Position numbers and translations under genes: made by a program. A model generated the notes under the pieces. It saw only the letters and a program-made list of their open reading frames with translations. It was not told the origin of the DNA and searched no databases. From the IMG/VR virus record IMGVR_UViG_3300029037_000169: a stretch of DNA of 64,000 nt; one strand, written 5' to 3'. This DNA is from a virus. This document shows positions 1-64,000 of this stretch, piece by piece; within the stretch, counting starts at the first letter, position 1, and the number at the start of each line of letters is the position of its first letter.

Positions 1-822
1 ATGGCATCTAAAATACACAATGGAATACTCATTCTTACGCTAATTTTATTTGCGTCTTGCCGTACGCAAAAGCCTGCTCCACGCCCGGCCCCTCCCGAAA
101 CTGTGGATTTCCCTACGGCAAATATTCCTCTTCCCGTCGTGGATTTCAATTTCATGTTGCCGGAAGCTCCGGAGCTAGCGGTTTGTCATTCTCCTAGAAA
201 AGATATCACGGAAGCCTTTACGCCCCGTGATAAAAGCCAGATAGCGATCAAGGACCCCAAGCTATTCGATGAGAATAACACGGAAATTATTGATTTATCC
301 TTGATCCCCGCCGGGGAATACGCATTTCCCCTTCCTAATGGAAACGTGATCTCTCCTTACGGGGGAAGGAGAAGGCATCATTCCGGAGTAGATATCAAAA
401 CTTGTGCCAACGATACGATCGTGTCTGCTTTCGATGGTATTGTCAGGATGGCGAAACCATTCGCCGCCTATGGCAACGTTATCGTTGTCCGCCATTATAA
501 TGGACTGGAAACGATCTATAGCCACAACTCCAAGAACTTGGTTAAACCCGGAGATCGCATTCTCGCCGGACAACCGATCGCCTTAACCGGACGTACTGGC
601 AGGGCTACTACCGAGCATTTACATTTTGAGACTCGTATAAACGGAGTTCATTTCAATCCGAATATCGTCTTCAACATGGCTAAAAGGAAATTACGTTCAA
701 AATGTCTGGTTTGTACCCAGAAAGGTAATAACGTAATCGTCAAATCGGTTGATATATTACCCCATCAAAAGGCTGGTCCATACGTACCGCCACCTCCTTA
801 TAAATGGGTTTACAATGAATGA
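1..822 (+). CDS. M23 family metallopeptidase, lipoprotein-like (host flank, may be 5'-truncated by window edge)
   Basis: N-terminal signal/lipobox-like LILFASC; HxxxD (HHSGVDI) and HLHFE motifs typical of LytM/M23 peptidases. Confidence 0.7.
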   Translation: MASKIHNGILILTLILFASCRTQKPAPRPAPPETVDFPTANIPLPVVDFNFMLPEAPELAVCHSPRKDITEAFTPRDKSQIAIKDPKLFDENNTEIIDLSLIPAGEYAFPLPNGNVISPYGGRRRHHSGVDIKTCANDTIVSAFDGIVRMAKPFAAYGNVIVVRHYNGLETIYSHNSKNLVKPGDRILAGQPIALTGRTGRATTEHLHFETRINGVHFNPNIVFNMAKRKLRSKCLVCTQKGNNVIVKSVDILPHQKAGPYVPPPPYKWVYNE

Positions 823-860
823 AAAAAGGCCTTACGGACAATCCGTAAGGCCTTTTTTCA
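823..860 (+). terminator. rho-independent terminator of peptidase gene
   Basis: AGGCCTTACGG-acaat-CCGTAAGGCCT hairpin followed by T-run. Confidence 0.6.
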
Positions 861-864
861 TTCC

Positions 865-879
865 GTGGAGATGGAGAGA
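865..879. repeat. left prophage junction (attL core), 15-bp direct repeat GTGGAGATGGAGAGA
   Basis: Exact 15-mer repeated at 60919..60933 where it forms the 3' end of ssrA (minus strand). Confidence 0.65.
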
Positions 880-1038
880 CCATAACTTATACTATCATAC
901 AGTATCAAACAATATCATATGCGCTCATGTTCAATACATTCGTGTGTTTTTAAACAGTCAACAAATATCATGTAATATCATATGATGTCATGTTTTTTGC
1001 GTGTAAATTCGCGTAGTTACACGCAACACGTTTTTATC

Positions 1039-2319
1039 ATGGAAATAAAGAGGAGCATAACATTCGAGATAGAGAAAAGAAGGAAGGAGGGGGAATTGAT
1101 TACCAAGAACGTCCCCATCAGGTGCGTGGTGACATTCAACCGGAACAGGATCACGCTCTCCACGGGGCACAGGATAGACGCTAATAAGTTCATCCCGGAG
1201 AAAGGTATCGTCAAGAACGGATGCTTCAACAAGGCCGGGGAAAGCTCGTCCGAGATAAATTCCGATCTTGACGATATACGTGCCACATTGCAAAATATAT
1301 TCCGCCAATACGAGAGAGAGGGCGAGATGCCTAGATCCAACGATATCAAGGAAAAGTTCAAGGTTGCGACAGGCCGGGCGAAGGAGGAAGAGAGGAAGCC
1401 GGTATCCCTGTTCGATATCTACAAGGAGTTTATCGATACGGTAGGGAGGCAGAACGCATGGACGAAGACATCGCACTACAAACATAACTCGATCATGCAC
1501 CTTCTGGAGGAGTTCAATCCACTGATCAAGTTCGATGACCTGTCGGAGGATACCTTGCAAGACTTCGTAGAGTTCTTAAGGGAATACAAAGGTATAAGGA
1601 ATACCACGTTGAACAAGTACCTGCACTTTATAAAGCAATTCCTTTTATGGGCCGACGACAAGGGATACAACACGAGAAAGGACTATCGAAGGTTCAGCCC
1701 AAGGCTTAAAGGGGCGAACTTCGATCTGAAGAAAGTCATATACTTGACATGGGAGGAACTGATGCGTATATATAATATGTATATAAAGGAAGGGACGTTA
1801 TCCACCGTCCGTGACGTTTTCTGCTTCTGCTGCTTCACCGGCCTCCGTTACTCCGACGTATATAACTTAAGGAAGACAGATATCATTAACGGGAAGATTG
1901 ACATCGTGACACAGAAGGACAGCGACAACATACAGATCGAGTTGAACAAGTACAGCAAATCAATACTTGATAAATACGAAGACATCAAGCTCAAGAACGG
2001 GAAGGCGCTGCCGGTCTTGTCCAATCAGAAATACAACATGCATCTAAAGGATCTCGGCAAGATGGCGGAGCTGGACTCCGAGATAACCGAGGTATGGTAC
2101 GAGGGCAACAAGCGAATACAGCAGACATTTCATAAATGGGAACGGCTTACTACCCATGTCGCCAGAAAGACATTCGTCGTCAACGCCCTTATGCTAGGCA
2201 TCCCCCCTCAAGTTATCATGAGATGGACAGGGCACAACGACCTCAAGGCCATGAAACCTTACACTCATATAGTGGATAAGCTGAAGGAGGACGAGATGAG
2301 CAAGTTCGATAAGATATAA
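1039..2319 (+). CDS. int: tyrosine-type site-specific integrase (ORF opens at 982; probable start 1039 MEIKRS)
   Basis: C-terminal catalytic signature HVARKTF...RWTGHNDLKAMKPYTHI (R..H..R..Y); position adjacent to attL. Confidence 0.85.
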   Translation: MEIKRSITFEIEKRRKEGELITKNVPIRCVVTFNRNRITLSTGHRIDANKFIPEKGIVKNGCFNKAGESSSEINSDLDDIRATLQNIFRQYEREGEMPRSNDIKEKFKVATGRAKEEERKPVSLFDIYKEFIDTVGRQNAWTKTSHYKHNSIMHLLEEFNPLIKFDDLSEDTLQDFVEFLREYKGIRNTTLNKYLHFIKQFLLWADDKGYNTRKDYRRFSPRLKGANFDLKKVIYLTWEELMRIYNMYIKEGTLSTVRDVFCFCCFTGLRYSDVYNLRKTDIINGKIDIVTQKDSDNIQIELNKYSKSILDKYEDIKLKNGKALPVLSNQKYNMHLKDLGKMAELDSEITEVWYEGNKRIQQTFHKWERLTTHVARKTFVVNALMLGIPPQVIMRWTGHNDLKAMKPYTHIVDKLKEDEMSKFDKI

Positions 2320-2349
2320 ACAAGTACCTTATATAAAAAAGAATATATT

Positions 2350-2580
2350 ATGAACGATGAATTAAAACAGCTTTTGGAGTGGTTTGATAACTACGAGATA
2401 ACATTTAACGAGATCCGGCTAAGCCCGTGTCAATACATATTTGACCTCCATAAATTCATTTCTGTACAGACAAACTCCGTCCGAAGAAACTGGGAAAATC
2501 CAACATTTGAGTATGATATTTTGAGCCTATATCAGCTTAAAAAGGTGCTGGAGGAAAAAGAGAAAGAAAACATGCCATAG
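2350..2580 (+). CDS. hypothetical protein
   Basis: ORF with RBS-like context downstream of int. Confidence 0.3.
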   Translation: MNDELKQLLEWFDNYEITFNEIRLSPCQYIFDLHKFISVQTNSVRRNWENPTFEYDILSLYQLKKVLEEKEKENMP

Positions 2581-2689
2581 AACATAAAAATAATCCTCTA
2601 AAAACTTGCGTACTATCAAATTTGATAGTATATTTGCAATATCAAAATAACAATAGAACCGGCGGCAACGGATAAGCGGCATTAAGGAA

Positions 2690-2968
2690 ATGAATACATC
2701 TACGTATAGAGAACTATCCAAGACAGGACAAGGCAGAAAGCAATCACATGAAATGATGCTTGAAGATGTCAAAAAAAGAATCGATAAATTTGTTAACGAA
2801 GCCCCTGAGAGCACAAGGGAAAAAGCATCTCAATTAATGCAAACCGCATTTGAAAAAATATCCAAACTTGGCAACGGCATGTTGTTTGATTGTTTTGCCG
2901 ATGATCAAGTAAGCGACAGAAACTTTTTGCTTTACGTTAATGACATTTTAAAGGGAGAGTTACAATAA
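2690..2968 (+). CDS. hypothetical protein
   Basis: ORF only. Confidence 0.3.
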   Translation: MNTSTYRELSKTGQGRKQSHEMMLEDVKKRIDKFVNEAPESTREKASQLMQTAFEKISKLGNGMLFDCFADDQVSDRNFLLYVNDILKGELQ

Positions 2969-3010
2969 ATAATAATAAAAGCTGAGCTACCGGCGTGACG
3001 GGCAATTAAT

Positions 3011-3256
3011 ATGACATTAGAACAAATTAACGCTATCAACCTTGAGGTTGAAAAAGTCTATAATATTATTAACAACACTGCTAGTAATTGTGGTCTTGAA
3101 TTAAATGACCTTGCTTTTCCTGAGCATGACGGCGTAGAGGATGATGTCGCTATAGGCGACATGATGACTCTAAGGGTTAACTTAAACGGGCTGAGGCATG
3201 CTTGCAAAATTATGGCAGAAAAGATAACCTATGCAATTGGAGATTACGAAGAATAA
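3011..3256 (+). CDS. hypothetical protein
   Basis: ORF only. Confidence 0.3.
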   Translation: MTLEQINAINLEVEKVYNIINNTASNCGLELNDLAFPEHDGVEDDVAIGDMMTLRVNLNGLRHACKIMAEKITYAIGDYEE

Positions 3257-3469
3257 TTGAATTTATGATTTTTAAATTAACATCTTATGAAAACATATCT
3301 TAAAAATAATTTTAATGGCGAAGAGATTGAAGTAACATCCACTACCAATCATCCAGATAGCAGCTATGGTAAGGCTGTTTGGGTGGACAAGGAAGGCAAT
3401 GCCTACTGTCAAGTAGGGATGGAGGATCCATTTTACACAGTAATTACAGTGAATAGCTGATTATCCCAG

Positions 3470-3904
3470 ATGATAAAAACAAAAGATACTTTAAACAAAA
3501 CAGGGCGGCAACCTATAAGCGGCGTAAAGACAATGACAACTAGAAAGCTATTTGAACTTTTCGTTAAGAACAACACAAAAGGCAGAGATGGTATTACTCC
3601 TAATGCCAATTTCAAAAGGACATACGGCGACATTTCATTTGAGCAAGCTTTCGAGAGCTATCTTACAAATGTCAACGATTTTCTTTCTTTAAAAAAGAAG
3701 ATAGACAAATTTGAATCCTTCTTGCTAAAAGAAGGTTGCCAAAGGATTCAGAGCAATATTTCGGAAAGTAGATATTACTACTACGGAGGAATAAAATATC
3801 GCTTCAGCAGCCACGTATATCCTACGGGTTCAATGACAGATAAGATAATGGGAGTGGTTGATTTAGCGGCTGATCCAGAACTTATAAATGATGTTATTTA
3901 TTAA
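3470..3904 (+). CDS. hypothetical protein
   Basis: ORF only. Confidence 0.35.
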   Translation: MIKTKDTLNKTGRQPISGVKTMTTRKLFELFVKNNTKGRDGITPNANFKRTYGDISFEQAFESYLTNVNDFLSLKKKIDKFESFLLKEGCQRIQSNISESRYYYYGGIKYRFSSHVYPTGSMTDKIMGVVDLAADPELINDVIY

Positions 3905-4256
3905 TATGAGAAATATATCTTTGACCCTTCCAGAATTCGCCTTCGTCGAAGGCTCCGGCCACGAAAAAGGCGGAGATCCCTTATATGGGAGAAATGTCAT
4001 CTTACACACCCGCTCCGCTAGCGTGATGGAGGTATTATTAAAAGATGATGTCGTATTGGAAGAAGACGTATTGTCATTCAACTTTTCGAATACCAACATG
4101 CTTGGAGAAAACGAACGAATGACAATAGCGTTGCATTACTCGGCGACACTTGATAAAATAGCCGATAGAGATATGATAATAAAAGATATTTTAAGACAGG
4201 CCGCAATATGGTATTGCGACTACTGTGACTGGGAGGACACCAAAGATGACAGATAG
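3888..4256 (+). CDS. hypothetical protein
   Basis: ORF overlapping previous stop. Confidence 0.3.
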   Translation: MMLFINMRNISLTLPEFAFVEGSGHEKGGDPLYGRNVILHTRSASVMEVLLKDDVVLEEDVLSFNFSNTNMLGENERMTIALHYSATLDKIADRDMIIKDILRQAAIWYCDYCDWEDTKDDR

Positions 4257-4449
4257 AGAAAGAATCGGTAAAAGAATAGCCCAGCTCCGCATGGAGGCCG
4301 GGATATCACAGTACAAACTAGCTGAACTTACAGGGCTAGCGCCGGGAAACATCGCCCGGATAGAAACTGGGAAGTACAGCACAGGTGTTGACCTATTGTC
4401 CAAAATAGGCGATGCTTTAGGCTATAAGCTTGATTTCACAAATAAATAA
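4225..4449 (+). CDS. XRE-family HTH transcriptional regulator (Cro-like)
   Basis: IGKRIAQLRMEAGISQYKLAELTGLAPGNIARIE = canonical HTH_3 motif. Confidence 0.7.
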   Translation: MTGRTPKMTDRERIGKRIAQLRMEAGISQYKLAELTGLAPGNIARIETGKYSTGVDLLSKIGDALGYKLDFTNK

Positions 4450-4466
4450 CATTAAAAACTAACATC

Positions 4467-4682
4467 ATGGCAAGAACTATCAATTATGAGCTAAAGGCTC
4501 AAAAAATCAAGGGGCAAATAGACGAGTTAGTAACCGCTCTTTTGGAGGAGAGTAAAAATTCCTTTGACGAGAGCAATAAGAAAATAAAGATTGCAAATGT
4601 AGATCTGGAAGGGTTGAGCAGCCTTGAGTTGCAACAACTGCAAGTTCGAATTTCAAAGATTTTGGTCGAAAGGACAAAATAG
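4467..4682 (+). CDS. hypothetical coiled-coil protein
   Basis: ORF only. Confidence 0.3.
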   Translation: MARTINYELKAQKIKGQIDELVTALLEESKNSFDESNKKIKIANVDLEGLSSLELQQLQVRISKILVERTK

Positions 4683-4707
4683 TTCTATTTGTCGCATCAA
4701 AAAGTAT

Positions 4708-4745
4708 AACGCCCGTGTTTTTTCTGACACGGGCGTGTTTTATTG
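4708..4745 (+). terminator. rho-independent terminator
   Basis: ACGCCCGTGT-tttttctg-ACACGGGCGT hairpin then TTTTATT. Confidence 0.55.
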
Positions 4746-4777
4746 GTCTATTTCACTTATCGCTATAGTAAATATCT

Positions 4778-5029
4778 CTATGTTGAAAATTCGCTCGAAT
4801 CAACATTCCTACGCTTGACATAAAGGCATCGCTTGGATATCTCAGGATTCGCTATACCACGGTTATAAACTCTCACCGTCATTACCACTTTTCTTTTCTC
4901 TAAAAACAAATCTTCCGTCAAACGAATAATCTGCTCTACTCTATCGTCATAATCGCCAACCATATTAATTAGATTTTTTAAGGTAATAATTAAACAGTAT
5001 AGCGAAAAAGTTTGTTTTGCAACGCTCAC
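4778..5029 (-). CDS. hypothetical protein
   Basis: ORF only. Confidence 0.3.
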   Translation of the reverse strand: MSVAKQTFSLYCLIITLKNLINMVGDYDDRVEQIIRLTEDLFLEKRKVVMTVRVYNRGIANPEISKRCLYVKRRNVDSSEFST

Positions 5030-5035
5030 ATGTTA

Positions 5036-5491
5036 TTAAGCAGAATCTTTCTCTCCTTGCCGGCTTCCGGACCTCTCGTCTCTCTCTTGCTTCAACGACT
5101 CGGCCAACAGGCCTATGAGCTTCTCGATATTCCGGCTGTTCCTCTCGTTCGCCTCCGCGTTTTGCTTGCCTTGCGCCGTTAGGTCATGTATGATATCTAG
5201 CAGTTCCCTTGGATTAAAGCCGTCACCTATTTCTTCCGGGATATCAACTGATCGTGCGGGTGGAACGTCAGAGGTTAGCATATCACCAACACCTGTAAGA
5301 AGCCAAACTTTATTATAATGAGGATATACAGATATTATTTTATCAGCAATCTCTTCAGATATTTTCTTAATCTTTCCTTTTTGAAGGTCATATATTTGAG
5401 TAGGTACAACCCCAACACTTTTCGCAAATGTTGCTGCCTTCAGACCTTCTCTATCAAGAATAGAACTAATTATTTCTGATGTTATTCTCAT
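5036..5491 (-). CDS. HTH DNA-binding protein, phage repressor-like (CI-like), divergent from cro-like gene region
   Basis: N-terminal HTH LKAATFAKSVGVVPTQIYDLQKG; minus strand with AT-rich promoter region 5492-5817. Confidence 0.55.
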   Translation of the reverse strand: MRITSEIISSILDREGLKAATFAKSVGVVPTQIYDLQKGKIKKISEEIADKIISVYPHYNKVWLLTGVGDMLTSDVPPARSVDIPEEIGDGFNPRELLDIIHDLTAQGKQNAEANERNSRNIEKLIGLLAESLKQERDERSGSRQGEKDSA

Positions 5492-5817
5492 TCTACTTAA
5501 TTTTATTGTATAGCAAAAAACTATATATATTTATTCCTATATCAAGTTACTAAAACGAACCCCGCAAATCAATATAAAAACATTGAAACACAAATAAATA
5601 AGATCAAATGTCTTACTTGCAAAATCTACTAGACATACATTTTTACATAATATCCATAAACATCAAAAGTTAAAAAAACCTTTTATACAGTATTTTACTC
5701 TACAAGTGTTTGATCGTATAGTAAAATACTATATATTTGCATCATCATTCAATCACGCACAAAGATACGATAAAGATTGAAATAACGAAATGGCATAAAC
5801 ATGCCAAAATAATATAA

Positions 5818-5891
5818 GGCCCTTTAGCTCAGCGGAACAGAGCGACGGTTTCCTAAACCGCAGGTCCCGGGTTTGAGTCCCGGAAGGGCCA
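5818..5891 (+). tRNA. tRNA-Arg (anticodon CCT), phage-encoded
   Basis: Cloverleaf: acceptor GGCCCTT/AAGGGCC, D arm GCTC..GAGC, anticodon loop TTCCTAA, T arm CCGGG-TTTGAGT-CCCGG. Confidence 0.75.
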
Positions 5892-6288
5892 CTAAAAAAG
5901 AGTTCTTTGACTTATTGAATAAAATCCTTACCCCCATAAGAGGATATACGTAAGAGATATAGGTATGGTGGTAAGGTTATGATAGTCGAAGATACCGGAA
6001 GGGATGATGATCCCCGCTCCCGATGTAGTTTGATCGGTTCCGATGTTGGAGTCTACATATTTAATAATGTATAACAGTACGATCCCATTCGGGTATCCTT
6101 GCGGTGGATGGAGAAGAAGACCGTATCGTACTAAATAATACGACTTTTCCTACGAGTCGTATCTAAGATATAGTAGGAGGTTAATACGGCCAAAAGTATG
6201 ACAGATTGGACAGACAATCATAAGATGACGACAGATCGGAAAGACGATCAAGCCGAGAACTCCGGCTTTGCATGAGTTGATTAAGACT

Positions 6289-6346
6289 CCCCCACCCGTC
6301 TATGATTCGGGTTCTCGAAACCGTTGGAGGTTGTGGGGGGGAGCTA
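6289..6346 (+). repeat. structured ~55-bp direct repeat, copy 1 (CCCCCACCCGTCTATGATTCGGGTTCTCGAAACCGTTGGAGGTTGTGGGGGGGAGCTA)
   Basis: Near-identical copy at 7326..7379; outer 7-bp stem CCCCCAC/GTGGGGG; lies ~25 nt upstream of an ATG. Confidence 0.7.
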
Positions 6347-6372
6347 TTATAAATAAAAAGGAAATGTAAATC

Positions 6373-6570
6373 ATGCAGAAAAAAGTGGAAAGCAAAAGAA
6401 AGATCAGAGAAATGAAAGTATCTGAGAAACTATCCTTCCCTATAGAAGTGTTGGAGACGGTTAGAAATAACGTGTCTCTGTTAAACGCTAAGTATTATAG
6501 AGAGGGAAGGAAATGGTCTTCCGTATCAAACAAGGAAGAAGGGATCGTTTATGTCAGACGCTTAACATGA
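6373..6570 (+). CDS. hypothetical protein
   Basis: ORF with AAAGGA RBS-like sequence downstream of repeat copy 1. Confidence 0.35.
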   Translation: MQKKVESKRKIREMKVSEKLSFPIEVLETVRNNVSLLNAKYYREGRKWSSVSNKEEGIVYVRRLT

Positions 6571-6576
6571 CAGATC

Positions 6577-6966
6577 ATGGAAAGGGTATTCACCGAGTTA
6601 ACCGAGGAATGTGATTACACGGCCCAGTATTACGCCGTAGGGTTCGAGAAAAAAGAGATAGCCGAGAAAAAGTGCAGGTCGTTACATACGATCATAAACC
6701 AGCTAAGGACGGCTTTCGAGATACTAGGCGTAAGGAACGGTAGGGAGTTGGCCATAAAACTATGTGAGAGACTATGCGATATAAAAGCTAACGTGGATAT
6801 ACAGCAGATGGTTCATTCCGCCGTGGCGTGCGTATTGCTGCTTGTCCTTTGCGCCGACTCACATCTGGAAATGAGAAGGACAAGGCAAAGATGTCGGTCC
6901 GTGGCTAAAATAGAGATATCCTCTAGGGCTTTCAGGGGCTGTAGAGGAAAGAATATAACATTATAA
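6577..6966 (+). CDS. LuxR/GerE-like HTH regulator candidate
   Basis: FEKKEIAEKKCRSLHTIINQLRTAFEILGVRNGRELAIKL resembles LuxR C-terminal HTH. Confidence 0.4.
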   Translation: MERVFTELTEECDYTAQYYAVGFEKKEIAEKKCRSLHTIINQLRTAFEILGVRNGRELAIKLCERLCDIKANVDIQQMVHSAVACVLLLVLCADSHLEMRRTRQRCRSVAKIEISSRAFRGCRGKNITL

Positions 6967-6977
6967 TAAATAACGAT

Positions 6978-7259
6978 ATGGAGAATATAGCGGATTTACC
7001 GGCGACACAAGTAACGGCGGGGCAGCTGGCCGACTTGATCATAGAGAGGCTTGGGATTAACAAGGAGGCCAAGGATAAACCTAAATACGTAAGGGGCCTT
7101 GAGTCATTGGCTAAAACGCTCCAAGTAAGCCCGGCGACAATCGCCAGATACAAAAAGAGAGGAGTGTTTGGTGACGCTATAAAACAAAACGGGAAATACA
7201 TCTTGGTGGATATCCAACTCGCCCAAGAGCGTTTCCTTGGCAAAGGCAAGAAGAAATAA
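6978..7259 (+). CDS. excisionase/AlpA-like HTH (HTH_17) DNA-binding protein
   Basis: LAKTLQVSPATIARYKKRG HTH motif typical of Xis-like proteins. Confidence 0.5.
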   Translation: MENIADLPATQVTAGQLADLIIERLGINKEAKDKPKYVRGLESLAKTLQVSPATIARYKKRGVFGDAIKQNGKYILVDIQLAQERFLGKGKKK

Positions 7260-7325
7260 CATCCCGGATGTCCCTAGGCCTTATCGCACCTGTGGCGCTA
7301 GGGGTGTCCGGACCTACTTATAAGG

Positions 7326-7379
7326 CCCCTACCCGTCTACGATTCGGGTTCGAAACCGTTGGAGGTTGTGGGGGAGCTA
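7326..7379 (+). repeat. structured ~55-bp direct repeat, copy 2
   Basis: CCCCTACCCGTCTACGATTCGGGTTCGAAACCGTTGGAGGTTGTGGGGGAGCTA; T/C change keeps stem via G-U; preceded by further inverted repeats (GGCCTTAT/ATAAGGCC, CCCTAG/CTAGGG). Confidence 0.7.
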
Positions 7380-7402
7380 ACATTAAATATATAAAGGATA
7401 TG

Positions 7403-7582
7403 GGCATTACAATTAAAAAAATCGTGGAATCATTTATAGACACTATAAAATCGATCCGCACATCATCTGAAAATCATGATCAAAAGACGAACGGATCGAC
7501 CAAAAGTTTCTTTAGAAAAGATAACGAAGACGTGGCTACTTCTCTTTTTGCCTTAAAAACCTATCAATCTTCTGGAGATTGA
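7403..7582 (+). CDS. hypothetical small protein (longer ORF 7268.. reads through the repeat and is probably artefactual)
   Basis: ATG ~25 nt downstream of repeat copy 2 with AAAGGA. Confidence 0.3.
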   Translation, partial: GITIKKIVESFIDTIKSIRTSSENHDQKTNGSTKSFFRKDNEDVATSLFALKTYQSSGD

Positions 7583-7814
7583 AGTTCGCCACGAAGCCGC
7601 AATTATCACAAGTCAATGGGAATAAACGAAAATAATCATTTTCCCCCTCCTTGAAGACAAGGCTTTGTCCTTCTTTGGTAGCAGAAAGCAACTCGAATTC
7701 ATTTTCGGGAAAGGTAAAACCAGAAGTCGAACCGCAAATAGGACAACGGAACTTACCCGCTTTCTTTAAAATCTCGGACGTTATCTCGTCCAAACGTTCA
7801 TCTGTTAATTTCAT
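7536..7814 (-). CDS. small zinc-ribbon protein (CxxC...CxxC)
   Basis: RCPICG ... CDNCG; start taken at internal Met MKLTDERL. Confidence 0.4.
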   Translation of the reverse strand: MKLTDERLDEITSEILKKAGKFRCPICGSTSGFTFPENEFELLSATKEGQSLVFKEGENDYFRLFPLTCDNCGFVANFNLQKIDRFLRQKEK

Positions 7815-8036
7815 AAGCTTAATATTTATGTTTAGCGCCGTAAAGTTAAGCAATCCCGCCAAGAGAGCCAAAGACTCGCAGGTTCCGGAGCAAGACCGGA
7901 GGCGGGACGAAACCATTTGCACTGTTTGACATGTTTATGTGTAATAAAGCTACCAAGACCTTAATATACCGCCGTGAGGCAGGAAGGAATATTAGTTTTT
8001 ACTTAAACTGTGCCGGGGTGGGATTCCCCGGCAAAC

Positions 8037-8111
8037 GCTCCCTTAGCTCAGTTGGTCGAGAGCATCCGGCTCATAACCGGGAGGTCGCTGGTTCAAGCCC
8101 GGCAGGGAGCA
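8037..8111 (+). tRNA. tRNA-Met (anticodon CAT; could be tRNA-Ile2 if lysidinylated), phage-encoded
   Basis: Acceptor GCTCCCT/AGGGAGC, D arm GCTCAGTTGGTCGAGAGC, anticodon loop CTCATAA, T arm GCTGG-TTCAAGC-CCGGC. Confidence 0.75.
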
Positions 8112-8180
8112 CGTTTCACCCCTAGAGGGTGCTTATTCATCTATTTTTAAGTCACAAATAGTTTTAGACATTGCAACGCA

Positions 8181-8207
8181 GGTCTCCGTCCGTGAGGATA
8201 TGAGGCC
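8181..8207 (+). ncRNA. hairpin with conserved 15-nt loop CGTCCGTGAGGATAT (stem GGTCTC/GAGGCC)
   Basis: Same loop with a different, compensating stem at 13752..13780. Confidence 0.45.
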
Positions 8208-8239
8208 TTTTCACATCGATCAATTTAAATCAACAACAT

Positions 8240-8470
8240 ATGATAAAGAGAAACCAAGCGTGGCTCTGGAAGATATTCCGGGCCACAAAGAGCGTGATCG
8301 TCTTCTCTTTTAGGATGATCTCCGCTACCATACTAGGACTAATATCAATAGTGTCAATATTTGAGTGGTACGATAAGCCATTCAATATTCACCTCTTGAT
8401 CTTATCGATCATATCAATCTTTATTGTGGTACACCAAATAGTTATAATGACTTATGAGTCAGAAAAATGA
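8240..8470 (+). CDS. small hydrophobic membrane protein
   Basis: Two predicted TM segments. Confidence 0.4.
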   Translation: MIKRNQAWLWKIFRATKSVIVFSFRMISATILGLISIVSIFEWYDKPFNIHLLILSIISIFIVVHQIVIMTYESEK

Positions 8471-8614
8471 TTTCGGGGTGTTGTACGTGGTACAAGCCCC
8501 ATCAAGACCGAATCGATCGAGGAAGGACGATATCCTAGACGAGCTAAATTCTCTTAGCAAGGAGGAGCTTATACAAATCAGGAAAGATATTATAAAACTT
8601 ATAAACGAGAAATA

Positions 8615-9250
8615 ATGAAGACATTCGAGGAATTAAAGAAGGATCTGCTTGAACGGGCTAAAAAACATAACGCTTGTCAAGATGGATACAGGATGGGGTT
8701 AAACGCAAAAAGCAAACAAGATTTGCTGAAAGCAATAACCAATAATTGGTATTGGGTCTTGAGTGCATCCAAGATGATTGACGCAAATTACCTAGAAAAT
8801 AACTTTTCTGAAGAGGAATTAGCCGAAGCCGGTATTTACACAAGAAAAGAACACACCTCTAATGCTAAATCATTTGCTTGCGGCTCTGCCACGGTCGAGG
8901 CTTACGGCTCTGCCACGGTCGAGGCTTACGGCTCTGCCACGGTCGAGGCTTACGACTCTGCCACGGTCAAGGCTTACAACTCTGCCAAGGTCGAGGCTTA
9001 CGGCTCTGCCACGGTCAAGGCTTACGACTCTGCCACGGTCGAGGCTTACGACTCTGCCACGGTCGAGGCTTGCGACTCTGCCAAGGTCGAGGCTTACGGC
9101 TCTGCCACGGTCAAGGCTTACGATAACTCATATGTTGAGGATTGCACAGGGAACATAAATACAGTTTCCGATCATGGAATAATCAAAGATTACTACAATC
9201 ATAAGATATATATAAAGAAAGGAAAATTCGAGATTATTGAGATCGAATAA
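8615..9250 (+). CDS. protein with eleven tandem 8-aa repeats (G/D-S-A-T/K-V-E/K-A-Y)
   Basis: 24-bp DNA unit GGCTCTGCCACGGTCGAGGCTTAC x11 in frame; globular N-terminal 90 aa. Confidence 0.55.
   Translation: MKTFEELKKDLLERAKKHNACQDGYRMGLNAKSKQDLLKAITNNWYWVLSASKMIDANYLENNFSEEELAEAGIYTRKEHTSNAKSFACGSATVEAYGSATVEAYGSATVEAYDSATVKAYNSAKVEAYGSATVKAYDSATVEAYDSATVEACDSAKVEAYGSATVKAYDNSYVEDCTGNINTVSDHGIIKDYYNHKIYIKKGKFEIIEIE
8881..9144 (+). repeat. 24-bp tandem repeat array (x11) inside CDS 8615..9250
   Basis: Direct reading of sequence; all three frames open across it. Confidence 0.9.
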
Positions 9251-9257
9251 ATTCAAT

Positions 9258-9322
9258 GCCTTAGCTTATCGGTAGAGCGCCCCTAACATGGGGATGGCCG
9301 GGTTCGACTCCCGGAGGCCCAC
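9258..9322 (+). pseudogene. degenerate tRNA-like pseudogene
   Basis: Good D arm TAGCTTATCGGTAGAGCG and T arm CCGGGTTCGACTCCCGG, but 6-nt anticodon loop and only 4 bp of acceptor pairing. Confidence 0.45.
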
Positions 9323-9574
9323 AAATCAAGATATATGAGAGACATCTACATCAAAGACCCCGACGGAGATTACGAGTACGACGGGGAGGAAGACAACGAG
9401 GAATATGAGGAGAGCATGGAGGAACTTAGGTTCCTATGTGATTCATATAATTGGTAACATCCCGCCCTTACGAGGTGCAACCCCGACCCAGACCGGCAAC
9501 CGATATCCTAGACAAGTGGTAGGCCATGACGATATCATTGGCCCGGTGGAAAGGGACACGGTAATAAGGGCAGG

Positions 9575-9615
9575 GCGGCCGATGGTCTTAGTCCGGGTTC
9601 GACTCCCGGAGGCTG
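9575..9615 (+). pseudogene. tRNA 3'-fragment (T arm + partial acceptor)
   Basis: GATGGTCTTAGTCCGGGTTCGACTCCCGGAGGC repeats the 3' part of 9258..9322. Confidence 0.45.
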
Positions 9616-9637
9616 ACGAATTTAAATACAAGACAAC

Positions 9638-10300
9638 ATGGACAAATCAGAAGAGATTGACAAATTAGCCATAGCGTTGGCCAAGTTCCAAGGGTCGCTA
9701 GAGCAACCAAGCCTCAATTCAGAGGTCAAGGTAAAGACTAAAACTGGACTAGAGTACAAGTTTAAGTACGCGGACCTATCCGAATGCAAAAGGGCGGCGA
9801 AACAACCATTAGCCGATAACGAGCTTGCTGTATGTCAGCTAATAGAGGATGATTACTCTATCCGGACCATACTGCTTCATTCCTCCGGCCAATGGATATC
9901 GTCCAAGGTAAGGATGCCATCCAATACGGCGGACGCTCAATCCATAGGATCGGCCATCACGTACGCCAAGAGATACGCCTTTTGCGCCATCCTTGGCATC
10001 GTGGCCGACGATGACGAGGACGCTAACATAGCGAACGGTAATACCGCCCAAAAGGAGCTGCCTAAAAAAACGGCAAGCTCAAACCAGAAGAAAGAGCTTA
10101 CGAGAGATCATATAAACAACGAGAGCGCCATGAAATCCATATCGGAGTGGATATACAAGAACGAGAAGAAGGCCAAGGAATCCAACCAGCCCTTCTCCGT
10201 GGAGAGCCTTATAAACAAGGCTTACATCGCCGGAAAGGTTGAGATGGAATCCATTATCGAGATATACAACAACTATAAAATAAACAACAACCTGTCATGA
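9638..10300 (+). CDS. erf: Erf-family single-strand annealing protein (recombinase)
   Basis: ITYAKRYAFCAILGIVADDDED matches P22 Erf core SSYARKYCLNGLFGIDD. Confidence 0.75.
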   Translation: MDKSEEIDKLAIALAKFQGSLEQPSLNSEVKVKTKTGLEYKFKYADLSECKRAAKQPLADNELAVCQLIEDDYSIRTILLHSSGQWISSKVRMPSNTADAQSIGSAITYAKRYAFCAILGIVADDDEDANIANGNTAQKELPKKTASSNQKKELTRDHINNESAMKSISEWIYKNEKKAKESNQPFSVESLINKAYIAGKVEMESIIEIYNNYKINNNLS

Positions 10301-10776
10301 GCAAAGAACTAGAGCTAAGCGGCAAGACCCCGCTAACGAGAAGCGAGATCGAGGCCTTATCCATAGACCTTTTGAACCCGGTACTGGAAGGGGAGGTAGA
10401 CCCCGTATCACACGTCATCAAGTTAAAGGCGATGCAAGAGACCATCAAGAGGACGCTGGACGATGACCGGATGAAGGACGCTGTCCTTTCCGAGATCGAG
10501 AAATACGGGAAGGAGCGCTCTTGGAACGGGGCCACGGTCAAGATGAAGGAGGTAGGCGTATCCTACGACCACTCCAATTGCAACGACCCGGTCTACGCTA
10601 GGTTGATCGAGGAAAGGACGATTCTCGATGCCAAGATAAAAGAACGGGAGGCGTTTCTGAAAACGGTGCCGGACAATACCACGGTCGTTGATGACGAGAC
10701 CGGGGAGATATACACGATCCATCCGGCGATAAGGATAGCCAAGATGTCATACTCTATAACATTCAACAAAAAATAA
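10297..10776 (+). CDS. hypothetical protein, translationally coupled to erf
   Basis: ATGA overlap with erf stop. Confidence 0.45.
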   Translation: MSKELELSGKTPLTRSEIEALSIDLLNPVLEGEVDPVSHVIKLKAMQETIKRTLDDDRMKDAVLSEIEKYGKERSWNGATVKMKEVGVSYDHSNCNDPVYARLIEERTILDAKIKEREAFLKTVPDNTTVVDDETGEIYTIHPAIRIAKMSYSITFNKK

Positions 10777-10872
10777 TCCACGCGTGCCGTGGCTACGGGA
10801 CGGTGGTTATCCCCGCCGTAGCGAATAACCGACCGCCCCGCTTATAAATCTAAAATTTAAAATCATAACATT

Positions 10873-11181
10873 ATGGCAAATTTATACGGCTCAATCTGCT
10901 TGAGCGACATACCGAAGGAGTTGATGAAAAAAGTAATGACGGCCAAGGGGGAGAAGATCTTCCTCAATATCTCGATCGGGGAGAAAAAAGAGCCTGTCAC
11001 GTTCGACAACCGCACCTATACGCATTATGTGTCTTGCGCCCCAAGGAAAGAGGAACGAAAGGAAGGCGTTTATTATGGCATAGGTGACTTGATGGAATCC
11101 ACGTTCAAGAGCAACATCCCCTCACCGGAGGATATCAACAACGCCCCATCGGTTGGAGAAGACGATGGATTGCCGTTCTGA
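10873..11181 (+). CDS. hypothetical protein
   Basis: ORF only. Confidence 0.4.
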   Translation: MANLYGSICLSDIPKELMKKVMTAKGEKIFLNISIGEKKEPVTFDNRTYTHYVSCAPRKEERKEGVYYGIGDLMESTFKSNIPSPEDINNAPSVGEDDGLPF

Positions 11182-11183
11182 CC

Positions 11184-11618
11184 ATGGAACTATACTTGCT
11201 CAACACCGCCAGCGGATTGAGGCCATGCTATGATTCCGACTATGACGAGAAGAAAAAGCTCAAGCTAGGCAAGATATACAAGGCCAAGATAACGCTGGCA
11301 CGGAACATAGATTTCCATAGGAAGTATTTCGCCTTGATAAATTGCGCATGGTCTTACCAGAACGAGAAGACCACGGCGCATTTCAAGGAGAGCGTGGAGT
11401 GCTTCCGGAAGACTGTAGAGATCGCCGCCGGGCATTGCGATACGGCCTACAGCATATCCCGAAAGGAATGGATAGAGATCCCGAAGTCGATAGCCTTCGA
11501 CAAGATGGACGAGGCCGAGTTCATGGATCTCTACGAACGTGTCAAGGACGTGCTTTTCTCGGTATTCCTACGGGACATATCCGAATACGATTTTATGAGA
11601 AACCTCTCAAATTTCTAA
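11184..11618 (+). CDS. hypothetical phage protein
   Basis: ORF, tight spacing. Confidence 0.4.
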   Translation: MELYLLNTASGLRPCYDSDYDEKKKLKLGKIYKAKITLARNIDFHRKYFALINCAWSYQNEKTTAHFKESVECFRKTVEIAAGHCDTAYSISRKEWIEIPKSIAFDKMDEAEFMDLYERVKDVLFSVFLRDISEYDFMRNLSNF

Positions 11619-11620
11619 TC

Positions 11621-11794
11621 ATGAGAAAAAGTGACAGGCCTCCAAATTACTTAATAGAAAAGATCGTTAGGCATGCGAACATTATTATTACCGCTCCTTA
11701 TGGCAGCGTCAAATACATGGATGCGGCCAGACTCCTTAAAAAGGAGGTCAAGAAGCTGGAAACCTATAAGAGATACGATAATGAGAGATCTTAA
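11621..11794 (+). CDS. hypothetical small protein
   Basis: ORF only. Confidence 0.3.
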   Translation: MRKSDRPPNYLIEKIVRHANIIITAPYGSVKYMDAARLLKKEVKKLETYKRYDNERS

Positions 11795-11978
11795 ATACTG
11801 CCTCAATGAGGATTGCTGTAAAAGACATTGCCTTTGCCATCAACGGCAAAAGCATTGGAAAGACCCGTCTAAAAAAGATGGGGAAACTACAAGGGCTTCG
11901 GCCCTATTTGACGGAAACACCCCTTGCGAGGGGTATGTCCCACAGTTTGAAAGAAAGAAATACAACATAAACTATTAG
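11781..11978 (+). CDS. Cys-rich small protein
   Basis: CLNEDCCKRHCLCH motif. Confidence 0.3.
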   Translation: MRDLKYCLNEDCCKRHCLCHQRQKHWKDPSKKDGETTRASALFDGNTPCEGYVPQFERKKYNINY

Positions 11979-11982
11979 CGAC

Positions 11983-12708
11983 ATGCACAACTATTTTGAA
12001 TGTAAGGTCTCCTACGAGAAGATGTTGGAGAACGGTATGCAAAAGAAAGTAACGGAACCTTATTTAGTAGATGCCCTGTCTTTTACGGAAGCGGAAGCTC
12101 GCATCATCGAGGAGATCCGCCCCTTCATCACGGGTGAATTCACGGTAACAGACATCAAACGAGCTCGTTTATCCGAGTTGTTCTTCAACGAAAACGGTGA
12201 CCGGTTCTATAAGATCAAGGTTTATTTCATCACGCTGGACGAGAAGAGCGGGTCTGAGAAGAAAACAGCCGCTACCATGTTAGCCCAAGCCTCTAATCTA
12301 AAAGAGGCCATCGCCGTATTGGAAGACGGCATGAAGGGTACATTGGCGGATTATACCATCGCCTCGGTAACGGAGACAATGATCATGGACGTGTTCCCGT
12401 TCAACGCGGATGTCAACAAGAGAGTCGTTGACATAGACAAAGAAGAGATAGAGAGATCATTGTCCGACTCCGGCAAGTCCATCGAGGACAAGATGATAGA
12501 ATGTAAGGAGATCATAACCCGTGATCCCAAAGAAGGGGACGGGGATCTTATAACAAGGACGCAATCCTTCATCAGGCAAAAGGCCGGGCATGACAAGGGC
12601 AAGTTCAAGGAGGCGGCGATAGAGATAGCCTTGCTACAAAAATTGCCAGCTTCCCAAGTATGGTTCATGGGATGCGGGCAACTCTTAATTGAAGAGCTAG
12701 AAGTTTAA
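11983..12708 (+). CDS. conserved hypothetical protein (DUF4494-like, Bacteroidales phage-associated)
   Basis: N-terminal YFECKVSYEKMLENGMQKKVTEPYLVDALSFTEAEARIIEE from memory of a recurring family; not verifiable here. Confidence 0.45.
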   Translation: MHNYFECKVSYEKMLENGMQKKVTEPYLVDALSFTEAEARIIEEIRPFITGEFTVTDIKRARLSELFFNENGDRFYKIKVYFITLDEKSGSEKKTAATMLAQASNLKEAIAVLEDGMKGTLADYTIASVTETMIMDVFPFNADVNKRVVDIDKEEIERSLSDSGKSIEDKMIECKEIITRDPKEGDGDLITRTQSFIRQKAGHDKGKFKEAAIEIALLQKLPASQVWFMGCGQLLIEELEV

Positions 12709-12722
12709 TAAATAAAAAGATC

Positions 12723-12902
12723 ATGAAGAAATTTATCAACAAACACTGGATATTGATATTGGCCATAGCCTTTATTCCGGCAGGGAACAGAGTTTTTAAC
12801 CATGTTGACGCATGGCTAGGAATAGTCATTATGTTAACTAGTTCATTATTTATAATTTACAAACTATTTAATTTTATCAAGAATGAAAAGGACAAGTTTT
12901 AA
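12723..12902 (+). CDS. small membrane protein (59 aa), overlaps start of SPFH gene
   Basis: Two hydrophobic segments; 20-nt overlap with next gene. Confidence 0.35.
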   Translation: MKKFINKHWILILAIAFIPAGNRVFNHVDAWLGIVIMLTSSLFIIYKLFNFIKNEKDKF

Positions 12903-13695
12903 GTTTTTTACTATAGCGATAATCGCTATGGTATTTTTATCCTCTTGTGAACGTGTAGCACCTAATTACGCTGGGGTATTGATGGAAAATTATGGGAAAC
13001 AAGGCAAGGAGGATTTCAAGGTCGTATCGGGTAAGGTATCCACTTGGGAATGGGGGACGGAATTATTCCAAGTCCCATTATTTGATCAAAGAGGTGAGTT
13101 TGCGAGCCCTGTTACGTTAAAAGCCGCAGATAATACGGAATTTAACGCACGCCCCACTTACTCATACAAGGTTATCAAGAACAGGGCCATAGACGTTGTT
13201 TTCGACAACAAACACATAGACAAGGCCGATACGGAATCAGGCAAAGACGGTTTCATGCAATCATTGGAGGATAATATACTTGAGCCTCGCATCTATGACT
13301 TGATCAAGGAAGAGAGTCGTAAACATAAGACAGACAGCTTAATGGCGGATGGAGGATCGCTTCTTTTTGAGAAACGACTTGAGCAGATAGTAGATAAGGA
13401 ATTCGAGAAAAGAGGCCTTCAATTACTCACATTCTCCGCCCAGCTTGAGTTTTCCAAGGCGGTACGTGAAAAAATAGACAGCAGGAATGAGGTTAACACC
13501 AATATATCGGTTTTAGACCAGCAGATAGCGGAGCAACGGAAACGTAACGAGTTGGAGCAATTGAAAACGGAACAAGCGTTAATCACCTCGAGAGGATTGA
13601 CTAAAGAAATTCTTTATAAGCAGTTTATCGACAAATGGGATGGTCGTACCCCCATTTATGGAGCGATACCCGATTTAATAAAGATTCAGAACTAA
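12883..13695 (+). CDS. SPFH/band-7 (prohibitin/stomatin-like) domain lipoprotein
   Basis: Signal peptide + LSSC lipobox; SPFH-like core followed by long coiled-coil. Confidence 0.55.
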   Translation: MKRTSFKFFTIAIIAMVFLSSCERVAPNYAGVLMENYGKQGKEDFKVVSGKVSTWEWGTELFQVPLFDQRGEFASPVTLKAADNTEFNARPTYSYKVIKNRAIDVVFDNKHIDKADTESGKDGFMQSLEDNILEPRIYDLIKEESRKHKTDSLMADGGSLLFEKRLEQIVDKEFEKRGLQLLTFSAQLEFSKAVREKIDSRNEVNTNISVLDQQIAEQRKRNELEQLKTEQALITSRGLTKEILYKQFIDKWDGRTPIYGAIPDLIKIQN

Positions 13696-13751
13696 GGATA
13701 TTAATATTAGAGTGTGTTTTTCATGGTATTAGATTTGGGTTAGAATGATTA

Positions 13752-13780
13752 TCCCCGCCGTCCGTGAGGATATGCGGGGA
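13752..13780 (+). ncRNA. hairpin with conserved loop CGTCCGTGAGGATAT (stem TCCCCGC/GCGGGGA)
   Basis: Covaries with 8181..8207. Confidence 0.45.
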
Positions 13781-13784
13781 TTTA

Positions 13785-13861
13785 GGTATCGTGGGTCTAA
13801 TGGTAAGACCACTCCGCCAAAAGACGGAGAGATGCAGATTCGAATCCTGCCGATACCACCA
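13785..13861 (+). tRNA. tRNA-like gene with encoded CCA and non-canonical 8-nt anticodon loop lacking U33
   Basis: Perfect 7-bp acceptor GGTATCG/CGATACC+A+CCA, D arm GGTC-TAATGGTAA-GACC, T loop TTCGAAT, but anticodon stem CTCCG/CGGAG encloses CCAAAAGA. Confidence 0.55.
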
Positions 13862-14045
13862 ACAACAAATAACAATCATGGATTTCGGTAACGACATTCC
13901 GGATTACGGTCCGGACGATTTTGACAATTACGATTATGAATGACATTTTTCAAAGCCTGTTATTATCCTTCGGGGTAACAACGTTCATATTCGCTATCCT
14001 AGCGATAATTTTTATTGTATTAATCTTGATAGACGACAAGTACAA

Positions 14046-14396
14046 ATGAGGAATATCGAATCACAGACCCAGCAAGCTTGCGTCAGATACTTCCGTCTCC
14101 AATACCCGAGATACGCCGGATGCTTCTTTAGCGTCCCGAACGGAGGACGGAGGGACACGGTAACCGGGGCGATACTGAAAGCGGAAGGGGCATTGGCCGG
14201 GGTCGCCGATCTGTTCCTGTCAGTCCCGAATAACGTCCATCACGGTCTGTACGTGGAAATGAAGACAAGAAAAGGCCGGCAACAGGACAGCCAGAAGGCA
14301 TTCCAGAAGGCGGTAGAGGCTCAAGGATACAGATATGAGATATGCCGATCGCTGGACGATTTCATCGCGCTTATAAAAGACTACTTGAATGGCTAA
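14046..14396 (+). CDS. VRR-NUC domain nuclease (PD-(D/E)xK)
   Basis: ADLFLSVPN...YVEMKTRKG catalytic D..E.K arrangement. Confidence 0.65.
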   Translation: MRNIESQTQQACVRYFRLQYPRYAGCFFSVPNGGRRDTVTGAILKAEGALAGVADLFLSVPNNVHHGLYVEMKTRKGRQQDSQKAFQKAVEAQGYRYEICRSLDDFIALIKDYLNG

Positions 14397-14541
14397 GAAA
14401 CCTACCAAGCAGCCCGAGCGTATCAGATGCGCCGATTGCGTGCACGGCAAGCCTCACAAGGGTCTGGCCGTATGGTGCGAGATACTGAACACCGGAAGGG
14501 TAGCGAACTCCTTCCGGTATTGTGACAACTATAAACGATAA
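14389..14541 (+). CDS. small zinc-finger-like protein (50 aa)
   Basis: CADCVHGKPH...C...C; overlaps VRR-NUC stop. Confidence 0.3.
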   Translation: MAKKPTKQPERIRCADCVHGKPHKGLAVWCEILNTGRVANSFRYCDNYKR

Positions 14542-14546
14542 CTTAT

Positions 14547-14735
14547 ATGAGAACGATCAAAGCGAACACGAAGGCAAACGGGGATATACTCCCGGAGCCT
14601 CAATTCAAGAGGATACCCGTAAGGGTTGACAAGAACACGATCATCCTCGTAAGGGAGGGGTTGAACGTGGAAGAGCATCTGAAAAGATTCAAGGACAAGG
14701 ATAACACGCCTCCGGGATATATCCCATGGTTCTAA
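14547..14735 (+). CDS. hypothetical small protein
   Basis: ORF only. Confidence 0.3.
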   Translation: MRTIKANTKANGDILPEPQFKRIPVRVDKNTIILVREGLNVEEHLKRFKDKDNTPPGYIPWF

Positions 14736-14759
14736 AAAAAACTTCAATTTGTTTGGCAT

Positions 14760-14975
14760 TTTTAATTTGAGTTGTATCTTTGCGGTGATTCAAGACCAAG
14801 GAATCACTACATAGTAAACTTGTATGCGGCATTTTTTATGTCGTTACTACAGCTATACCTGCAAAGATATAAGCCGTTGGTTTCCCTGTTGGCTGCATCA
14901 GTTTATCTAATGTAGTGTTCCTTGGTCGGAGTTGGGAGCCAGCGGCTTTCTTTATATAACTCAAATTTCATCAAA
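14760..14975. promoter_or_regulatory. regulatory region with two divergent Bacteroidetes-type TAnnTTTG (-7) elements and three copies of GACCAAGGAA(T/C)CAC
   Basis: TATCTTTGC at 14773 (+) and its complement at 14858 (-); motif at 14801 (+), 14907 (inverted), 14964 (+). Confidence 0.45.
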
Positions 14976-15206
14976 ATGACCAAGGAACATGAAATTGCGA
15001 GTGTAACGAACAACAGTAATTGCACAACCACGTCAGCTCACGAAACGAGCATCTTCTCATGGCGCACAATCGCCAAGCTATTAACCTTCATATCATCCGG
15101 ATTGCTCGAATGCGATAACCGGGATGATGTTATAGGCTATGTAAAGGTTCTCATCTTATTAATGACAGCTTTCATATTAGCAGGAATGGAAGGAGGTGCG
15201 TTATGA
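14976..15206 (+). CDS. small C-terminal-TM protein, paralogous to 63139..63342
   Basis: ~80% DNA identity over ~150 bp to the flank gene; shared C-terminus SWRxIAKLL...LLECDNRxDV.GYVKVLILLM.AFILAG.EGG. Confidence 0.45.
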   Translation: MTKEHEIASVTNNSNCTTTSAHETSIFSWRTIAKLLTFISSGLLECDNRDDVIGYVKVLILLMTAFILAGMEGGAL

Positions 15207-15460
15207 ATACGCTTACCCAACGTCAGCAAACCATCCGTATCAACCGCCTATCCAAGGAGAACGACCAGCTCGCCAAGGAACTTGAGCACGTGAAGAACCA
15301 ACTCAAATGGTCACGCATCACGTCCTCGCAAGAGACGGAGCTAAAGAACTCGTGTTTCTTCTTCATGGTGTCCAAGGGGATATTCACCGAATGGCACGAG
15401 TGGCACGACAGGAGGATAACCGAGAGGTTGATGGACGAGATCAAGAGGACTATCAAATAG
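15203..15460 (+). CDS. hypothetical coiled-coil protein
   Basis: ATGA overlap. Confidence 0.4.
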   Translation: MNTLTQRQQTIRINRLSKENDQLAKELEHVKNQLKWSRITSSQETELKNSCFFFMVSKGIFTEWHEWHDRRITERLMDEIKRTIK

Positions 15461-15732
15461 CCCTACCCTACTCACGTATTAAGATTTTAAAAGCCCCGGT
15501 TCCGACCGGGGAGTATATAGTACACTTTAAAATTAAGCAATCATGGACATAAAGAGAATGTCAAACAAGGATCTCAAATATGGCATAGACCGATGCAACG
15601 CAAGGTTGGCCGGGATAATGCCAATGGGATACATGGACAAGGAGCGATGCCTTAAGGCGTTGGAGCAATATAGGGAGGAATTGTATAATAGAGGAATAAT
15701 ATATTGACTAATAATATAAAACATATAGTGAC

Positions 15733-15936
15733 ATGAGTACATTTATGAAATTCATATCAGAATCTAAGCCTTGTGTAGCATTAGAGGTAAGCCCATTAAG
15801 CGAATCTGATGAGTGCATAAGTTTTTTCATATCTGAATATTCGGACTACATGACCAAAAGCGTAGAAATAAGTAAGGATGATATTAGAAGATTGATAAAG
15901 TTCCTAAAAGAGGAATTGGAAAATGCCGACAACTGA
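15733..15936 (+). CDS. hypothetical small acidic protein
   Basis: ORF only. Confidence 0.3.
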   Translation: MSTFMKFISESKPCVALEVSPLSESDECISFFISEYSDYMTKSVEISKDDIRRLIKFLKEELENADN

Positions 15937-16828
15937 TATGGATAAAGGATTTATCATGTTATCCCGTAAATTATTTTCTCACAGAATATGGAAAGCATCC
16001 CGGACTTTTAGCGAGTGCGAAGCGTGGATAGACTTAATACAGTCAGCACGATTTGAGGCAACGCAGCTTAAGGCTAGTATCGGAGGTAGAGAAATAACAT
16101 ACGGAAGAGGACAATATCCAGCATCCATAAGTTTTCTTTCCAAAAAATGGAAATGGGACTCAGAGAAAAAGGTCCGAAATTTCTTGGACATGCTTAAAAG
16201 GGACGGAATGATAACAACAGACGCATCCCAAGGCATGAATGTGATAACTCTATGCAATTATGATTTATACAACCCTATAAATATAGACAAGGGCGAGGAT
16301 AAGGGCAAGGGTAATGGCATAGACATAGAACAAGAAATCAAGGACTTAAAGCTTTCTTTGGGCGAGCTAAGGGCAAGCCTAGGGGCAAGTGACGAAAATA
16401 AAGGGCAAGGTAAGGGCAAGAATAATAATAAAGATAATAATAATATACCCCCTACCCCCAAATCGGGAGGTGCCGTCACTTCCGTTCCGGACACGGGCGA
16501 TAACCCTGAGACAGAAAAGGAGAAAACATGGAAAGATGATTTCAGCATCTATTTGGATTTAGTCCGTAGCGCATATAAGAGCATATGCGACGATCCAAAG
16601 ATCATGGAGACTCAACAATCCTATTATCCCGGCGTAAACATAAAACTATCCCTAGAGAAGGCTTGCACAAATTTCTGGGCAACAGACGCAGGATGGAAGC
16701 ACAAGAAAAAAAGCAGGGCCAAGGAGATTGACATGAGAATGACATTGATTAACGCAATAGATAAAAACAAGGTTTATTATGGCAAGAACGAACACCGCAC
16801 AGATCTCACATACATCGTCCCCGATTGA
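15923..16828 (+). CDS. putative replication initiation / helicase-loading protein
   Basis: Sits immediately upstream of and overlapping dnaB; low-complexity K/G/N linker. Confidence 0.4.
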   Translation: MPTTDMDKGFIMLSRKLFSHRIWKASRTFSECEAWIDLIQSARFEATQLKASIGGREITYGRGQYPASISFLSKKWKWDSEKKVRNFLDMLKRDGMITTDASQGMNVITLCNYDLYNPINIDKGEDKGKGNGIDIEQEIKDLKLSLGELRASLGASDENKGQGKGKNNNKDNNNIPPTPKSGGAVTSVPDTGDNPETEKEKTWKDDFSIYLDLVRSAYKSICDDPKIMETQQSYYPGVNIKLSLEKACTNFWATDAGWKHKKKSRAKEIDMRMTLINAIDKNKVYYGKNEHRTDLTYIVPD

Positions 16829-19187
16829 CGGCAGGCTGCCTCCCCAAGCCAAGGAGATCGAGCAGATAATACTCGGGGCTTGCCTCATAGAGAGCGACGC
16901 TTTCGAGAAAATCGCCTCGGAGCTATCGGAGGTCGATTTCTACGACAAGAGGAACCAATCGGTATTCAAGGCCATATCCGGGCTATACAAGGAGAGAAAG
17001 CCCATAGACATGATGACGGTCACGCAAGCGATGCTGTCATCCGGGGAGCTTGAGAGTATTGGGGGGCCGATATACATAGCTTCCCTTACCTCCAAGATCG
17101 GGTCTTCGGCCCATATACAGGATCATGCCATGATCGTCAAGGAGCGGTCCATACAGAGGAAGGGGCTGGCTATCGCCAACGACCTTGAGAACGCCATCTA
17201 TTCCAACGAGGATATAGGGGACGTTCTTCACAAGGCCATAAACGGCTCAGAGACCCTCATGGAGGAACTTATCGGCAAGTCTAATGGCGAGCATATATCC
17301 AAGGCCCTTAAAGGCTCCATGGACGGTTTATACAAGCGTGTGGAGATGGCGAGGAAAAACATCCGATCCGGTGTTGACACGGGTCTTCACGACCTGAACA
17401 AGATCACGAACGGATGGCAGCCGGGAAACTTGGTGATAATAGCGGCTAGGCCCTCCATGGGAAAGGCGCTAAGGATGGATGCCAAGGTCTTGACACCTTC
17501 CGGATGGAAACTGAACAAGGATCTGGCGATAGGCGACCAAGTTTGCTCCGTAGACGGGACGGAATCACGTGTGACCGGCATATTCCCGCAAGGGTATGTC
17601 AAGACATACATGGTCGAGTTCTCGGACGGTCGCAAGATCGAATGCTGCGGAAGTCACCTATGGAGCGTAATATCTTCCAAGTTCAATTCCAAGGCCGAAA
17701 GGGTAGTATCTACCTTGGAGCTTATGGACTTGATAAGCAAGGAAAGATATTCCGGCAGAATAAGCATTCCTCGTTTCTCCGGGATATTCGGGGACAGGAA
17801 AGATTTCGTGATCCCACCATATCTCATGGGAGTCTTGTTAGGGGATGGGATCTTGGGCAAAGGGGTTAGCTGGTGCAAGCCAGATAAGTTTATCGCAGAC
17901 AAGATCCGAGGTATGGTTGACTACGATGTTATCGCCTCAGATGATCGATACCTAATAACCAACACGGAGAACAGGAAGGCCAATAAGTACTTGGCAGAGT
18001 TGAAGAACCTAGGATTGCTCAACGCCCATTCTTACGAGAAGTTCATTCCGGACATGTACATTGACACATGTAGGGATCAAAGAGTAGAACTGTTGAACGG
18101 TCTTCTTGACACTGATGGGGATATAGACAAGAATGGGGCTATATGTTACAACACCACGAGTGTCAAATTGGCGAGAGGCGTACAAACGCTTTGCTGGTCT
18201 TTGGGATATAAATGTTCCTTGAGAGAAAGACGCTCATTCCTTTATGGCGAGCGGAAAAGGAACAGTTTCAGGCTCGTGATCGTAGCGGACAACCCTAGGG
18301 AATGCTTCACGCTCCCAAGGAAATTCGACAGGGTGAGGATGGACCGGAGAAACAAGCCTTTGACCGTGATGTCCGTGACACCGACCAACCGCAGGGTTGA
18401 ATGCCAGTGCATATCGGTATCGCATGAGAAGGCCTTGTACATAACGGATGATTACATAGTCACCCACAATACCGCCGTGATGCTTCACTTGGCCAAATCG
18501 GCGGCAAAATCCAACACGCCCGTGGCTATATTCTCGCTTGAAATGTCCGACATAAGCTTGGCCAACAGGTTGATCCTATCCGAGTGCGACGTAGATCCGG
18601 AAAGGTTCAAGTCCGGGTATATGACAAACGAGGAGATCAAAAAGGTAGAGACGGCAGTCAACGAGCTTTGGAGGCTCCCGATCTATGTCGATGACAACCC
18701 GTGCGTTACGATGGACTACATCCGCTCACGATGCAAGATACTGAAGAAGCAAGGCAAGTGCGGGATCATCATGGCCGACTATCTCCAATTGGCGGAGAGC
18801 GGGGAACGGGAAGGAAACCGTGAGCGGGAGGTAGCCAAGATGTCAAGGACCGCCAAGATCACGGCGAAGGAGTTAAAGGTTCCCTTCTTGCTCTTATCCC
18901 AATTGAACAGGGGAAACGAGGCCAGACCGGACAAGAAACCCCTCCTATCAGATCTTAGGGAATCCGGGGCTATCGAACAAGACGCTGATATCGTAATGTT
19001 CATCCATAGGCCGGAGTATTACAAGATCGAGGTAAAGGACAAGAACGGGAACGTCGAACGCAACTATGGGGAGTTGATCGTGGCCAAAAATAGAGATGGG
19101 GCTACTGGATTAGTAAAATTCAAGCATAATGACGGTATGACCAAGTTCTACGATTACGGGAGTTATGACAAGGACATGCCATTTTAA
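16779..19187 (+). CDS. dnaB: replicative DNA helicase DnaB containing a LAGLIDADG-type intein in the P-loop
   Basis: DnaB N-domain; Walker A split ARPSMGK|[ALRMDAKVLTP...YIVTHN]|TAVMLHLA; LLGDGILGKG and LLDTDGDIDKNG endonuclease motifs; RecA-like C-terminal domain. Confidence 0.85.
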   Translation: MARTNTAQISHTSSPIDGRLPPQAKEIEQIILGACLIESDAFEKIASELSEVDFYDKRNQSVFKAISGLYKERKPIDMMTVTQAMLSSGELESIGGPIYIASLTSKIGSSAHIQDHAMIVKERSIQRKGLAIANDLENAIYSNEDIGDVLHKAINGSETLMEELIGKSNGEHISKALKGSMDGLYKRVEMARKNIRSGVDTGLHDLNKITNGWQPGNLVIIAARPSMGKALRMDAKVLTPSGWKLNKDLAIGDQVCSVDGTESRVTGIFPQGYVKTYMVEFSDGRKIECCGSHLWSVISSKFNSKAERVVSTLELMDLISKERYSGRISIPRFSGIFGDRKDFVIPPYLMGVLLGDGILGKGVSWCKPDKFIADKIRGMVDYDVIASDDRYLITNTENRKANKYLAELKNLGLLNAHSYEKFIPDMYIDTCRDQRVELLNGLLDTDGDIDKNGAICYNTTSVKLARGVQTLCWSLGYKCSLRERRSFLYGERKRNSFRLVIVADNPRECFTLPRKFDRVRMDRRNKPLTVMSVTPTNRRVECQCISVSHEKALYITDDYIVTHNTAVMLHLAKSAAKSNTPVAIFSLEMSDISLANRLILSECDVDPERFKSGYMTNEEIKKVETAVNELWRLPIYVDDNPCVTMDYIRSRCKILKKQGKCGIIMADYLQLAESGEREGNREREVAKMSRTAKITAKELKVPFLLLSQLNRGNEARPDKKPLLSDLRESGAIEQDADIVMFIHRPEYYKIEVKDKNGNVERNYGELIVAKNRDGATGLVKFKHNDGMTKFYDYGSYDKDMPF

Positions 19188-19197
19188 GAACAAGATA

Positions 19198-19431
19198 ATG
19201 GAAATAACAGACAGATTAAGGAACACCCCTACCGGGTTCACGGTAAAAATAGGGGAAATAAACATCCGAGTGATGAGATTCGTCCCCTGCACCAATACAA
19301 AGGCGACAATTTGCAAGGGCTGTGCCTTCCGGGACGAGGGAGCGAGGTTTTGCGAATACTCATCCGCATGCATGGCCCATCTGAGGCCGGATCACGAAAG
19401 CGTTGTTTTCTCTAAAACGAGTGAGATATGA
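19198..19431 (+). CDS. Cys-rich small protein
   Basis: CTNTKATICKGCAF...FCEYSSAC. Confidence 0.3.
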   Translation: MEITDRLRNTPTGFTVKIGEINIRVMRFVPCTNTKATICKGCAFRDEGARFCEYSSACMAHLRPDHESVVFSKTSEI

Positions 19432-20075
19432 AACAATACAACGATTGGGAAGAGATCGACAAGGACACGAACGGCCTTGTCACCTCGCTAACCTACATGG
19501 TACTTTTCGTGAACGACCAAGTGTATAACTACACGGTATCGCTCATGGAGGCCATGAGGAATAGCGAGCACTACAGGCATAACGCCAAACGGACGGCCAA
19601 CGCTATCGAGAAAGAGATAGACGCTTATAACACCAACATCTTCCGGATAGCCAAGGCGAACAAGGAGGCGTTAGCGGAGATAACGCAAAGCATGGAAGAG
19701 GACGTGCAGCCCCACATAGACCGATACTACTACACGATCAGCCAGATATTGCTGGATCACGGGGTATCGGGCATGACAAACCGGATCGCCTCGCTGTCAT
19801 CAACGATAAACATGCTAGCGCAGATGTCGAGGATCACGATAAGCGATTTCGGTGACAGGATGCGGGGGATCGTTCCTTTGGCGTACAACCCCCTATCCTA
19901 TCTGACACTGGACAAGGTGGAATATCTGAGCGACCGGTTATCAAGCGAGGTCACCGGAAAGGACGTGAGAATAAACTTAAATGAGCAGCCCGGGATCGTG
20001 AAGGCGTTCACGGCGATAACGAACGCTATACTTGATCCGAGGGTGTTCAATAAGGCTTTTGAGAAAGCAGGGTGA
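19428..20075 (+). CDS. hypothetical protein
   Basis: ATGA overlap. Confidence 0.4.
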   Translation: MKQYNDWEEIDKDTNGLVTSLTYMVLFVNDQVYNYTVSLMEAMRNSEHYRHNAKRTANAIEKEIDAYNTNIFRIAKANKEALAEITQSMEEDVQPHIDRYYYTISQILLDHGVSGMTNRIASLSSTINMLAQMSRITISDFGDRMRGIVPLAYNPLSYLTLDKVEYLSDRLSSEVTGKDVRINLNEQPGIVKAFTAITNAILDPRVFNKAFEKAG

Positions 20076-20241
20076 TTTTTTTCAATGATTTTATTTGGCG
20101 TTTTGGAAAGAAGTGGTACATTTGTAGCGACTATCATACTCAAGAGGCAGACGGAAGCCTGCCATATATAGCGGGCATTTTTTATGCTTGTAAGATCGAT
20201 GTATCTAAGATATACGGCTTGTACCCCCGTGGTGAACTGTA

Positions 20242-21129
20242 ATGGGACACCAGCCTCTTGAGGTGATAGTCAACGGGAAAGGCAAGCCGTTTTTCTTTGC
20301 CTATAATGCCAAAAAAATGACTATCGATATGGCAGAAATTACAACAAACGTAGGGGCGTTAATCCCCATCACAGAAAGCAACGGAAAAAGAGCCGTTAGC
20401 GCAAGAGCTTTGTACGACTTTTTAGGTTGTACGGAAAGATTCCAGTCTTGGTTTGACCGACAACTACAGTACGGTTTCGACGAAAACAAGGACTATGTAG
20501 GGTGTAAAGTATTTAACACCCTTGCGAATCAAGAACTTCAAGATTACGCAATGACATTAAACATGGCGAAAGAAGTATCAATGATCCAAAGAAGCGAGAA
20601 AGGTAAGCAAGCCCGCCGTTACTTTATCGCTTGTGAGGAAAAACTGGAAGAAAGCAAATCAATTAACCAATCCAGACCAGTGTCCGTCACCCCGACAAAA
20701 GTCCGGGCCGGAATAGAATGGGTGAAGGGCGTAAGCGAGATGCTGAACCTCAATGACGTTTCCAAGCTGTCTTTGCTTGAGAAAGTAGCCACCCCTCTTG
20801 GATTGCCCTTGCCTGACTACGTCCCGTCGAAGGGCGTGATGAAATCGGCCACTGACTTACTCAGCGATAAAGGTTACAAGGTGTCAAGGAATCAATTCTA
20901 CAAAAGGGCTATCGAGCTAGGATATATCGAACGTATATCCCGTAAATCCTCTAAAGGGAATACCAAATATTTCAACTCCATATCCAAGAAAGGACTCGAA
21001 TACGGAGAGAATCAAATAAACAAGAACAACCCGAAGGAAACGCAACCGGAGTGGTATGTGGACAAATTCGATTCTCTTATGTCCGTGTTAGGATTTTCTA
21101 AGATGGAGGAGTTGAACTATGCTAGCTAA
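20242..21129 (+). CDS. AntA-like phage antirepressor-domain protein
   Basis: SARALYDFLG...FQSWFDRQLQYGFDENKDY resembles the AntA/AntB N-domain. Confidence 0.45.
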   Translation: MGHQPLEVIVNGKGKPFFFAYNAKKMTIDMAEITTNVGALIPITESNGKRAVSARALYDFLGCTERFQSWFDRQLQYGFDENKDYVGCKVFNTLANQELQDYAMTLNMAKEVSMIQRSEKGKQARRYFIACEEKLEESKSINQSRPVSVTPTKVRAGIEWVKGVSEMLNLNDVSKLSLLEKVATPLGLPLPDYVPSKGVMKSATDLLSDKGYKVSRNQFYKRAIELGYIERISRKSSKGNTKYFNSISKKGLEYGENQINKNNPKETQPEWYVDKFDSLMSVLGFSKMEELNYAS

Positions 21130-21325
21130 ACAATACGACTTTACCTCGTTTAACGAGTTCATGAACAAGATCACCACGCCCTCCGAGGTGTGCGACCAAC
21201 TGATGGACTTGGTATTCAACTACTCATGGTGCATCAACGAGGAAACGGTGGATCGTTTCAAGGACGATATCGCCACGATCTATATGTTGCTTGGGGAGTT
21301 CAAGAAACTTGCCGAGCAGAACTAA
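21119..21325 (+). CDS. hypothetical small protein
   Basis: ORF only. Confidence 0.3.
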   Translation: MLAKQYDFTSFNEFMNKITTPSEVCDQLMDLVFNYSWCINEETVDRFKDDIATIYMLLGEFKKLAEQN

Positions 21326-21539
21326 TAATCTATCCGGGGCGTTCCTTTCATGGGATGCCCCTTTAAATCAACAAGAGAAAAATTAGCATGAGAAATAAAG
21401 AACTAATCGCTCTTCTCCAAGAGCAAGACCCGGAAGCGGAGGTAATGATACGCACGTCCGATGGAGAGTATGAGTACGATCCGGTGGATGTCACATGGGA
21501 CGAAGAGATAGAATACACAATTATTCAGGAGGGGTAGAT

Positions 21540-22136
21540 ATGAAAAATGAAACAAAAATCCTCAATTTATTTGTCGGTAACGACAAGTATAGACCAGCAT
21601 TAAACCAAGCGTTCAAACAAGGAGACATGGTATGTGCCACTGACGCTATCACGCTTATAACAATACCTATATCCTTGATAGGTCTTAGGTATCCGTATCA
21701 AGACAAGCCAGATGTATCATCTGTGTTGAATATAAGGAAAGAATGCCATGAGATCATAGAATTGTCTTGGTTGAAGGAATTGTACGATGACGTCCCGATG
21801 ATAAATGAAACGTATAAGTGCGAGGCTTGCGCAGGTACCGGGATGGTTGATTATGAGTTTTGTTTTGATGATATAATCTATACGGAAGAGGAGGAATGCC
21901 CCGTATGTCGTGGAGAGGGTCATTTATGCGAGACCGGGGAAATGATAAAAGATCCCCAATATGACATTGACATACACGGGAATCCTTTTAAATCATGGCT
22001 TGTGCTTAAAATGATAAATCTCATGGAGCTTCTTGATATCACCTCTTGTGTTCTTGTTTCGAACCCTTTATATGGACCTAACCTGTTTAGGTTCGAGAAT
22101 GGGATAAATGTAATATTAATGCCTTGTTTTAGATGA
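21540..22136 (+). CDS. hypothetical protein with zinc-ribbon motifs (CEACAGTG...CPVCRGEG)
   Basis: ORF and motifs. Confidence 0.35.
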   Translation: MKNETKILNLFVGNDKYRPALNQAFKQGDMVCATDAITLITIPISLIGLRYPYQDKPDVSSVLNIRKECHEIIELSWLKELYDDVPMINETYKCEACAGTGMVDYEFCFDDIIYTEEEECPVCRGEGHLCETGEMIKDPQYDIDIHGNPFKSWLVLKMINLMELLDITSCVLVSNPLYGPNLFRFENGINVILMPCFR

Positions 22137-22196
22137 GATGAATAAATTGAGGGAAAGATATGGATAATAAGGAATATTTTAACAACGAATTATAAT

Positions 22197-22577
22197 ATGA
22201 ATCAAATTTGCACGAACAAAGAACAATCACAACGGCTGTTAGAGGCCGGGGTGAGACCGGAGACGGCGGACATGTATCTTGACGAGTTCGAACGTCTGGT
22301 CGCATTTGAATATAGAAGGATTAAAAGTAAAGCGTATCAAGATACGGTATTGCCCACTTGGTCTCTATCCAAGCTAATAGACATGATACCCGATCAAATA
22401 GAATGTGAGGGATATAACTATTACCTATTCATACTTCCACGAGATAAAGAATTCACTATAAAGTATTCCGCTGGAAGTAACCTTGCCAAGTCATATTGCA
22501 GGGAGAGCCTTTTTGATGCTATCACAGAAATGATTGAATGGCTTATCAAGGAAGGACACCTTGACAATAGAAACTAA
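22197..22577 (+). CDS. hypothetical protein
   Basis: ORF only. Confidence 0.35.
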   Translation: MNQICTNKEQSQRLLEAGVRPETADMYLDEFERLVAFEYRRIKSKAYQDTVLPTWSLSKLIDMIPDQIECEGYNYYLFILPRDKEFTIKYSAGSNLAKSYCRESLFDAITEMIEWLIKEGHLDNRN

Positions 22578-22763
22578 AAAAAGCCCAAAGTTACAGGACA
22601 ATGGGCTTGTGTCTTTTCTCGGACAAGGGAGATAGGACAAGGAGGTGAATGACAGTTCACCAGATTGGAGGTGTTAATGTTCCAACCAAACGCAATGCAA
22701 ATATACAGGTTTACCGTATACTAACAATGTGTGGTTAGCAATATTTAAATATTATTTAAAATC

Positions 22764-23060
22764 ATGGAAAGAGATATTGATAAGAGACAGACGGTAGAAG
22801 AAGCGGCTCATTTCTTCGCTGAAAGCAGGAGTAGCGGTAGTGCATTCCCGGCGTATTATCAGGGATTTATAGCAGGTGCCGAATGGGAAATGGCAGAAGC
22901 TATTAATGCTCACTGGAAAAGTTGTCCAAACCTCTCTAAAGACAATGATCGAATGTGCAATCAAATGAATGATTGCAATCAGAATTGCGAGTACATGAGG
23001 TCTTTTATTAGACTATTAAGAGGAATAGTATTAACCGAGCCTTCCCGGGAAGGCTCATAA
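22764..23060 (+). CDS. hypothetical protein
   Basis: ORF only. Confidence 0.3.
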   Translation: MERDIDKRQTVEEAAHFFAESRSSGSAFPAYYQGFIAGAEWEMAEAINAHWKSCPNLSKDNDRMCNQMNDCNQNCEYMRSFIRLLRGIVLTEPSREGS

Positions 23061-23070
23061 TTTAAAAGAT

Positions 23071-23364
23071 ATGAAAGAAAAAATAGAAGAAGCTAGAAAA
23101 AAAGCACTTTGTTATTATCATGATCTTATTGCCAAATGTCTTGAAGTACATGACATTGATCTAACAACAATCATCAGTGATTGTGTAACAGCGGGATATG
23201 AGGCCCGTGCAGATGAAGTTATTGAACTTCGAGTAAAGTTAGATCGAAAAGTGAGTCAAAAACTTGAGTATGAGAAACTATACGAAGAAGCTAAAGATAA
23301 ACTTTATAAAGCGGGGATAGAGCCATGCCCTATTCGAGAAAACAATCATTCACGTAACTCATAA
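23071..23364 (+). CDS. hypothetical protein
   Basis: ORF only. Confidence 0.3.
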   Translation: MKEKIEEARKKALCYYHDLIAKCLEVHDIDLTTIISDCVTAGYEARADEVIELRVKLDRKVSQKLEYEKLYEEAKDKLYKAGIEPCPIRENNHSRNS

Positions 23365-23391
23365 TTAAGAAAAATGAGCAAATTATAATTT

Positions 23392-23652
23392 ATGAAACTA
23401 GGCAAGCAAACAATAGTATTCTTGGCCGTAAACAAGAATGGTGACGAGGTTATTCTTGATAACTTCCCAGTGCGGCAAGGAGAGGTATGGACGGACGATA
23501 GATCGGCGCATGACGAGGAATATTTTTCCGTCGAGGATCACAATTCGGCGATCGTACTTCCAAAAGGCAGTATATATAGGTTAACAGGTAGATACTTAAC
23601 GTGGGAAGACGATCCCATATCTCTTAAATCCGTCATTGAGGAACTTCCTTGA
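23392..23652 (+). CDS. hypothetical protein
   Basis: ORF only. Confidence 0.3.
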   Translation: MKLGKQTIVFLAVNKNGDEVILDNFPVRQGEVWTDDRSAHDEEYFSVEDHNSAIVLPKGSIYRLTGRYLTWEDDPISLKSVIEELP

Positions 23653-23778
23653 TGGTTATCTATGTGGAATGATAGATTCATTATAATAGGCACATCAAGT
23701 GCCGTATCCGAGCCATCACCTCATAGAAGTTGACAGGCTCGAAATCCAAGGAATCCGCGAGGCGGTCTATCTCCCGTC

Positions 23779-24249
23779 TTACGGATTCCTTTTTCTTTTT
23801 ATCTTCTTTTTTCTTTCCCATAACTCATCGTTTATATCGTTCCTGTGACGATGGCAATCGCAGATGAACATCCTTATCTCATCGGACATCAAGGCTCCTA
23901 TATCGCCAGCCAAGTAAGCGATAGGCTCCCCTCCGATCTCCAGATCCAAGGCCAAGGACATATGATCCGTCAAGTGCCGGCACTCGTGGAACAACGAATT
24001 AGAGAACTCCCTGTAAGACGAGGTCCGGCCTATCACCATGACGGATTCCCTTCGCCGGTAGTTGGAATAAGTAAGTCCCACGTCCAGCTTGCAGGATCCT
24101 ACGTTGCCATAAGCCTCCCGTATCTTGCTTTCCGGGCAACCGGCCCTCCTCAATAGGGCTATGATATCGGATATCCTCGAGCAGGTGACGTTATACAGTA
24201 CGTGGATCACCCAATCGTATCTCTTGATATGGTAATCCCGTCGTATCAT
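23779..24249 (-). CDS. HExxH zinc-metallopeptidase-like protein (ImmA/IrrE- or SprT-like)
   Basis: LFHECRHLTDH motif. Confidence 0.4.
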   Translation of the reverse strand: MIRRDYHIKRYDWVIHVLYNVTCSRISDIIALLRRAGCPESKIREAYGNVGSCKLDVGLTYSNYRRRESVMVIGRTSSYREFSNSLFHECRHLTDHMSLALDLEIGGEPIAYLAGDIGALMSDEIRMFICDCHRHRNDINDELWERKKKIKRKRNP

Positions 24250-24427
24250 CTCCTTACCGTCTTGAACTCCCGCTCTATCCTCCTCCTTTGTTGCCGGGTG
24301 AGATTGGTTGCCTTGAGATTGCCCACCACCTCGGATACCTTGTCAAAATCCTTCTCTGGCATACTCGCCAGCACGTCCTTGGGGGACTCTCCCTTCAAGA
24401 TCCTCAGTATGTAGCCCCAGCCTCCCA

Positions 24428-24880
24428 TCACATCATCTCCTCCCAGATTATAGGCGTGCCGGACCCGATGCAATCAGCGTAGAACCGGGTGAACACTATC
24501 CCGTCGTAAGCGTCCGGATCGTCGCAGACGTTCTTGACATAAAGAGCGGCGTACTGCTCGTTAGGCACTGAGGAGCCAAGGTAATCGGCCTTGCACATGT
24601 TGGCGGCGTAAACATAATCGTATCCACCCTTTTTCTTCACGTCAACGCTATACTTCTTCAGCATCTCATCCACCTGTTCCTTCGTGAAAGGGGTTATCTT
24701 GACCTTCTTCCCGTTTCCGTCCTCCTTCTCCATCATGGATACGGCCCAATCGCACATGGCCTTGGAAAAATGCCAGCCATACGCCTTCAGGTAGGATCGC
24801 ATCCCGGAAGGGAAATCATCATACATATCTAGTCTCATATTCCTCTGTTTTTTAGGAGGGGGAAACCGGTCCCCCCTCAT
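24428..24880 (-). CDS. hypothetical protein
   Basis: ORF only. Confidence 0.4.
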   Translation of the reverse strand: MRGDRFPPPKKQRNMRLDMYDDFPSGMRSYLKAYGWHFSKAMCDWAVSMMEKEDGNGKKVKITPFTKEQVDEMLKKYSVDVKKKGGYDYVYAANMCKADYLGSSVPNEQYAALYVKNVCDDPDAYDGIVFTRFYADCIGSGTPIIWEEMM

Positions 24881-24882
24881 GG

Positions 24883-25200
24883 TTATCTACGATATCGTCT
24901 CGAGTAGCGTCCGGTGCCCGGTACCCCACGGCGATTGCCATAGCCTCCCCCGGATGATCCACGACCGCCGCCACGGTTGCCGTAGCCGCCACGCTCCCAC
25001 ATCTCACGGAACTCGTCGTCGTCCTCGAACTCATCGTCTTCGTCTTCCTCCATGCGGTTGCCATAGCCTTCCATGGCCTTCCGCTTTCCTTCCTTACAGC
25101 CAAGCTTATAGGCCTCCTTCGCCAGTTCCAACATATCCTCGTCTTCCATGGCGTCGAATTCCTCGATCAGCTCTCTCAGTTTTCTGCTATATGTTCCCAT
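24883..25200 (-). CDS. acidic, GYGNR/RGG-repeat low-complexity protein
   Basis: EEDEDDEFEDDDEF acidic patch; three GYGNR repeats. Confidence 0.4.
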   Translation of the reverse strand: MGTYSRKLRELIEEFDAMEDEDMLELAKEAYKLGCKEGKRKAMEGYGNRMEEDEDDEFEDDDEFREMWERGGYGNRGGGRGSSGGGYGNRRGVPGTGRYSRRYRR

Positions 25201-25201
25201 A

Positions 25202-25747
25202 TCACTCTGTTTTTTTATTCTTGTTATTATTACCGTTCACGGAACCGACAAGTTGCTCCATCATGGCAACCAACCTTGCGTTAGCCTCCTTCAGATCGGA
25301 CATCTCGTTTCTCATGTTAGCGATCTCACTCTCCCTCTCCTTCTCCCGGGCAAACTCAGGGTTCAGTATTACCAGCATCTTCTCGCACCCCTCAATCACG
25401 GATTTATGGTAATCGATGCTGTCAAGTGCCTGTCGGCTTTGCTGCATCATGGCGTTGATCTCCGTATTCAGGGCACCTAGATCGCATGACACAACCAGTT
25501 TCTCCCCATTTGTAGTGGGGTAATCCGTAATGGTAACGTCGGACAAGACGTTGGAGAAGCTGACGTTGTCCTCACCTACCTTGGCCTTTATGTCCACCAC
25601 GATTTTAGCTTGCGGACCATACATGTTGAAATTTGGATTCTCCGGTCTCGGAGGGGACACGCTGACTATGCTTCCAACCTCACAAAAAGGCGTATTCCCC
25701 TTATGAAGGATATATAAAGGATTCCCTTGTCTCTGATTCTTGAACAT
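25202..25747 (-). CDS. hypothetical protein with C-terminal coiled-coil
   Basis: ORF only. Confidence 0.4.
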   Translation of the reverse strand: MFKNQRQGNPLYILHKGNTPFCEVGSIVSVSPPRPENPNFNMYGPQAKIVVDIKAKVGEDNVSFSNVLSDVTITDYPTTNGEKLVVSCDLGALNTEINAMMQQSRQALDSIDYHKSVIEGCEKMLVILNPEFAREKERESEIANMRNEMSDLKEANARLVAMMEQLVGSVNGNNNKNKKTE

Positions 25748-25800
25748 ATTTATTGGTTTTTATGAGAGCCGGATCGCTCCGGTCTCTCGTTGATACTCTC

Positions 25801-26145
25801 TCACACCACTCCCGTCATTATCTGGAGCGTATTATTGCCCGACTCATAGTAACACAAGTAGATTCCGGTGCCGGTTATATCGGATGCCGTGACATCTGCG
25901 CCGTTAATGGTCGTTAGCGCCTGCGTGGAGCCGTTCGTGTCAAACACTACCGGCAACGTCCCGGTAGTACCAGCCGGGATAGGCTGGGCCAGACGGAACA
26001 AGATCAACCCGCTAAACGGGGCTGACAGGAACGGGTGATTGCGGAAGGAGAAACGAACGTTGGTCGTCCCGACCGTAACGCCCGTGCTCTCCAAACGTGG
26101 GATACCGTTCTTGTTCGCCATTATGAAAGGACTAATGAATGCCAT
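25801..26145 (-). CDS. hypothetical protein
   Basis: ORF only. Confidence 0.4.
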   Translation of the reverse strand: MAFISPFIMANKNGIPRLESTGVTVGTTNVRFSFRNHPFLSAPFSGLILFRLAQPIPAGTTGTLPVVFDTNGSTQALTTINGADVTASDITGTGIYLCYYESGNNTLQIMTGVV

Positions 26146-26173
26146 AACTCTTTATTTTTAGGTTATTAACTCA

Positions 26174-27148
26174 TTATCCCCATCCGTTGCCGAAGTTTCC
26201 CCAGTTACCGAGACCTAGGCCTAATCCGTACTGGGCGGCCACGCAAGTGGGTATGCCTACCACGGGGGAGTAAGGAACCTTTGCCACCTCCGGCTGGTTA
26301 CACTCGATCTTGGCCAATCTTGAGCTCAAATCACCCAAGGCGTTACCTAGAGGGGCGGTCTGCGCCTGTAGAGTAGCGGCGAAATAGGCGTTCTGGTTGC
26401 TTTGGGAGATCTGTCCTTTCAAGGCTAGGTTCTCCGCCGTCAAGCGATCCATCTTGTCTTGTTGATACAAGTTCTTGAAATCACGAACCTCGTTGATGAT
26501 ATCACGGGTGTTCTGCAGACCTGAGTCACGGAGAGTCAACGTGTTGTTGTTCATCGTATTCACCAGCGTGTTTGTCTGGTTGCAGCTAGCCAATTGGTTC
26601 TCGTAGCCCATCTTAGTGATGTTGTTGTTAACCGTGCAGCAGCACTCGGCGATCTGGCTCAATAATTGATTGTTACCACTTTGGACGGCGTTAATGATTT
26701 GTTGGGAACTCATGCCTACTTGGTTACCCACGCTCTGGATCTGTCCTTGGATCTGGCAGATAGCGTTTTGTAATTGTTGGGTTGAGCAATTCAAGGAAGA
26801 TGACAATTGGCTGATAGCCGTTCCGTTTCCTTGGATAGCGTTCATCAACAATTCACGACCAGCGTCATTGTTCAATTGAGCCGGTAATCCGTTAGCCCCG
26901 TTGTTGCCGAAGCCGTTGCCACCCCAGCCTCCCCATACGAAGAACAGGAGGATGATCCAGATCCACCAGCAACCACCACCGCCCCAAGCGTCTTGATTGC
27001 CCTTATTGTTCATCAAAGCCGCTACCAAATTGGGGTCCAATGATTTTCCACCGCCACCCATCAAGCTCGGGAGAAAGGCCATGATGTCAAACTTACTTCC
27101 ACCGGAATTACCTCCTTCGGGAGTACCGATAAAATAATTTCTATCCAT
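26174..27148 (-). CDS. Gly/Gln/Asn-rich protein with central hydrophobic segment
   Basis: Low-complexity GGGG/GNGxGNNG runs. Confidence 0.4.
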   Translation of the reverse strand: MDRNYFIGTPEGGNSGGSKFDIMAFLPSLMGGGGKSLDPNLVAALMNNKGNQDAWGGGGCWWIWIILLFFVWGGWGGNGFGNNGANGLPAQLNNDAGRELLMNAIQGNGTAISQLSSSLNCSTQQLQNAICQIQGQIQSVGNQVGMSSQQIINAVQSGNNQLLSQIAECCCTVNNNITKMGYENQLASCNQTNTLVNTMNNNTLTLRDSGLQNTRDIINEVRDFKNLYQQDKMDRLTAENLALKGQISQSNQNAYFAATLQAQTAPLGNALGDLSSRLAKIECNQPEVAKVPYSPVVGIPTCVAAQYGLGLGLGNWGNFGNGWG

Positions 27149-27531
27149 TATCTTTAATTTTTGTCGTTAATCCGGCACCATTACCGGACACGACAAAAAT
27201 CATGAGAAGGGCTTTGCTAAATAAATATCTCCTTGCTAGCTTGTTGCGAGGTTGTTGCTAGTTCTTTGCGGAAGGGGATGAGACAAAAAAAGCGCCGCCA
27301 ATTTGTGTTGACGACGCTTTTACCTTTTAAGGGAGGCTTTATAATGATATGGAAAGGAGCTCTTCTCCTAATTTATGCAAGGCTGTTTCCAATACATGCA
27401 TTGTAGCGTGGTTGGACTAGATATATGTTTTTTTCTATCTGAGTATTTATCAAAACTATTCCTTTCTAGGAATTCATCATACTCCTTAGCTAGTTCATCT
27501 AAATTTTTCATACCTTCCTCTTTATATGATA

Positions 27532-28005
27532 TCACTTTAGTTTATCCTGCAATATTTTCTCAAATATCTTTTTATACTCCCGAGGAGTTTTCTTGCTTTG
27601 ATATAGCGTATAAATCAAATCCAAGTATTCTTTCTCAAACAAACTACATATAAAAGTCAAATCAGGCACATTCAATGATAAGCTATGCGTGGAGGTCTTT
27701 GTATAACCATAATCTGGAACGACCGTACTATCTTCAGGAAATCTGAAGCTTTGAGTAACTCCATTGCCGTCTTTGTATGTGCCTACATCCTTACTGGCAA
27801 GAAACACATAAGATTTAGGGTCATTAGATCCAGAAGGATTTTTCCCATGCACATAATCACTAACCCCAGACCTCTTTTTCGATGTAGTGTATGTGGCTAA
27901 CACACAATCTTGCCCGTCATTATGTAAAATGATCGCATATTTTGGTTTCGTGCATATATTTGACAGCTTAAACGTGCCATATAAAACGTTTCCGGGCTTA
28001 AACAT
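27532..28005 (-). CDS. MazF/PemK-like toxin candidate (CcdB/MazF fold)
   Basis: GNVLYGTF...KPKYAIILHND...VLATYTTSKK parallels MazF GDLIWVDF...RPAVVLS...CVPCTTQSK; 8-nt overlap with upstream Panacea gene. Confidence 0.4.
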   Translation of the reverse strand: MFKPGNVLYGTFKLSNICTKPKYAIILHNDGQDCVLATYTTSKKRSGVSDYVHGKNPSGSNDPKSYVFLASKDVGTYKDGNGVTQSFRFPEDSTVVPDYGYTKTSTHSLSLNVPDLTFICSLFEKEYLDLIYTLYQSKKTPREYKKIFEKILQDKLK

Positions 28006-28591
28006 TATCGCATGACTTTAATTTACTATTAATCATCATAATCTCCATGGCACCATTATAGTTCTCCAGTTTCTCAGGATCATCCGCTATTAGTCTCTTA
28101 AAGTCTAAGCTATAATCTGATACTTTATAATCATTATCGAAAATAATATTATGCTCTTTCTTGGTAATATCCCATAACGATCCCTTTTTATGGGTCAAAT
28201 TCACCAATTCACTAGGCTTTTTATTCCCATATTCTTTTATGACACGATCTATTATGTCCATTTCGTAGTCGCTAAATTTATCATCCGAGAATGACACCTT
28301 CGGCAAAACATAAAAATGATTATCTGATCCTGAACATTTCTCCGCCTTAACATAATCAGAGAACTCCATTCCCCCGCATTTTATATAATATGTATCTGGG
28401 GCTACAGGGCCATATTGCCACGCCTTATAATCAAGCCAAGTGACAGGAACGCCATCATCCTTAACAGCCTCTTCATCTATAAGATATAGAAGCTTAATAA
28501 GCTGAGTATGGTATATTGGAGATATCCTCTCCGACAAATATACCATAAGATTGCCTATTTTATCTTTATTGACTTTTATTCCTAAACACAT
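27998..28591 (-). CDS. Panacea-domain (DUF4065/SocA-like) antitoxin
   Basis: LIKLLYLIDEE...WQYGPV motifs characteristic of DUF4065. Confidence 0.6.
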   Translation of the reverse strand: MCLGIKVNKDKIGNLMVYLSERISPIYHTQLIKLLYLIDEEAVKDDGVPVTWLDYKAWQYGPVAPDTYYIKCGGMEFSDYVKAEKCSGSDNHFYVLPKVSFSDDKFSDYEMDIIDRVIKEYGNKKPSELVNLTHKKGSLWDITKKEHNIIFDNDYKVSDYSLDFKRLIADDPEKLENYNGAMEIMMINSKLKSCDNV

Positions 28592-28753
28592 TTCGATTTA
28601 AATAATTTCCTGTTCAATAAACAAAACCCCGATACGGATTGTTGCGCCGCCGAGGTTTCATTATTATCTTTCATGCCGCAAAGGTCGCATAAAATTTTGT
28701 TATATGAAAATTTTTTCATAGACAAATCACATGCCTTACAACATAACGCACCC

Positions 28754-29050
28754 TCAGACCGTACCGGATAGCTCCTCTTTCACGCTCTCCACCGTTCTTC
28801 TCAGATAGTAACTCCTCCTTATCCTGTCCGGGTACAGGTTTCGCATCCGGTTCACGGCTTGCCTCGTCATTCCCGTCAGATCGGATATGATATTATCGCT
28901 CAACTTGCGATCGGCCAGTATGGTTATAGCCACTCCCCTAGCGTCAACGTTCCTCTCCTTGTTGTTGCTAAACATCATTACCGGATCGGTCCCGCACTCC
29001 TTGCAGACTGCCTCTATCACTTTTTTGTAAAAAATTTCCACCTTATTCAT
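28754..29050 (-). CDS. DnaA C-terminal-domain-like HTH DNA-binding protein
   Basis: RNVDARGVAITILADRKLSDNIISDLTGMTRQAVNRMRN. Confidence 0.4.
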   Translation of the reverse strand: MNKVEIFYKKVIEAVCKECGTDPVMMFSNNKERNVDARGVAITILADRKLSDNIISDLTGMTRQAVNRMRNLYPDRIRRSYYLRRTVESVKEELSGTV

Positions 29051-29254
29051 AAACTTTTTATTTCGTGGTTTGTTTTACTATCAAAGCCGGGCACAAAAAA
29101 TGCACGGCAGAAGAAATAAAGAATCTCTCCCGTCGTGCAGCGATAATTAAAACAAACTTCCGATCCGTTTTAATTTGTGGGGAGATTCTTTCTTTATCTC
29201 CCCGCCAACTCGTCCTCACGGAGTCATTGGATAACACTATGTATCAATATTAAA

Positions 29255-29734
29255 TCACCCTCTCTTATTAATGATCCACCATAACATGGCCGCAATCATT
29301 CCTCCTACCAACAGATACCACCATACCCTAGGATGGATAAGCCTCGTTTCCTTATCCACGTTTATCGTTTCTCTCTCATCGGAGACGACCGTCTTGTTAT
29401 TCGTCCGTACCTCTGTCATATCAGATCCGGTCGAAACGATCTTCTCGCCGGATTCCTCTCGCTCCTTACCTATGGTTATATCTGAGGTCTTGACTGGATA
29501 CTGGTTCCCCACGCTGTCTGGAGAAGACCACTCCACGACCAAGATCCGGGCGCTCAATCTCTCGTTAGATAATATCCGCTCTATGGCCGAAAGGCTGTCT
29601 TTTTTAAAGATACTATCCGATAGACTGACACTTGCAGTGGTATGCCTTTCCGTATCCGTGGATTTCTTGGAGGTTCCACAGGCACAGAAAAGGCATAACA
29701 ATATGACGTACCATATTCTCATAGCAAGTTCCAC
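29255..29734 (-). CDS. putative unimolecular spanin (N-terminal lipoprotein signal + C-terminal TM)
   Basis: ILLCLFCACG signal/lipobox region; C-terminal WWYLLVGGMIAAMLWWII TM; last gene of lysis cluster. Confidence 0.45.
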   Translation of the reverse strand: MELAMRIWYVILLCLFCACGTSKKSTDTERHTTASVSLSDSIFKKDSLSAIERILSNERLSARILVVEWSSPDSVGNQYPVKTSDITIGKEREESGEKIVSTGSDMTEVRTNNKTVVSDERETINVDKETRLIHPRVWWYLLVGGMIAAMLWWIINKRG

Positions 29735-30129
29735 CCAGCTATAACGTCCGACATTTCGGCCTCCCTACCGTTCTCGACCCGACTCATACCAGCGACAATA
29801 CGGATCATCTGCTCACGATCGTTGATATTTACAGGATCGTCAGCCGGTATCCCGGCGTAATCGGACACGGCCTTAATGTAAGCGTCCGTATCGTTCTCGT
29901 TTTCCGGTGCCCAGCGACCGATCATCTTGCGGATCGTGTCCAAATTATAGTTGTTATAGTAGTTACGCAAGATCCGGAATATGGCACGGTAGCCATACGC
30001 CATCGTCTCAAACTGTTTGAACGACTTGTCCTTGCTCGGACGTATCTCACCTTGGAACAAGTCTCCGTTGATCCGGATGTTTCCCGGGTTGTTGTTCCGA
30101 TACCCACGAGGTAAATTATTTTTCCCCAT
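29719..30129 (-). CDS. putative endolysin / cell-wall hydrolase (family not recognised)
   Basis: Sits between holin-like and spanin-like genes with overlaps; RGYRNNNPGNIR motif. Confidence 0.35.
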   Translation of the reverse strand: MGKNNLPRGYRNNNPGNIRINGDLFQGEIRPSKDKSFKQFETMAYGYRAIFRILRNYYNNYNLDTIRKMIGRWAPENENDTDAYIKAVSDYAGIPADDPVNINDREQMIRIVAGMSRVENGREAEMSDVIAGWNLL

Positions 30130-30132
30130 ATT

Positions 30133-30609
30133 TTACTCTCCTTTCTTCTTTTTATTCATGGCATTGGATAAAGCGTTTGTCAAAGCGTCCTCCAAAACCT
30201 TTTGCGTTACAACCTTACCGATCATGTCGGCTGTCTTACTCGCCTGCCTCCTTTGTTTGGCGTCAGCCTTCTCCCAGATAGACCGAACCTCCGTTATCAA
30301 GATAAATACGGTCACTATCGAGGATACGACCGGGACATTGGTCAAGAAAGGCAGATGGATAAATTCCCAGAACCGGCACACGTAGCAAACCGAGTCTATC
30401 CCGCACGCTATACATACGCTACCAGCGTAAAGTATGAACTTACTGACCGTCCTACGCATGCCATACGAATTACGCTCCTCGCCCCTCAATTTAGCCTTGT
30501 AATAACCCGAGGCGAAATCCCACCCCATCGCCACCATAACGATGAACATCTCAAACACGACTACAGTCAGTAGCTCCCTCATACTGCAAATCATTTTAAA
30601 AAATTCCAT
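30133..30609 (-). CDS. holin-like protein (3 TM + charged C-terminus)
   Basis: Three hydrophobic helices then K/R/D-rich tail. Confidence 0.5.
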   Translation of the reverse strand: MEFFKMICSMRELLTVVVFEMFIVMVAMGWDFASGYYKAKLRGEERNSYGMRRTVSKFILYAGSVCIACGIDSVCYVCRFWEFIHLPFLTNVPVVSSIVTVFILITEVRSIWEKADAKQRRQASKTADMIGKVVTQKVLEDALTNALSNAMNKKKKGE

Positions 30610-30634
30610 TCTTCCGATCCTTTTTTTTATTTAG

Positions 30635-31027
30635 TTATAAAACCACTATGCTCTCCTCCTCTCTCGCCGCCTCCCACTCGGCGAAATCGCTATCCACACG
30701 GTCTTTCAACGCCTTCCTCTCGTTAAGGAACGTCTTATAAGACTCCACGTATGACAAGTCCAATATGCCTAGCTGGGCGGCGTTGTAGTCGTTCAGCTTC
30801 TTTTGCTCCACGTCCTTGTCCCATAGGGCGTTGATACAGGCCTCCAATATCTTGTTGGCAGTTAACGTGGCCCATATCCTGACCTCGTTGTAACTATAGG
30901 AGATCACGGGGGCCATATCGTCACCCATCTCCCTTGTCTCCTCTCTAACGTCCCACCGGTACAGGTAGGAACCGTCACCGTCCCGCTCTATTTTAGGCGG
31001 CATTGTGTCGCTCCATGATCGCTTCAT
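30635..31027 (-). CDS. hypothetical protein downstream of RT
   Basis: ORF overlapping RT start. Confidence 0.4.
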   Translation of the reverse strand: MKRSWSDTMPPKIERDGDGSYLYRWDVREETREMGDDMAPVISYSYNEVRIWATLTANKILEACINALWDKDVEQKKLNDYNAAQLGILDLSYVESYKTFLNERKALKDRVDSDFAEWEAAREEESIVVL

Positions 31028-32054
31028 AAAACTCTGGTTTTAAAATTTTCTTAGCTAAATGCTTGCTATCGCTATCATATATCCAGCCCAGCCAACCGGC
31101 TAGACCTGCCTTGTATTCCGTTAAGGATATATTCGGGACTTTATTCAATCTAGCCGCCGCACGACATAGATTTTGCTTAGTCCTCTTCCTTATCCGTATA
31201 TGCTCCTTATAGAAAACGAACCCCACGAAATCTATACCACGGCCGCTTTTATCCGATCTTCTCTCAGCGATCTTAAATATCTGGTAATTCCCTTTCAGCT
31301 CCAACTTCAACACGGTCAACCTATCGATAAGCCACGGAAGCAATACGTTTCTCAAGAAACACTTATCATGATGGAAAAAAGTCATGTCATCCGCATATCT
31401 GATATAATGCTTTATATCTATAATCTCCTTTATCTCGTGATCCAGATAGGCGAGATAAAGATTCGCAAGATATTGGCTAAGATAATTCCCGATCGGAACG
31501 CCGGGAGCGGAATCGATGATCTCATCCAACAACATAAGCAAGCGATCGTCCTTGATCTTCTTCCGAGCTATGCCTTTCAACACTTCATGGTCTATTGACG
31601 GATAGAATTTGCGGATATCAACCTTGAGGCAATAGGCGGATTCACGATCGGACAAAGCCCGTCTTGTCCTTTTATACGCCTCCGTTATCCCTCTTCCCTT
31701 GATACATGATGTCGTGTCAGAAGTGAATATGGAAACCCATATAGGTTCCATGACGTTCATTATAGCATGATGCAATATCCTGTCCGGGTAATAAGGAAGC
31801 TTGAATATGACCCTTTCTTTAGGCTCATAGATGATATCAGTCCGGTACTTGGAAGTCTTGAACGTGCCATCCTGCAAAGACTTTAGCAAACGGCTGAGAT
31901 TACCTTCTTTGTCCTTGTCAAACAACCTTATGCCGTAGGAATCCTTCTTCCCCCTCCGAGCCTTGATGTCTGCCAGTATCAAGTTATCCATATTCGCTAT
32001 CTTATCAAATAAATTTCCTATTCTCTTCATTGTCATCAATTTGCTTTTTATCAT
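30993..32054 (-). CDS. diversity-generating retroelement (DGR) reverse transcriptase
   Basis: YADD catalytic box (IRYADDMTFF); DGR-specific IGNYLSQ in place of QGxxxSP; ~350 aa; adjacent TR. Confidence 0.85.
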   Translation of the reverse strand: MIKSKLMTMKRIGNLFDKIANMDNLILADIKARRGKKDSYGIRLFDKDKEGNLSRLLKSLQDGTFKTSKYRTDIIYEPKERVIFKLPYYPDRILHHAIMNVMEPIWVSIFTSDTTSCIKGRGITEAYKRTRRALSDRESAYCLKVDIRKFYPSIDHEVLKGIARKKIKDDRLLMLLDEIIDSAPGVPIGNYLSQYLANLYLAYLDHEIKEIIDIKHYIRYADDMTFFHHDKCFLRNVLLPWLIDRLTVLKLELKGNYQIFKIAERRSDKSGRGIDFVGFVFYKEHIRIRKRTKQNLCRAAARLNKVPNISLTEYKAGLAGWLGWIYDSDSKHLAKKILKPEFYEAIMERHNAA

Positions 32055-32161
32055 AGGGAGTCTTCGGTTCCCCTACCAACACCCTTTATATGGGGAGACT
32101 TTTTTCGCCAAGAGGCGAGGCCACCATCCCTGTTTGTTCCCTAAATATCTTTCCCCTTTCT

Positions 32162-32278
32162 TAAAAGTATAGGCGTGAACCGATGTTACGATTCGCATCG
32201 GAAGGCGCATTATTCGTATTCACGTTAGCGAGGCCTGCATTCGACCTGTTGTCCGCGTTACCGCCAACCAGCACCACC
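32162..32278 (-). repeat. DGR template repeat (TR)
   Basis: 117-bp homology to VR 32727..32843; every mismatch (~18) is at a TR plus-strand T, i.e. an A on the coding minus strand. Confidence 0.85.
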
Positions 32279-32302
32279 TAGGGATGATCGACCCTTATTC
32301 CG

Positions 32303-32644
32303 TTATTCGAGATAATACCTGTTCCCGGAGGCTCGCATCGTCACTTTCCTCGGGAACTTGTCCATCTCCTTTATCTTTCCAAGCACGTACTTGATCTCTT
32401 GGGAATTCGTAAAGAATTTCTTGGCATCACTGTCCTTGTCCTCGATATTGTTCTTGATCATAACGAGTGCCCGGTCCTTCCCAAACTTGGTGGACACGCC
32501 GTCCATGTAATCAATGACCCAGAACGTGAGGTTCGTCAACTTCTGTTGGGTGATCTCCGGACAATTAAAATGCCTTGAGTTCTTATCCCTTGGGATGTTC
32601 AAGAATGACAAGCTGCCATCGTCTTTATTCTTATTTTCTTCCAT
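32303..32644 (-). CDS. DGR accessory variability determinant (Avd) candidate
   Basis: 113-aa ORF positioned between target gene and TR, the canonical avd slot. Confidence 0.45.
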   Translation of the reverse strand: MEENKNKDDGSLSFLNIPRDKNSRHFNCPEITQQKLTNLTFWVIDYMDGVSTKFGKDRALVMIKNNIEDKDSDAKKFFTNSQEIKYVLGKIKEMDKFPRKVTMRASGNRYYLE

Positions 32645-32697
32645 TTCATATTGTTATTTAATTGTTATACAAAATATTTCCGACGTGATACGTGCGG

Positions 32698-35600
32698 CTA
32701 CGCCGACGTTTTACGAAATTCGGGGAAAAAGCAAAGGCGCGAACCGAAGTGACGAAACGCAGCGGAAGGCGCATTATTCGTACCCACGTGAGCGAGGCCC
32801 GCAGCCGACCCGTCGTCCGCGCCACCGCCAACCAGCACCACCTGTAAGCGGTTGGCTTGCGTATAGGTGTAGTAATAGTCGCACCAGTAGGTAGAGCTAC
32901 TACCGCCGACCTCCGTAGCCACGATATCCCCATCTTCCCCAAGTAACATCTTCTTGGCATAACCATTGGTACGGCAGATGTTACCTTTCTTGTCATAACC
33001 TGTGTAAGATGTATCGCTGAAGTTTGACGGGTCATCGGTAGTCCATAGGATAGACAATCCGGAATCACCCGTGGTGACTTGTATGTTGGCCCCATCGGTG
33101 TATTTCCAGATATGGCCGAACGGGTTCTCTATGCCACGGTACCTGTTAGCCATCAACGTGGCGTGAGTACCACCGGAGGCGTTCTTCACGACATACGCCT
33201 TCTCTCCCGAGCCGTTCCCGAACTCGTTGGTATAGCCGCATGGGATAAGAGGATTGGCGTTGTTGAAGTTCGTCCAATCCGTCATTTGCGTCGGTCCCGG
33301 ACCTAGGCCGCCTTGGGCGAAACCGTTAGCGTCCTTCTGGGCGTTGAAAGGTTTCTGGCTGTCCAGCGTGGCGTACTCGACGGCGAATAACCAGAACAGG
33401 ATCTTGTGGGCGTTATAGGTGTACATTTCCCAGCCGCTGCCACGTTTCCTAGCGGCTTGCCGGAATTGGTCTCGGGTGAGGTTGGTGACGGGGCGGCCGA
33501 GTAGGGAACGGTAGGTATCATCCCATTCAGCGGTGTTGTCACCACCTCTAAAATTAGTTGAATTAGGATCACTTAATTTACTAGCTCCAGCCGCCGAACA
33601 TAATAAATTATCGGTTCTATACATTCTGGCTTCATATGTTGAGATATAGAACTTATCTACATGTTTATACCCAGGTAATGGAATTTCGGACAACATCTTC
33701 CTAAATTTAGTGCCATTAAAATACAATTTATACCAATGTTCAGGTATCTCTGTCATAACGGCATAATCCAAATAGCTTCCACCCCATGAAAGCTCATTAT
33801 CCAAATATTCTTTAACTCCACCATCTCTATCCAAAAGACACCTTCTCATCTTACTCTGCACCGGCAACTCCCGATGTAGTTGCATATTACCCACACGCTT
33901 CCCGTCCGGGCTTGACGATGCCATGTCCCACTCTACACCGTAGGCGTACCGCTCCTCTATATCCGGGATGTCCTCCCAAGCGGGGGTCCACTCGGTGGAG
34001 ATGTCACCATATTCAAGTTTAATCTTATGGATGGTGGAAGTTGATGTGCCAGTTTTAGGAGAACTAAATACAACCATATGTGTATTATCAGCTACTGCAT
34101 CTCCGATATTAGTAATCCATTTAAAAGTCTTACTGGCCTTCCCATTCACAAAGTCAGCCTTACTGAACTGAGCCATAGAACCTACTGCACCAGTAGAGTT
34201 ATATATAGTGAACATTTCCTTATCATCACCCAATTCTCCAAAAATAGTCAATGTTACTTGTGTTCCTTTAGATATCGGTTCAGTTAGCCAATAATCAGCG
34301 ATATTGTAATTCGAGTTACTCACCTCCTTCCCTGATCCCAGCAACAGGTTCCTGCCGTACACGGGCAGCTTGCGGTACTTGCCATCAGCCATCAGAGACT
34401 TATCCTTGTCCCCCTTGGTCTCCAGCGTTATCGACACGTCCGGATCTTCGTTTTGGGCCTTGTCCGGCGTTATGGTTATCTGGCCGTTAGACGGGGTGGA
34501 TGTGACAACGGGCTTTAACTTATTAACGTCCGTCCTTAGACCGGTGACCAGATTCCGGATATCCGTATCGTCGTAATTATCCAATCCATCCAACTTACCC
34601 TTATCTTCGTCAGTATAATTATTGTCCGTATGGACGTAATTAGCGTCCTTTACGATGTGATCGTCATTTGTTAATTGGGATGTCTTGGTTGGGATCAAAG
34701 CCGTTATCTCCGCACGCAAGTCATTGAGAAGACCGGTTAGGGTTTCCTTATCAGTAATACCCTGCAAAAAAAGCTCGATCTCATGGAAGGTATCTATAGC
34801 GTCGCTCGCTCCATCACCCAATAACGTGTCGATATCCGCCTTGATAGAGGCGATCTCACTCCTGACCCATTCATCATCATAGTTGGATAAGCCGTTGATC
34901 TTAGATAACAGCTCATCCGTAAGGTCGTTTGTGCTAAGTCCCTTCCCTTTGATCTTCTCGACAAACCTATCGTCAATCTGTCCGGACGTGTAATAACCTG
35001 ACAAGATACTCGTGACCTCCGCAAGTATTTGTTTTTTCAAATCCAGCAACACTCCGGCCATATCCTTATCCTCTGTCATACCGGACAAGAACTCCACCAC
35101 CTCCTGCCATCTGTTGATGATATTGTCCGCGTCCGGATCTCCCGTTATAAACGTGGACAGATCGGAAGCAACTTTCCTTATGGCCGTGTCAAGATCCCCC
35201 TCTACCTCCTTCGCCCTGCTGATCTCGGAGGTTAAAGCCTCTCTTAACGCCGTGTCATCGTAATTACTCAATCCGTCGAGCTTTTTCAAAAGAGCGTCCG
35301 TCAAGTTGTTATCCGTATGCGTGTAATCGGCATCGGTTACGATATTATCCGGGAGAATGGGTATCCCTAACTCCTCTAGGGACTTATCCCCGACCAACTC
35401 AACCCCGTTGATCCGTGGTTTATTGGTCATACTTTCATAATCTCCGGTCCCTACGGCAGGAACGGAGATATCTCCCGTTAGCCTTACCGTTGTCACCTTG
35501 ACGCTGCCACATCCCGTATCTCCACCTACGGAGCACGACCGTGGGATAAGACGGAACGCATCGCAAGCGTCTACGGTGTACATGCCCTCCTTCCCTTTGT

Positions 35601-35823
35601 TCTCGATAAGAGTCAGCGTATAGACACCGTTATAATCTTGGTCTTTGCCTAGGTAGGTGAATCGTATCACGTTATCCCGGAAGTGGAGGTCTTTTACCTC
35701 CATCTTCCTGTAACCATTGGTCATGAAGACGCTAATGTTCTTGCCATCCAAAGACTCGGGCTTACCGTCCCGGAAGATGGTCCATTCTATATTGATGTCG
35801 TTTCCTATGCGAATAGCTTCCAT
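32698..35823 (-). CDS. DGR target: tail fibre / receptor-binding protein with C-terminal variable region
   Basis: 1041 aa, fibre-like, VR at C-terminus, sits in tail-fibre cluster. Confidence 0.75.
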   Translation of the reverse strand: MEAIRIGNDINIEWTIFRDGKPESLDGKNISVFMTNGYRKMEVKDLHFRDNVIRFTYLGKDQDYNGVYTLTLIENKGKEGMYTVDACDAFRLIPRSCSVGGDTGCGSVKVTTVRLTGDISVPAVGTGDYESMTNKPRINGVELVGDKSLEELGIPILPDNIVTDADYTHTDNNLTDALLKKLDGLSNYDDTALREALTSEISRAKEVEGDLDTAIRKVASDLSTFITGDPDADNIINRWQEVVEFLSGMTEDKDMAGVLLDLKKQILAEVTSILSGYYTSGQIDDRFVEKIKGKGLSTNDLTDELLSKINGLSNYDDEWVRSEIASIKADIDTLLGDGASDAIDTFHEIELFLQGITDKETLTGLLNDLRAEITALIPTKTSQLTNDDHIVKDANYVHTDNNYTDEDKGKLDGLDNYDDTDIRNLVTGLRTDVNKLKPVVTSTPSNGQITITPDKAQNEDPDVSITLETKGDKDKSLMADGKYRKLPVYGRNLLLGSGKEVSNSNYNIADYWLTEPISKGTQVTLTIFGELGDDKEMFTIYNSTGAVGSMAQFSKADFVNGKASKTFKWITNIGDAVADNTHMVVFSSPKTGTSTSTIHKIKLEYGDISTEWTPAWEDIPDIEERYAYGVEWDMASSSPDGKRVGNMQLHRELPVQSKMRRCLLDRDGGVKEYLDNELSWGGSYLDYAVMTEIPEHWYKLYFNGTKFRKMLSEIPLPGYKHVDKFYISTYEARMYRTDNLLCSAAGASKLSDPNSTNFRGGDNTAEWDDTYRSLLGRPVTNLTRDQFRQAARKRGSGWEMYTYNAHKILFWLFAVEYATLDSQKPFNAQKDANGFAQGGLGPGPTQMTDWTNFNNANPLIPCGYTNEFGNGSGEKAYVVKNASGGTHATLMANRYRGIENPFGHIWKYTDGANIQVTTGDSGLSILWTTDDPSNFSDTSYTGYDKKGNICRTNGYAKKMLLGEDGDIVATEVGGSSSTYWCDYYYTYTQANRLQVVLVGGGADDGSAAGLAHVGTNNAPSAAFRHFGSRLCFFPEFRKTSA
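32727..32843 (-). repeat. DGR variable repeat (VR) at 3' end of target gene
   Basis: See TR; lies within last ~48 codons of 32698..35823. Confidence 0.85.
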
Positions 35824-35824
35824 A

Positions 35825-36865
35825 TTATTGAAGGGTGAAGGGGTCTATTATTTTAAAAGATTCTCCATCTCCATTGGACACAATAATCTTTCCTTGGCAA
35901 CTCTCGGAGATTTGAAAGACATAGTCTGATCCAGCTTTAAAAGATCCTAATACCGTACATCCTTTAAGAGAACCTGAAATTTGGAGTCTAGCCTGTCCTT
36001 CGATGTTAAATAGGTTATTAGTCACCATTAAATTTGCGCCATTCAATAATATATCTACATAATTATTTACCGTATTACCGCTAACTTCCATAGCGACATC
36101 ATCTATATTAAGTCCATATCTCATATCATTAGTATCTATTTTTGAGTTAACGGTTCCTTTAACAGCTATGAAAAAAGACTTATTTGAGCTATTTTTCTTT
36201 ATCCTGGCAGAACCTATCGATGGTTTTGCCACACTAAGGACATACACAGCAGTATTGGTTATACTATCAAGAATATATATTTCATTATTCATTGCCTTGC
36301 CATCCAAGGAAGCGTCCATAACCGAATCCTCGCTAATGCCATTATATGAATTTAAAAAAGTAAAAGTAAAAAACGGTACAGGACCATTTGTCACCTTTTT
36401 AAAAATATTTGAGTCTATTTTCCATTTTATGTTCTTAAAATCAAAATCAGCCTCATTTCCATATTCGTCTATAAGCCTATAAATATATCCTTTCCCACTC
36501 TCATGAGCGATTGGATACGATTTAGTATCATTATTGATATCATACCATATTTCCCAAGATCCTAGGTCTGATCCGGCGAAGTAATCATCACCTTCACGCA
36601 TTATGGCAGATGCTTTACGTTCTAGTTTATTGGAAGATTTAGCCGTGACGATAATGTCAAAAGGTTTCTCCGCTGAAACAGCCTTGTATTTATCATTTAC
36701 TTTAGTTACATAATCTGTGATCCTGTACTTGTTCCCTGCGACAAGAGAGCTTGCCTGAATCAAAGATACTATCTCCTGATAGGTTACAGAAATCATTGTT
36801 GAGCCGCCAGAACCAGCCAAATCATATTCTTGCCCATTTACATTTATTTTTCTGATTGTTCCCAT
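35825..36865 (-). CDS. tail fibre-associated protein
   Basis: Position and size; beta-rich. Confidence 0.45.
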   Translation of the reverse strand: MGTIRKINVNGQEYDLAGSGGSTMISVTYQEIVSLIQASSLVAGNKYRITDYVTKVNDKYKAVSAEKPFDIIVTAKSSNKLERKASAIMREGDDYFAGSDLGSWEIWYDINNDTKSYPIAHESGKGYIYRLIDEYGNEADFDFKNIKWKIDSNIFKKVTNGPVPFFTFTFLNSYNGISEDSVMDASLDGKAMNNEIYILDSITNTAVYVLSVAKPSIGSARIKKNSSNKSFFIAVKGTVNSKIDTNDMRYGLNIDDVAMEVSGNTVNNYVDILLNGANLMVTNNLFNIEGQARLQISGSLKGCTVLGSFKAGSDYVFQISESCQGKIIVSNGDGESFKIIDPFTLQ

Positions 36866-36873
36866 ATTTTTAT

Positions 36874-38706
36874 TTATTTGATTGTTAATACTCCATTAGC
36901 AACCGTTGTTTGCGAATCGGAAATAAAAAAGGTTTCACCCGACACTTCCGCTTGTATATTTTTAGTAAAAACCAAAACACTACCTGAAACAAAAGCCTTT
37001 GTTATCCCAACTCCGGACTGTAACAAGGCTAACAAATCCTTTATCTGATTAGATTGCTCATCTATAATAGCCTTAAGCTCTTCGTTATTATTATTAAATT
37101 TATTGTTTAAACCTATAACTTTCGAATCTGTAGCATCATTTATCCTATCTTCCAAGCTAGGGATTAATACAGTTCCATCTTCCAATATAGACAAAGCGTT
37201 TTCTCGCGAGTTATCATCACGTCCTATCCCATAGGAAAACAGCACATTTTTATTATTTAGTGTTGGCTTATTAAAACGACCAAAAGAAACGCCATAATCC
37301 GAATTTACAAGCAGCCACTTCCCATGACAAAACGCCAACCTTGCAGGGGCTATATTACCTATAGTGCAATACTCTCCTCCTACATGCGAAAAAGAGCATC
37401 CCGGATAAACCTCATTACTATATCCTTCCACATGAACACAGAAGTTTTGGTCTGTATATTCTCTCCCCGAAAACAGAACATTATTGTATCCTTCCACATG
37501 ATTTGCCTTATGTACAATTGGTGCACTATGCGAATAATACAAATCACCACATATATTATTATATCCTTCTACATGGCTTGTGTTATCACAAATAAAATTG
37601 TTAGCTCCCTCGAGGTGGCTTCGGGTGCCAATTGAAATGTTCAGAGCGAACTTCTCTCGTATAGATACAGCGTCAAAAAATAATGAGTGCTCAATATTTT
37701 CAGAGTTATAGACTCCGTAATCTTCTATGAAAGTCCTTAAAGAATCTCCACTCGTATCAAAAATAGGCCGATCCGCTATGCCTCCTACGGCATTTTCAAT
37801 AAAATAAGGCTGGGTGCCTATTGATTCTCCTTCTACATGCGAACCATCTCCTAAACAATAAGAATATAATCCCTCTACATGCGATTGCGCTCCTAAGCAC
37901 CATGTTCCCCTGCCCTCGGCGTGACCCTCGCTAGCGAACACATTCGTTTCGTAACCCTCCGCATGCGCCCTAGGACCGGTAGCGTTGGTATTCATACCCT
38001 CTGCGTGGGCGTAATTTCCTGCCGCCTTGTTATTCTCATAGTCATTGAATATCTCGGCGTTCTTGTAACCCGAGTAGTTTTGACCTACACCAAAGGCAAG
38101 GCTGTCCAATTCGATAAAATCCCCGTTTGCGCTTTTATCAACGGAGGATTTAAAAATATAATATCTATCGGCTATGATATTATCCGTAGGGACAAACACG
38201 TTCCCCGCCCCATTTCCGTCTTGGCCGGGCTTGCCTTGTGGGATACCTAAATCCAAAGCATAAATAGGTATACCTTCTGGGGTCTCCCCTCTCAAGACAA
38301 AGCCAGCCGTTGCCGAGCTATTAAAAGGAAGGGTGGAGACCGTACCGATAGAGACGACCGGAGAATCTCCCGGAGTTCCCTTCGGACCGGTTAGCAAGGA
38401 TAATTCCACCAACACATTCCATCCGGGATTTCCAACATACCTCCATTGGATATCCGTAGACGAAGAGGCTAGTTCTATCTCCCTACCGTCAAGTCCCTTA
38501 AGTATAGCCATGGGGACTCTCACTAATTCCTCCTTAGCGGAAATACCGGGCAAAGATGACACGGAGGATATAGAGTCAATCTCCTTGAACTGACTTAAAT
38601 CCTTGGACTCCTCCGCTAAGATCTTTTTACTCTCAGCGGCGATCGCACGTAAATCCTCGGGCGTTAGAGTAAAGCCGGAAGACAATGTAAGATCCCCTAC
38701 AGCCAT
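36874..38706 (-). CDS. tail fibre protein with repeated H(A/V)EG beta-helix-like motifs
   Basis: At least 9 H[AV]EG repeats over 200 aa (HAEGMNT, HAEGYET, HAEGRGT, HVEGLYS, HVEGESI, HLEGANN, HVEGYNN x2, HVEGYSN). Confidence 0.5.
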   Translation of the reverse strand: MAVGDLTLSSGFTLTPEDLRAIAAESKKILAEESKDLSQFKEIDSISSVSSLPGISAKEELVRVPMAILKGLDGREIELASSSTDIQWRYVGNPGWNVLVELSLLTGPKGTPGDSPVVSIGTVSTLPFNSSATAGFVLRGETPEGIPIYALDLGIPQGKPGQDGNGAGNVFVPTDNIIADRYYIFKSSVDKSANGDFIELDSLAFGVGQNYSGYKNAEIFNDYENNKAAGNYAHAEGMNTNATGPRAHAEGYETNVFASEGHAEGRGTWCLGAQSHVEGLYSYCLGDGSHVEGESIGTQPYFIENAVGGIADRPIFDTSGDSLRTFIEDYGVYNSENIEHSLFFDAVSIREKFALNISIGTRSHLEGANNFICDNTSHVEGYNNICGDLYYSHSAPIVHKANHVEGYNNVLFSGREYTDQNFCVHVEGYSNEVYPGCSFSHVGGEYCTIGNIAPARLAFCHGKWLLVNSDYGVSFGRFNKPTLNNKNVLFSYGIGRDDNSRENALSILEDGTVLIPSLEDRINDATDSKVIGLNNKFNNNNEELKAIIDEQSNQIKDLLALLQSGVGITKAFVSGSVLVFTKNIQAEVSGETFFISDSQTTVANGVLTIK

Positions 38707-38717
38707 ATTATCGTATG

Positions 38718-38996
38718 TTATTCTTGTTTAAGGAAAATATTTGCCGCATCGTCTATCACGGTTGACAATATAGCCTTGCAGTCTTCGTCCGAGACTCCAT
38801 CTTCCAAGACTATCGATTTCCTGCCTTTGTCCACAATGTTTACATAACCGAACCTAAGCTCTCCTTTTTTGACCGAGGCCAATACCTCTGTTACCTTTTC
38901 GCCCGCATTCCGTGTTGTCTCATAGGAGATATCATAATCTCCTACCGTGTTTTTGTATTTGCTTCTCAATACAGATGATAATGTTGATAGTGCCAT
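38718..38996 (-). CDS. hypothetical tail-associated protein
   Basis: ORF only. Confidence 0.35.
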   Translation of the reverse strand: MALSTLSSVLRSKYKNTVGDYDISYETTRNAGEKVTEVLASVKKGELRFGYVNIVDKGRKSIVLEDGVSDEDCKAILSTVIDDAANIFLKQE

Positions 38997-38997
38997 G

Positions 38998-39198
38998 TTA
39001 ATTTCCCCTTTCTATAATGTTATAAATTTGCCCGTTACGCTCGTAGGCCAGAGATCCCACACGTACCTCGTCCTTGATAAAAGAGCCTGTTATCCGGTCT
39101 ATCCGCTCATCGGTCTTGACCGAGGCGGAATACTGTATCTTGATACCGGCCACGTCCGAGTCGCCGTTTATTGTCCTTGTGTCGCTCGTTATCTCCAT
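38998..39198 (-). CDS. hypothetical small protein
   Basis: ORF only. Confidence 0.3.
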   Translation of the reverse strand: MEITSDTRTINGDSDVAGIKIQYSASVKTDERIDRITGSFIKDEVRVGSLAYERNGQIYNIIERGN

Positions 39199-39202
39199 GG
39201 TC

Positions 39203-39493
39203 TTACACGTTTAAAAGGTCGAAGATCTGCCCGAAAGCGCCGGCGGTCAATGTCCTGTTACAACATTTCTTTATCAATATGGATTCCTTGTCGCTGATGT
39301 CCATATCGCCATCGGCGGCGTTGATCCTTGTCATCAGCTTGTAGGACTCATATTTCTCGTCCTCGTTCATCTCATCGCCGGAAGAATAAAGCCTAGCGCA
39401 TACGATATCCTTGATGACCTGAACTTTTCCGAACTCGTCCTTCATGTCTTCCCCCCTGAAGGTCTTTAGGGGCTTGTTGAAATTTACTTTCAT
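39203..39493 (-). CDS. hypothetical protein
   Basis: ORF only. Confidence 0.35.
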   Translation of the reverse strand: MKVNFNKPLKTFRGEDMKDEFGKVQVIKDIVCARLYSSGDEMNEDEKYESYKLMTRINAADGDMDISDKESILIKKCCNRTLTAGAFGQIFDLLNV

Positions 39494-39517
39494 GATTGAT
39501 GTATTTTAATTGTTATA

Positions 39518-42500
39518 TTATTCTATATAGAGAAGTCTCGTAGCGGAATCCCATTTGACATTATATCTCGTTCCAGATGTGGATTCAGTGTTTACTTGTG
39601 TTACCGAAGGCATTAAGCCCATACGCAAGACAGTACGCCATATTCCGGGTGAGTCATTAGAGAACTTCTTTGTCCCAAGCTGTATATCTCTTATTCCATG
39701 CTTGCAATACAAAAAATTCATAAAACCACTATCATTTCTGGTAGACTCACATTCTAATTTTACCATATCAGAATCGTCCGCGTTAGTGACCGCTACTTTT
39801 ATGGCGGTTCTCGGGACTTCGACCATAGTTCTTATCGCCAGTGATTTTTTGATGAACAAGGACGCTGTCCCCGCATCATTCGTTGTCCTATAATTATATC
39901 CTACGCTCAGTTTATACGTTGACTCATTGCTATCAGATATCCCGATCTCACATCTGCTTGAGTCCATGTACATCTTATAACTCCCGTAATATTCATTATT
40001 CGCTGTTCCATAAAGCTGATTATTGTTAATCGTAAATCCTCCAATTGTACCCCTTACTGCGTCCAAACTGGTTGCGTATAGATTATCTACGTCGATCATA
40101 GATGTCTTGATATATCCATTAACTATCACAGTGGCAGAAGTTAAGGCCTTTATTATGCTAGCCTCCTTACTCCATGCAGGAAGATTGTTAATAGCTTCTT
40201 GCGCTGATCCGGCTGTAGTTACGGCTTTAGCGGCATTTGATATGGCCGTAGCTGCGTCTTGAATAGCCTTGGAAGCGTTTGAATATGCTGTACTGGCAGT
40301 CGATTCGGCAGACGAAGCCTTACTCCATGCGCTAGAAGCGTCAGACAAGGCTTCGTTAGCTTTCGATAGAGCCGAACTAGCATTACTGCTAGCGTTATTG
40401 ATCGTATTTTTGACATCCGTATTGAACATATTGAATGTCACCGCCCCTACAAGATTGATCCTCTCCGCCTTGATCGTGGTGGTGGTTGCCGTCTGGTTGA
40501 TATACGATATGATATTATCGCCGTTCTCCAAGCTCTTGGCGGCGAACAACGTATTTCCCTGCGTAGTGTTGATCCATCCCGCCGTGTCTATCTCATTCCT
40601 TATATTATCCACCCTCGTTGATATGGCCGATATTTGCCCTGCGGTGATATTCAATTGAGAATCATACTTGGTATACACCTTACCTGTTTCCTCATCCACA
40701 TAATCCTTCGTTGCCGCCAGCTTGATAGACTCTTCTGTTTGCTCTATCCTTGTCTCCAACCTGATAATGGCATCCGCCAAGTTATCGATAAACAAGGAAA
40801 CACCATAAATCAGTATTTCCCCATCGAAAGATATACGGAAATCGCCACGTTCGTCCCATTTCCCCGCTTTCGAAAGCTTACGATACGAGGATGATGGTTC
40901 CAAGGACATGGAGACATAAAGGCTTGATCCCTCGAAACCTGCGGTCAATATCCCCGCCTTAACAACCCGGTAATGTAATGAGAAGGAATAGTCATACTCG
41001 GTCGCCTCGGTCTCATGTGACGGTATGTTTATAACGTCATTCCGCTGGAGGATATACGAGTCACTGATACGTAAGACATTTCTGTTGCCGTCTTGATAAA
41101 TATCTGAAACTCCCCTCTTCTCTGACAGGAAAGAATCATTGGCGTAAATAAACGATCCGTCATGTCCCCAAAAACTTATTGAGTTCTCTGTCACCCAATA
41201 GTCCGTATTTTGGGAGAATGAGCTATTTTTCAATATATTGCCCGGCTCTAAGGATATATCGTTCCTGATGCCTTCGATTGAACTCTCGAATTTCCCGTTC
41301 ATTATGGAAAATTCCTGCTCGATCGTATTACCTGTATCAAGGATGTAGGTCGAATTTTCAAAGTAAGCCCCGTTACCGTAAATCCCCCAAACACCGGTCA
41401 AATCTATACCGCTCTTGGTCCTTATCCCCGAAAGATTGCCGACACGTGCCTTGGTAGCATTATCGGGATCGGTCTTCATTCCATACACGACATCCATATA
41501 CGGAGCTCCCACCTCGTCAATCGTAGTGATCTTGACAATACCCTTTCTGGTAGAATCGGCCACGCTATCTACACGGGTCAATACATCGCCTTGCGCAATG
41601 TCGGCTTTATCACCGGCAAAGTTGACAAACGTAATCCAGTCTAAACGATTTTCGCCGTCCGACAAATTACCGATGCCGACTTGATCAACCCGAAGTTCGT
41701 ATTGCTTGATGATATTGTAATCATTCTCCACAGTCGGCATTCCCCCGAAACGCTGGACCATCAAGATATCCCCCGAACGGAACGGATTGTAGAGTAAGCC
41801 ATTCCCCGTGTCCAAGTAAATCCTTCCAGTGGCATGGTCATAATACTCCACCTTCATCATCCCGGAGAATATCACGTTGTCATTTTCCCCACGAAGCTGA
41901 GAGACAATGAACTCATAGACCCTGAGACTGCCTCTAACATTTATATCGTCTATCTCTAGACGATATTTCTGCTCCTCTACACCTGCCGAGTTAACCCGTT
42001 TGTATGGCGCAATATCCCAGCCGAAGCCATTGGGGAAGCCCGATATAAACGTATGGGACCCCACTCGTTTCTTGAATAAAACATTCCCACGGAACCATGA
42101 CTCATCAAATATGGCACGACCGTCGGCCTTGATCTCCCATCCCTTGCCGTCCATGCCGTCAAGAAAGATGGAGGAGCCTATCTTCTTGTCGAATAAAATA
42201 TCCTCATGGGCGATATCGGGTATGTCCTTCCGAAGGTAACGTTTGTCGTTATCCTGTTTTACCTTGTTTATCTCATATAATGTCCGTAGAGCGGAGAAAA
42301 CGTTCTCGTCCGAGGCGGCGGTAGTATCCTCTTTCTTTATGATATACACCCCGAAAGAACCGCTACCTTGGTTGACGTACGTGTTATCCTTATATTGGAT
42401 ATTATCCAGCTTACGCTCCAATTCCCCCAGACGGGAGTAAGCCGCGCTCTCTCCCACCGTATAGGAAGGCGAATCATATGGGATATCAAGCTTTTTCTCG

Positions 42501-43936
42501 AAACCCAATACCCTAGATTCCCGCCCATTCTCAAAATAGGCCTTATTGATAAGCCTGACACGCTGCCCTACGGATAGATCAATCGCCTTTTCCGGGTTCA
42601 ATATACCATTATTCTCATCGTAGCCGGAAGCGTAGTACGAGTCAAGGACGCATGTGTAAGTGGAAGGGTCCGACACGACCTTGGCCTTATACTCTATCGT
42701 CCTTCTCAGCAATTCCTCTTCCGCCTGTGGGATAAGGGTGTCACTTACGTATTGCGTGTCAAAATTGTATAGGATATATTTGTTCCCCGTCCCCGGTATA
42801 AGAGGGCTTTCCGGCAATGTCTGGCCATAGGTGTCATTACGGACTATCTCGAACAACTGAGCCTCCGGATCATCCTCCGGCAGTCCTTCCGGGTTGAATC
42901 GCAAGGCGAAATCCATGCCTGACAACGGCCCTGTCTGGAATACGACACGAAGCTCTTTGCCGGGAAGCACGTATTCCTCGGAGAAGGACAATCCCGAGTC
43001 CTTGAACCGATAGACGGTGAATGTCTCCGATATCCCGTCCTCGCCCTCCTCCGTGACCTCCTTAGGTATCACCTCGGTTATCGTACCGATCTTACGTGGG
43101 TATATATCGTCGAATATAACGACCGCCTCCACTATTTGATCCTCGGTCAATCCCTGTACCACGTCCACGTAGGGGGTTCCCTTAGGAAGCATGAGCCGTT
43201 TTTGCACCACCCCTTGCACCACCGTACCGGATTCCCCCTTGCGATAGTCCGAGGGGATATTTCTCGTTGAGCCGAAAGCGTACAGGCGTGTGGCGAACAG
43301 GTCTTGGCTTTGGCTTCTTGACATGGACGCTACTTGCCGGCCTATTTCCAGATCTACTGGATCGCCACGCTCTATCCGCCCTATATATATCTTGTCGCCC
43401 TCTACCCACCACTCGCACTCCCACGCCTCGGCAATCTTGGTAAGGGCATCCACGATATTCGTGCTGTCGTATTGCACGAGCTTGGCTACAGCGTCAACGG
43501 AGCTATCGACAACGGCTTGGTACTCCTTGCCGTTATACCTGAATCCCAGAGATCGCAAATTGGATACGACAATGCTTAGGTGGGCCTCCGGAGCACGTGT
43601 AAGGCTCCATGACGCTTCCTTGTTACCTTGCCTATCGTAAAACAGGATATGATTCTTCCATCGGTAATAATGCGAGTCGAATCGCACGCTATAGTCGTAT
43701 CCGCCTGTGGATGTGTTGAATGTCGGGTATGTCTTGGCAGTTACGTAGAAAACGCTACCTCCATAATCGATATTGTCTCCGATCTCCAGTTGCACCGGGT
43801 CGGACAAGGAGAACACGAGGTTCACATAGTCCTCTTTCATCAACTCAAACCGACGTACCGAACCCGTTTCTATCGATACCGACAACTTGACTCTACCAGA
43901 TATGTCCTTTATCTCGATCATGAACTCAAAGTTCAC
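39518..43936 (-). CDS. large tail protein (host-specificity / central fibre, 1472 aa) with Ala/Ser-rich low-complexity segment
   Basis: Size and position after tape measure/distal tail; NNASSNASSALSKANEALSDASSAWSKASSAES segment. Confidence 0.55.
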   Translation of the reverse strand: MNFEFMIEIKDISGRVKLSVSIETGSVRRFELMKEDYVNLVFSLSDPVQLEIGDNIDYGGSVFYVTAKTYPTFNTSTGGYDYSVRFDSHYYRWKNHILFYDRQGNKEASWSLTRAPEAHLSIVVSNLRSLGFRYNGKEYQAVVDSSVDAVAKLVQYDSTNIVDALTKIAEAWECEWWVEGDKIYIGRIERGDPVDLEIGRQVASMSRSQSQDLFATRLYAFGSTRNIPSDYRKGESGTVVQGVVQKRLMLPKGTPYVDVVQGLTEDQIVEAVVIFDDIYPRKIGTITEVIPKEVTEEGEDGISETFTVYRFKDSGLSFSEEYVLPGKELRVVFQTGPLSGMDFALRFNPEGLPEDDPEAQLFEIVRNDTYGQTLPESPLIPGTGNKYILYNFDTQYVSDTLIPQAEEELLRRTIEYKAKVVSDPSTYTCVLDSYYASGYDENNGILNPEKAIDLSVGQRVRLINKAYFENGRESRVLGFEKKLDIPYDSPSYTVGESAAYSRLGELERKLDNIQYKDNTYVNQGSGSFGVYIIKKEDTTAASDENVFSALRTLYEINKVKQDNDKRYLRKDIPDIAHEDILFDKKIGSSIFLDGMDGKGWEIKADGRAIFDESWFRGNVLFKKRVGSHTFISGFPNGFGWDIAPYKRVNSAGVEEQKYRLEIDDINVRGSLRVYEFIVSQLRGENDNVIFSGMMKVEYYDHATGRIYLDTGNGLLYNPFRSGDILMVQRFGGMPTVENDYNIIKQYELRVDQVGIGNLSDGENRLDWITFVNFAGDKADIAQGDVLTRVDSVADSTRKGIVKITTIDEVGAPYMDVVYGMKTDPDNATKARVGNLSGIRTKSGIDLTGVWGIYGNGAYFENSTYILDTGNTIEQEFSIMNGKFESSIEGIRNDISLEPGNILKNSSFSQNTDYWVTENSISFWGHDGSFIYANDSFLSEKRGVSDIYQDGNRNVLRISDSYILQRNDVINIPSHETEATEYDYSFSLHYRVVKAGILTAGFEGSSLYVSMSLEPSSSYRKLSKAGKWDERGDFRISFDGEILIYGVSLFIDNLADAIIRLETRIEQTEESIKLAATKDYVDEETGKVYTKYDSQLNITAGQISAISTRVDNIRNEIDTAGWINTTQGNTLFAAKSLENGDNIISYINQTATTTTIKAERINLVGAVTFNMFNTDVKNTINNASSNASSALSKANEALSDASSAWSKASSAESTASTAYSNASKAIQDAATAISNAAKAVTTAGSAQEAINNLPAWSKEASIIKALTSATVIVNGYIKTSMIDVDNLYATSLDAVRGTIGGFTINNNQLYGTANNEYYGSYKMYMDSSRCEIGISDSNESTYKLSVGYNYRTTNDAGTASLFIKKSLAIRTMVEVPRTAIKVAVTNADDSDMVKLECESTRNDSGFMNFLYCKHGIRDIQLGTKKFSNDSPGIWRTVLRMGLMPSVTQVNTESTSGTRYNVKWDSATRLLYIE

Positions 43937-44008
43937 GCATATGAGGGGGATGGCAAAAAATCAAGCGGACCTAAAAAAAACAATGAAGGGATTGTTGTAA
44001 TTTTGTTG

Positions 44009-44422
44009 CTACGTCCTGTCATATGGGTTAGGCTCGACAAATTTGCAAGCCAGTTTGGAGACGGTGCGAGATCCATCCAAGGCATATGACGCTGAGTTTT
44101 GGTATACCAACTTATAGGTCTCCCCTAATGCAGGCACACGTAGAGCAACGTTACCCTTATGCAATTCCGTTACAAAAGCCCTATAATGATCTAGGTATTC
44201 CTCTGGTGTCTTTCCGTTTATCGTAAAAGTAAGGGTCACGTTGCGGCTAGCTAACCTAGGATTGGATATTATCATTCTCTTGCCATGCTCAAGACGGCTA
44301 TCATTCTCAACAAACTCTTTTAATGGAGCGGCCATCGATATGTTCTCAATGAAACCATCCCCCATGATGACACCATACATCATGTATGCGTCACTTCCAT
44401 TTATATATAATTGCCCTATCAT
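44009..44422 (-). CDS. distal tail protein candidate
   Basis: Immediately downstream of tape measure, ATGA-type overlap. Confidence 0.4.
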   Translation of the reverse strand: MIGQLYINGSDAYMMYGVIMGDGFIENISMAAPLKEFVENDSRLEHGKRMIISNPRLASRNVTLTFTINGKTPEEYLDHYRAFVTELHKGNVALRVPALGETYKLVYQNSASYALDGSRTVSKLACKFVEPNPYDRT

Positions 44423-47400
44423 TATATCCCTCCCGTATTTATTTTCACTTGCTCTATGTTTTGTGACATCTTCTTTAATGTCTTATCTATGCTTTTTGTC
44501 GTGTCATTTATCTCTTGTATTTCCAAAAACGATTGAACTTGAAAATCCCGTATCTCTCCCGCTATATCCCTTACGGAGTCACTGGCGGATAATACTCCTC
44601 CTATAGAAGCTACAATATTCGATAACAAGGATGTCTGTGTCAAATTTTGCTCCGAGATTACATTTCCACTTTCCTGTAATGCAGTGAAACGCCCATTCAA
44701 CTCCGCTGCCTGATCTTGTGTCATGGTCTCGAAACCTCTAGCGGTGGCCTTTTGATCCTCTGTCTTTGTCTCCTTCTCAAGCCCTGCGGCCTCAAATGCA
44801 GCATCCCTCTCTTTGGCGGCATCCTCGTATATCTTTTTATAGGTTTCCTGTAAATTCCTTTTTTCTAAATCACTTAACTCTCCATCAGCCATAGCTTCAG
44901 AGAATTTTTCATACCATTTTTTGATTTTTTCACTTAATGTCTTATCAATTATAGTATTGACAATGGCTTGCCTCATATAATCCTCAAAATGCTCCGATAC
45001 TTCTTTCATCGTGGTGTCTGTATCCAACAAGAGATTCCTAAGCTCTGATCTTGCGGAATCGAAAGATATGCCAGTAAAAGCTTCCTTACTGTCCTCTTCT
45101 AACTCCTTCATCTTGTCATCCAGTTCCAACAAAGTCTCAAGATATCCTCTAGCATCATCATCAATTTTTAGCCATGCTTCTGGAACATCATCCCTAAGTT
45201 GCCTTATCACTTCTGGATCAAGCTCGAATAACCCCTCCGCACGACCTCCCAATGAGTCCAGATTGATACCGATAGCCCTCAGCTCCTTGTCATAAGCCCT
45301 CAAATCCCTGACAGCCCTATATCCGTAAGAGTGAGACCCCGCACTTGATCCCGCATTGAGTTGAGCCAATCCTAATTTTTTTGTCATGTCAATCTGCTTC
45401 TCAATAAGCGTCACAGCCTTGTTGTAAGCTTCCACCGCATCAGCCCCACTCAATCCGTCAAGTAACGCCTGTTGACGGGAGATAACGCCATCCATCACCT
45501 CCATGAGGTTATTATAGCTATCGATCGTCTCTTGAGCCACTACATTCTTACCACCACCGAACAATCCTCCTATGGCCTTGCCGATACCTCCGATTATACC
45601 GGTAGCGGACGTAATGACACTAAACGGCTTGGTGAGATCTATGCTAGCCAGACTGGACATGACTTGACTCACTCCGTCCAAAGCCTTGGATATGGATTCC
45701 GGGACGGAAACACCCAAGTCGGTGAGCATATCGACAATATTATCCCCGGCAGTAACGATATCCTGCCCTTTCTCTCCCATGGAGTTTATGGCCGATGTCA
45801 TCTTGACCAAGGAGGATCTACGTTTGTTTAACGATTCCGTCAATTTTTTGTTCGCCATCTCCAAAGCCTCCTTGGATGCGGCCCCGCTAGACTCCAGATC
45901 ATTCAACTCTTTTTGAGCGACGGCCACTTCCTCTATTGTCTCCTTATACTCATCATACCCTTGGCGTAATTGATCGATAGGCTTTCGATCGGTCATGGCC
46001 TCGTTGATTTGCTCGATAGCGTCCGATACCGTCTTGAAATCCTCCTTGCTTATGGTTCCGGCAGCGTCTTGGAGGTATTGCTGAAGCTTATCCTTGATTC
46101 CGGACAAAGCCTCGGTAGCAACCCTGTCAAGGTTGCCGAACACGGAAGTCCAATCTATATTCTCCTTGAGTTCTTCTAGGTTGATCTTAGAAAGGCTCTC
46201 CTTCCTTTTCTTGTCAGCCTCTTTTAACGCCGAGTCTATCTGTTTGGCGTTCTCCTCGTTTCTCTGGCTCTGCAAAAACTTGACATCCTCATTGTATTGC
46301 CTCTCGATATCCTCCCTTTGCTTGGCGTAATCCTTATACTTATCCAATGTGCCCTTGAGTAACTCAGCCTCTTTTGCTTGAGTCTCTATCGCTATGGACG
46401 CTAGCATATCGGCCAATAACTGTAGCTGCTCCTTCGGCAACTCGGAAACCTTTGTTGTAGTTGGAGAGAAGGCCTTCCCTTGCTCCTTGGCTTTAGGATT
46501 AGCCGCCTCGAACGCCTTTCTCTCAATCTCCTGTTGAGCCTTCAAGAACTCCTCCCCCAATTTCGTAACCTCTTGTGTCCGCTTCTTATAATCAAGCCTT
46601 AATTGAGCAATACGCTTATCCGCTCCCTCTTTCATAGCGTTTATGCGGGTTTGCTGGATCTGCATCTCTACCTCCAACTCCTTTTCTTGGATCTTCTTAC
46701 GACCTTCCTCTATAGCCATAAGTCTCTCGGAGGTCTCAACCTTCTCCTTATTGGCGCTAATACCTTGGGCTTTAATCCTGTTACCTATTTCTCTCTGCTG
46801 ACTAGACAATTCACGAAGTCTTGATGCTCTTTCCGCTAATTGCTTATTTACGTCTGCCTCTGCTTCCGCTTGTTCCTGCAGTGCTTCTCCGTTAGAATGC
46901 GACAAGGAATTTGTCTCTTTTATGATCTCAAAACGTTCTTGAGCCATATCTACTTCCTCATCATACATTTTTTCTACTAACTTAGAGGCTTCTTTTGAGG
47001 CTTCCAGACGTTCTTTATCCGAATAAGCCGCATTTTGAGATTTCTCCCTTAACTCGTTTATTCTTGCCTCTATTTCTGATCTCTTAACCAACCATGATCG
47101 CTGTCTATTCTCTAATTCATTCTCACGTTTAGCTAAATCTGCTCGCTTTTTTGATTTATCAATGATATCATCCATTAGTCCGGAAGCTTTCTTCAAGGGG
47201 TCCTCTATACCGGTAAAACCTTGTGCGATAGCATCCCCTAAATCCTTCAAACCTTCTCCTACCTCACCTCCAAATATCTTCCAGATAGCCGCACCAATCT
47301 TTGCCGTTGCGTTAAGACGGTTCATTACCTGTCCTTCCAAGAGGCTAACAATATCCTTCATAGCCTCTTTAGGCTTCGTGAACGCCTTATAAAGCCATTC

Positions 47401-48555
47401 TCCAACATCATCCACCACATCTAATATGGAATCCAAGGTTTGCTTGAAATAAGCGCTCGTGACATTCAACGCTTCCTCGCCTTCCCTTGTTCTTTTAAAC
47501 CAAGAAGTCAAGGCCATAAGAGCCAACGATATCCCAGCCAGAACCGCCCCTATTGGCGTGGCAATAAATCGCAAGGATGCCTTAGTCAAGCCTTGCATGG
47601 CAGAAGCGGATTGCCCTATAGGACCGGGAAGCGCCGACATGTTTTGCATCATGTCATTAAGGGAGACGCTTGCGTCATCCAAGGCACTAGCGTAATTACC
47701 TACATTTCTTTGATGATTGCCGAGAGAAGCGTCAAGCCGCTTGACCTCCGCATCCACGTTTTTTATCTCTGACAGCAACGCCTTCCCGAAAGAAGAGGAT
47801 TGCATCGTTGCGCTCATGGAACGATAAAGATCCCTCATCTTCCCCAAGGATAGAGACAATTCATCAATAGATCCTTGAGCGGCCTTGTTCAGCTTTACGT
47901 CGTTACGTATGGATTGCTGGAGAGAGGATATATTCTGCTTGTACTCATATAAGGATCTGGTAAGTTCCTCCCTTCTTTGTTTTTGCTTATCGTTTAACGA
48001 TCCGTTATCTTTCTCCTGCTTGGCTAGATTGGACAGCTCGTTTTTTACCTTAGCCAATGAGCCTTGTTCTCGGATAAGCTTCGCCACATGCTGATCCAAT
48101 GTCCCGTTTACCTTGGTGATCTCCTCGTTAAGGTTGTCATAAGCCGATCTCTGTTGGTTCACTTGGGCGGTAGCTTGTGTCTGGGCGGCAGACGGAGGAA
48201 TTACCTCGACCGTTCTTTTGGTCTTTCCGGCCTCGGCGTTCATTTGCTCATATAACGCCTTATAGGATTGCGCAAGCCTAGCTATCTCTTGCTCTTGTCT
48301 CTTGCTATCATTGATAGCCGATTGGACTTGTTGGGCTTGCTCCTCCTTTAGCTTTCGTATCTGCTCGGTAAGTTCGTCGATCACCTTCTTTTGATCCTCT
48401 ATCTGGGACAATATGACTTTCGATCTGGGATCATCCACATGGACATCCTTCAAGACCTTCTTTAGCTCCTCTATTTTCTTGATAGCCTCGTCTACTTGCT
48501 TGTAATTGGCAGTGATATCTATTGATATGGAAGACATAAACTTTTTTTTGCCCAA
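44422..48555 (-). CDS. tail tape measure protein (1377 aa)
   Basis: Very long coiled-coil protein with central TM segment. Confidence 0.8.
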   Translation of the reverse strand: MGKKKFMSSISIDITANYKQVDEAIKKIEELKKVLKDVHVDDPRSKVILSQIEDQKKVIDELTEQIRKLKEEQAQQVQSAINDSKRQEQEIARLAQSYKALYEQMNAEAGKTKRTVEVIPPSAAQTQATAQVNQQRSAYDNLNEEITKVNGTLDQHVAKLIREQGSLAKVKNELSNLAKQEKDNGSLNDKQKQRREELTRSLYEYKQNISSLQQSIRNDVKLNKAAQGSIDELSLSLGKMRDLYRSMSATMQSSSFGKALLSEIKNVDAEVKRLDASLGNHQRNVGNYASALDDASVSLNDMMQNMSALPGPIGQSASAMQGLTKASLRFIATPIGAVLAGISLALMALTSWFKRTREGEEALNVTSAYFKQTLDSILDVVDDVGEWLYKAFTKPKEAMKDIVSLLEGQVMNRLNATAKIGAAIWKIFGGEVGEGLKDLGDAIAQGFTGIEDPLKKASGLMDDIIDKSKKRADLAKRENELENRQRSWLVKRSEIEARINELREKSQNAAYSDKERLEASKEASKLVEKMYDEEVDMAQERFEIIKETNSLSHSNGEALQEQAEAEADVNKQLAERASRLRELSSQQREIGNRIKAQGISANKEKVETSERLMAIEEGRKKIQEKELEVEMQIQQTRINAMKEGADKRIAQLRLDYKKRTQEVTKLGEEFLKAQQEIERKAFEAANPKAKEQGKAFSPTTTKVSELPKEQLQLLADMLASIAIETQAKEAELLKGTLDKYKDYAKQREDIERQYNEDVKFLQSQRNEENAKQIDSALKEADKKRKESLSKINLEELKENIDWTSVFGNLDRVATEALSGIKDKLQQYLQDAAGTISKEDFKTVSDAIEQINEAMTDRKPIDQLRQGYDEYKETIEEVAVAQKELNDLESSGAASKEALEMANKKLTESLNKRRSSLVKMTSAINSMGEKGQDIVTAGDNIVDMLTDLGVSVPESISKALDGVSQVMSSLASIDLTKPFSVITSATGIIGGIGKAIGGLFGGGKNVVAQETIDSYNNLMEVMDGVISRQQALLDGLSGADAVEAYNKAVTLIEKQIDMTKKLGLAQLNAGSSAGSHSYGYRAVRDLRAYDKELRAIGINLDSLGGRAEGLFELDPEVIRQLRDDVPEAWLKIDDDARGYLETLLELDDKMKELEEDSKEAFTGISFDSARSELRNLLLDTDTTMKEVSEHFEDYMRQAIVNTIIDKTLSEKIKKWYEKFSEAMADGELSDLEKRNLQETYKKIYEDAAKERDAAFEAAGLEKETKTEDQKATARGFETMTQDQAAELNGRFTALQESGNVISEQNLTQTSLLSNIVASIGGVLSASDSVRDIAGEIRDFQVQSFLEIQEINDTTKSIDKTLKKMSQNIEQVKINTGGI

Positions 48556-48685
48556 AAGTATGCCTCATCAAGATCGCAAGGAAATGTAAACAAAAAAAAA
48601 TTGAAACATTATAGGTATTGTTGTAATTTTATTTTAGAAGGGAAATAAAAAACCCCGAACCATTGGAACGGGGCTAAAATATTAC

Positions 48686-49510
48686 TTAATTAAGCCAAGT
48701 AAATTTATGTTCTTTGGCTGTTTCTAAATCTTTGGCAAAATAGATAATATTCTTTGTTGCTGGGCGTGTACCTGTTTCCCATAAAATATCATATTTTGTT
48801 TGCTCATAAACTGCATAATATTTTTGAGGGTACGAATATATATAGCCTTGCATTCTCGCCTTTGGATAGGAATTTATTGTTTCTGAATAACTCGTTTCAT
48901 AATCGGTATATCCTCTTAAACTATTGTTAATATTAAGAAAAGCATCCGCATCTGATCCTGAACTATTGATTACCTTTTCTACTCCACACAATGCTCCGTT
49001 TTCAAAATAATACCTATTTGTAATCTTATATCCTGATTTTGTATATGTAAAATTTTTAGATCCTCTTTGTGTGTCATTCATAAAGCTATCATAAGGTCGT
49101 TCAATTTTTTCTTTTAACTCATCATAGGATATGTCCCAATCAGTGACAGTTGAACCAATGTAATCAATTGTTGAAGTTACAGATACTTTACATTTGGCTT
49201 CCGCATCTCCAAATTTCACAGTAATTGCCGTTTCTCCAATGTGTTCCCCTTCTATATTAATTTTTCCTCCATAGACCATCGCTTCCGCAATAAATTCATT
49301 ATCAGAAGAAACAGTACAATTATCAATATCTACCCCTGATACATCTATGTTAACATCCTCTTCTACATTGATATCGACTTCTGTTTTACTCAATGATATG
49401 TTTACAGGTAGATCTTGCGGCTTATCATTACCCATATCCTCATCATCTCCACAGCCCGTAAAAACAAATAAAGTCAATAGCATTGACCATAAATAAAATA
49501 CTTTATTCAT
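48686..49510 (-). CDS. lipoprotein with Ig-like (BIG2-like) domain - moron
   Basis: Signal LTLFVFTGC lipobox; GETAITVKFGDAEAKCKVSVT Ig-like strand pattern; AT-rich. Confidence 0.45.
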   Translation of the reverse strand: MNKVFYLWSMLLTLFVFTGCGDDEDMGNDKPQDLPVNISLSKTEVDINVEEDVNIDVSGVDIDNCTVSSDNEFIAEAMVYGGKINIEGEHIGETAITVKFGDAEAKCKVSVTSTIDYIGSTVTDWDISYDELKEKIERPYDSFMNDTQRGSKNFTYTKSGYKITNRYYFENGALCGVEKVINSSGSDADAFLNINNSLRGYTDYETSYSETINSYPKARMQGYIYSYPQKYYAVYEQTKYDILWETGTRPATKNIIYFAKDLETAKEHKFTWLN

Positions 49511-49777
49511 TGTAAAATGTATTTAAGTTAATAATGGCACAAATCTAGCAACAATATTTAACACGACAATGTATTTATGAGAAAAACATCAATAAAGATT
49601 ATAAAAAAAGACCGCCCTCCAGCGATCCTTCACCTTATCATGGCATTATTTACTCAGCCTTACCATTTTCCATCGATAACGTGAAATCATTTCTTTTTTC
49701 ATTCTATCTCATCCAATGATTTCATAAGTAGTAGCAAGAAAGTTAAGCCATTCCGTAAATGGGTCACAAGCGAAGTC

Positions 49778-50242
49778 TTACCTTCTATCTGCAAACAGAT
49801 ATTTTCTTTTTGCGTATTCAAGTAAATCAATCAAAAGTATAGTATTGTTAGGACGCCATAAAGGATTATATTCGTTCCAGTATGGGGATGGATACAGATT
49901 CTCATTGGTTTCCAAGGATAAAAGGATGTCATCCTTATATTCCGGAAACATAAGAATAAGCTCATTTGCTTCTTTTTGATTAAAGTAATCGCTATATTCA
50001 ATAGCCAATTCAAGAACATGTTTCATATTTTCAAAATCGCCCCTTTCATCATACAGTAGACCTAAACGTAAAAAGGCTTGCGTTGAACGCATATCCTTAT
50101 CTATTAATCTTATGCTTTCCCAATATGCTTCAATAGCCTCGTCATATCTTTGTTCATCCTGTAAACGACACGCCATTGAGAACATAGAGACACTTCTTTT
50201 GTCACTTTCTGTTCTTTCTTGTTTTTTTCCGCAATAAATCAT
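49778..50242 (-). CDS. TPR-like repeat protein - moron
   Basis: YDEAIEAYWESIRL...AFLRLGLLYDERGDFENM helical repeat pattern. Confidence 0.4.
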   Translation of the reverse strand: MIYCGKKQERTESDKRSVSMFSMACRLQDEQRYDEAIEAYWESIRLIDKDMRSTQAFLRLGLLYDERGDFENMKHVLELAIEYSDYFNQKEANELILMFPEYKDDILLSLETNENLYPSPYWNEYNPLWRPNNTILLIDLLEYAKRKYLFADRR

Positions 50243-50582
50243 GGTATCATTTTTTAAATATTATTTAACACTGTAAAAATCAACAAAAATACTTATATTG
50301 TTCTTCTACACAATGGTTATTCCTATAAATCATCTATTTATCCAAATTTTATTCATAAAATATTGCATATTCCCCAAATATTTATCATCTTTGCAGCGTT
50401 CAACATAAATATACACAAATGCAGGTCGTGAACTTGCATACTACATGCAGGTTATTTTCATGACCGTGCTTAAGATATTAGGTGCTATCGTACCCCCGTG
50501 TGAAGTATTAATGTACTCACAGCATTTGTGTAATGTGTTGAACAGCGGGACAGGCGATAGCACTTTTTTATTACAAATTGTT

Positions 50583-51388
50583 ATGTTCAACAATTACACA
50601 ATTCAAATCTTCCAATATGATGGGAGTCCTGTTTCTTTTAAGAAAAGTAACAGAGTTATGGTAAACGCTACAGAAATGGCAAAGCCATTTGGAAAATTGC
50701 CTAAAGACTGGCTTTCCAACAAATCAACTAAAGAGTTTTTATCCACATTATCAGCCGTTAGGGGAATTATCCTAACGGATTTGGTTGAAATAATTCAAGG
50801 TGGTAATGATAAGCAAGGCACATGGATGCACGAAGATGTAGCCTTAGAGTTTGCTCGCTGGCTAAGTCCTTCCTTCGCCATTTGGTGTAACGATCGCATC
50901 AAAGAACTTCTAACCACAGGTGTAACCACGGTTGCTAACGATGATGAAGCAATTGCCTATGCAATGTCCGTACTTCAAAAGAGATTGGAACAAGCAAAGG
51001 CCGAAAAGCTATGCTTGAGGCCGAAAACAAACAAAAGGATGCCAAAATCGCAAAACTCCAACCGAAAGCCGACTTCGCAGATGCCGCCTTCACCACCGAC
51101 GACAAAGTTGATATCGGGATGGCCGCAAAAATCCTAAAGTTGGGATTTGGGCGCAATACTCTATTCCAAAAGCTAAGACAGGTCGGCGTGTTCTTCTCTA
51201 ACCGGAACGAGCCGAAGCAGCGGTTTGTCAATGCCGGGTATTTCGAGATGAAGGAAAAATTCATCGAGCGCAACAGCCATCCGGGTTTTGTTGTCACGAA
51301 GATTCTTGTTACGCAAAAAGGACTGGCTTACATCAACCATTTGTTCGGAGGAAATCCGTCTGATGGAAAGATTGCGGCTATGGAATAA
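50583..51388 (+). pseudogene. KilA-N + KilAC antirepressor gene, disrupted by a frameshift near 51000
   Basis: KilA-N-like (KDWLSNKSTKEFL...GTWMHEDVALEFARWLSPSFAIW) in frame of ORF 50445..51137; KilAC-like (AKILKLGFGRNTLFQKLRQVGVFF) continues in another frame (51011..51388). Confidence 0.5.
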
Positions 51389-51487
51389 TCATATATACAT
51401 ACCAAATTCATAGGTACGGCGTAAGGACGTACAGCCAAGACTTTGACTTTATGTGACTTGATAATGAATGCAATGATTTAAAACTAG

Positions 51488-51739
51488 ATGAATATGAAAG
51501 ATATAAATAAAATACTCAGCGACATAGCCTTGATATCAAGGGAGGATAAGAAAGCAATGGAGCGATTCAACCGGCAATCCATCAAGATGGAGAGGTTGAT
51601 CGATGAGCTGGAGAGGGCTTGCGGATTTAGAGAGACCAACCCCAAGCCAAGCATGACTGTTTCGGTGTACAACAACGGAAGGTCAAAGCCGGGAAGATTC
51701 GACCTTCGATCGTTAAACACGCATCTTTTAGCGCAATGA
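51488..51739 (+). CDS. hypothetical small protein
   Basis: ORF only. Confidence 0.3.
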   Translation: MNMKDINKILSDIALISREDKKAMERFNRQSIKMERLIDELERACGFRETNPKPSMTVSVYNNGRSKPGRFDLRSLNTHLLAQ

Positions 51740-51776
51740 GGAAAAAGCCGTCTAGCCAATAAGGGCCGGACGGCTT

Positions 51777-51977
51777 TTATCTACCTCCGTTCCGTCTAGC
51801 CAACATATCCTTTCCGGATATTTTCACGATCTTTTTCCCATGACAGATACGGAGCTTGTCCTTTTGCATCATCAAAAGGTTTTGATAAGGGATAACCTCC
51901 AGCACCTCATGGTAAGATAAATGTAAATTCTCCATGAAAGTGGCTATCTGCCCGAACAACGTATCATTACCTATCAC
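51777..51977 (-). CDS. tail assembly chaperone (distal part; possible frameshift extension)
   Basis: Position between major tail and tape measure; 4-nt overlap with upstream chaperone ORF. Confidence 0.35.
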   Translation of the reverse strand: MIGNDTLFGQIATFMENLHLSYHEVLEVIPYQNLLMMQKDKLRICHGKKIVKISGKDMLARRNGGR

Positions 51978-52387
51978 TTCTGTTCCGCCGCCATTCTCGC
52001 TACGCTCTTCGCTAAGGCGGCAGAAACGAAAAAATCATCCACATGTATTAACTTTATGATATCCTCGAAAATGGTTTTCAATTCCTCCAAGGTACAATTA
52101 TCAAACTCGTTCGATAGCCGGGAGGCTTCTCTCTCCCATTCCTCCACATCCCCAACGATAACGCATGATATTCCATGGCTGATATAACGGATATTATCCG
52201 GTACCATGAAAAGAGCATCCACCCAAGTGGCTTCGTTTGGTACCGATACCATCGAGAACCACGTAATAGCCCTACATAACACCTTTATAGTCGGTGGATA
52301 TACCGTCATGGCCCTCCCTTTGACAACCACGGTGGCGAACCTCGTCCCATTGATCGCCTCACTTACTTTCTCTGCGGCTTTATTCAT
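51974..52387 (-). CDS. tail assembly chaperone
   Basis: Position. Confidence 0.4.
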   Translation of the reverse strand: MNKAAEKVSEAINGTRFATVVVKGRAMTVYPPTIKVLCRAITWFSMVSVPNEATWVDALFMVPDNIRYISHGISCVIVGDVEEWEREASRLSNEFDNCTLEELKTIFEDIIKLIHVDDFFVSAALAKSVARMAAEQK

Positions 52388-52436
52388 GCTGATAAGATAA
52401 GGGAGGGTATTTAGCCCTCCCGATTATATTCTCAAG

Positions 52437-52976
52437 TTAAATAGACGGATTTACCACACTATTTGCCCACCAGTATTCCGGGTTAAGCTCTTTTGTCTCT
52501 GGTTCCATCGGAGTGGCGGCGACCGCCAAGCCAATAGCGCCGTCCGTATCGGCCCCACGGCCAACGATAGCCGCTTTCGGGAACACGATCCACACATCAT
52601 CCTCGGTCTCAGCGATCACGCATTTATAGATCTCTTGATATCCCCTAGCTCTCTGCCAACCCGTAGCGGTAGCCGTGCCTCCTTGCAAATCCGCTTTCGT
52701 CTGGAAATCATATTGCCCAATAGTGAAGGAGACTTGAACGGTTCCCTGCTCTTGGGTTTGCCTGTATGTATTCTTAGACAACTGGTTCTTGTACTCGGTC
52801 ACGCTAGCCTCAGCCTCCTCATAACTCCAAGTATCTTGATGCACGTTAATGACCTCCGTCAAGGTTTCCCCGGACAACAGAGTCTTTAATTTCGTGGGAT
52901 CAAACGTAGAGTCCGTGATAACCGGACCATAATACAGTTTCTTGATACCCACGGCCATAATCTTCTCGTTAGCCAT
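52437..52976 (-). CDS. major tail protein candidate
   Basis: Position and size (179 aa) upstream of chaperones. Confidence 0.45.
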   Translation of the reverse strand: MANEKIMAVGIKKLYYGPVITDSTFDPTKLKTLLSGETLTEVINVHQDTWSYEEAEASVTEYKNQLSKNTYRQTQEQGTVQVSFTIGQYDFQTKADLQGGTATATGWQRARGYQEIYKCVIAETEDDVWIVFPKAAIVGRGADTDGAIGLAVAATPMEPETKELNPEYWWANSVVNPSI

Positions 52977-52979
52977 ATC

Positions 52980-53393
52980 TTATCTCATTTTAAAATTAGC
53001 AACCTTAATAAATAATCTCACGTTAACGAAGTAAGAGTCCGTATCCGGGTCTTCCTCCGTGGACAAGTCCTCTATCGAGTATTTTCCCTTATTATCGCCG
53101 TACTCAAAATAGCAAGACAAGAAATTTCTCTCCGCTATCTCTTGAAGCTCGTTCAGCCTTGTATTATTGGGTGTCTTGTAGCCCATGGACTCCAAGCAAG
53201 GCACTAGGATATTGATGTTAGCGTATCCCATGCTCCAAGGCGTATTGGACATCGTCCCCATGTGGACAACAATCCTTTCCGGAACCTTGCCCTTTTTATA
53301 GGGGGGATGCCTGTCCTTATATACAGGTATGCCGTAATAGACCTCCTTGAGCTTACGGTAAAGCAAATCCTTTATATCCTCGGTGGACATCAT
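52980..53393 (-). CDS. tail completion / neck protein candidate
   Basis: Position. Confidence 0.35.
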   Translation of the reverse strand: MMSTEDIKDLLYRKLKEVYYGIPVYKDRHPPYKKGKVPERIVVHMGTMSNTPWSMGYANINILVPCLESMGYKTPNNTRLNELQEIAERNFLSCYFEYGDNKGKYSIEDLSTEEDPDTDSYFVNVRLFIKVANFKMR

Positions 53394-53878
53394 GGTTTAA
53401 GCAATTCTTTTATCTCTATCATAGCGCTATTCATAACGTCCAGTCCCTTGGCATTGACATAGCTAGCGTACCCCATACCGGCTACAACTACCATCGTATA
53501 ACCATTCTTGGCAGAAGTTGCCAGTTCCGTAGCAAGCTTACGTCCCTCCTCGCTACCCAACGTTCCATCTCCGCTAGGCCCATTAGCCCAGAAATCGACA
53601 TTCTTACCCTCCTTGGTAGTAAACTTAGCTCTTTGCATGTTAGGCCCGAACCCCTCAACTTTCTTGAAACCTCCCTCCCTGATAACCTTGCCGTTATAGG
53701 CTAGCACATAGCCTATCGAGCTTCTAAGGTTTCCAGTCCTATTCACGTATTGACCGCTTTTGACAGCCTTTTGGATAGCGGCCTCACCCGTTTGGATAAG
53801 TTTATTTATCACCTTATCGTCCAAGGATTTCAACTCCTGTTCCAAATCAGACAAATCAAACCTGACCTTTATATCCAT
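53390..53878 (-). CDS. HK97 gp10-like neck/tail-component protein
   Basis: NRTGNLRSSIGY motif recalled from HK97 gp10 family. Confidence 0.45.
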   Translation of the reverse strand: MDIKVRFDLSDLEQELKSLDDKVINKLIQTGEAAIQKAVKSGQYVNRTGNLRSSIGYVLAYNGKVIREGGFKKVEGFGPNMQRAKFTTKEGKNVDFWANGPSGDGTLGSEEGRKLATELATSAKNGYTMVVVAGMGYASYVNAKGLDVMNSAMIEIKELLKP

Positions 53879-54195
53879 ATCTCTGAATAGCTTAGGAAGT
53901 TACACATAAGGGGCTTCAAAACCTCGCCTTCACCACGTATATTACCATCTTGATCCAAAACCCGGACCATAGTGCCTATAGGAATAAGATGTTTTCCCTT
54001 AATGACAACATGATAATCATAGGCACGCATTTCACCGCCTACTCCAATCTGCTTACCGGCTCCGTTGTCATCGCACCTACATGTTGACACTAGCTCCCAA
54101 CATTCCGATCCCGTGCCTTCCACAGGATTGCCATTATCGTCAATATCGGGTTCCTTGACAACCTTTCGTTCTAATATGTGAGGAGCGTATATCAT
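53869..54195 (-). CDS. head closure protein candidate
   Basis: Position. Confidence 0.35.
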   Translation of the reverse strand: MIYAPHILERKVVKEPDIDDNGNPVEGTGSECWELVSTCRCDDNGAGKQIGVGGEMRAYDYHVVIKGKHLIPIGTMVRVLDQDGNIRGEGEVLKPLMCNFLSYSEIWI

Positions 54196-54506
54196 AGCAA
54201 TCTAACCGTAGCCTTTTCATTTAACTCGTCCTTTATCCCATTCTTTTTGCAAAGGAAGGAATAGTAAGATTTAACACCATTGATATCCCAAGCCATAGAG
54301 AACCCGCTTTCATTGACAGACGTAGCTCTCAATAGTAAAGACGGAATAAACCTAGCGATCGCCACAGAAACTCTAACATGGCAATCCTTGCACATCTCAT
54401 CCTCTCCACTGACCTCAGCATTCAAACATATGTCCAAAAGGTCAGCTTCCGATAAATCGATACCGAAAGCTTGGAACCTTTGTCTTATGTAGTCATTTAC
54501 CGTCAT
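54192..54506 (-). CDS. head-tail adaptor candidate
   Basis: Position. Confidence 0.35.
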   Translation of the reverse strand: MTVNDYIRQRFQAFGIDLSEADLLDICLNAEVSGEDEMCKDCHVRVSVAIARFIPSLLLRATSVNESGFSMAWDINGVKSYYSFLCKKNGIKDELNEKATVRLL

Positions 54507-55585
54507 ACAACGTTCATTGTATCTAAGTCAATGATCACGATCTTATTTGGAGATGTATACTCCGGAATCCATTCCGCTCCGTATTCCATAAATCGACCCT
54601 CATCTGTACGGACATTAGAGATATACATACCTCCCTCTGAACGGGTATAGCTTTTGCCCGGCACAGGATCGGTTATTTCATACGGAGTATGCCATCTCAT
54701 CTTGCCTTGCTTCGGTGTCGTGAACAGTGATATGCGGTTATCCTTAAACACTTGCTTGAAGCCTCCATCCGGTAATTCCACCAAATCTTCATTAATAACG
54801 ATAGAAGGAAGCCCCAAACCTTGGAAGATAGTCGTGGCCATCTCGCTGGACATCAATCCAGAGGATAGTTGTACTTCTTTTTGGGCGAAGGATTGCTTAT
54901 AAAATTCACCGAAATCGGACGATCCTACGATAGAATTAATGAATGTCTTCCGTGACATCTCCATAGATAGGAAAACTCCAAATTTAGTTCTCAACTCCAC
55001 GACCTGATCCATAAGGTACTTTACGAAATGAGACTTATCCGAGGTTTGAGGAGTTATTTTATGAACAGGCAAAACCATGTCCAACAACTCTATTCCTTGA
55101 GGATTATCATCGACTTTTACGGAAGCCTTTCCGTCGGAGCGCAAATCACCATCCACGATATCCATGCGCTTATGAGGAGCAAGGAGAATCTGTCTCATAT
55201 CATCCACAATATAAGCGATAATATCGTCCAATACGGTTCGCTGATCTTGCGTTCTTGAGGTATTGAATTTGGTAATAAGCTCTTGTAGCATATCCAAACG
55301 ATCATTATCCATCTGATAACGATCTCCTAAATAAGCAACCTCCCCATACCCTGATCCAAGGGATTTACGCTCTCTCAATGGCTTATTTGAGTTCCGATCA
55401 ATAATAGAACCCGCAGTAACGCCTGTTACCGTACCTAGATAGGTCTTAAACACCCTAGATTTAGTCTCCTCAAAATCAAGATGTTTTTTCCAGAAAATAG
55501 TATCTAGGCGAAGCGCTTGCACCCTGTCAATGACCGCCTTTACAATATTAGGGTCATTCAATAATGTTTGAATTGTCAAATACAT
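54503..55585 (-). CDS. major capsid protein candidate (ORF opens to 55660; probable start MYLTIQ)
   Basis: ~360 aa, follows portal/scaffold-like genes. Confidence 0.5.
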   Translation of the reverse strand: MYLTIQTLLNDPNIVKAVIDRVQALRLDTIFWKKHLDFEETKSRVFKTYLGTVTGVTAGSIIDRNSNKPLRERKSLGSGYGEVAYLGDRYQMDNDRLDMLQELITKFNTSRTQDQRTVLDDIIAYIVDDMRQILLAPHKRMDIVDGDLRSDGKASVKVDDNPQGIELLDMVLPVHKITPQTSDKSHFVKYLMDQVVELRTKFGVFLSMEMSRKTFINSIVGSSDFGEFYKQSFAQKEVQLSSGLMSSEMATTIFQGLGLPSIVINEDLVELPDGGFKQVFKDNRISLFTTPKQGKMRWHTPYEITDPVPGKSYTRSEGGMYISNVRTDEGRFMEYGAEWIPEYTSPNKIVIIDLDTMNVV

Positions 55586-55598
55586 AAATCCTCCTTCC

Positions 55599-56189
55599 TT
55601 AATACGTGAACATAAATCTATCGCCCAATGACTCCTTGTCTTTATCCGAGATAGGGACAATCAGTCGGGTAGGCCTAATCTCATAGGCTTGTCCCACGGC
55701 TGTGATAGTGGCCCCATCCTCAACTTTCGTCCAAGCGTAATTCAGTGCCATAGCCATGGCCTTAGGAGTTTTTCCAGCAGCGGATGAAGCCTCAAACAAC
55801 ACCGCATCTTTTTTAGCCGCCAATGTGGGTGAGGCCGCCAATGTTATCGTGTCATATTCCAGTCCCGACTTATCAATAGCCTCTACGGTACCACCATTAG
55901 TTCCATTTCCCAAATGCATTCCTACGTAAGCCAATGAATTCTTATTTATTTTCAAAGAAGTTCCACCAGCTATAATTTCTTCGGCTACTGTCACGTTAAT
56001 GACAACTTTTGCCGTTCTAGTTTTAAAATCTAGTACCAAGGGGGTACAAGGAGGAATATTCTTAACCCCCGATAGGTTAGATATATCCAAATTAAAACCG
56101 CCAGAATATCGATATACCGTATCATAACGGCACATCTCCGGCATATTAGGCTCAATCGGATTTAAATCATACTTAACACCTGCCGACAT
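55599..56189 (-). CDS. capsid-associated protein (decoration or similar)
   Basis: Position between scaffold-like and capsid genes. Confidence 0.35.
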   Translation of the reverse strand: MSAGVKYDLNPIEPNMPEMCRYDTVYRYSGGFNLDISNLSGVKNIPPCTPLVLDFKTRTAKVVINVTVAEEIIAGGTSLKINKNSLAYVGMHLGNGTNGGTVEAIDKSGLEYDTITLAASPTLAAKKDAVLFEASSAAGKTPKAMAMALNYAWTKVEDGATITAVGQAYEIRPTRLIVPISDKDKESLGDRFMFTY

Positions 56190-56207
56190 AATTTTATACC
56201 TTAAAAT

Positions 56208-56834
56208 TTAACTTTGTTTCTTTATCTCTTCTGTACCTTTATTGATAAGATTCGCAATATCGTCAGAGTTCTTCTCTTCAGAGACACCGATCTCCGGAGA
56301 TATTACGCCCGCTAATCCTGCATTGACAAATGTCTGCTTAGCGTCTTTCATAAAAATATCCAAGTCTGCATCTTGTGCGACTTTCAATATAGGGATGAGC
56401 GTTTCGGGAATGCCATACTCCTTAGCCTTAGCAAGAACTTGCTCTTGACGTGTAGCCTGAACTTTTTCCGCCTCAAGCTGAGTAAGCTTATCGGACAGGG
56501 GTTTTACAGCAGCATTTACCGCTTCAACCACCAATCTTGCGAGATCAGGCTTTTCATCTGTTTTTTCTTCTGGCTTAACTCCCGTTTTATTGCCCTTAGC
56601 TTTCAGTTCATCCAGTTCTTTCTTATAGTCCGAACCCTCTTTTCGTACTCTATCGAAATTCTGCTGGAAAGCCCTTAAAGCTGCTTCCTGCCCCTGAATA
56701 ACAGTTGCGAGGTTCTCATCATTTACAAGCCCAGTTGCTGCCAAAGACTCAGCATACCCCTGAAGCACCTCTTCGCTTACACCATACTTCGAGGAAAAAG
56801 TTTGTTTTAAGCTCTGAAAAATCTTTTCTTTCAT
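56208..56834 (-). CDS. scaffolding protein candidate
   Basis: Alpha-helical, charged, coiled-coil. Confidence 0.4.
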   Translation of the reverse strand: MKEKIFQSLKQTFSSKYGVSEEVLQGYAESLAATGLVNDENLATVIQGQEAALRAFQQNFDRVRKEGSDYKKELDELKAKGNKTGVKPEEKTDEKPDLARLVVEAVNAAVKPLSDKLTQLEAEKVQATRQEQVLAKAKEYGIPETLIPILKVAQDADLDIFMKDAKQTFVNAGLAGVISPEIGVSEEKNSDDIANLINKGTEEIKKQS

Positions 56835-56940
56835 ACCGTATGAATTTTGTTTAAAATCTTTGGGATAAAAGTAGCTGGAGTATATAATAGAATAAAATAC
56901 CGAGAGGCATGGTATACAACAATGAGTTCATTGTTGTAAA

Positions 56941-58413
56941 TTAATGATCATCATCACCATCACCGCTATTCTCTTCCTCTATTTCTTTAAGTACCTCATC
57001 CACCCTTTCCGCATTACCGGCAAATAAAATACCTTCTCTCCTACTCCAGATCTTTCCGTTTATCGCATTAGTAGCCGTATAAACCCTCTCATCTATATCA
57101 TCGATCATATACGGAACCAGATCAACATCTATGTCTATTGTTTGTGACGCTTTCATAAATTGACTGGGATTGATATCTCCCATTGCTGATACTAAAAAAT
57201 TAACCCTTCTCTGGAAAAACTCCCCTATTATCTCCGCATGGTTCGAAACCGCCATATGAGCTCCCATAAAGATATATCTAAAAGCCTTTCCTGATACGGC
57301 ATTGCCTATACCTTTCAACTCTTGGGGAGAAATACGAGGTGTATTGGTCATATCATAGGCTCTATTAGTCAGTCCCTCAAGCTCTAGACGAACAGTGTCC
57401 GGGACTTGATTCCATGTTAAATATTGAGCGTTAGCCCCCGGTCCAGTAAGTTGAATCATACGATTCTTCCTCTTCCCAGAGAAGTTTTCTATGTCTCCGA
57501 ACAACATCAAGTAAGGGAAGAAATGATAGTCTATACAATCGGCGTAATTAGATAAAACCTTCTCTATTCTCACACGCAATGGCTTGATCTTATGGCAGTA
57601 ATTTTCAGAACGATAGCAATACATTACCGGAAGTTTTGAGAATAGATGTCTAAAGGATGATTCCCTCTTCTCTTGCCATGCATCACTATTCTCCCATTGA
57701 TATACATGAGTGGATGTTATCGTCTGGAAACATATTATCTCATTATCATCCAAATCCTTTTTTTTATACTCTCTTGAGAAAGCGACCAAATCGTTTGAAT
57801 CATCAAAAAATGGATATAATTTATCTCCTCTGAAAGGAGACCATATAACACTCCTCAATTTATAAGAAGGAAATACGTTCCCTGAAAAAACCATCTTGAT
57901 CTTATTCCTTAGCTTAGTCCAAAATGAATCGTCTTCCACGACATACCAATATTCCGCACATTCTTGTTCCGACAGCCAAGATCGCACCTCCCGTTTGTTT
58001 TGATACTTGATCTTGTTTTTCTTCAAGGTCTGCTGAATAGCCGCAAAAAGTGCCTTTTCCGCATCGTTAGAAGGGGCACAGTCCATTTTAGGCTCTATTC
58101 CTACGGTAAACGCCGTTTGAATATTTGTTATATCCTGCTCAAGAGGAATAGATATACGATTACAAGGCTCAGTATGTTTCTTGGCTGGAATTTCCATATA
58201 TTCACCGGTGTCGTGATTATAAGCTTTTCCCTCTTTCTCATCCACGATTTCTATATCCGGGTATTTCTCTTTATCCGTTATAATCTCATGCAGATCTGGA
58301 TTCCAGTCGGCCATATTCTCTCTATTGTCGGGGAGAGGGGTTCTTCTCCCTTTCTTTAAATACTCGATCTTCTGATCTATATCTTCTAACGCTAAAATCT
58401 CTTCAAGTGTCAT
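56941..58413 (-). CDS. portal protein candidate
   Basis: 490 aa immediately downstream of large terminase; acidic C-terminus. Confidence 0.55.
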   Translation of the reverse strand: MTLEEILALEDIDQKIEYLKKGRRTPLPDNRENMADWNPDLHEIITDKEKYPDIEIVDEKEGKAYNHDTGEYMEIPAKKHTEPCNRISIPLEQDITNIQTAFTVGIEPKMDCAPSNDAEKALFAAIQQTLKKNKIKYQNKREVRSWLSEQECAEYWYVVEDDSFWTKLRNKIKMVFSGNVFPSYKLRSVIWSPFRGDKLYPFFDDSNDLVAFSREYKKKDLDDNEIICFQTITSTHVYQWENSDAWQEKRESSFRHLFSKLPVMYCYRSENYCHKIKPLRVRIEKVLSNYADCIDYHFFPYLMLFGDIENFSGKRKNRMIQLTGPGANAQYLTWNQVPDTVRLELEGLTNRAYDMTNTPRISPQELKGIGNAVSGKAFRYIFMGAHMAVSNHAEIIGEFFQRRVNFLVSAMGDINPSQFMKASQTIDIDVDLVPYMIDDIDERVYTATNAINGKIWSRREGILFAGNAERVDEVLKEIEEENSGDGDDDH

Positions 58414-58424
58414 AATTTTACGTT

Positions 58425-59690
58425 TTAATGTCCAAATATTCCGGAATAATCCCTAGGCTTTAAAACACGCCCCAAAAGACATCCCAACACATAGTACCTA
58501 ATTCCGTCCATGAGATGATTGTAATCATCTATCGGCTCATTGATACGATTTCCATCCTTGTCCTTATCCCATACATAGTTGCGAAGCTCCTTTATGAGAT
58601 TATAAGAATGCTCCGTGACAAATAGCTCCATATCCTTAATCTTATCAATCCCAGCCTTAATAGATCCCGGATACTTATCTACTGGGTAAATATTGACCCC
58701 CCTGTTCTTTATCTCTTGGATAAGACGTGGATCTTGCGAGTCGGCAAATACTTTCAATGAATAAGGGCGGAGCTTTTTAGCTATGGCAGATGAAAGCATA
58801 TCCGTCTCATAGAAAAGCTCATCCACATACAACCTATTATCAATGATTCCGCATCTGACCGCAGCGGATGGATCGTTGGAGAAACCAAAGTCTTGCCCAA
58901 TAGCCACTTTCTTACACCACTGAGGAAAATCTTTAACGATACCCCATTTCTTAAATACTGCACCTTCCGCAACATCAGCCCATCGACCGATAACCACATG
59001 AGCATATTTATCTGGATTATACTCTTTCATTCGTCTCACCTCTCCAAGAAATTGGGGCGATAAGTTATCAATATTATCCAAATAGGTCGTATGTATATGT
59101 AATACATTTGGATGAGTAGATATCTGCACCTGCACACCGTCTATCTCCACCAGCTTATGAGTATTCTCAATATACTTCTTATAGATAAAATGATTGGAAT
59201 CTGTGGGATTCATTACTATGATAATCCGGTTCTGAATCCCCTTTTGGCGTATGGACAACATTATTTTGTCGAAGTCGGATTCTGAAGTCCATTCCTCCGC
59301 CTCATCACACACAAAGGTCGTAAGCCCTTTAATTGATTTGAGCCGTGCCGTCTGATTTCCGGACGATGTTTTTATTCCACGAAAGAGGATTTTGCTATCT
59401 GAGTAATTATTGATGATATCCTTATTAGTTATATCAAAAAACTCATCCGTTCCCTCCAACTCAATCTTCTCCTGCAACTCCGGAATCACTGACATGGAAG
59501 CGGCAACCATCGTATAACGGCAAAATAAGATTATATGCCCAGACTCAAAAGATAGTCGCTCTATAAAAGTAGAGGCATTAAAACTTTTTCCACTGCCCCT
59601 ACCTCCCGTTATAAGAATGATAAATTTATCAGCATCCTCATACAAGGGCTTGTAAGGTAATTGGGGTTTTATGTTAAATACCGGGACCAT
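58425..59690 (-). CDS. terL: terminase large subunit
   Basis: Walker A ILITGGRGSGKSF; Walker B/coupling FVCDEAEEW; C-terminal nuclease-like region. Confidence 0.8.
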   Translation of the reverse strand: MVPVFNIKPQLPYKPLYEDADKFIILITGGRGSGKSFNASTFIERLSFESGHIILFCRYTMVAASMSVIPELQEKIELEGTDEFFDITNKDIINNYSDSKILFRGIKTSSGNQTARLKSIKGLTTFVCDEAEEWTSESDFDKIMLSIRQKGIQNRIIIVMNPTDSNHFIYKKYIENTHKLVEIDGVQVQISTHPNVLHIHTTYLDNIDNLSPQFLGEVRRMKEYNPDKYAHVVIGRWADVAEGAVFKKWGIVKDFPQWCKKVAIGQDFGFSNDPSAAVRCGIIDNRLYVDELFYETDMLSSAIAKKLRPYSLKVFADSQDPRLIQEIKNRGVNIYPVDKYPGSIKAGIDKIKDMELFVTEHSYNLIKELRNYVWDKDKDGNRINEPIDDYNHLMDGIRYYVLGCLLGRVLKPRDYSGIFGH

Positions 59691-59692
59691 TC

Positions 59693-60160
59693 CTAAAAAG
59701 ATTTAATCCACTCAGATATTTTCTTGCTACCCTTCTCATTCGTTCCCTGATCATCTTGTTTATCGGATAATCCAAGTTTCCTAGCGATAATATTTGCGTT
59801 AAACGCTCCCACTACCGCACCTTCGAATTGTTGAGTCTCAATTACGCTCTCTATACGCGATATGACCGTAGAAAAATCTATATGGTTCTTAGCAGCCTTA
59901 AATTGCCTCCAATAAGCCTCGTTAGCGTCACAGTAAAGCATAAACCCGCTTAAACTATAAGGCCTTTGCGTCGGGGTCTCCTCCTTTTCCTTGGTCTTGC
60001 CTTTAGTCTTATTCTTAACTACCTTCCAAGGATGCTTATCACACCATTCAAAATATTCACATGCAGATTCCCATAGCAACTCAGGCGTGGCAAATAACTT
60101 GTCACGCCCATGCTTGTTCCTTAGTTTCCAAAACTGATTTCCTCTTGGTGCCGCACACAT
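59693..60160 (-). CDS. terminase small subunit candidate
   Basis: Directly upstream of terL with 3-nt spacing. Confidence 0.45.
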   Translation of the reverse strand: MCAAPRGNQFWKLRNKHGRDKLFATPELLWESACEYFEWCDKHPWKVVKNKTKGKTKEKEETPTQRPYSLSGFMLYCDANEAYWRQFKAAKNHIDFSTVISRIESVIETQQFEGAVVGAFNANIIARKLGLSDKQDDQGTNEKGSKKISEWIKSF

Positions 60161-60235
60161 ATCTCAATATTTTGTTATCCAAAGATATATATGACCAATA
60201 GCACATCATAAATAAAGATTTATTTATTCACAACA

Positions 60236-60676
60236 TCACCCAAGTTGTTGTGTTTTATTTTCTAGATATTTTCCCAAACGTAATATTATCTCCTTATATA
60301 TCCTTTCAACGTCTTGACGAAAATATTTATAGAGTTGATAGGAAAATACTAAATTGTTAGTGTTGTTGGATACTACCGATTTTTCCTTTATAGGAAATAC
60401 CTCAGCTAGTTTTTCCCTTAAACCAGCCCTCATTTTTCCACCAGCTAAGGTTGTAGGTGAATAAAGATATAAGATTATGAAAATGAATTTTTTCCTTTGG
60501 GAGACATTCCCTTTTGGAAGTTCTTTACCATCAAGGGCTATCTCCTTGAACCACTCATATAGGGTATCGATCATGCCCAAGTCGGTTAACACAGGTTTAG
60601 CGATCTCCGATTCACGCTCAGAGAGTCTGTACTTTTGCTCACGAATGGATTTGAGCTCAAAAATATTTGAAAACAT
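60236..60676 (-). CDS. hypothetical protein (first gene of late operon)
   Basis: ORF only. Confidence 0.35.
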   Translation of the reverse strand: MFSNIFELKSIREQKYRLSERESEIAKPVLTDLGMIDTLYEWFKEIALDGKELPKGNVSQRKKFIFIILYLYSPTTLAGGKMRAGLREKLAEVFPIKEKSVVSNNTNNLVFSYQLYKYFRQDVERIYKEIILRLGKYLENKTQQLG

Positions 60677-60918
60677 ATTTTCGTAACTTTAAGTTACGCA
60701 CCTGTCCCGCAAATATAATGAATAATATACATGACGGCTACACTGTATCCATAAAATATGTTATTGATCATAATTGGGAGTTGAGAAGGAAAAACGTTAT
60801 ATTTGTCACGATGGAGAATTAAGACATCAAAAATCCTATAAAAAAACGCCTTTTACGTGTATTTTTACGTGTAACAACAAAAATAGCCTTGACAATCAGT
60901 AAATTACCAAGGCTATTG

Positions 60919-60933
60919 TGGAGATGGAGAGAT
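60919..60933. repeat. right prophage junction (att core) = 3' terminal 15 nt of ssrA
   Basis: Identical to 865..879. Confidence 0.65.
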
Positions 60934-61315
60934 TCGAACTCTCGTCCAAACGAGGAATTAATTTGCTTTCTACATGTTTATCTTCGCCTTCATTGTCGGG
61001 GAAGAGCAAGACCGAAGCCACCCACTCATCCCTTATCCTCTAAAGTTTCGCCTGAGACCCGAGGCTTATCTCAAACTATCTCCGATATTGCTGCACCACC
61101 TGATCGGAACGCTTCGGAGCCACAGCATCCGGGTGATGTCACGTCCCCGCAACTTTTGCAGGGATTAAGCTTGAATCTACTATACTTCGATTAAGCAGCG
61201 AGAGCGTAATTATTTTCGCCAGTTAATTGTTCGTTGTCTGAGATTTAAGTGCAAGCCAACCACGCACTACATGCTTACAAACCACTTCTACCCGCTGTCA
61301 AAACCGGTCATCCCC
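60919..61315 (-). ncRNA. ssrA: tmRNA (ssrA) with tag peptide GENNYALAA
   Basis: 5' GGGGATGACCGGTTTTGACAGCGGG; tag ORF GGCGAAAATAATTACGCTCTCGCTGCTTAA (61191..61220, minus); 3' tRNA-like GAGAGTTCGAATCTCTCCATCTCCA. Confidence 0.85.
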
Positions 61316-61551
61316 ATGGTTTTATAACTGATTAAAAATCAAAAGAAAGCGAAGATGTTTCCGTTTATGGGTAACAAACTGGTAACAAAATTAAAGAACT
61401 TTTCCTTCAAATAATCGCTTTCTTTGGTGCAAAGATACAGATTAATCTGGATTTGCCAAATAACAGGCCGCATAAAGGCTAAATTCCTCCAACATATCAC
61501 CTATCACATTTTTGTTACTCGTTTGTTACTTACCTGTATTCCGTTGCTACC

Positions 61552-61620
61552 ATCTCCGTCAACCTCTATGTTTCTCATCCAAATAATTGCACAGGTTACG
61601 GGGTTACGGTTACGGTGATA
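61552..61620 (+). repeat. ~68-bp direct repeat A with GGTTAC iterons
   Basis: ATCTCCGTCAACCTCTATGTTT...CACAGGTTACGGGGTTACGGTTACGG; partner at 61886..61953. Confidence 0.6.
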
Positions 61621-61826
61621 CCATACGTGTTATAAATCAATAAATTAAGCGCATTTATACCGTAACCTCAACATTCGTACCCGGCATTCCATCAAAGGAC
61701 AGGCTCAAAGACCGTGCCGGGTGTGGCTGGAGCTACTGAAAGCCTATTTAAACGCACATAGCGTCACCACATATCCAGTGAAGCCTATGCAATCGAAATA
61801 AGACCGCTCTCACGATATTTACCCAA

Positions 61827-61849
61827 GTTGACAGGTTGACGGTTGACTG
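61827..61849 (+). repeat. triple GTTGAC tandem motif (GTTGACAGGTTGACGGTTGAC)
   Basis: Complement CCGTCAACC occurs in both 68-bp repeats. Confidence 0.5.
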
Positions 61850-61885
61850 CATATTATCAATCTATTAATCAGATATTTATACCCA

Positions 61886-61953
61886 AATCTCCGTCAACCT
61901 CTATGTTTATCTATAAAATAAACACACAGGTTATCAGGTTATAGGTTATCAGA
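61886..61953 (+). repeat. ~68-bp direct repeat B with GGTTAT iterons
   Basis: AATCTCCGTCAACCTCTATGTTT...CACAGGTTATCAGGTTATAGGTTATCAG. Confidence 0.6.
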
Positions 61954-62182
61954 CAGCAAATGCATTGAATTTCAAGCCATATACCCCCTTTTAAGGTGAT
62001 AACCTCTAATATCGATCTGCTTATGTCCTGTATCTTCACCTCCAGCTATGAACGTTGCTGGTTAAGTGTGCATTTGTCCCTTGACGCAATCTCGCTTTGC
62101 GTTGTCCGGTCGTTCCGGTCCGCAAGGGTGTCCGGTAGGCAATATTACCTACCGGGCATCAAACTTCCGATCGCCGTTCCCG

Positions 62183-62473
62183 TCATGAGGCATTTCCTTT
62201 CTCGATCACCCTCAGAAAATCCCTCACGCAAGACACGGCCCTCATCTTATCCATGATGTCCTTGTCCTCGTAGCAACCCTCGCAACTCAACTGGATGAGC
62301 GTGTCTATCATATCGCCCATGTCCTCGGAGAACAGGTAACCGGACATGTCCTTTATCTCTTTCATCATTTCCGGGGTGATGCTCAATCCTCCGATCACCA
62401 ATTCCGAAGCCTCATTAATCTTGATCTCGTTCTCGCCGGCTCTCACGACGATGTCCTTAATTAAATCTTTCAT
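62183..62473 (-). CDS. hypothetical protein downstream of ECF sigma factor (anti-sigma candidate)
   Basis: Operon position only. Confidence 0.3.
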   Translation of the reverse strand: MKDLIKDIVVRAGENEIKINEASELVIGGLSITPEMMKEIKDMSGYLFSEDMGDMIDTLIQLSCEGCYEDKDIMDKMRAVSCVRDFLRVIEKGNAS

Positions 62474-62487
62474 TTTTCTTGTAGTTA

Positions 62488-62967
62488 TTAAAATATAGAT
62501 CTATTAAGTAATTTGAAAACGCTCTTTCTCTGGAAAAATATGCGGCTCTTTACCGTACCTATGGCTTTCTTTGTCCGGTCGGATATCTCCAGATAGTTAT
62601 ACCCTTCAATGAATAACGAAAGCTCGATCATCCCCTTGTCACGCATGACCCTGTCAACTCTTTGGTACTCGTCCCTTATGTCTTGGAGTATATCGCCGTC
62701 CTCCAGCATATCACACGCATAAAGTGCCGGATCGTCCACGGGAACCGGCTTGTAGCGCAAGCATTGATTATGATATAGATGTCTCATGATAACGGCACAC
62801 CAGCCCCTAAAGTTGTCACCATACCGGAACTTATCGAGGTTATCCAATATACGGATATTGGTATCTTGCACTAGGTCTTTCGAGTCGTTGACGTTCCCGC
62901 AAAGATGGAAGGCGTAAGCGAATAGGTACTTTTGGACGTTCTCCAGTCGTTTTATGTTACTTTCCAT
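62488..62967 (-). CDS. ECF-type RNA polymerase sigma-70 factor
   Basis: Region 2 (FRGWCAVIMRHLYHN) and region 4 HTH (GYNYLEISDRTKKAIGTVKSRIFFQRK). Confidence 0.65.
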   Translation of the reverse strand: MESNIKRLENVQKYLFAYAFHLCGNVNDSKDLVQDTNIRILDNLDKFRYGDNFRGWCAVIMRHLYHNQCLRYKPVPVDDPALYACDMLEDGDILQDIRDEYQRVDRVMRDKGMIELSLFIEGYNYLEISDRTKKAIGTVKSRIFFQRKSVFKLLNRSIF

Positions 62968-63139
62968 ATCTGCCTCCTCTCAATGGTATCATCGTGGCCT
63001 TGACCGGGGTCTTTTCGCCTTTTAACTCACGGATATCTCGTTGTAGCTCCATGAACTTATCAAATAACTTATTGTAGTCCTTTGCTAGGCTAATAACAAA
63101 GTCCTTATAAAGCTGGATGTTTTTTTGAATTTCTTCCAT
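62957..63139 (-). CDS. hypothetical small coiled-coil protein
   Basis: Overlaps neighbours. Confidence 0.35.
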   Translation of the reverse strand: MEEIQKNIQLYKDFVISLAKDYNKLFDKFMELQRDIRELKGEKTPVKATMIPLRGGRYGK

Positions 63140-63342
63140 TATAGCGACCCTCCTTCCAGCCCGGCCAAAATGAATGCGGACATCAATAAGATTAGTACCT
63201 TGACGTAACCGAGAACGTCGTTCCTGTTATCGCATTCGAGCAAGCCGAATGACAATACGGTTAATAACTTGGCGATGGATCGCCATGATAAGACATTTAT
63301 AGACACCTGTCTTTTGGCTTGTTTTCCTAATGATAAATACAT
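63139..63342 (-). CDS. small C-terminal-TM protein, paralogue of prophage gene 14976..15206
   Basis: Shared ~150-bp DNA segment and C-terminal 50 aa. Confidence 0.45.
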   Translation of the reverse strand: MYLSLGKQAKRQVSINVLSWRSIAKLLTVLSFGLLECDNRNDVLGYVKVLILLMSAFILAGLEGGSL

Positions 63343-63393
63343 AACTTGATTTTTATAATCGGGGGTGCCGAGAATTCGGCTGCCCCCCTTTGT

Positions 63394-63705
63394 TTAATAT
63401 ATCGTGATTAGATTCTCTACCTTGAATGACCGGAACCCGTTCGCCTCAACGTCAAAGTAACGGACGGTCTTGTAATTTTCCGTACCTGTACCTTTGATGA
63501 GGTTCTGAACGTCCTGTAACGTTCCTTTCGCCTTTCTCAAGCTTCCATCCGCTTTCTCGTAAGCGAATGTTACTATTTCCCGGCGCATCCGCTTGGTGAG
63601 GCGGTACAACGCCCACGCCTTGGACAGGCATACCGCAAATGCCTTTCCCGTTGCTCTCATAAGCTCATGAGCCTGTTTGAATACTTTTGTCCTAAAATTC
63701 TTCAT
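63394..63705 (-). CDS. hypothetical protein with terminator hairpin (GGGGGCAGCCGAATTCTCGGCACCCCC) downstream
   Basis: ORF and hairpin at 63343..63390. Confidence 0.4.
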   Translation of the reverse strand: MKNFRTKVFKQAHELMRATGKAFAVCLSKAWALYRLTKRMRREIVTFAYEKADGSLRKAKGTLQDVQNLIKGTGTENYKTVRYFDVEANGFRSFKVENLITIY

Positions 63706-64000
63706 GATCGTATAGTTTTATGTGTTAGTAATCCGTTTACGCTATGTACATCCAATATTCACGAATGTATGTCTCTGCCTCTTTCTCTGTCATAGCCTCT
63801 AGTTCGGCTAGCTCGTTGTTCATGTAATCCTCGTTTGTCATAGCTGTATATCTGTTTGTTTTATTTTGATAATGCAAAGATAATGTAATACTTTATACAA
63901 TACAAGGGCAAAGTAAAGAATTACATTACAATTAACACTATTTAATAATGTTATTCTTTATACATCTATTATAAATGAAAAGAATTACATTATATTTGCA

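Follow-up and report, generated by a model that had tools for sequence, protein, structure and literature searches.

We identified a short structured RNA, here called the Y element, in the early region of a Bacteroidales prophage that forms the window (the whole 64-kb stretch of DNA analyzed). Sequence comparison indicates that Y is a real structured RNA which folds into a three-way junction on the gene strand, and that it sits ahead of the first gene of swappable early blocks in temperate phages of Bacteroides and Parabacteroides. It is an uncatalogued RNA family missing from Rfam 15. From its distribution, we infer that copies of Y are functional leader modules which double as recombination linkers.

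Results

Using a covariance model, the window was found to contain just two copies of Y, both on the + strand and ca. 53 nt long: copy 1 at 6287-6341 (75.5 bits) and copy 2 at 7324-7376 (73.7 bits), with E about 1e-16. The original prediction of a near-identical repeat pair was thus borne out with refined limits. A direct-repeat search agreed, with 92% identity for 6289-6314/7326-7351 and 100% for 6315-6339/7350-7374. Each half-pattern of the element matched exactly twice in 64 kb at up to 3 mismatches, while shuffled sequences are expected to give no matches.

The general plan of Y is a GC-rich closing stem of 7-9 bp which encloses hairpin A, a junction and hairpin B. Hairpin A has a CCG/CGG stem and a loop of 8-9 nt with an AUU end, the junction (5-10 nt) is variable in length and sequence, and hairpin B, with 4 bp and a 6-nt loop, adjoins the 3' strand of the closing stem. 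In case of copy 1, a 9-bp closing stem (6287-6295/6333-6341, CTCCCCCAC/GTGGGGGGG, one U-G pair among them) surrounds hairpin A (6296-6298/6308-6310, loop TCTATGATT), the junction (6311-6318, GTTCTCGA) and hairpin B (6319-6322/6329-6332, loop GTTGGA). Copy 2 has a closing stem of 7 bp (7326-7332/7368-7374, CCCCTAC/GTGGGGG), followed inside by hairpin A (7333-7335/7345-7347, loop TCTACGATT), the junction (7348-7353) and hairpin B (7354-7357/7364-7367). No coaxial stack in Y exceeds 9+4 bp. A 7-bp outer stem had been proposed for both copies; the proposed C/T difference in the outer stem does lie opposite a G and exchanges a C-G for a U-G pair.

The fold is supported by covariation. Across 51 distinct sequences, 96.3% of cells were paired and double changes were seen at 9 of 16 pairs. 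None of 500 shuffles reached the observed level, and slid controls paired in 46-60%. A MAFFT alignment based on sequence only gave an agreeing result (97.7% paired). In divergent phage relatives, all three helices are kept via compensatory and G-U changes, and four divergent Y types, folded independently, each yielded the Y shape. The element was assigned to the gene strand because of its G-U pairs and a model score of 75 bits compared with 10.7 bits for the opposite strand. The compensatory changes speak for RNA pairing and against the plain duplicated promoter DNA considered along with the original prediction. The fold energy of single copies showed no significance (z -0.7 to -1.2).

Sequence conservation is concentrated in the loops (loop A ending in AUU, loop B reading GUUNNA) and the closing pairs, while the stems covary and junction length is free. 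Conserved loops are not needed for mere stability and therefore hint at contact with a specific partner or at a tertiary contact. A kissing helix between loops A and B could form in 97% of cells; it shows no double compensation, and the L118 type carries a C-C apposition. Variants of Y with a C-A mismatch resemble chimeras recombined within the element.

Other descriptions of the same nucleotides were rejected. The rod-like minimum free energy fold of the main Y sequence has inner pairs that are broken in divergent members. A coding N-terminal extension running through copy 2 (ORF 7268-7582) conflicts with the 1-nt and 2-nt indels and compensatory pairs seen between copies. By-eye comparison with hammerhead and HDV-like cores, an anticodon loop, a T-loop and the tRNA-like domain of tmRNA revealed none conserved across Y types.

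We then placed the two copies in their genomic setting. Bacteroides promoters follow a TTTG (-33) and TAnnTTTG (-7) consensus with the two boxes ca. 19-21 nt apart. One candidate early rightward promoter of this kind was found (5709-5739, + strand, TTTG-19 nt-TATATTTG); no other + strand site from 3.5 to 12 kb fits the consensus in full. The candidate is overlapped by inverted repeats (5684-5703/5716-5735) and diverges from a repressor-like gene with PHROG matches (5036-5491, - strand). No such consensus was found in or beside either Y copy. Because one consensus promoter was found, both copies appear to be internal parts of one early rightward transcript, in an operon adjoining the repressor gene. 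At the start of this putative transcript lies tRNA-Arg(CCT) (5818-5892, + strand, Rfam tRNA 63 bits and ARAGORN), followed by a non-coding leader of ca. 390 nt (5893-6286, no + strand ORF of at least 34 aa). It contains a widespread 19-nt motif, AGAGTTCTTTGACTTATTG (5899-5917, + strand), and a short + strand hairpin, AAGCCG/CGGCTT (6250-6268), which ends 18 nt before copy 1. Parts of this leader are common to loci L008, L140 and L246 in modular fashion.

Copy 1 is followed on the + strand by a 31-nt AU-rich leader (6342-6372), which contains an ATG-TAA mini-ORF (6364-6369) and is conserved in all ORF65 cassettes, and then by an optional three-gene cassette (6373-7259) of ORF65 (6373-6570, phrog_21219), ORF129 (6577-6966) and ORF93 (6978-7259). 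ORF129 had been called LuxR-like and matches such families only below threshold, with a weak LuxR/RcsB-type HTH (RcsB HTH E about 0.006-0.1; Phage_antitermQ 16.9 bits, the cut-off being 26). ORF93, described as Xis-like, belongs to the HTH family DUF3853 (E 8.6e-11), its excisionase/MerR-type HTH matches being weak. No recombinase or transposase domain was found in the cassette ORFs.

A 17-bp + strand hairpin (7264-7311) terminates the cassette, with an invariant 13-nt loop, UUAUCGCACCUGU, and a conserved linker, CUACUUAUAA, behind it. Compensatory changes occur at 10 of its 17 pairs between two lineages, and three G-U pairs are compatible with the + strand only; based on its predicted fold, it could serve as a T7-type RNase III site. 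This single hairpin incorporates CCCTAG/CTAGGG, one of the nested inverted repeats noted previously before copy 2, while pairing of the other, GGCCTTAT/ATAAGGCC, is not kept in relatives. Its loop and a variant loop A of Y both contain UUAUC. Beyond copy 2, the + strand stretch 7377-7582 is taken up by an AU-rich leader of 23 nt and by ORF60 (7400-7582), which is the next early gene; a terminator-like site follows at 7649-7662. The window further encodes an Erf-like gene (9638-10300) and a sole integrase (982-2319) which matches generic phage integrase families.

Between the element and the start codon there are 31 nt in copy 1 (ATG 6373) and 23 nt in copy 2 (ATG 7400); ca. 25 nt had been proposed originally. 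The proposed AAAGGA ribosome-binding site directly abuts the ATG in copy 2 and is thus unlikely to act as a Shine-Dalgarno sequence. In the Bacteroidales phylum, mRNA leaders work without Shine-Dalgarno pairing. Of the 23 right-flank types, 13 have an ORF that begins 20-24 nt past the Y stem and 2 more have one 29-31 nt past it, though these observations are not all independent because leaders are similar among several types. The genes found at such spacing are many and mutually unrelated, and in a Parabacteroides RefSeq annotation the next CDS begins 25 nt after Y. Some instances are without a close ORF; in L067, a non-coding motif comes after element I, and L140 has a 62-nt gap. At eight loci, Y is fused to a tRNA-like 3' piece. 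On the upstream side, a stable hairpin ends 4-45 nt before Y in nearly every left-flank type, and the L118 type has terminator-like hairpins both upstream and downstream of Y. A repeated cis-regulatory RNA leader, as first suggested, is therefore supported with respect to structure (covariation) and position (a start codon follows at 20-31 nt in most instances), but the two copies appear not to head consecutive transcription units, given the one promoter found.

Y marks a mosaic junction. Approximately 130 instances combine 15 left-flank clusters with 23 right-flank clusters in 59 combinations. Presence and absence of the 1,037-bp three-gene cassette break exactly at Y: L045, L014 and BF1-TP2 carry a single Y with matching flanks and lack the cassette, as a check proposed for the 1-kb unit had anticipated, and in L014 a leader and ORF as at 7377-7582 directly follow the single Y. 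Two Y copies are present in every cassette-bearing locus with enough sequence, and these usually differ in the hairpin A loop. Locus L069 has the same cassette between a type III and a main-type Y, which differ in sequence and share the fold, so that Y copies are not the ends of a transposon. The other reading put forward initially, a nested element with terminal repeats, accordingly explains the exact indel but not the missing recombinase, the loop A differences or L069. At most two main-type copies occur per locus, with L067 and L069 each having one further divergent copy.

The distant groups L118, L140, L067 and L069 share an order of repressor, HTH genes, tRNA(s), non-coding stretch, Y and early genes. 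The relative L246 is without Y and instead carries another three-way junction, of 45 nt, located 22 nt upstream of its first ATG. A gp79-like gene occurs there without Y, and Y is therefore not indispensable for expression. In BF1-TP2, the sole GenBank isolate, Y is buried within a CDS annotated as a hypothetical protein. In searches beyond these loci, a scan of genome contigs gave one chance match in a coding region of an unrelated metagenome-assembled genome, a protein-based search for L067 relatives returned L067 alone, and a metagenome scan for new hairpin-B variants yielded just the L118 type and chance matches. The covariance model detected no element in 100 unrelated gut-phage loci. Our literature search found no description of Y or BF1-TP2.

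An Rfam comparison had also been recommended. At gathering thresholds over the whole window, Y was unmatched by Rfam 15, whose families cover tRNA, C4 antisense RNA, hammerhead, twister, pistol, hatchet and HDV-like ribozymes, riboswitches and phage motifs. Searches at E up to 10 with 2.6-kb, 161-nt and 181-nt inputs returned chance-level matches only, e.g. RSV_PBS with 15.7 bits on the wrong strand. ARAGORN and Rfam RF00005 called the neighboring tRNAs but not Y. Lambda-type nut sites combine a boxA consensus with a boxB hairpin that carries a GNRA-like pentaloop; neither boxA-like sequences (up to 1 mismatch) nor boxB-like hairpins were present in 5740-7420, and no attC core (GTTRRRY or RYYYAAC) was found in or next to either copy.

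Discussion

Our tentative explanation, which we hold at somewhat less than even confidence, is that Y acts as a portable cassette head, i.e. an intercistronic punctuation RNA which gives protection and insulation to the message behind it and at the same time is a crossover point for cassette exchange. Cleavage, stabilization and insulation are functions we infer from the layout of upstream hairpin, short AU-rich linker, Y, AU-rich leader and AUG. In the window, copy 1 closes the long tRNA-bearing non-coding leader and copy 2 follows the terminal hairpin of the cassette. In Bacteroidota, the endonucleases RNase Y and RNase E/G drive RNA decay, and RNase J is absent (PMC10234816). The linker between upstream hairpin and Y may thus be an endonuclease site for RNase Y or RNase E/G. 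After the cut, the upstream RNA would end in a hairpin, while the tight base pairing at the start of the downstream message would impede 5'-end-dependent decay. Y would also keep the ribosome-loading region unstructured regardless of upstream sequence. An xrRNA-type block of a 5'-3' exonuclease was set aside since Bacteroidota are without RNase J (PMC10234816). At the DNA level, homologous recombination inside Y may shuffle cassettes, and the Erf-type annealing protein encoded by the phage could take part. The 1,037-bp unit would then be bounded by two Y copies because Y alone is conserved among variable neighbors and recombination takes place within it.

Comparable arrangements exist elsewhere. 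Intercistronic processing and stabilizer structures include the T7 early RNase III sites, the ompA 5' stem-loop and the hairpins of the pap and puf operons. Like these, Y is a repeated structure between phage early genes, and a hairpin, an AU-rich linker and a second structure would suit endonucleolytic separation. Y itself does not look like a T7-type RNase III site, which takes about two helical turns of nearly uninterrupted duplex, as its helices (7-9 bp and 4 bp) are too short and its fold is a Y. The host of the Y phage is without RNase J, and RNase Y and RNase E/G are used (PMC10234816). As a junction of interchangeable modules, Y recalls the linkers at module boundaries of mosaic phages. 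These are exemplified by the lambdoid boundary sequences and the T4 promoter-early stem-loop (PeSL) repeats, where recombinants and indels likewise break exactly at a short conserved sequence. In contrast to them, Y is a covariation-supported RNA and not a promoter, and versions that differ in sequence but have the same fold are interchangeable (L069, L067).

Several other explanations were weighed. HK022 putL/putR RNAs and lambda nut sites are cis-acting antitermination signals in phage early operons, and nascent Y RNA, alone or with a factor, might similarly modify polymerase to read past terminators into delayed-early genes, with the post-cassette copy re-arming it. We regard this as fairly unlikely. 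Y is, like put and nut, a short structured RNA repeated in a temperate-phage early region between the immunity promoter and delayed-early genes, and lies between immunity/HTH and recombination/replication genes in the nutR/putR slot of lambdoid phages. Terminator-like hairpins follow Y ahead of the next long ORFs in the L118 type, the site at 7649-7662 lies after ORF60, and the conserved loops are possible contact points. However, the fixed spacing of ca. 22 nt to start codons would have no role in antitermination, the strong hairpins upstream of Y, some with U-tracts, would be beyond its reach, both copies lie in one operon, and boxA-/boxB-like sequences are absent. Covariation further supports a closing stem around both hairpins, unlike the two consecutive unenclosed stem-loops of put, and no N-like or NusG-like gene is consistently linked. 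Alternatively, Y might be an operator for a trans-acting RNA-binding protein of phage or host which controls when the first gene of an early cassette is translated, or represses its translation, comparable to the translational operators of T4 RegA and of RNA phage coat proteins. This would fit the constant position just upstream of the ribosome-loading region, the pattern of fixed loops and closing pairs with covarying stems and free junction length, and the invariant 13-nt loop of the cassette-terminal hairpin with its UUAUC in common with a variant loop A. We nevertheless judge it decidedly unlikely: no candidate protein co-varies with Y, the flanking genes all being variable, the stem base, at least 20 nt from the AUG, falls just at the limit of the 30S footprint, and some instances have no nearby ORF.

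That Y is a tRNA surrogate, whose closing stem on hairpin B mimics an acceptor/T-arm minihelix cut by RNase P or another tRNA-processing enzyme, appears very unlikely to us. The resemblance to tRNA punctuation and RNase P substrates lies in the 7-bp core stem continuous with the 3' hairpin, a D-arm-like hairpin A (3-4 bp, 8-9 nt loop) and the location of Y elements among tRNA and tRNA-like genes. In L067, Y even directly precedes the AGAGTTCTTTGAC motif, a slot that is occupied by tRNA-Arg in the window, in L246 and elsewhere, but this positional equivalence comes from one locus. Y has no cloverleaf or anticodon arm and no clear conserved T-loop, offers 7+4 bp instead of 7+5 bp, and escapes ARAGORN and the Rfam tRNA model; a T-loop-like GTTCGAA falls in the junction, its most variable part. 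Even less probable is a site acting purely as DNA, i.e. terminal or att-like repeats of a mobile cassette, an attC-like site or target-site duplications. Empty sites with one Y and filled sites with two, the exact 1,037-bp indel and an Xis-like HTH protein (ORF93) are what a mobile element would leave, and the folded imperfect palindrome recalls integron attC, which is likewise a structured, strand-specific element bounding cassettes whose structure is conserved above sequence across types. Yet the repeats are not of the same sequence (L069, and usually loop A), the cassette ORFs supply no recombinase, and there are neither GTTRRRY cores nor arrays, nor an evident integron integrase. Single Y elements also head many unrelated genes, and Y has a sense-strand leader position with G-U pairs in its covariation on the transcribed strand. 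Just as improbable are duplicated promoter DNA and an RNA that senses a ligand or cleaves itself. Copy 1 is overlapped by a sigma-70-like match (TTGATT-18-TATGAT), and riboswitches and ribozymes commonly contain small three-way junctions. Against the promoter stand the absence of the Bacteroides -33/-7 consensus in or adjoining Y and the compensatory changes, which favor RNA pairing. Against a riboswitch or ribozyme, the would-be catalytic or ligand core is the junction, which varies in sequence and between 5 and 10 nt, and short inputs gave no Rfam match of either class at E up to 10. For either reading, downstream genes are functionally unrelated.

A bolder version of the punctuation idea, which we rate as unlikely, would make Y a new phage RNA device: a tRNA-surrogate punctuation that sets the 5' end of every early cassette and protects it, or re-arms antitermination, and in addition serves as a DNA recombination linker, i.e. 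an RNA-structured functional analogue of integron attC.

In conclusion, Y would enlarge the very small set of cis-acting RNAs known in phages of Bacteroidales, the dominant gut phylum. For annotation, it corrects the BF1-TP2 hypothetical protein CDS that covers the element. Since Y marks the borders of hypervariable early regions, it provides a simple handle to delimit cassettes with accessory genes, and the cassettes exchanged through it may include anti-defense genes. It further illustrates a route of gene shuffling by recombination in a 53-bp structured linker. If the insulating and stabilizing role holds true, Y would be a ready-made genetic part for expression in Bacteroides.

Two copies of Y in the prophage

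The repeat forming the Y element (Y), a ~53-nt RNA with a closing stem and two hairpins (A and B), had been predicted to occur in two near-identical copies, which was borne out by repeat finding (6289-6314/7326-7351, 92%; 6315-6339/7350-7374, 100%), pattern matching and a covariance model. Each half of the repeat has exactly two matches in the 64 kb (at most 3 mismatches), with none in shuffled sequence. Covariance-model matches in the window are confined to 6287-6341 (copy 1, 75.5 bits) and 7324-7376 (copy 2, 73.7 bits), both on the plus strand; the reverse strand scores 10.7 bits. The copies differ by an outer-stem C/T, a loop T/C, a junction TC insertion and two extra G residues, and the outer-stem change is offset by G-U pairing as proposed (C-G versus U-G). 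An ATG does follow each copy, at 31 nt (6373) and 23 nt (7400) rather than uniformly at ~25 nt. AAAGGA, the suggested ribosome-binding site, touches the ATG in copy 2, making a Shine-Dalgarno role unlikely. In place of the nested inverted repeats described before copy 2 there is one 17-bp hairpin (7264-7311); GGCCTTAT/ATAAGGCC pairing is lost in relatives. An ATG-TAA start-stop mini-ORF (6364-6369), 4 nt 5' of the ORF65 start, is present across all ORF65 cassettes.

The window is a Bacteroidales prophage with an integrase (982-2319), a repressor-like gene (5036-5491, minus strand), an Erf-like annealing protein (9638-10300), a DnaD-like loader and primase/helicase (15923-19187), a reverse transcriptase with RT-17 RNA (30993-32054, minus), portal and terminase (56941-59690, minus) and a tmRNA (60916-61315, minus). 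The hosts of known relatives are Parabacteroides distasonis and Bacteroides fragilis; the latter is infected by BF1-TP2, the one phage in GenBank that carries Y. Between 3.5 and 12 kb the plus strand has a single sequence, at 5709-5739, that fully matches the Bacteroides promoter consensus (TTTG-19-TATATTTG); it overlaps inverted repeats beside the repressor gene. On this evidence both Y copies appear to lie inside one early rightward transcript, in the order promoter, tRNA-Arg (5818-5892), ~390 nt of non-coding sequence, copy 1, ORF65, ORF129, ORF93, hairpin, copy 2 and ORF60.

Several further features of the prophage were recorded. The reverse transcriptase region (30993-32122, minus; phrog_1423, E 5.6e-103) adjoins the RT-17 motif (41.7 bits) and is probably a diversity-generating retroelement. 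The tmRNA (tag GENNYALAA) sits just past the terminase end of the prophage and is likely its integration site. In ORF 8615-9250 (phrog_15773 protein), 24-nt tandem repeats at 8852-9000 encode GSATVEAY-type 8-residue repeats. A tRNA-like gene at 13785-13861 (Rfam tRNA model, 47.5 bits) is read by ARAGORN with a 4-nt anticodon (aaaa), and three other loci (L286, L274, L008) likewise carry odd, long tRNA-like genes. Between 6190 and 6286, TATGACAGATTGGACAGACAATCA...GACGACA.A..CGGAAAGACG, preceded by GGAGG, is kept as nucleotides in locus L140 with a different reading frame (25 versus 9 codons). The stretch may serve as a short upstream ORF or as a leader-RNA module.

Fold and variants of Y

Pattern scans of IMG/VR yielded more than 110 contigs with Y, most carrying a near-invariant main type, besides several divergent types. 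The main type has closing stem CTCCCCCAC/GTGGGGGAG, hairpin A CCG/CGG and hairpin B AACC-GTTGGA-GGTT. Hairpin A is retained in the L118 type (closing stem CTCCCCGCC/GGCGGGGAG, hairpin B AAGT-GTTGCA-ACTT) and the L140 type (CTCCCCTGC/GCAGGGGAG, AATC-GTTAGA-GGTT); element I of L067 keeps hairpin B, with closing stem GGTCCGTC/GACGGGCC and hairpin A CGG/CCG. Element II of L067 and type III of L069 have other sequences in unchanged shape.

Across 51 distinct sequences, 96.3% of alignment cells are paired and both partners have changed in 9 of 16 pairs; none of 500 shuffles was as good, and slid controls were paired at 46-60%. A sequence-only MAFFT alignment gave 97.7% pairing, and both the closing stem and hairpin B contain double changes in it. 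Four divergent types each fold independently into Y, and the rod-like fold of lowest energy predicted for the main sequence does not survive in divergent members. The structure belongs to the gene strand, judging by its G-U pairs and the strand-specific model score, and a coding explanation for the conservation is excluded by 1- and 2-nt indels between copies. The repeat is a structured RNA, in line with one of the two original readings, and this fold taken alone is far more secure than the mechanism proposed for it. Variation resides mostly in loop A (TCTATGATT versus TTATCATT) and the junction (5 to 10 nt); loop A may contact loop B.

Y as a module junction

The 128 Y instances join 15 left-flank to 23 right-flank clusters in 59 combinations, with similarity ending at the Y edges. 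The original prediction offered terminal repeats of a nested element as one reading, and the 1,037-bp cassette is indeed bounded by Y: locus L045 has the left flank and copy-1 variant seen in the window, followed by a different gene, L014 has the right flank of copy 2 (ORF60) after another left flank with a single Y and no cassette, and a second Y follows ORF65-ORF129-ORF93 in every cassette locus with enough sequence. The copies are not transposon ends, as the second mostly has a different loop A, the L069 cassette is bracketed by type III and main-type elements, and the cassette products are small HTH-type proteins only. C-A mismatch variants of Y look like chimeras from crossover inside Y, and by analogy with known Rad52-like phage recombinases the Erf-type recombinase could use homology of Y length. 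The role of Y as a module junction is, by itself, far more secure than its mechanism.

Sequence context of Y

Many unrelated genes follow Y at fixed spacing. Of the 23 right-flank types, 13 have an ORF of at least 25 codons starting 20-24 nt past the stem base, and two others have one starting at 29-31 nt; types II and III show ~23 nt, and PGAP annotation in Parabacteroides places the next CDS 25 nt 3' of Y. In BF1-TP2 (locus L001), the GenBank CDS of gp79 (3970-4284) begins 5' of Y and runs through it; its true start is likely the ATG 24 nt 3' of Y.

Nearly all left-flank types carry a stable hairpin ending 4-45 nt 5' of Y, separated by a short AU-rich linker. The cassette-terminal hairpin (7264-7311) has compensated pairs at 10 of 17 positions between two lineages, an invariant 13-nt loop (UUAUCGCACCUGU) and an equally invariant CUACUUAUAA downstream. 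It lacks a U-tract and probably represents a second functional RNA element. Distant groups repeat one operon plan of repressor, HTH genes, tRNA(s), non-coding stretch, Y and early genes. L246, a family member without Y, has another 45-nt three-way junction (CCCGGA...UCCGGG; minus-strand orientation, ~9010-9060 of the reverse complement) 22 nt 5' of the first ATG, which may be a functional analogue.

Placement varies in some loci. Element I of L067 holds the slot of tRNA-Arg elsewhere, before the AGAGTTCTTTGAC motif. In L118 (7790-7860, minus), Y is followed at 29 nt by a 22-codon ORF (MKGRKLFVSLIITITKLHRSCS), which may encode a small membrane peptide, and terminator-like hairpins, one at the ORF's end. 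In eight loci (L008 9870-9951, minus, and seven like it) the 3' G-run of Y is joined to a piece resembling the T-arm and acceptor 3' end of a tRNA (…GGGGGTGCGAATTCCCCCGGCTACCA). At 5010-5085 in L001, BF1-TP2 has the complete tRNA-like gene, an odd one whose anticodon region is AT-rich and for which tRNA finders make no call.

The ~20-nt motif AGAGTTCTTTGAC(A/T)TATTG occurs at 5899-5917, in L067 (10182-10197) and in more than 100 IMG/VR loci (L168-L271). Each locus holds a single copy, in non-coding DNA, and the gut-phage contigs concerned include many unrelated ones, some of them 80-106 kb long. In many cases a tRNA ends 4-12 nt before the motif, or the next tRNA begins 16-25 nt after it. The motif resembles a promoter-like or processing signal common to these phages, and its sequence departs from the Bacteroides -33/-7 consensus.

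Possible mechanism and relation to known elements

We tentatively propose that Y acts in cis as a leader or 'punctuation' RNA. Hairpin, AU-rich linker, Y, AU-rich leader and AUG follow one another in an order that would suit endonucleolytic separation. RNase J is absent from Bacteroidota, which depend on RNase Y and RNase E/G (PMC10234816). A cut would leave the upstream RNA ending in a 3' hairpin and the downstream message beginning with a paired 5' end, and would shield the ribosome-loading region from pairing with upstream RNA. A loading region kept unpaired would be useful to cassettes that change context.

Antitermination of the put/nut kind is unlikely. The put and nut sites resemble Y in position and possible function; their defining features that were tested are missing from Y. 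The same resemblance holds for T7-type intercistronic processing sites, whose tested RNase III-site features Y lacks, and for 5' stabilisers and phage module-boundary linkers. Binding by a protein, with Y as its operator, is somewhat less probable still. We consider it improbable that Y serves as a tRNA surrogate cleaved by RNase P. The cloverleaf by which tRNA detectors recognise a tRNA is absent from Y, as are the tested defining features of attC and of a host promoter. A DNA-level cassette site is very improbable, and equally so a promoter, riboswitch or ribozyme.

No Rfam family matched Y, and no account of it was found in the literature searched. We rate Y as an uncatalogued RNA family among the structured leader and intercistronic elements of phage early transcripts, distinguished by its fold and its dual role as a recombination linker.

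Follow-up and report, generated by a model that had tools for sequence, protein, structure and literature searches.

To our knowledge, the Bacteroidales lack Hfq and ProQ, and we know of no general small-RNA chaperone comparable to Hfq in this order. Glycan import by gut Bacteroides is governed by the FopS small RNAs. This family comprises 14 paralogous RNAs of 65-70 nt in B. thetaiotaomicron, which bind RbpB and repress the translation of susC and SusC-type transporters through a 5' seed. Their hairpins were described as Rho-independent terminators, and the FopS sequence was noted by the same authors in one Caudovirales phage (Ruettiger et al. 2025, PMC11697453). GibS begins with the same single-stranded 5' seed, which is followed by two hairpins (Ryan et al. 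2020, PMC7366714).

Here we analysed a 64,000-nt stretch of viral DNA (the window) in which two hairpins carry one and the same 15-nt top on different stems. Our overall reading, to which a probability of about 0.6 was assigned, is that both are sense-strand stem-loops of one family, hairpin 2 being part of a FopS homologue and hairpin 1 an orphan hairpin of the same type.

Two hairpins with a common top

The window represents a temperate Bacteroides phage, whose region from erf to rusA is 91% identical to that of B. fragilis phage BF1-TP2. The exact 15-mer CGTCCGTGAGGATAT was found twice on the + strand, at 8187-8201 and 13759-13773, and no third exact copy is present. The two copies and their neighbours are as follows:

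8037..8112, + strand: tRNA-Met(CAT), the upstream unit of hairpin 1, ending 67 nt before the hairpin
8117..8131, + strand: small hairpin CACCCCUAGAGGGUG directly after tRNA-Met, terminator-like by scan, with a stem that varies in relatives
8180..8208, + strand: hairpin 1 (copy 1), stem AGGUCUC/GAGGCCU of 7 bp with one U.G, top C-GUCC-GUGA-GGAU-AU at 8187-8201
8209..8211, + strand: short U-tract after hairpin 1 (UUUU if the paired U8208 is counted), then CAC
13714..13750, + strand: FopS/GibS-type single-stranded 5' region, with the seed GUGUUUUUCAUGGUAUUAGAUUU at 13714-13736 and then a 14-nt spacer
13751..13781, + strand: hairpin 2 (copy 2), outer stem AUCCCCGC/GCGGGGAU of 8 bp, same top at 13759-13773
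13785..13861, + strand: tRNA-like gene beginning 3 nt after hairpin 2, its anticodon loop 8 nt long (CCAAAAGA)

The first-pass annotation had described one 15-mer held between two different pairs of complementary arms, and this description holds, with exactly two copies in the window. It placed both sites correctly apart from offsets of one base: the DNA arms are AGGTCTC (8180-8186) and GAGGCCT (8202-8208) for hairpin 1, forming 7 bp including one T.G, and ATCCCCGC (13751-13758) and GCGGGGAT (13774-13781) for hairpin 2, forming 8 bp. Both hairpins adjoin tRNA or tRNA-like genes, as it had noted, and this neighbourhood recurs in relatives, but the spacings are 67 nt and 3 nt rather than 70 and 5. 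In a search of the window with a covariance model built from relatives, hairpin 2 scored 55 bits and hairpin 1 47.8 bits; no third site was detected, the next match reaching 11 bits. The recurrence of the 5' arm motif was real as well, the second occurrence of TTATCCCCGCCGT lying at 10807-10819 (one base from the 10808 given earlier), inside a hairpin at 10794-10824. However, this 13-mer has no support as part of the hairpin motif, and a link to the hairpin at 10794-10824, which had been mentioned alongside, is not supported: that hairpin shares 13 nt of one arm, lacks the top and gave no covariance-model match. The 13-mer at 10807 is conserved in close (near-identical) relatives only.

The 15 nt had been taken for an open loop, but in the predicted RNA fold they contain an inner helix capped by a GNRA tetraloop. 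From 5' to 3', a C bulge leads into a 4-bp helix GUCC/GGAU that closes around a GUGA tetraloop, and an AU bulge follows, with the inner pairs G.U, U-A, C-G and C-G, so that outer and inner helices total 11-12 bp. The minimum-energy structure coincided with the centroid structure at both sites (-14.8 kcal/mol for hairpin 1 and -20.0 kcal/mol for hairpin 2), and RNAalifold independently gave the same fold from the alignment of relatives.

Covariation among relatives and the strand that folds

A search of related phages for the 15-mer between inverted repeats had been suggested, and a scan of IMG/VR identified the exact 15-mer in at least 119 viral contigs. Among the matches listed, 69 of 119 had flanks with at least 6 contiguous pairs, far above the chance level of about 0.003 per site, and allowing a shift of 1 nt added further fitting flanks. 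Matches without complementary flanks resembled coding-sequence matches, and their number was close to the chance expectation. When a 17-mer version was searched in a 596-Gb collection of genomes, 57 matches were obtained against about 69 expected by chance, and only about 16 of them had hairpin flanks. The latter came mostly from Bacteroidales (Parabacteroides, Prevotella, Muribaculaceae, Porphyromonadaceae and Bacteroides), along with a few other or unclassified bins. Within the isolate phage database, the elements were present in a single record, BF1-TP2. In this sole sequenced isolate the hairpin region is mis-annotated or unannotated, a "hypothetical protein" gp8 overlapping the copy 2 hairpin and its tRNA-like gene and copy 1 having no annotation.

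The covariance model, trained on 13 variants and then run over 41 loci, returned 49 matches with 47 distinct sequences and about 25 different lower stems. In the resulting 47-sequence alignment, which was fitted to the model whereas the flank counts (69/119) are independent of it, 92.8% of the cells in paired columns were paired, compared with 70.8% after shuffling and 28-50% when the partner column was slid. Two-sided changes occurred in all 8/8 outer pairs. Several relatives have two hairpin copies and many phages have one. An all-against-all BLAST of the ORFs of 34 loci identified no co-occurring partner gene, and the genes in common (integrase, cI-like repressor, DUF4494, replication protein and VRR-NUC) were ordinary early-region genes. 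The proposed selection for a hairpin is thus borne out by the covarying stems and the conserved top in relatives. Judged from these sequence comparisons, both hairpins are real, selected RNA structures in which a conserved top sits on a freely varying lower stem.

Changes within the top followed a narrow pattern. Only the tetraloops GUGA, GGGA and GCGA co-occurred with an outer stem, while the matches to the GCAA, GCCA, GAUA and GGCA loop variants were without hairpin context. Double variants of the loop-closing pair were scored as well (n = 68): all nine of the nine whose outer stem reached 6 bp or more were U-A, on three different outer stems, and none of the 55 matches with other base combinations had an outer stem. 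The G2.U13 wobble was near-invariant in recognisable copies, being replaced rarely by G-C (L385 and L365) or A-U (one lineage), and no unpaired change was found there. A sub-class carries G...G in place of C...U at the ends of the 15-mer. In the outer core pairs, G.U outnumbered A.C by 17 to 4, and the inner G.U was present in 47/47 sequences, indicating that it is the sense strand that folds, as RNA and not as a DNA cruciform. The earlier alternative of an "RNA or DNA hairpin" is therefore retained for sense-strand RNA and dropped for DNA. The near-invariance of the top implies, as far as conservation can tell, some factor that recognises it.

Several other kinds of element were considered for the hairpins. 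A K-turn or loop-E type motif was rejected on inspection, the internal loop having no tandem G.A pairs, as was a Shine-Dalgarno mimic pairing with the 16S 3' end, for which the complementarity is just 4 nt. CRISPR-repeat mimics, attC sites and IS200-type DNA hairpins show the opposite pattern of conservation (here the top is kept and the stems are free), and the strand asymmetry is also contrary to them. For an RNase III site the helix is of insufficient length. Mimicry of a long tRNA variable arm was considered for two matches: the exact 15-mer forms the long variable arm of an archaeal tRNA (L127, 4757-4842), and a one-loop variant, CGUCCGCAAGGAUAU, that of a jumbo-phage tRNA-Ser (L216, 6902-6986). 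These are single cases within the number of matches expected by chance and are probably coincidental, although the top resembles a class II variable arm in shape. The hairpins themselves have no T-loop and were called neither by ARAGORN nor by the Rfam tRNA model; they are neighbours of tRNA or tRNA-like genes, not members.

Relation to the FopS and GibS small RNAs

At gathering thresholds, Rfam returned nothing at either hairpin. In a lenient scan, positions 13714-13791 aligned end to end with BTncRNA_FopS RF04319 (34.2 bits) and GibS RF04182 (25.3 bits), both scores lying below the respective gathering scores of 56 and 115 bits; the relative L002 reached 37.3 bits with RF04319. The lenient scan of 8020-8320 gave tRNA only and no match for hairpin 1, and the other hairpin classes were likewise without a match. 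The seed GUGUUUUUCAUGGUAUUAGAUUU equals the FopS consensus over 23/23 nt, and in the Rfam alignments hairpin 2 coincides with the terminator hairpin of FopS and with the first hairpin of GibS. With RF04182, only R1 and the first hairpin match, and the remainder falls on the tRNA-like gene. The likeness to GibS accordingly consists of the same R1 seed and a first hairpin of the same layout (Rfam consensus GuAc-cu-GCUU-GuGAu-AAGU-aA-gUaC), that is, an outer stem, a small internal loop, a G.U-closed inner helix and a GUGA-type loop. In contrast, GibS is 145 nt long and has a second hairpin, an R2 seed, its own terminator and a PM2 promoter, all of which are absent here.

To place the top within the family, loci with the exact 23-nt seed were collected, and metagenomes yielded at least 120 contigs of canonical FopS architecture, representing 103 unique loci. 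Among the matches listed, 90 of the 103 unique FopS-seed loci carried a hairpin whose top fits GUC(Y)-GNGA(N)-(R)GAY. The canonical FopS terminators of L458 and L474 read GGCU-GUCCGUGAGGAU-AGCC or -GGCC, followed by a U-tail, and share the 12-nt core GUCCGUGAGGAU with the window. Across 0.94 Mb of host DNA, three forms of the top motif occurred 29, 16 and 34 times in FopS loci compared with 0, 1 and 1 times elsewhere. By these counts, the top is a signature of the FopS family and not general to Bacteroides terminators. Our verdict, based on alignments and motif counts, is that the shared top represents the phage form of the FopS-terminal and first GibS hairpin, in other words a phage variant of a known small-RNA family.

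Copy 2 resembles FopS in its identical seed, its spacer and its single hairpin with the common core, and its predicted length of about 71 nt is close to the 65-70 nt of FopS. It differs from FopS in its score below gathering level, in having no U-tail, in its fusion to a tRNA-like gene that starts 3 nt downstream and in its location within a temperate phage's early region. It also lacks the canonical sigma-ABfr promoter box TAnnTTTG, which was present 3-6 nt before +1 in 93 of the 103 sampled FopS loci; TAATATTA stands at the corresponding place. FopS hairpins are continuous helices with U-tails, whereas in the phage form a C/AU internal loop interrupts the helix, the lower stem is free and a U-tail is often absent. 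What is unusual in the phage variant is hence its bulged top, its free lower stem, the missing promoter box and U-tail, the tRNA-like fusion and the existence of orphan copies.

The tail of copy 2 is UUA, after which the tRNA-like gene begins. This 3-nt gap leaves no space for a promoter, so transcription must traverse hairpin 2, and as there is no U-tail either, copy 2 and the tRNA-like gene are probably co-transcribed. We propose that positions 13714-13784 constitute a phage-borne FopS homologue, a single-stranded seed followed by a hairpin, and that they belong, probably, to one transcript with the tRNA-like gene. Cleavage by RNase P at 13784/13785, the 5' end of the tRNA-like gene, would then free a small RNA of about 71 nt with the hairpin at its 3' end. 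If it works as FopS does, the phage seed would base-pair around the start codons of host mRNAs for SusC-type transporters. Regulatory RNAs joined to a tRNA or tRNA-like structure, with an end set by tRNA-processing enzymes, are exemplified by the E. coli 3'ETS-leuZ trailer RNA, the vertebrate MALAT1-mascRNA and the tRNA-miRNA transcripts of MHV68. The phage elements are similar in arrangement alone, copy 2 lying upstream of a tRNA-like gene and copy 1 in a tRNA trailer; there is no sequence relation, and the processing of the phage RNAs is only predicted.

The tRNA-like gene at 13785-13861 was assigned the anticodon "aaaa" by ARAGORN and scored 47.5 bits with the Rfam tRNA model; with the skipping-rope RNA model it scored 30.2 bits, below the threshold of 36.7. 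It could be a putative frameshift suppressor or a decoy. In seed-type relatives, the seed precedes the hairpin by about 27-38 nt, and a tRNA-like T-loop follows it in about 45 of 50 cases. The tRNA-like gene begins 2-7 nt past the hairpin in most of them and belongs to several unrelated forms, such that the upstream unit moves together with the hairpin while the downstream cargo differs among relatives. Other odd tRNA-like genes were observed directly after hairpin 2 in L002 (3293-3370), L024 (7269-7384) and L120, which is BF1-TP2 (about 3827-3945). The cargo of one relative consists of an acceptor stem and a T-arm with a long hairpin replacing the D and anticodon arms, and that of another is a Leu-like tRNA with an insert of about 30 nt.

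Linkage to tRNAs was also encountered among metagenomic FopS loci. Among the matches listed, the seed of 5 of the 103 FopS loci begins about 11 nt beyond the 3' end of a tRNA, with no promoter box, so tRNA-linked FopS units exist elsewhere. In L463, L484, L498 and L513, where the seeds lie about 11 nt past the tRNA 3' end and the TAnnTTTG box is missing, the FopS units seem to derive from tRNA trailers, which is not an arrangement described in PMC11697453 or PMC7366714.

Hairpin 1 lies in a different setting, and neither a FopS seed upstream nor an Rfam match was found for it. Between the small hairpin that follows tRNA-Met and hairpin 1 there is an A/U-rich spacer (8132-8179), which differs among relatives and is probably single-stranded. 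The ORF downstream of hairpin 1 begins at 8240, and the following ORF varies in relatives. For relatives of the hairpin 1 type, a tRNA-Met or tRNA-like T-loop was located about 76-91 nt upstream in about 29 of 31, the stem varied between GAGGCC and GAGACC, and the tails were UUUCACAU, UUCUUCCG and UUUUCCCG. The U-tract at 8209..8211 is possibly a weak intrinsic-terminator tail. A simple terminator scan called neither hairpin, and tails among relatives range from 7 U to none; a sigma-70 promoter scan of the window was not informative in Bacteroides. Hairpin 1 is best read as the 3' hairpin of a tRNA trailer RNA, for which it would most likely serve as 3' end, terminator or stabiliser.

Further classes without a seed include L015, in which the hairpin lies between two ORFs, with a stop codon 38 nt upstream and an ATG 35 nt downstream, and L124 and L131, in which it lies between two tRNAs. 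These and the other non-seed classes gave no FopS match with lenient Rfam. A pure "FopS" reading thus does not cover all copies. Because copy 1 and several classes lack the seed and an Rfam match, and L015 is intercistronic, the hairpin is more widespread than the FopS small RNA, and this is the main reason to regard the top as recognised in its own right.

Alternative explanations and possible meaning

An ordinary intrinsic terminator or stability hairpin, whose top is shared through ancestry or recombination and is not specifically recognised, would account for the clear U-tails of L007, L136, L147, L172 and L174, for the intrinsic stability of C(GNRA)G tops and for the description of FopS hairpins as Rho-independent terminators (PMC11697453). 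We consider it improbable, given that the top is invariant on about 25 unrelated lower stems in several Bacteroidales families whose surroundings have diverged, that it varies only in structure-preserving ways, and that it is all but confined to FopS loci in the 0.94 Mb of host DNA (at most one occurrence elsewhere per motif form). Many copies, moreover, are without a U-tail and need read-through to express a tRNA-like gene 3 nt downstream. The hairpins might instead punctuate RNA processing, an endonuclease or a stalled 3' exonuclease cutting the early transcript at or near them, with the similarity to FopS being a matter of ancestry only. Such a role, reminiscent of T7 RNase III sites and mitochondrial tRNA punctuation, would suit a hairpin that in every case is intergenic and on the sense strand, lying 12-37 nt ahead of an ATG, 2-7 nt (in most) before a tRNA-like gene, between tRNAs as in L124 and L131, or between a stop codon and the next start as in the L015 class. 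It would also suit a phage with several tRNA-like pieces nearby and a helix of 11-12 bp resembling an acceptor-plus-T minihelix. The helix is, however, too short for classical RNase III, and with the T-loop and CCA end absent it is not a normal substrate of RNase P or RNase Z. We regard processing punctuation as rather unlikely on its own terms, and it overlaps with the best explanation instead of excluding it, a 3'-end-forming hairpin belonging to both.

If the hairpin were recognised in nascent RNA by a transcription factor of the phage or the host, in the manner of the lambda nut/boxB or HK022 put sites, RNA polymerase would be modified so as to read through early-operon terminators. The resemblance to lambda boxB is evident in a small hairpin with a GNRA-like loop and conserved top that occurs twice on one strand of a lambdoid-like temperate phage, at sites in the early region spaced by about 5.5 kb. 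Several relatives are two-copy too, the neighbouring genes are erf, a ninB-like DUF1367, rusA and VRR-NUC, and the ORF at 6577-6966 weakly matches Phage_antitermQ (16.9 bits, below the cut-off of 26). Yet neither a boxA-like conserved element beside the hairpins nor a small arginine-rich ORF or N-like protein was found here, and the stems of the two window copies differ, unlike those of nutL and nutR. Many phages have a single copy, the matched stretch of the Q-like ORF looks to us like a generic LuxR-type helix-turn-helix, and the same top occurs in host FopS small-RNA terminators with U-tails, which end transcripts. Antitermination is therefore given only a small chance. A cruciform or single-strand hairpin acting at the DNA level in recombination, replication or integration, for example as a recombinase or nuclease site near tRNA genes, is the least probable of these explanations and very unlikely. 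It draws on the proximity of tRNA and tRNA-like genes, a kind of gene often targeted for integration, on the phage integrase at 981-2316 and on the identity of the hairpin 1 outer stem with the acceptor stem of a tRNA-like gene of relatives (AGGTCT/AGGCCT). But a G.T on the sense strand is a C.A mismatch on the other, so the ratio of 17 to 4 and the invariant inner G.T disfavour a cruciform; FopS-family small RNAs that have been mapped by experiment contain the same top, the copies flank no mobile unit, and direct repeats and terminal structure are absent.

Under the preferred reading, a sense-strand family of stem-loops related to FopS, the phage-borne exact seed suggests that temperate phages can tap FopS control, perhaps altering surface transporters in lysogeny or infection. 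The tRNA-like fusion likewise suggests a terminator-free route to small-RNA ends. The wider conservation of the top than of the seed points to a hitherto unrecognised recognition element in Bacteroidales RNA biology. As a tentative and, in our estimation, doubtful extension, the invariant top could be a dedicated handle for an RNA-binding protein or nuclease of Bacteroidales, which phages reuse as a portable module in two ways. One would be a phage mimic of FopS that silences SusC-type outer-membrane transporters, possible phage receptors; the other would be its use on transcripts linked to tRNAs, with ends generated by tRNA-processing enzymes instead of terminators.

Additional features of the window were recorded. 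The ORF at 981-2316 (+) encodes a tyrosine-integrase, and a tmRNA gene with the tag GENNYALAA lies at 60916-61315 (-; 138.8 bits), at the opposite end of the window. This placement of the two suggests a prophage of about 60 kb within the window, integrated beside ssrA. Two tRNA-like pieces, at about 9257-9323 and at 9583-9617 (+), both contain the T-arm CCGGGTTCGACTCCCGGAGGC, and ARAGORN called neither of them in the window. Relatives' version of the former piece was called as a tRNA with a 6-nt anticodon loop, and its version in L004 has the acceptor arms AGGTCT/AGGCCT, identical to the outer stem of hairpin 1. The antitermination-Q-like ORF at 6577-6966 (+), a sub-threshold match, encodes 129 aa. 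A near-identical repeat of about 50 nt, at 6289-6339 and 7326-7374 (+), forms a hairpin CCCCCACCCG...GGTTGTGGGGG; one copy precedes the ORF at 6373, and the other lies inside or before the ORF at 7268. At 32037-32122 (-), a match to the RT-17 RNA RF03020 (41.7 bits, narrowly over its gathering score, 40.4) was detected, and this reverse-transcriptase-associated motif may mark a diversity-generating retroelement in the phage. Finally, the ORF at 8615-9250 encodes a protein of 211 aa with a weak match to the T4 gp5 C-terminal domain only, and within it, at 8828-9187 (+), a 24-nt unit is repeated 11 times in tandem and encodes the 8-residue repeat xAYGSATV.

Follow-up and report, generated by a model that had tools for sequence, protein, structure and literature searches.

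What is a gene that folds as a tRNA but carries an anticodon loop of the wrong size and without the uridine that makes the turn: a tRNA with an unusual decoding capacity, a relic, or an RNA of a different kind? The question is raised by a short gene in the window, that is, the entire stretch of 64,000 nucleotides of viral DNA analyzed here (IMG/VR record IMGVR_UViG_3300029037_000169). The window is a Bacteroides prophage, with an integrase at 982 and a tmRNA attachment site at about 60.9 kb, and includes the genuine host tmRNA of about 400 nt (60916-61315). The gene and its surroundings are laid out as follows.

13714 to 13784, plus strand: upstream element that adjoins the 5' end of the RNA (sub-threshold match to Rfam RF04319)
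13785 to 13861, plus strand: tRNA-shaped RNA gene, cassette type A, allele A1 (ARAGORN, Rfam, minimum free energy (MFE) fold)
13785 to 13791 (GGTATCG) with 13851 to 13857 (CGATACC), plus strand: acceptor stem, perfect 7 bp
13794 to 13810, plus strand: D-like arm, GGTC-TAATGGTAA-GACC (Rfam alignment, MFE fold)
13812 to 13829, plus strand: anticodon-like arm, CTCCG (13812-13816) with CGGAG (13825-13829) (ARAGORN, MFE fold)
13834 to 13850, plus strand: T arm, GCAGA-TTCGAAT-CCTGC (Rfam alignment, ARAGORN)
13878 to 13943, plus strand: gene for a 21-aa acidic peptide, MDFGNDIPDYGPDDFDNYDYE (translation)
13936 to 14049, plus strand: gene for a 37-aa hydrophobic peptide (translation)
14046 to 14396: VRR-NUC resolvase-like gene (Pfam, PHROGs)

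The gene, which a preliminary description had located from the sequence alone, is real and its boundaries are exact. ARAGORN calls a 77-nt gene at 13785-13861 on the plus strand, labeled 'tRNA-???' with the anticodon (aaaa) at position 35; the tRNA model of Rfam (RF00005) matches 13785-13858 with 47.5 bits (gathering score, 29; E = 4.8e-7 for the whole window); and the cloverleaf is the MFE fold of the RNA (-26 kcal/mol, z = -3.4 compared to shuffles). The 74-nt body (13785-13858) ends with the discriminator A13858 and is followed by an encoded CCA (13859-13861), and this CCA, the perfect acceptor stem, the CTCCG/CGGAG stem and the TTCGAAT T loop are all present as described. By the 7-bp acceptor stem, the T-psi-C-type T loop and the score above the gathering score, the RNA falls within the RF00005 cloverleaf. 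However, in a canonical tRNA the anticodon loop also has 7 nt, including U33, and presents a readable triplet, and here the loop, CCAAAAGA (13817-13824), consists of 8 nt with a C at the position-33 equivalent, and the RF00005 alignment requires one additional base in it. Neither ARAGORN, with introns allowed and a relaxed score threshold, nor Rfam produced an alignment with a canonical 7-nt loop, so that the eight-membered, U33-less loop reported originally stands. Alternatively, the arm can be viewed as a C-G-closed AAAA tetraloop above a C/A 1x1 internal loop; the kindred motifs CGC-AAAAGA-CG and CGC-ATAAGA-CG are found within the long inserts of two related loci (L035 and L088).

The other arms, initially taken to be canonical, depart from the tRNA core at near-invariant positions, A14 (with U8) and G53-C61. 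In the D-like arm, both the Rfam alignment and the MFE fold place a U at the position-14 equivalent instead of the near-universal A; this U can pair with the last base of the D loop, yielding a 5-bp stem and a 7-nt loop, and the GG for the contact with the T loop is present. A canonical tRNA-Gly(UCC) encoded by a phage (L079) uses the 17-mer GGTCTAATGGTAAGACC of this arm as its own D arm, in a different register. In the T arm, the 53:61 equivalent, the innermost pair of the stem, is an A.C mismatch and not G-C (Rfam 'v' marks). The identical 17-nt T arm is found in L088 and L091 as well as in phage tRNA-Met and tRNA-Pro genes that are otherwise canonical (L084, L085), so A.C at this position is a tolerated variant, and G53-C61 is a weak criterion of tRNA membership. 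No canonical parent tRNA of the window RNA was found by exact-word scans, which returned only type A copies, the otherwise unrelated tRNA-Gly sharing the D-arm 17-mer alone and one unrelated match. An exact 27-mer of the 5' half had no matches in IMG/VR, because the relatives differ at position 7, and a 21-mer of the D arm had none in the genome collection.

An identical copy of A1 is present in a metagenome contig (L173), and the sole other type A allele that we found, A2, is represented in two viral contigs and one metagenome contig (L033/L078, L060/L081, L174). The two alleles differ at five positions of the body, all five in stems and with the pairing kept, including two doubly compensated pairs: in A2, G7-C67 of the acceptor stem is replaced by A7-U67, and, in the anticodon-like stem, pair 29:44 changes from U-A to C-G and pair 30:43 from C-G to U.G. 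In simulations, five random transitions yield such a pattern with P ~7e-4. The 8-nt loop is the same in both alleles. Judging from these two alleles and five substitutions, the whole cloverleaf, the odd arm included, is under selection. Thus, the comparison of homologs that had been proposed as a check revealed a loop that is kept exactly while the stems around it change in a compensatory manner, and no point-mutated standard tRNA. A decaying pseudogene would accumulate substitutions regardless of base pairing and is disfavored, given that the differences preserve the pairing, are compensated and leave the loop unchanged. The preliminary description had likewise argued against decay; this conclusion holds, but its supports, the canonical arms and the encoded CCA, turned out to be inaccurate and incidental, respectively. 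The CCA is real, yet it is not conserved and is not a selected feature: A2 has CTA in its place, the two canonical tRNA genes of the window end with A-CTA and A-CGT, several other cassette types in the 39-locus set described below share the same 3' CCAACAACAAATAAC flank, and, in a second locus set, nearly all cassettes end with A-CAA, A-CGA or A-CAT.

The nature of the gene becomes clearer from what occupies the same place in related phages. We compared 39 loci from IMG/VR phage contigs with VRR-NUC genes and flanks that are 98-100% identical. The slot is occupied in all 39, by at least nine unrelated types of tRNA-shaped cassettes, 70-205 nt in length: type A in 2 loci, B in 6, C in 15, D in 8, E in 1, F in 3, G in 1, M in 1, and N plus an HNH gene in 2. 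In the folds of all types, a T arm accompanies an acceptor stem of 7 bp, which is followed by a single discriminator nucleotide, and this acceptor/T-arm minihelix is the only part that all cassettes have in common. At the position of the anticodon arm, there is a loop of 6 nt (L040), 8 nt (type A) or 12 nt (type C), or else a multi-hairpin insert of 60-150 nt; in none of the cassette types is there a decoding anticodon loop. Across about 120 related loci, ARAGORN detected no canonical tRNA in the slot; the 4-nt and 9-nt 'introns' that it reports in types C and J depend on relaxed settings and are taken to be artifacts. Types B, C and D had no Rfam tRNA match at E <= 1 in a multi-locus search. 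A permissive search for acceptor stems combined with T arms returned 13 hits for the window and about 11 for shuffles, and was applied within the slot only.

The acceptor pairing is perfect in every type although the sequences differ altogether; for example, between L010 and L163, five of the seven pairs are changed on both sides. The same cassettes recur across many independent contigs. In type C, 97% of the cells of three helices are paired, compared to 39-52% in slid controls, with one compensatory pair in each helix; an explicitly tested structure was used for this type because the middle part is weak with RNAalifold. The 12-nt loop of type C, GGAGUGCGCA(U/C)GA, has one variable position, plus a 2-nt deletion in one copy. 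The inserts of types M and I contain compensatory pairs, too. Several other accounts of the cassettes were considered and dropped. Search of 11 loci against Rfam, aimed at ribozymes or introns in the long inserts, gave only weak tRNA, tmRNA and FopS/GibS matches. Types E, G and M are not one tRNA with different introns: they share the frame, yet have no common sequence from the D arm to the T arm. Antisense action on the phage's own genes was rejected because, for eight cassettes and their own loci, the longest complementarity did not exceed the shuffled mean.

Frames and inserts reassort independently. Between two frames with acceptor strands that are only about 40% identical, the G insert retains 85% identity, and the M insert is 88% identical between two frames; conversely, G and M have a 100% identical frame around unrelated inserts. 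The acceptor stem and T arm of the window RNA itself enclose, in L088, a G-like insert of about 100 nt, and a G-type insert includes a stretch similar to the anticodon arm of type A together with the beginning of its T arm. At one locus, represented by L022 and L013, a complete cassette N precedes an HNH endonuclease gene, beyond which a D-type cassette is reduced to its last 17 nt, an arrangement that shows cassette replacement linked to the endonuclease gene. Such endonuclease-driven turnover could be a source of allelic diversity without diversifying selection.

The upstream element (13714-13784), kept 5' of the differing cassettes in the 39-locus set, consists of a 5' seed region resembling sRNAs of the FopS/GibS family, then a hairpin, ATCCCCGC...GCGGGGAT (13751-13781), and the 3-nt spacer TTA. 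The RF04319 match is 34.2 bits against a gathering score of 56, and the first 40 nt (13714-13753) follow the FopS family consensus almost base for base; a Bacteroides phage copy of FopS has been noted by the FopS authors (PMC11697453). The chromosomal family (RF04319, RF04182) shares the 5' seed region but ends in a hairpin and a U7 tail. In the phage copy, the hairpin is a different one that lacks a U tract and was not predicted to be an intrinsic terminator, and the element leads directly into the tRNA-shaped RNA. A 19-mer of this hairpin had 27 matches in the genome collection, mostly in unrelated taxa; the four matches from the Bacteroidota lineage that were examined are terminator-like hairpins without a cassette, and no host range can be derived from these matches. 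On the other side, the gene for the 21-aa peptide is the first downstream gene, 16 nt past the CCA, and belongs to the 3' flank conserved beside all cassette types; the ORF for the 37-aa peptide overlaps both its stop codon and the start of the VRR-NUC gene. A canonical tRNA-Met of the same early region is embedded in a like manner. Searches of the main ORFs of the prophage with Pfam, PHROGs and PADLOC detected neither a likely protein partner (Ro60/TROVE, RtcB, CCA-adding enzyme, RNA ligase, anticodon nuclease) nor a defense system linked to the locus. The prophage encodes a Panacea antitoxin, and a link to toxins that modify tRNA ends is only a thought.

Our preferred interpretation, in which our confidence is about even, is that the window gene encodes a non-decoding, tRNA-shaped small RNA, one allele among interchangeable cassettes of temperate Bacteroides phages, in which the frame serves processing and the variable arm is the functional part. 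This supports the suggestion, made in the preliminary description, of a non-decoding tRNA-like RNA and makes it more specific, by placing the RNA in a family of interchangeable cassettes none of which decodes. We propose to define this family, the tRNA-frame cassette RNAs of Bacteroides phages, by its location in one fixed slot that follows a hairpin lacking a U tract, by the combination of a T arm, an acceptor stem of 7 bp and a single discriminator nucleotide with an arm at the anticodon position that does not decode, and by allelism with unrelated cassettes in near-identical flanks; the window RNA has all these features.

The following scheme can be envisaged for its production and action. 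The RNA would be transcribed within the early, rightward polycistronic transcript, directly after the U-tract-less hairpin and just before a short A-rich leader. Together with the D arm, the minihelix of acceptor stem and T arm would be a substrate for the host tRNA maturation machinery, such that RNase P cuts at G13785 and a 3' nuclease trims after A13858, with the CCA retained or added. Three products are predicted: upstream, a FopS-like RNA protected by its terminal hairpin; in the middle, the stable tRNA-shaped RNA; and, downstream, the mRNA. We infer transcription and maturation from the anatomy of the locus; stability is likewise an expectation, and the target is the most conjectural part. 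Maturation of phage non-tRNA RNAs by RNase P is documented, for example, for the C4 RNA of P1/P7 (PMC11143913). The tRNA frame would thus provide processing and stability, whereas the arm at the anticodon position would be the functional, fast-changing part; in the window allele, the working arm would be the 5-bp stem that presents the 8-nt loop. The behavior of the locus, with many alleles in near-identical genomes and endonuclease-linked replacement, resembles an arms race and, together with the early region, leads us to guess at counter-defense: the variable arm might bind a host or rival-phage factor as a decoy or inhibitor.

If the frame indeed confers processing and stability, it works like the engineered 'tRNA scaffold' of Ponchon and Dardel, in which the acceptor, T and D arms ensure tRNA processing and nuclease protection (PMC3401473). 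Structured RNAs placed there instead of the anticodon arm yield stable, correctly processed chimeras (PMC3401473). The same topology is seen in the long cassettes (D, E, F, G, M, P and others), and the phage frames and inserts are exchanged independently. The scaffold is a laboratory design, whereas processing and stability of the phage cassettes are predicted, and we found no description of a natural phage counterpart; furthermore, in place of a large insert, the window allele has only a short hairpin with its 8-nt loop. More tentatively, and with less confidence than in the preferred interpretation itself, we consider that the cassettes might constitute a natural system of this kind, in which the conserved frame hijacks host maturation and carries a swappable, fast-diversifying effector arm, exchanged between phages in part with the aid of homing endonucleases and directed against host immunity or rival phages, for example, as a decoy for tRNA-directed or other RNA-binding defense proteins, with the 8-nt-loop RNA as a minimal member. 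Type A, as the most tRNA-like member, might alone among the cassettes still act on the ribosome.

In a rival interpretation, the tRNA shape is mere punctuation, present solely to attract the RNase P and 3' nuclease cuts by which the FopS-like RNA acquires its 3' end and the downstream mRNA its 5' end, the excised RNA being functionless. In its favor, RNase P requires the minihelix common to all cassettes, the hairpin that abuts the 5' end of the RNA has no U tract, and the downstream leader begins right at the 3' end. Comparable signals include MALAT1/mascRNA and the tRNA-miRNA units of the gammaherpesvirus MHV68, and the tRNA-like processing signals of plant mitochondria known as t-elements are an established precedent (PMC1920247). 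In these systems, an embedded, non-aminoacylated tRNA-shaped module recruits RNase P or RNase Z and so defines the ends of neighboring RNAs, and the handle is fairly uniform; in the phage cassettes, by contrast, the part outside the minihelix shows conservation within each type, compensated changes and shuffling between frames, an indication that it has its own function. The middles do not drift freely but have conserved loops and compensated stems in types A, C, M and I; the inserts are kept at 85-88% identity through the exchange of frames, the opposite of what a frame-only function predicts; and many unrelated alleles sit within flanks that are 98-100% identical. We therefore regard punctuation as unlikely to be the whole function. 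Absence of any function, with the gene being a decaying tRNA or recombination debris in a former tRNA slot, appears improbable. Departures from several near-invariant tRNA features (U33, A14, G53-C61, loop size), the mosaic appearance of some cassettes, such as the A-like stretch in the G-type insert, and the homing-endonuclease traffic in the slot would all fit decay, but the compensatory evolution of type A is hard to reconcile with it, as are the perfect acceptor pairing of every type, the persistence of identical cassettes and the occupation of the slot in all 39 close relatives.

A working tRNA with unusual decoding is, in our assessment, slightly less probable still. Such a tRNA would read a UUUU quadruplet, with +1 frameshifting, or a UUU/CUU triplet via the enlarged loop, in the manner of yeast mitochondrial tRNA-Thr; the high score of the window RNA, the intact T loop, the D-loop GG, A73 and the selected structure of type A would be in line with this possibility. 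The natural and mutant tRNAs with 8-nt loops considered here are one-base insertions into recognizable tRNAs that keep U33 and decode. Their natural occurrence is illustrated by mitochondrial tRNA-Thr (tRNA-Thr1) of yeast (PMC3113583), and suf-type +1 frameshift suppressors have such loops as well (PMC3617221). The window RNA shares the eight-membered loop with them but lacks U33, A14 and an identifiable parent, is allelic with RNAs without an anticodon arm, and is not, as a frameshift suppressor would be, an identifiable tRNA with a one-base insertion and the U33 turn retained. The U at position 14 and the lack of a 7-nt alignment are further evidence to the contrary. In near-identical phages, its place is taken by alleles devoid of an anticodon arm, so the proteome of the phage cannot depend on decoding by type A; in these relatives with non-decoding alleles, the neighboring genes are identical. 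Moreover, an efficient reader of the quadruplet would strike the 38 in-frame UUU-U sites in the 19 largest ORFs of the phage. The frameshift or suppressor-type tRNA suggested in the preliminary description is accordingly unlikely, in view of the missing U33, the replacing alleles and these sites. Least probable is membership in the skipping-rope RNA family (RF02924), a cloverleaf-like RNA with a four-way junction that is associated with DUF3800. The match of this model to 13784-13858 (30.2 bits, E = 3.3e-5 in a 400-nt search) includes the shared GAGAUGC junction but does not reach the gathering score of 36.7, and for the same bases the score of the tRNA model is far higher. Skipping-rope RNA is characterized by a Rho-independent 3' terminator and association with a DUF3800-type gene (PMC5737381), whereas no terminator-like site was found 3' of the window RNA, Pfam detected no DUF3800 among 30 ORFs of the window and two ORFs of L010, and the other cassette types do not match the model.

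Among the RNAs that combine tRNA-like parts with other functions, tmRNA is similar in organization: its tRNA-like domain (RF00023) has an acceptor stem and a T arm, and where a tRNA has the anticodon arm there is a long helix that connects to an inserted domain; tmRNA is matured by RNase P (PMC11143913). The best match of a cassette to the ends of the tmRNA model is that of cassette K (L058), at 28.7 bits against a gathering score of 47. However, tmRNA has G3.U70, whereas type A has U3-A70 and type C shows no conservation of G3.U70; the cassettes, at 70-205 nt, are shorter than the host tmRNA of about 400 nt; and ARAGORN called no tmRNA or tag reading frame in any slot. In YrlA, a tRNA-like module sits on a helix that is formed by the 5' and 3' ends of the RNA and binds Ro60 (Rsr), with a Ro60/TROVE gene nearby. 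In the window RNA, the topology is different in that the ends form the acceptor stem, and Pfam detected no TROVE domain in the 30 window ORFs scanned. Among phages, a parallel is offered by the small stable tRNA-like RNAs of the T-even phages, 'species 1 and 2' of T4 (rnaC/rnaD), non-decoding RNAs encoded among the tRNA genes, with tRNA-like ends cut by RNase P. To our knowledge, these have no known function to this day and do not form hypervariable cassettes at a fixed slot. The T-even phages belong to another phage group with another host.

Non-decoding tRNA-like RNAs are known (tmRNA, Y-like RNAs, the stable RNAs of T4), but not as an interchangeable population of alleles at one phage locus. 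Should the scaffold reading hold, the cassettes would be a natural counterpart of a widely used trick for RNA expression and a new class of phage small RNAs in dominant bacteria of the human gut, and, likely, a new layer of phage-host or phage-phage conflict that is borne by RNA rather than protein. The FopS family controls transporters for polysaccharide utilization (PMC11697453), and, given that the cassette directly adjoins a FopS-like sRNA, prophages may also have access to this host network. For annotation, the implication is that 'tRNA-???' calls in gut phage genomes are not to be counted as tRNAs or as evidence of recoding. Neither Rfam nor the searched literature describes tRNA-shaped cassettes or 8-nt-loop tRNAs in Bacteroides phages; the cassette genes are currently invisible or mis-annotated, being mostly missed by ARAGORN and having no Rfam model. 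BLAST searches with C-type and M-type cassettes against deposited phages retrieved only BF1-TP2 and one unannotated record that shares the D-arm region only, with no gain in annotation; in BF1-TP2, the one deposited relative, the cassette is annotated as a hypothetical protein.

The ~60 kb prophage in the window appears to be integrated at ssrA: its left edge consists of a host peptidase gene followed by a tyrosine-type integrase gene (982-2319, +), and its right end adjoins the host tmRNA gene. The closest deposited genome is that of Bacteroides phage BF1-TP2. ARAGORN calls four genes in the whole window, three of the tRNA type and one tmRNA, which are listed here with two small ORFs that adjoin the RNA gene under study.

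RNA genes and small ORFs in the window
5818-5891 (+), tRNA-Arg(cct), ARAGORN
8037, tRNA-Met(cat), ARAGORN
13785-13861 (+), 'tRNA-???' with a four-base anticodon (aaaa), ARAGORN
13878-13943 (+), conserved 21-codon acidic ORF, MDFGNDIPDYGPDDFDNYDYE, beginning 16 bases past the CCA of the RNA gene
13936-14049 (+), predicted ORF for a 37-aa hydrophobic single-helix peptide, MNDIFQSLLLSFGVTTFIFAILAIIFIVLILIDDKYK
60916-61315 (-), host tmRNA gene, tag GENNYALAA, ARAGORN and Rfam, the ARAGORN call spanning 60918-61315

The RNA gene at 13785-13861 is placed within the rightward early region, 3' of the genes for Erf, NinB, DUF4494 and a lipoprotein and 5' of those for a VRR-NUC resolvase-like protein, a DnaD-like loader and DnaB. 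Directly upstream lies an element (13714-13784, +) that scores 34.2 bits against RF04319, under the gathering score; over its first 40 nt it is almost the same as the seed region of the FopS/GibS family of Bacteroides sRNAs. The hairpin at the 3' end of this element, with no U tract and no terminator score, replaces the usual U-tailed terminator of the family and is separated from the tRNA-shaped RNA by 3 bases. The canonical tRNA-Met is embedded likewise, in the order hairpin-AAAC-tRNA; this order of hairpin, short spacer and gene is how tRNA-type genes are set into the early transcripts of this phage. Because chromosomal FopS sRNAs are repressors of SusC-like transporters, the prophage may tap this SusC-regulating network; with regard to phages, the FopS paper only mentions a copy carried by one (PMC11697453). 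A good -7 promoter box of the Bacteroides type (TATATTTG, 5731-5738) lies ~80 nt upstream of the tRNA-Arg(cct) gene, which thus may be transcribed on its own; no equally good box was seen before the FopS-like element.

The Rfam tRNA model matches 13785-13858 with 47.5 bits (gathering score 29); both canonical tRNAs of the window reach 63-66 bits. The alignment at 13785-13858 has to insert a base in the anticodon loop and marks the innermost T-stem pair as non-standard. The cloverleaf is the minimum-free-energy fold of the RNA (-26 kcal/mol, z = -3.4). The preliminary description was accurate with respect to the perfect 7-bp acceptor stem, the CTCCG/CGGAG stem enclosing CCAAAAGA, the absence of U at position 33, the TTCGAAT T loop and the CCA encoded at the 3' end. 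The D and T arms, however, are not canonical as it had claimed: in the alignment and the fold, the equivalent of position 14 is U, not A, a 5-bp D stem is possible, and the T stem closes with an A.C mismatch. Phage tRNA-Met and tRNA-Pro genes that are normal in other respects have the identical T arm.

The position between the FopS-like element with its hairpin and the acidic ORF is a slot for interchangeable cassettes. In BF1-TP2 (L001, PQ571263.1; L-numbers denote the loci compared), the slot is flanked by the same hairpin and small ORF but holds a different RNA of ~117 nt. This RNA combines a 7-bp acceptor stem and a T arm with a Leu-like D arm and has ~23 extra bases at the anticodon-loop position; it scores 39.7 bits with the Rfam tRNA model (3829-3944) and yields no ARAGORN call. 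The annotated 'hypothetical protein' gp8 of this phage (3787-3951) spans the cassette and is probably a mis-annotation, and the predicted ORF 13764-13943 of the window is an artefact of this kind, the acidic small ORF extended upstream over the RNA gene. Among the 76 IMG/VR loci gathered with the resolvase protein, 39 have resolvase genes and flanks that are 98-100% identical, and the slots of these 39 contain at least nine unrelated cassettes: type C in 15 loci, D in eight, B in six, F in three, A (that of the window) in two, N, with a linked HNH endonuclease gene, in two, and E, G and M in one each. A second set of 80 loci, gathered via another neighbouring gene, added further types and diverged copies.

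The folds of all cassettes have features in common: the acceptor stem is of 7 bp, the loop of the T arm is TTCGA-like, and the discriminator is a single base, A in most cases. The region between acceptor stem and T arm ranges from ~35 to 150 nt. None has a decoding anticodon loop: the loops are of 6 nt (L040), 8 nt (type A) or 12 nt (type C), and the remaining cassettes carry long helices with several capping hairpins at the anticodon-arm position. ARAGORN detected no canonical tRNA in the slot across ~120 loci, and an Rfam search of 11 loci produced no match of the inserts to ribozyme or intron families. Types B and C, which are unrelated in other respects, each have a palindromic stretch within their enlarged loop (for C, in L006 and other loci, UGCGCA or GUGCGCAC; for B, in L002, GGUGCGCACC); such self-complementary loops could form kissing dimers or, at the DNA level, a protein or restriction-type site. 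A tandem pair of tRNA-shaped RNAs occurs in some relatives. The second one of L088, on the minus strand just downstream of the cassette, is very short (AGGACAT...ATGGGTTCGAATCCCAT ATGTCCT) and almost devoid of an anticodon arm; in L126, cassettes lie at two offsets.

Type A is rare: apart from the window, there is one identical copy (L173), and a second allele, A2, is found in three contigs, two of them viral and the third, of 336 kb, from a metagenome. A2 differs from the allele of the window, A1, at six positions, five of them in the RNA body, each within a stem (G7-C67 to A-U, U29-A44 to C-G, and C30-G43 to U.G). The 8-nt loop is kept between these homologues, as are all other unpaired bases. 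When five random transitions were simulated, the outcome of two doubly compensated pairs and zero new mismatch had P ~7e-4, which makes decay of the gene, one of the readings originally offered, unlikely. At the sixth position, A2 has CUA in place of CCA, and the encoded CCA is incidental; it is absent from both canonical phage tRNAs too, and nearly all cassettes of the second set end in A-CAA, A-CGA or A-CAT. In type C, pairing across three helices is 97%, against 39-52% in slid controls, with one compensated pair per helix; its 12-nt loop, GGAGUGCGCA(U/C)GA, has a single variable position, besides a 2-nt deletion in one copy. Compensated pairs are also present in the M-type and I-type inserts.

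Comparison of the cassettes shows that the frame (acceptor stem, D arm and T arm) and the insert are separate modules. An identical frame is common to types E, G and M, with unrelated inserts. Conversely, the G inserts of L035 and L088 are 85% identical, with acceptor strands only ~40% identical, and the M inserts of L010 and L163 are 88% identical, with five of the seven acceptor pairs changed on both sides. In L088, the acceptor stem and T arm of the window surround a 100-nt G-like insert, and its hairpin motif (CGC-ATAAGA-CG) as well as that of L035 (CGC-AAAAGA-CG) resembles CGC-CAAAAGA-CG of the window. The slots of L022 and L013 contain a 123-aa HNH homing-endonuclease-like ORF (2427-2798 in L022) located between a complete N cassette and a D-type cassette of which only the final 17 nt are left. 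Given this placement, the HNH ORF is a likely driver of cassette exchange, and the arrangement illustrates how alleles get replaced.

The features shared by all cassettes are those recognized by RNase P, 3' processing enzymes and the CCA-adding enzyme, and the would-be decoding arm is what varies; hence a non-decoding tRNA-like RNA, one of the readings originally offered, is the best-supported reading. A pure processing signal would account for the minihelix common to all cassettes but leaves the conserved, compensated and transferable middles without explanation. A quadruplet or otherwise unusual decoder, akin to the frameshift or suppressor tRNA considered in the preliminary description, is unlikely because U33 is absent, allelic RNAs lack an anticodon arm and the large genes of the phage itself hold 38 in-frame UUU-U sites. 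Assignment to the skipping-rope, tmRNA and Y-RNA families failed on the defining features of each.

As a non-decoding RNA, the cassette would owe its excision from the early transcript and its stability to the tRNA frame, as in the engineered tRNA scaffold (PMC3401473) and as for other phage RNAs, which are matured by RNase P (PMC11143913), and the variable arm would be the carrier of function. After processing, the FopS-like RNA would end in a hairpin at its 3' side, and the downstream mRNA would begin with a short A-rich leader. Because the locus has the marks of a hot spot in an arms race, we infer that the variable arm would most likely engage a host or rival-phage factor. No partner protein was found among the prophage ORFs scanned with Pfam, PHROGs and PADLOC, and eight cassettes compared with their own loci have no excess of antisense complementarity to phage DNA. 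Apart from weak tRNA matches, these RNAs are without a model in Rfam, and the literature searched contains no description of them; tRNA-like non-coding RNAs are already known, and what is new is that a population of cassettes, exchangeable for one another, is built on one tRNA frame.

The C-terminal tail of E. coli SSB reads ...MDFDDDIPF, and the start of the acidic peptide is similar to this bacterial tail; the peptide may mimic the SSB tail and so compete for the proteins that bind SSB. Similar acidic peptides are encoded in relatives (MDFGYDMPDDDPDYFDDFDFDN in L040, MDFGEDMIFEESEEFDDFNFDD in L061). The ORF for the hydrophobic peptide overlaps both the stop codon of the acidic ORF and the start of the VRR-NUC gene. 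Elsewhere in the window, a Panacea-domain (SocA-like) antitoxin (27998-28591, -) and an overlapping 157-aa partner without a match in Pfam, PHROGs or PADLOC make up a candidate toxin-antitoxin pair (27532-28591). A reverse transcriptase gene (RVT_1; 30993-32122, -), preceded at its 5' end by an RT-17 RNA motif (RF03020, 41.7 bits), and the adjacent 1041-aa ORF (32698-35823, -), which has no family match, look like a diversity-generating retroelement with a tail-fibre-type target. The DnaB-like replicative helicase (16779-19187, +; 802 aa) probably contains an intein, given that a LAGLIDADG domain separates its halves.
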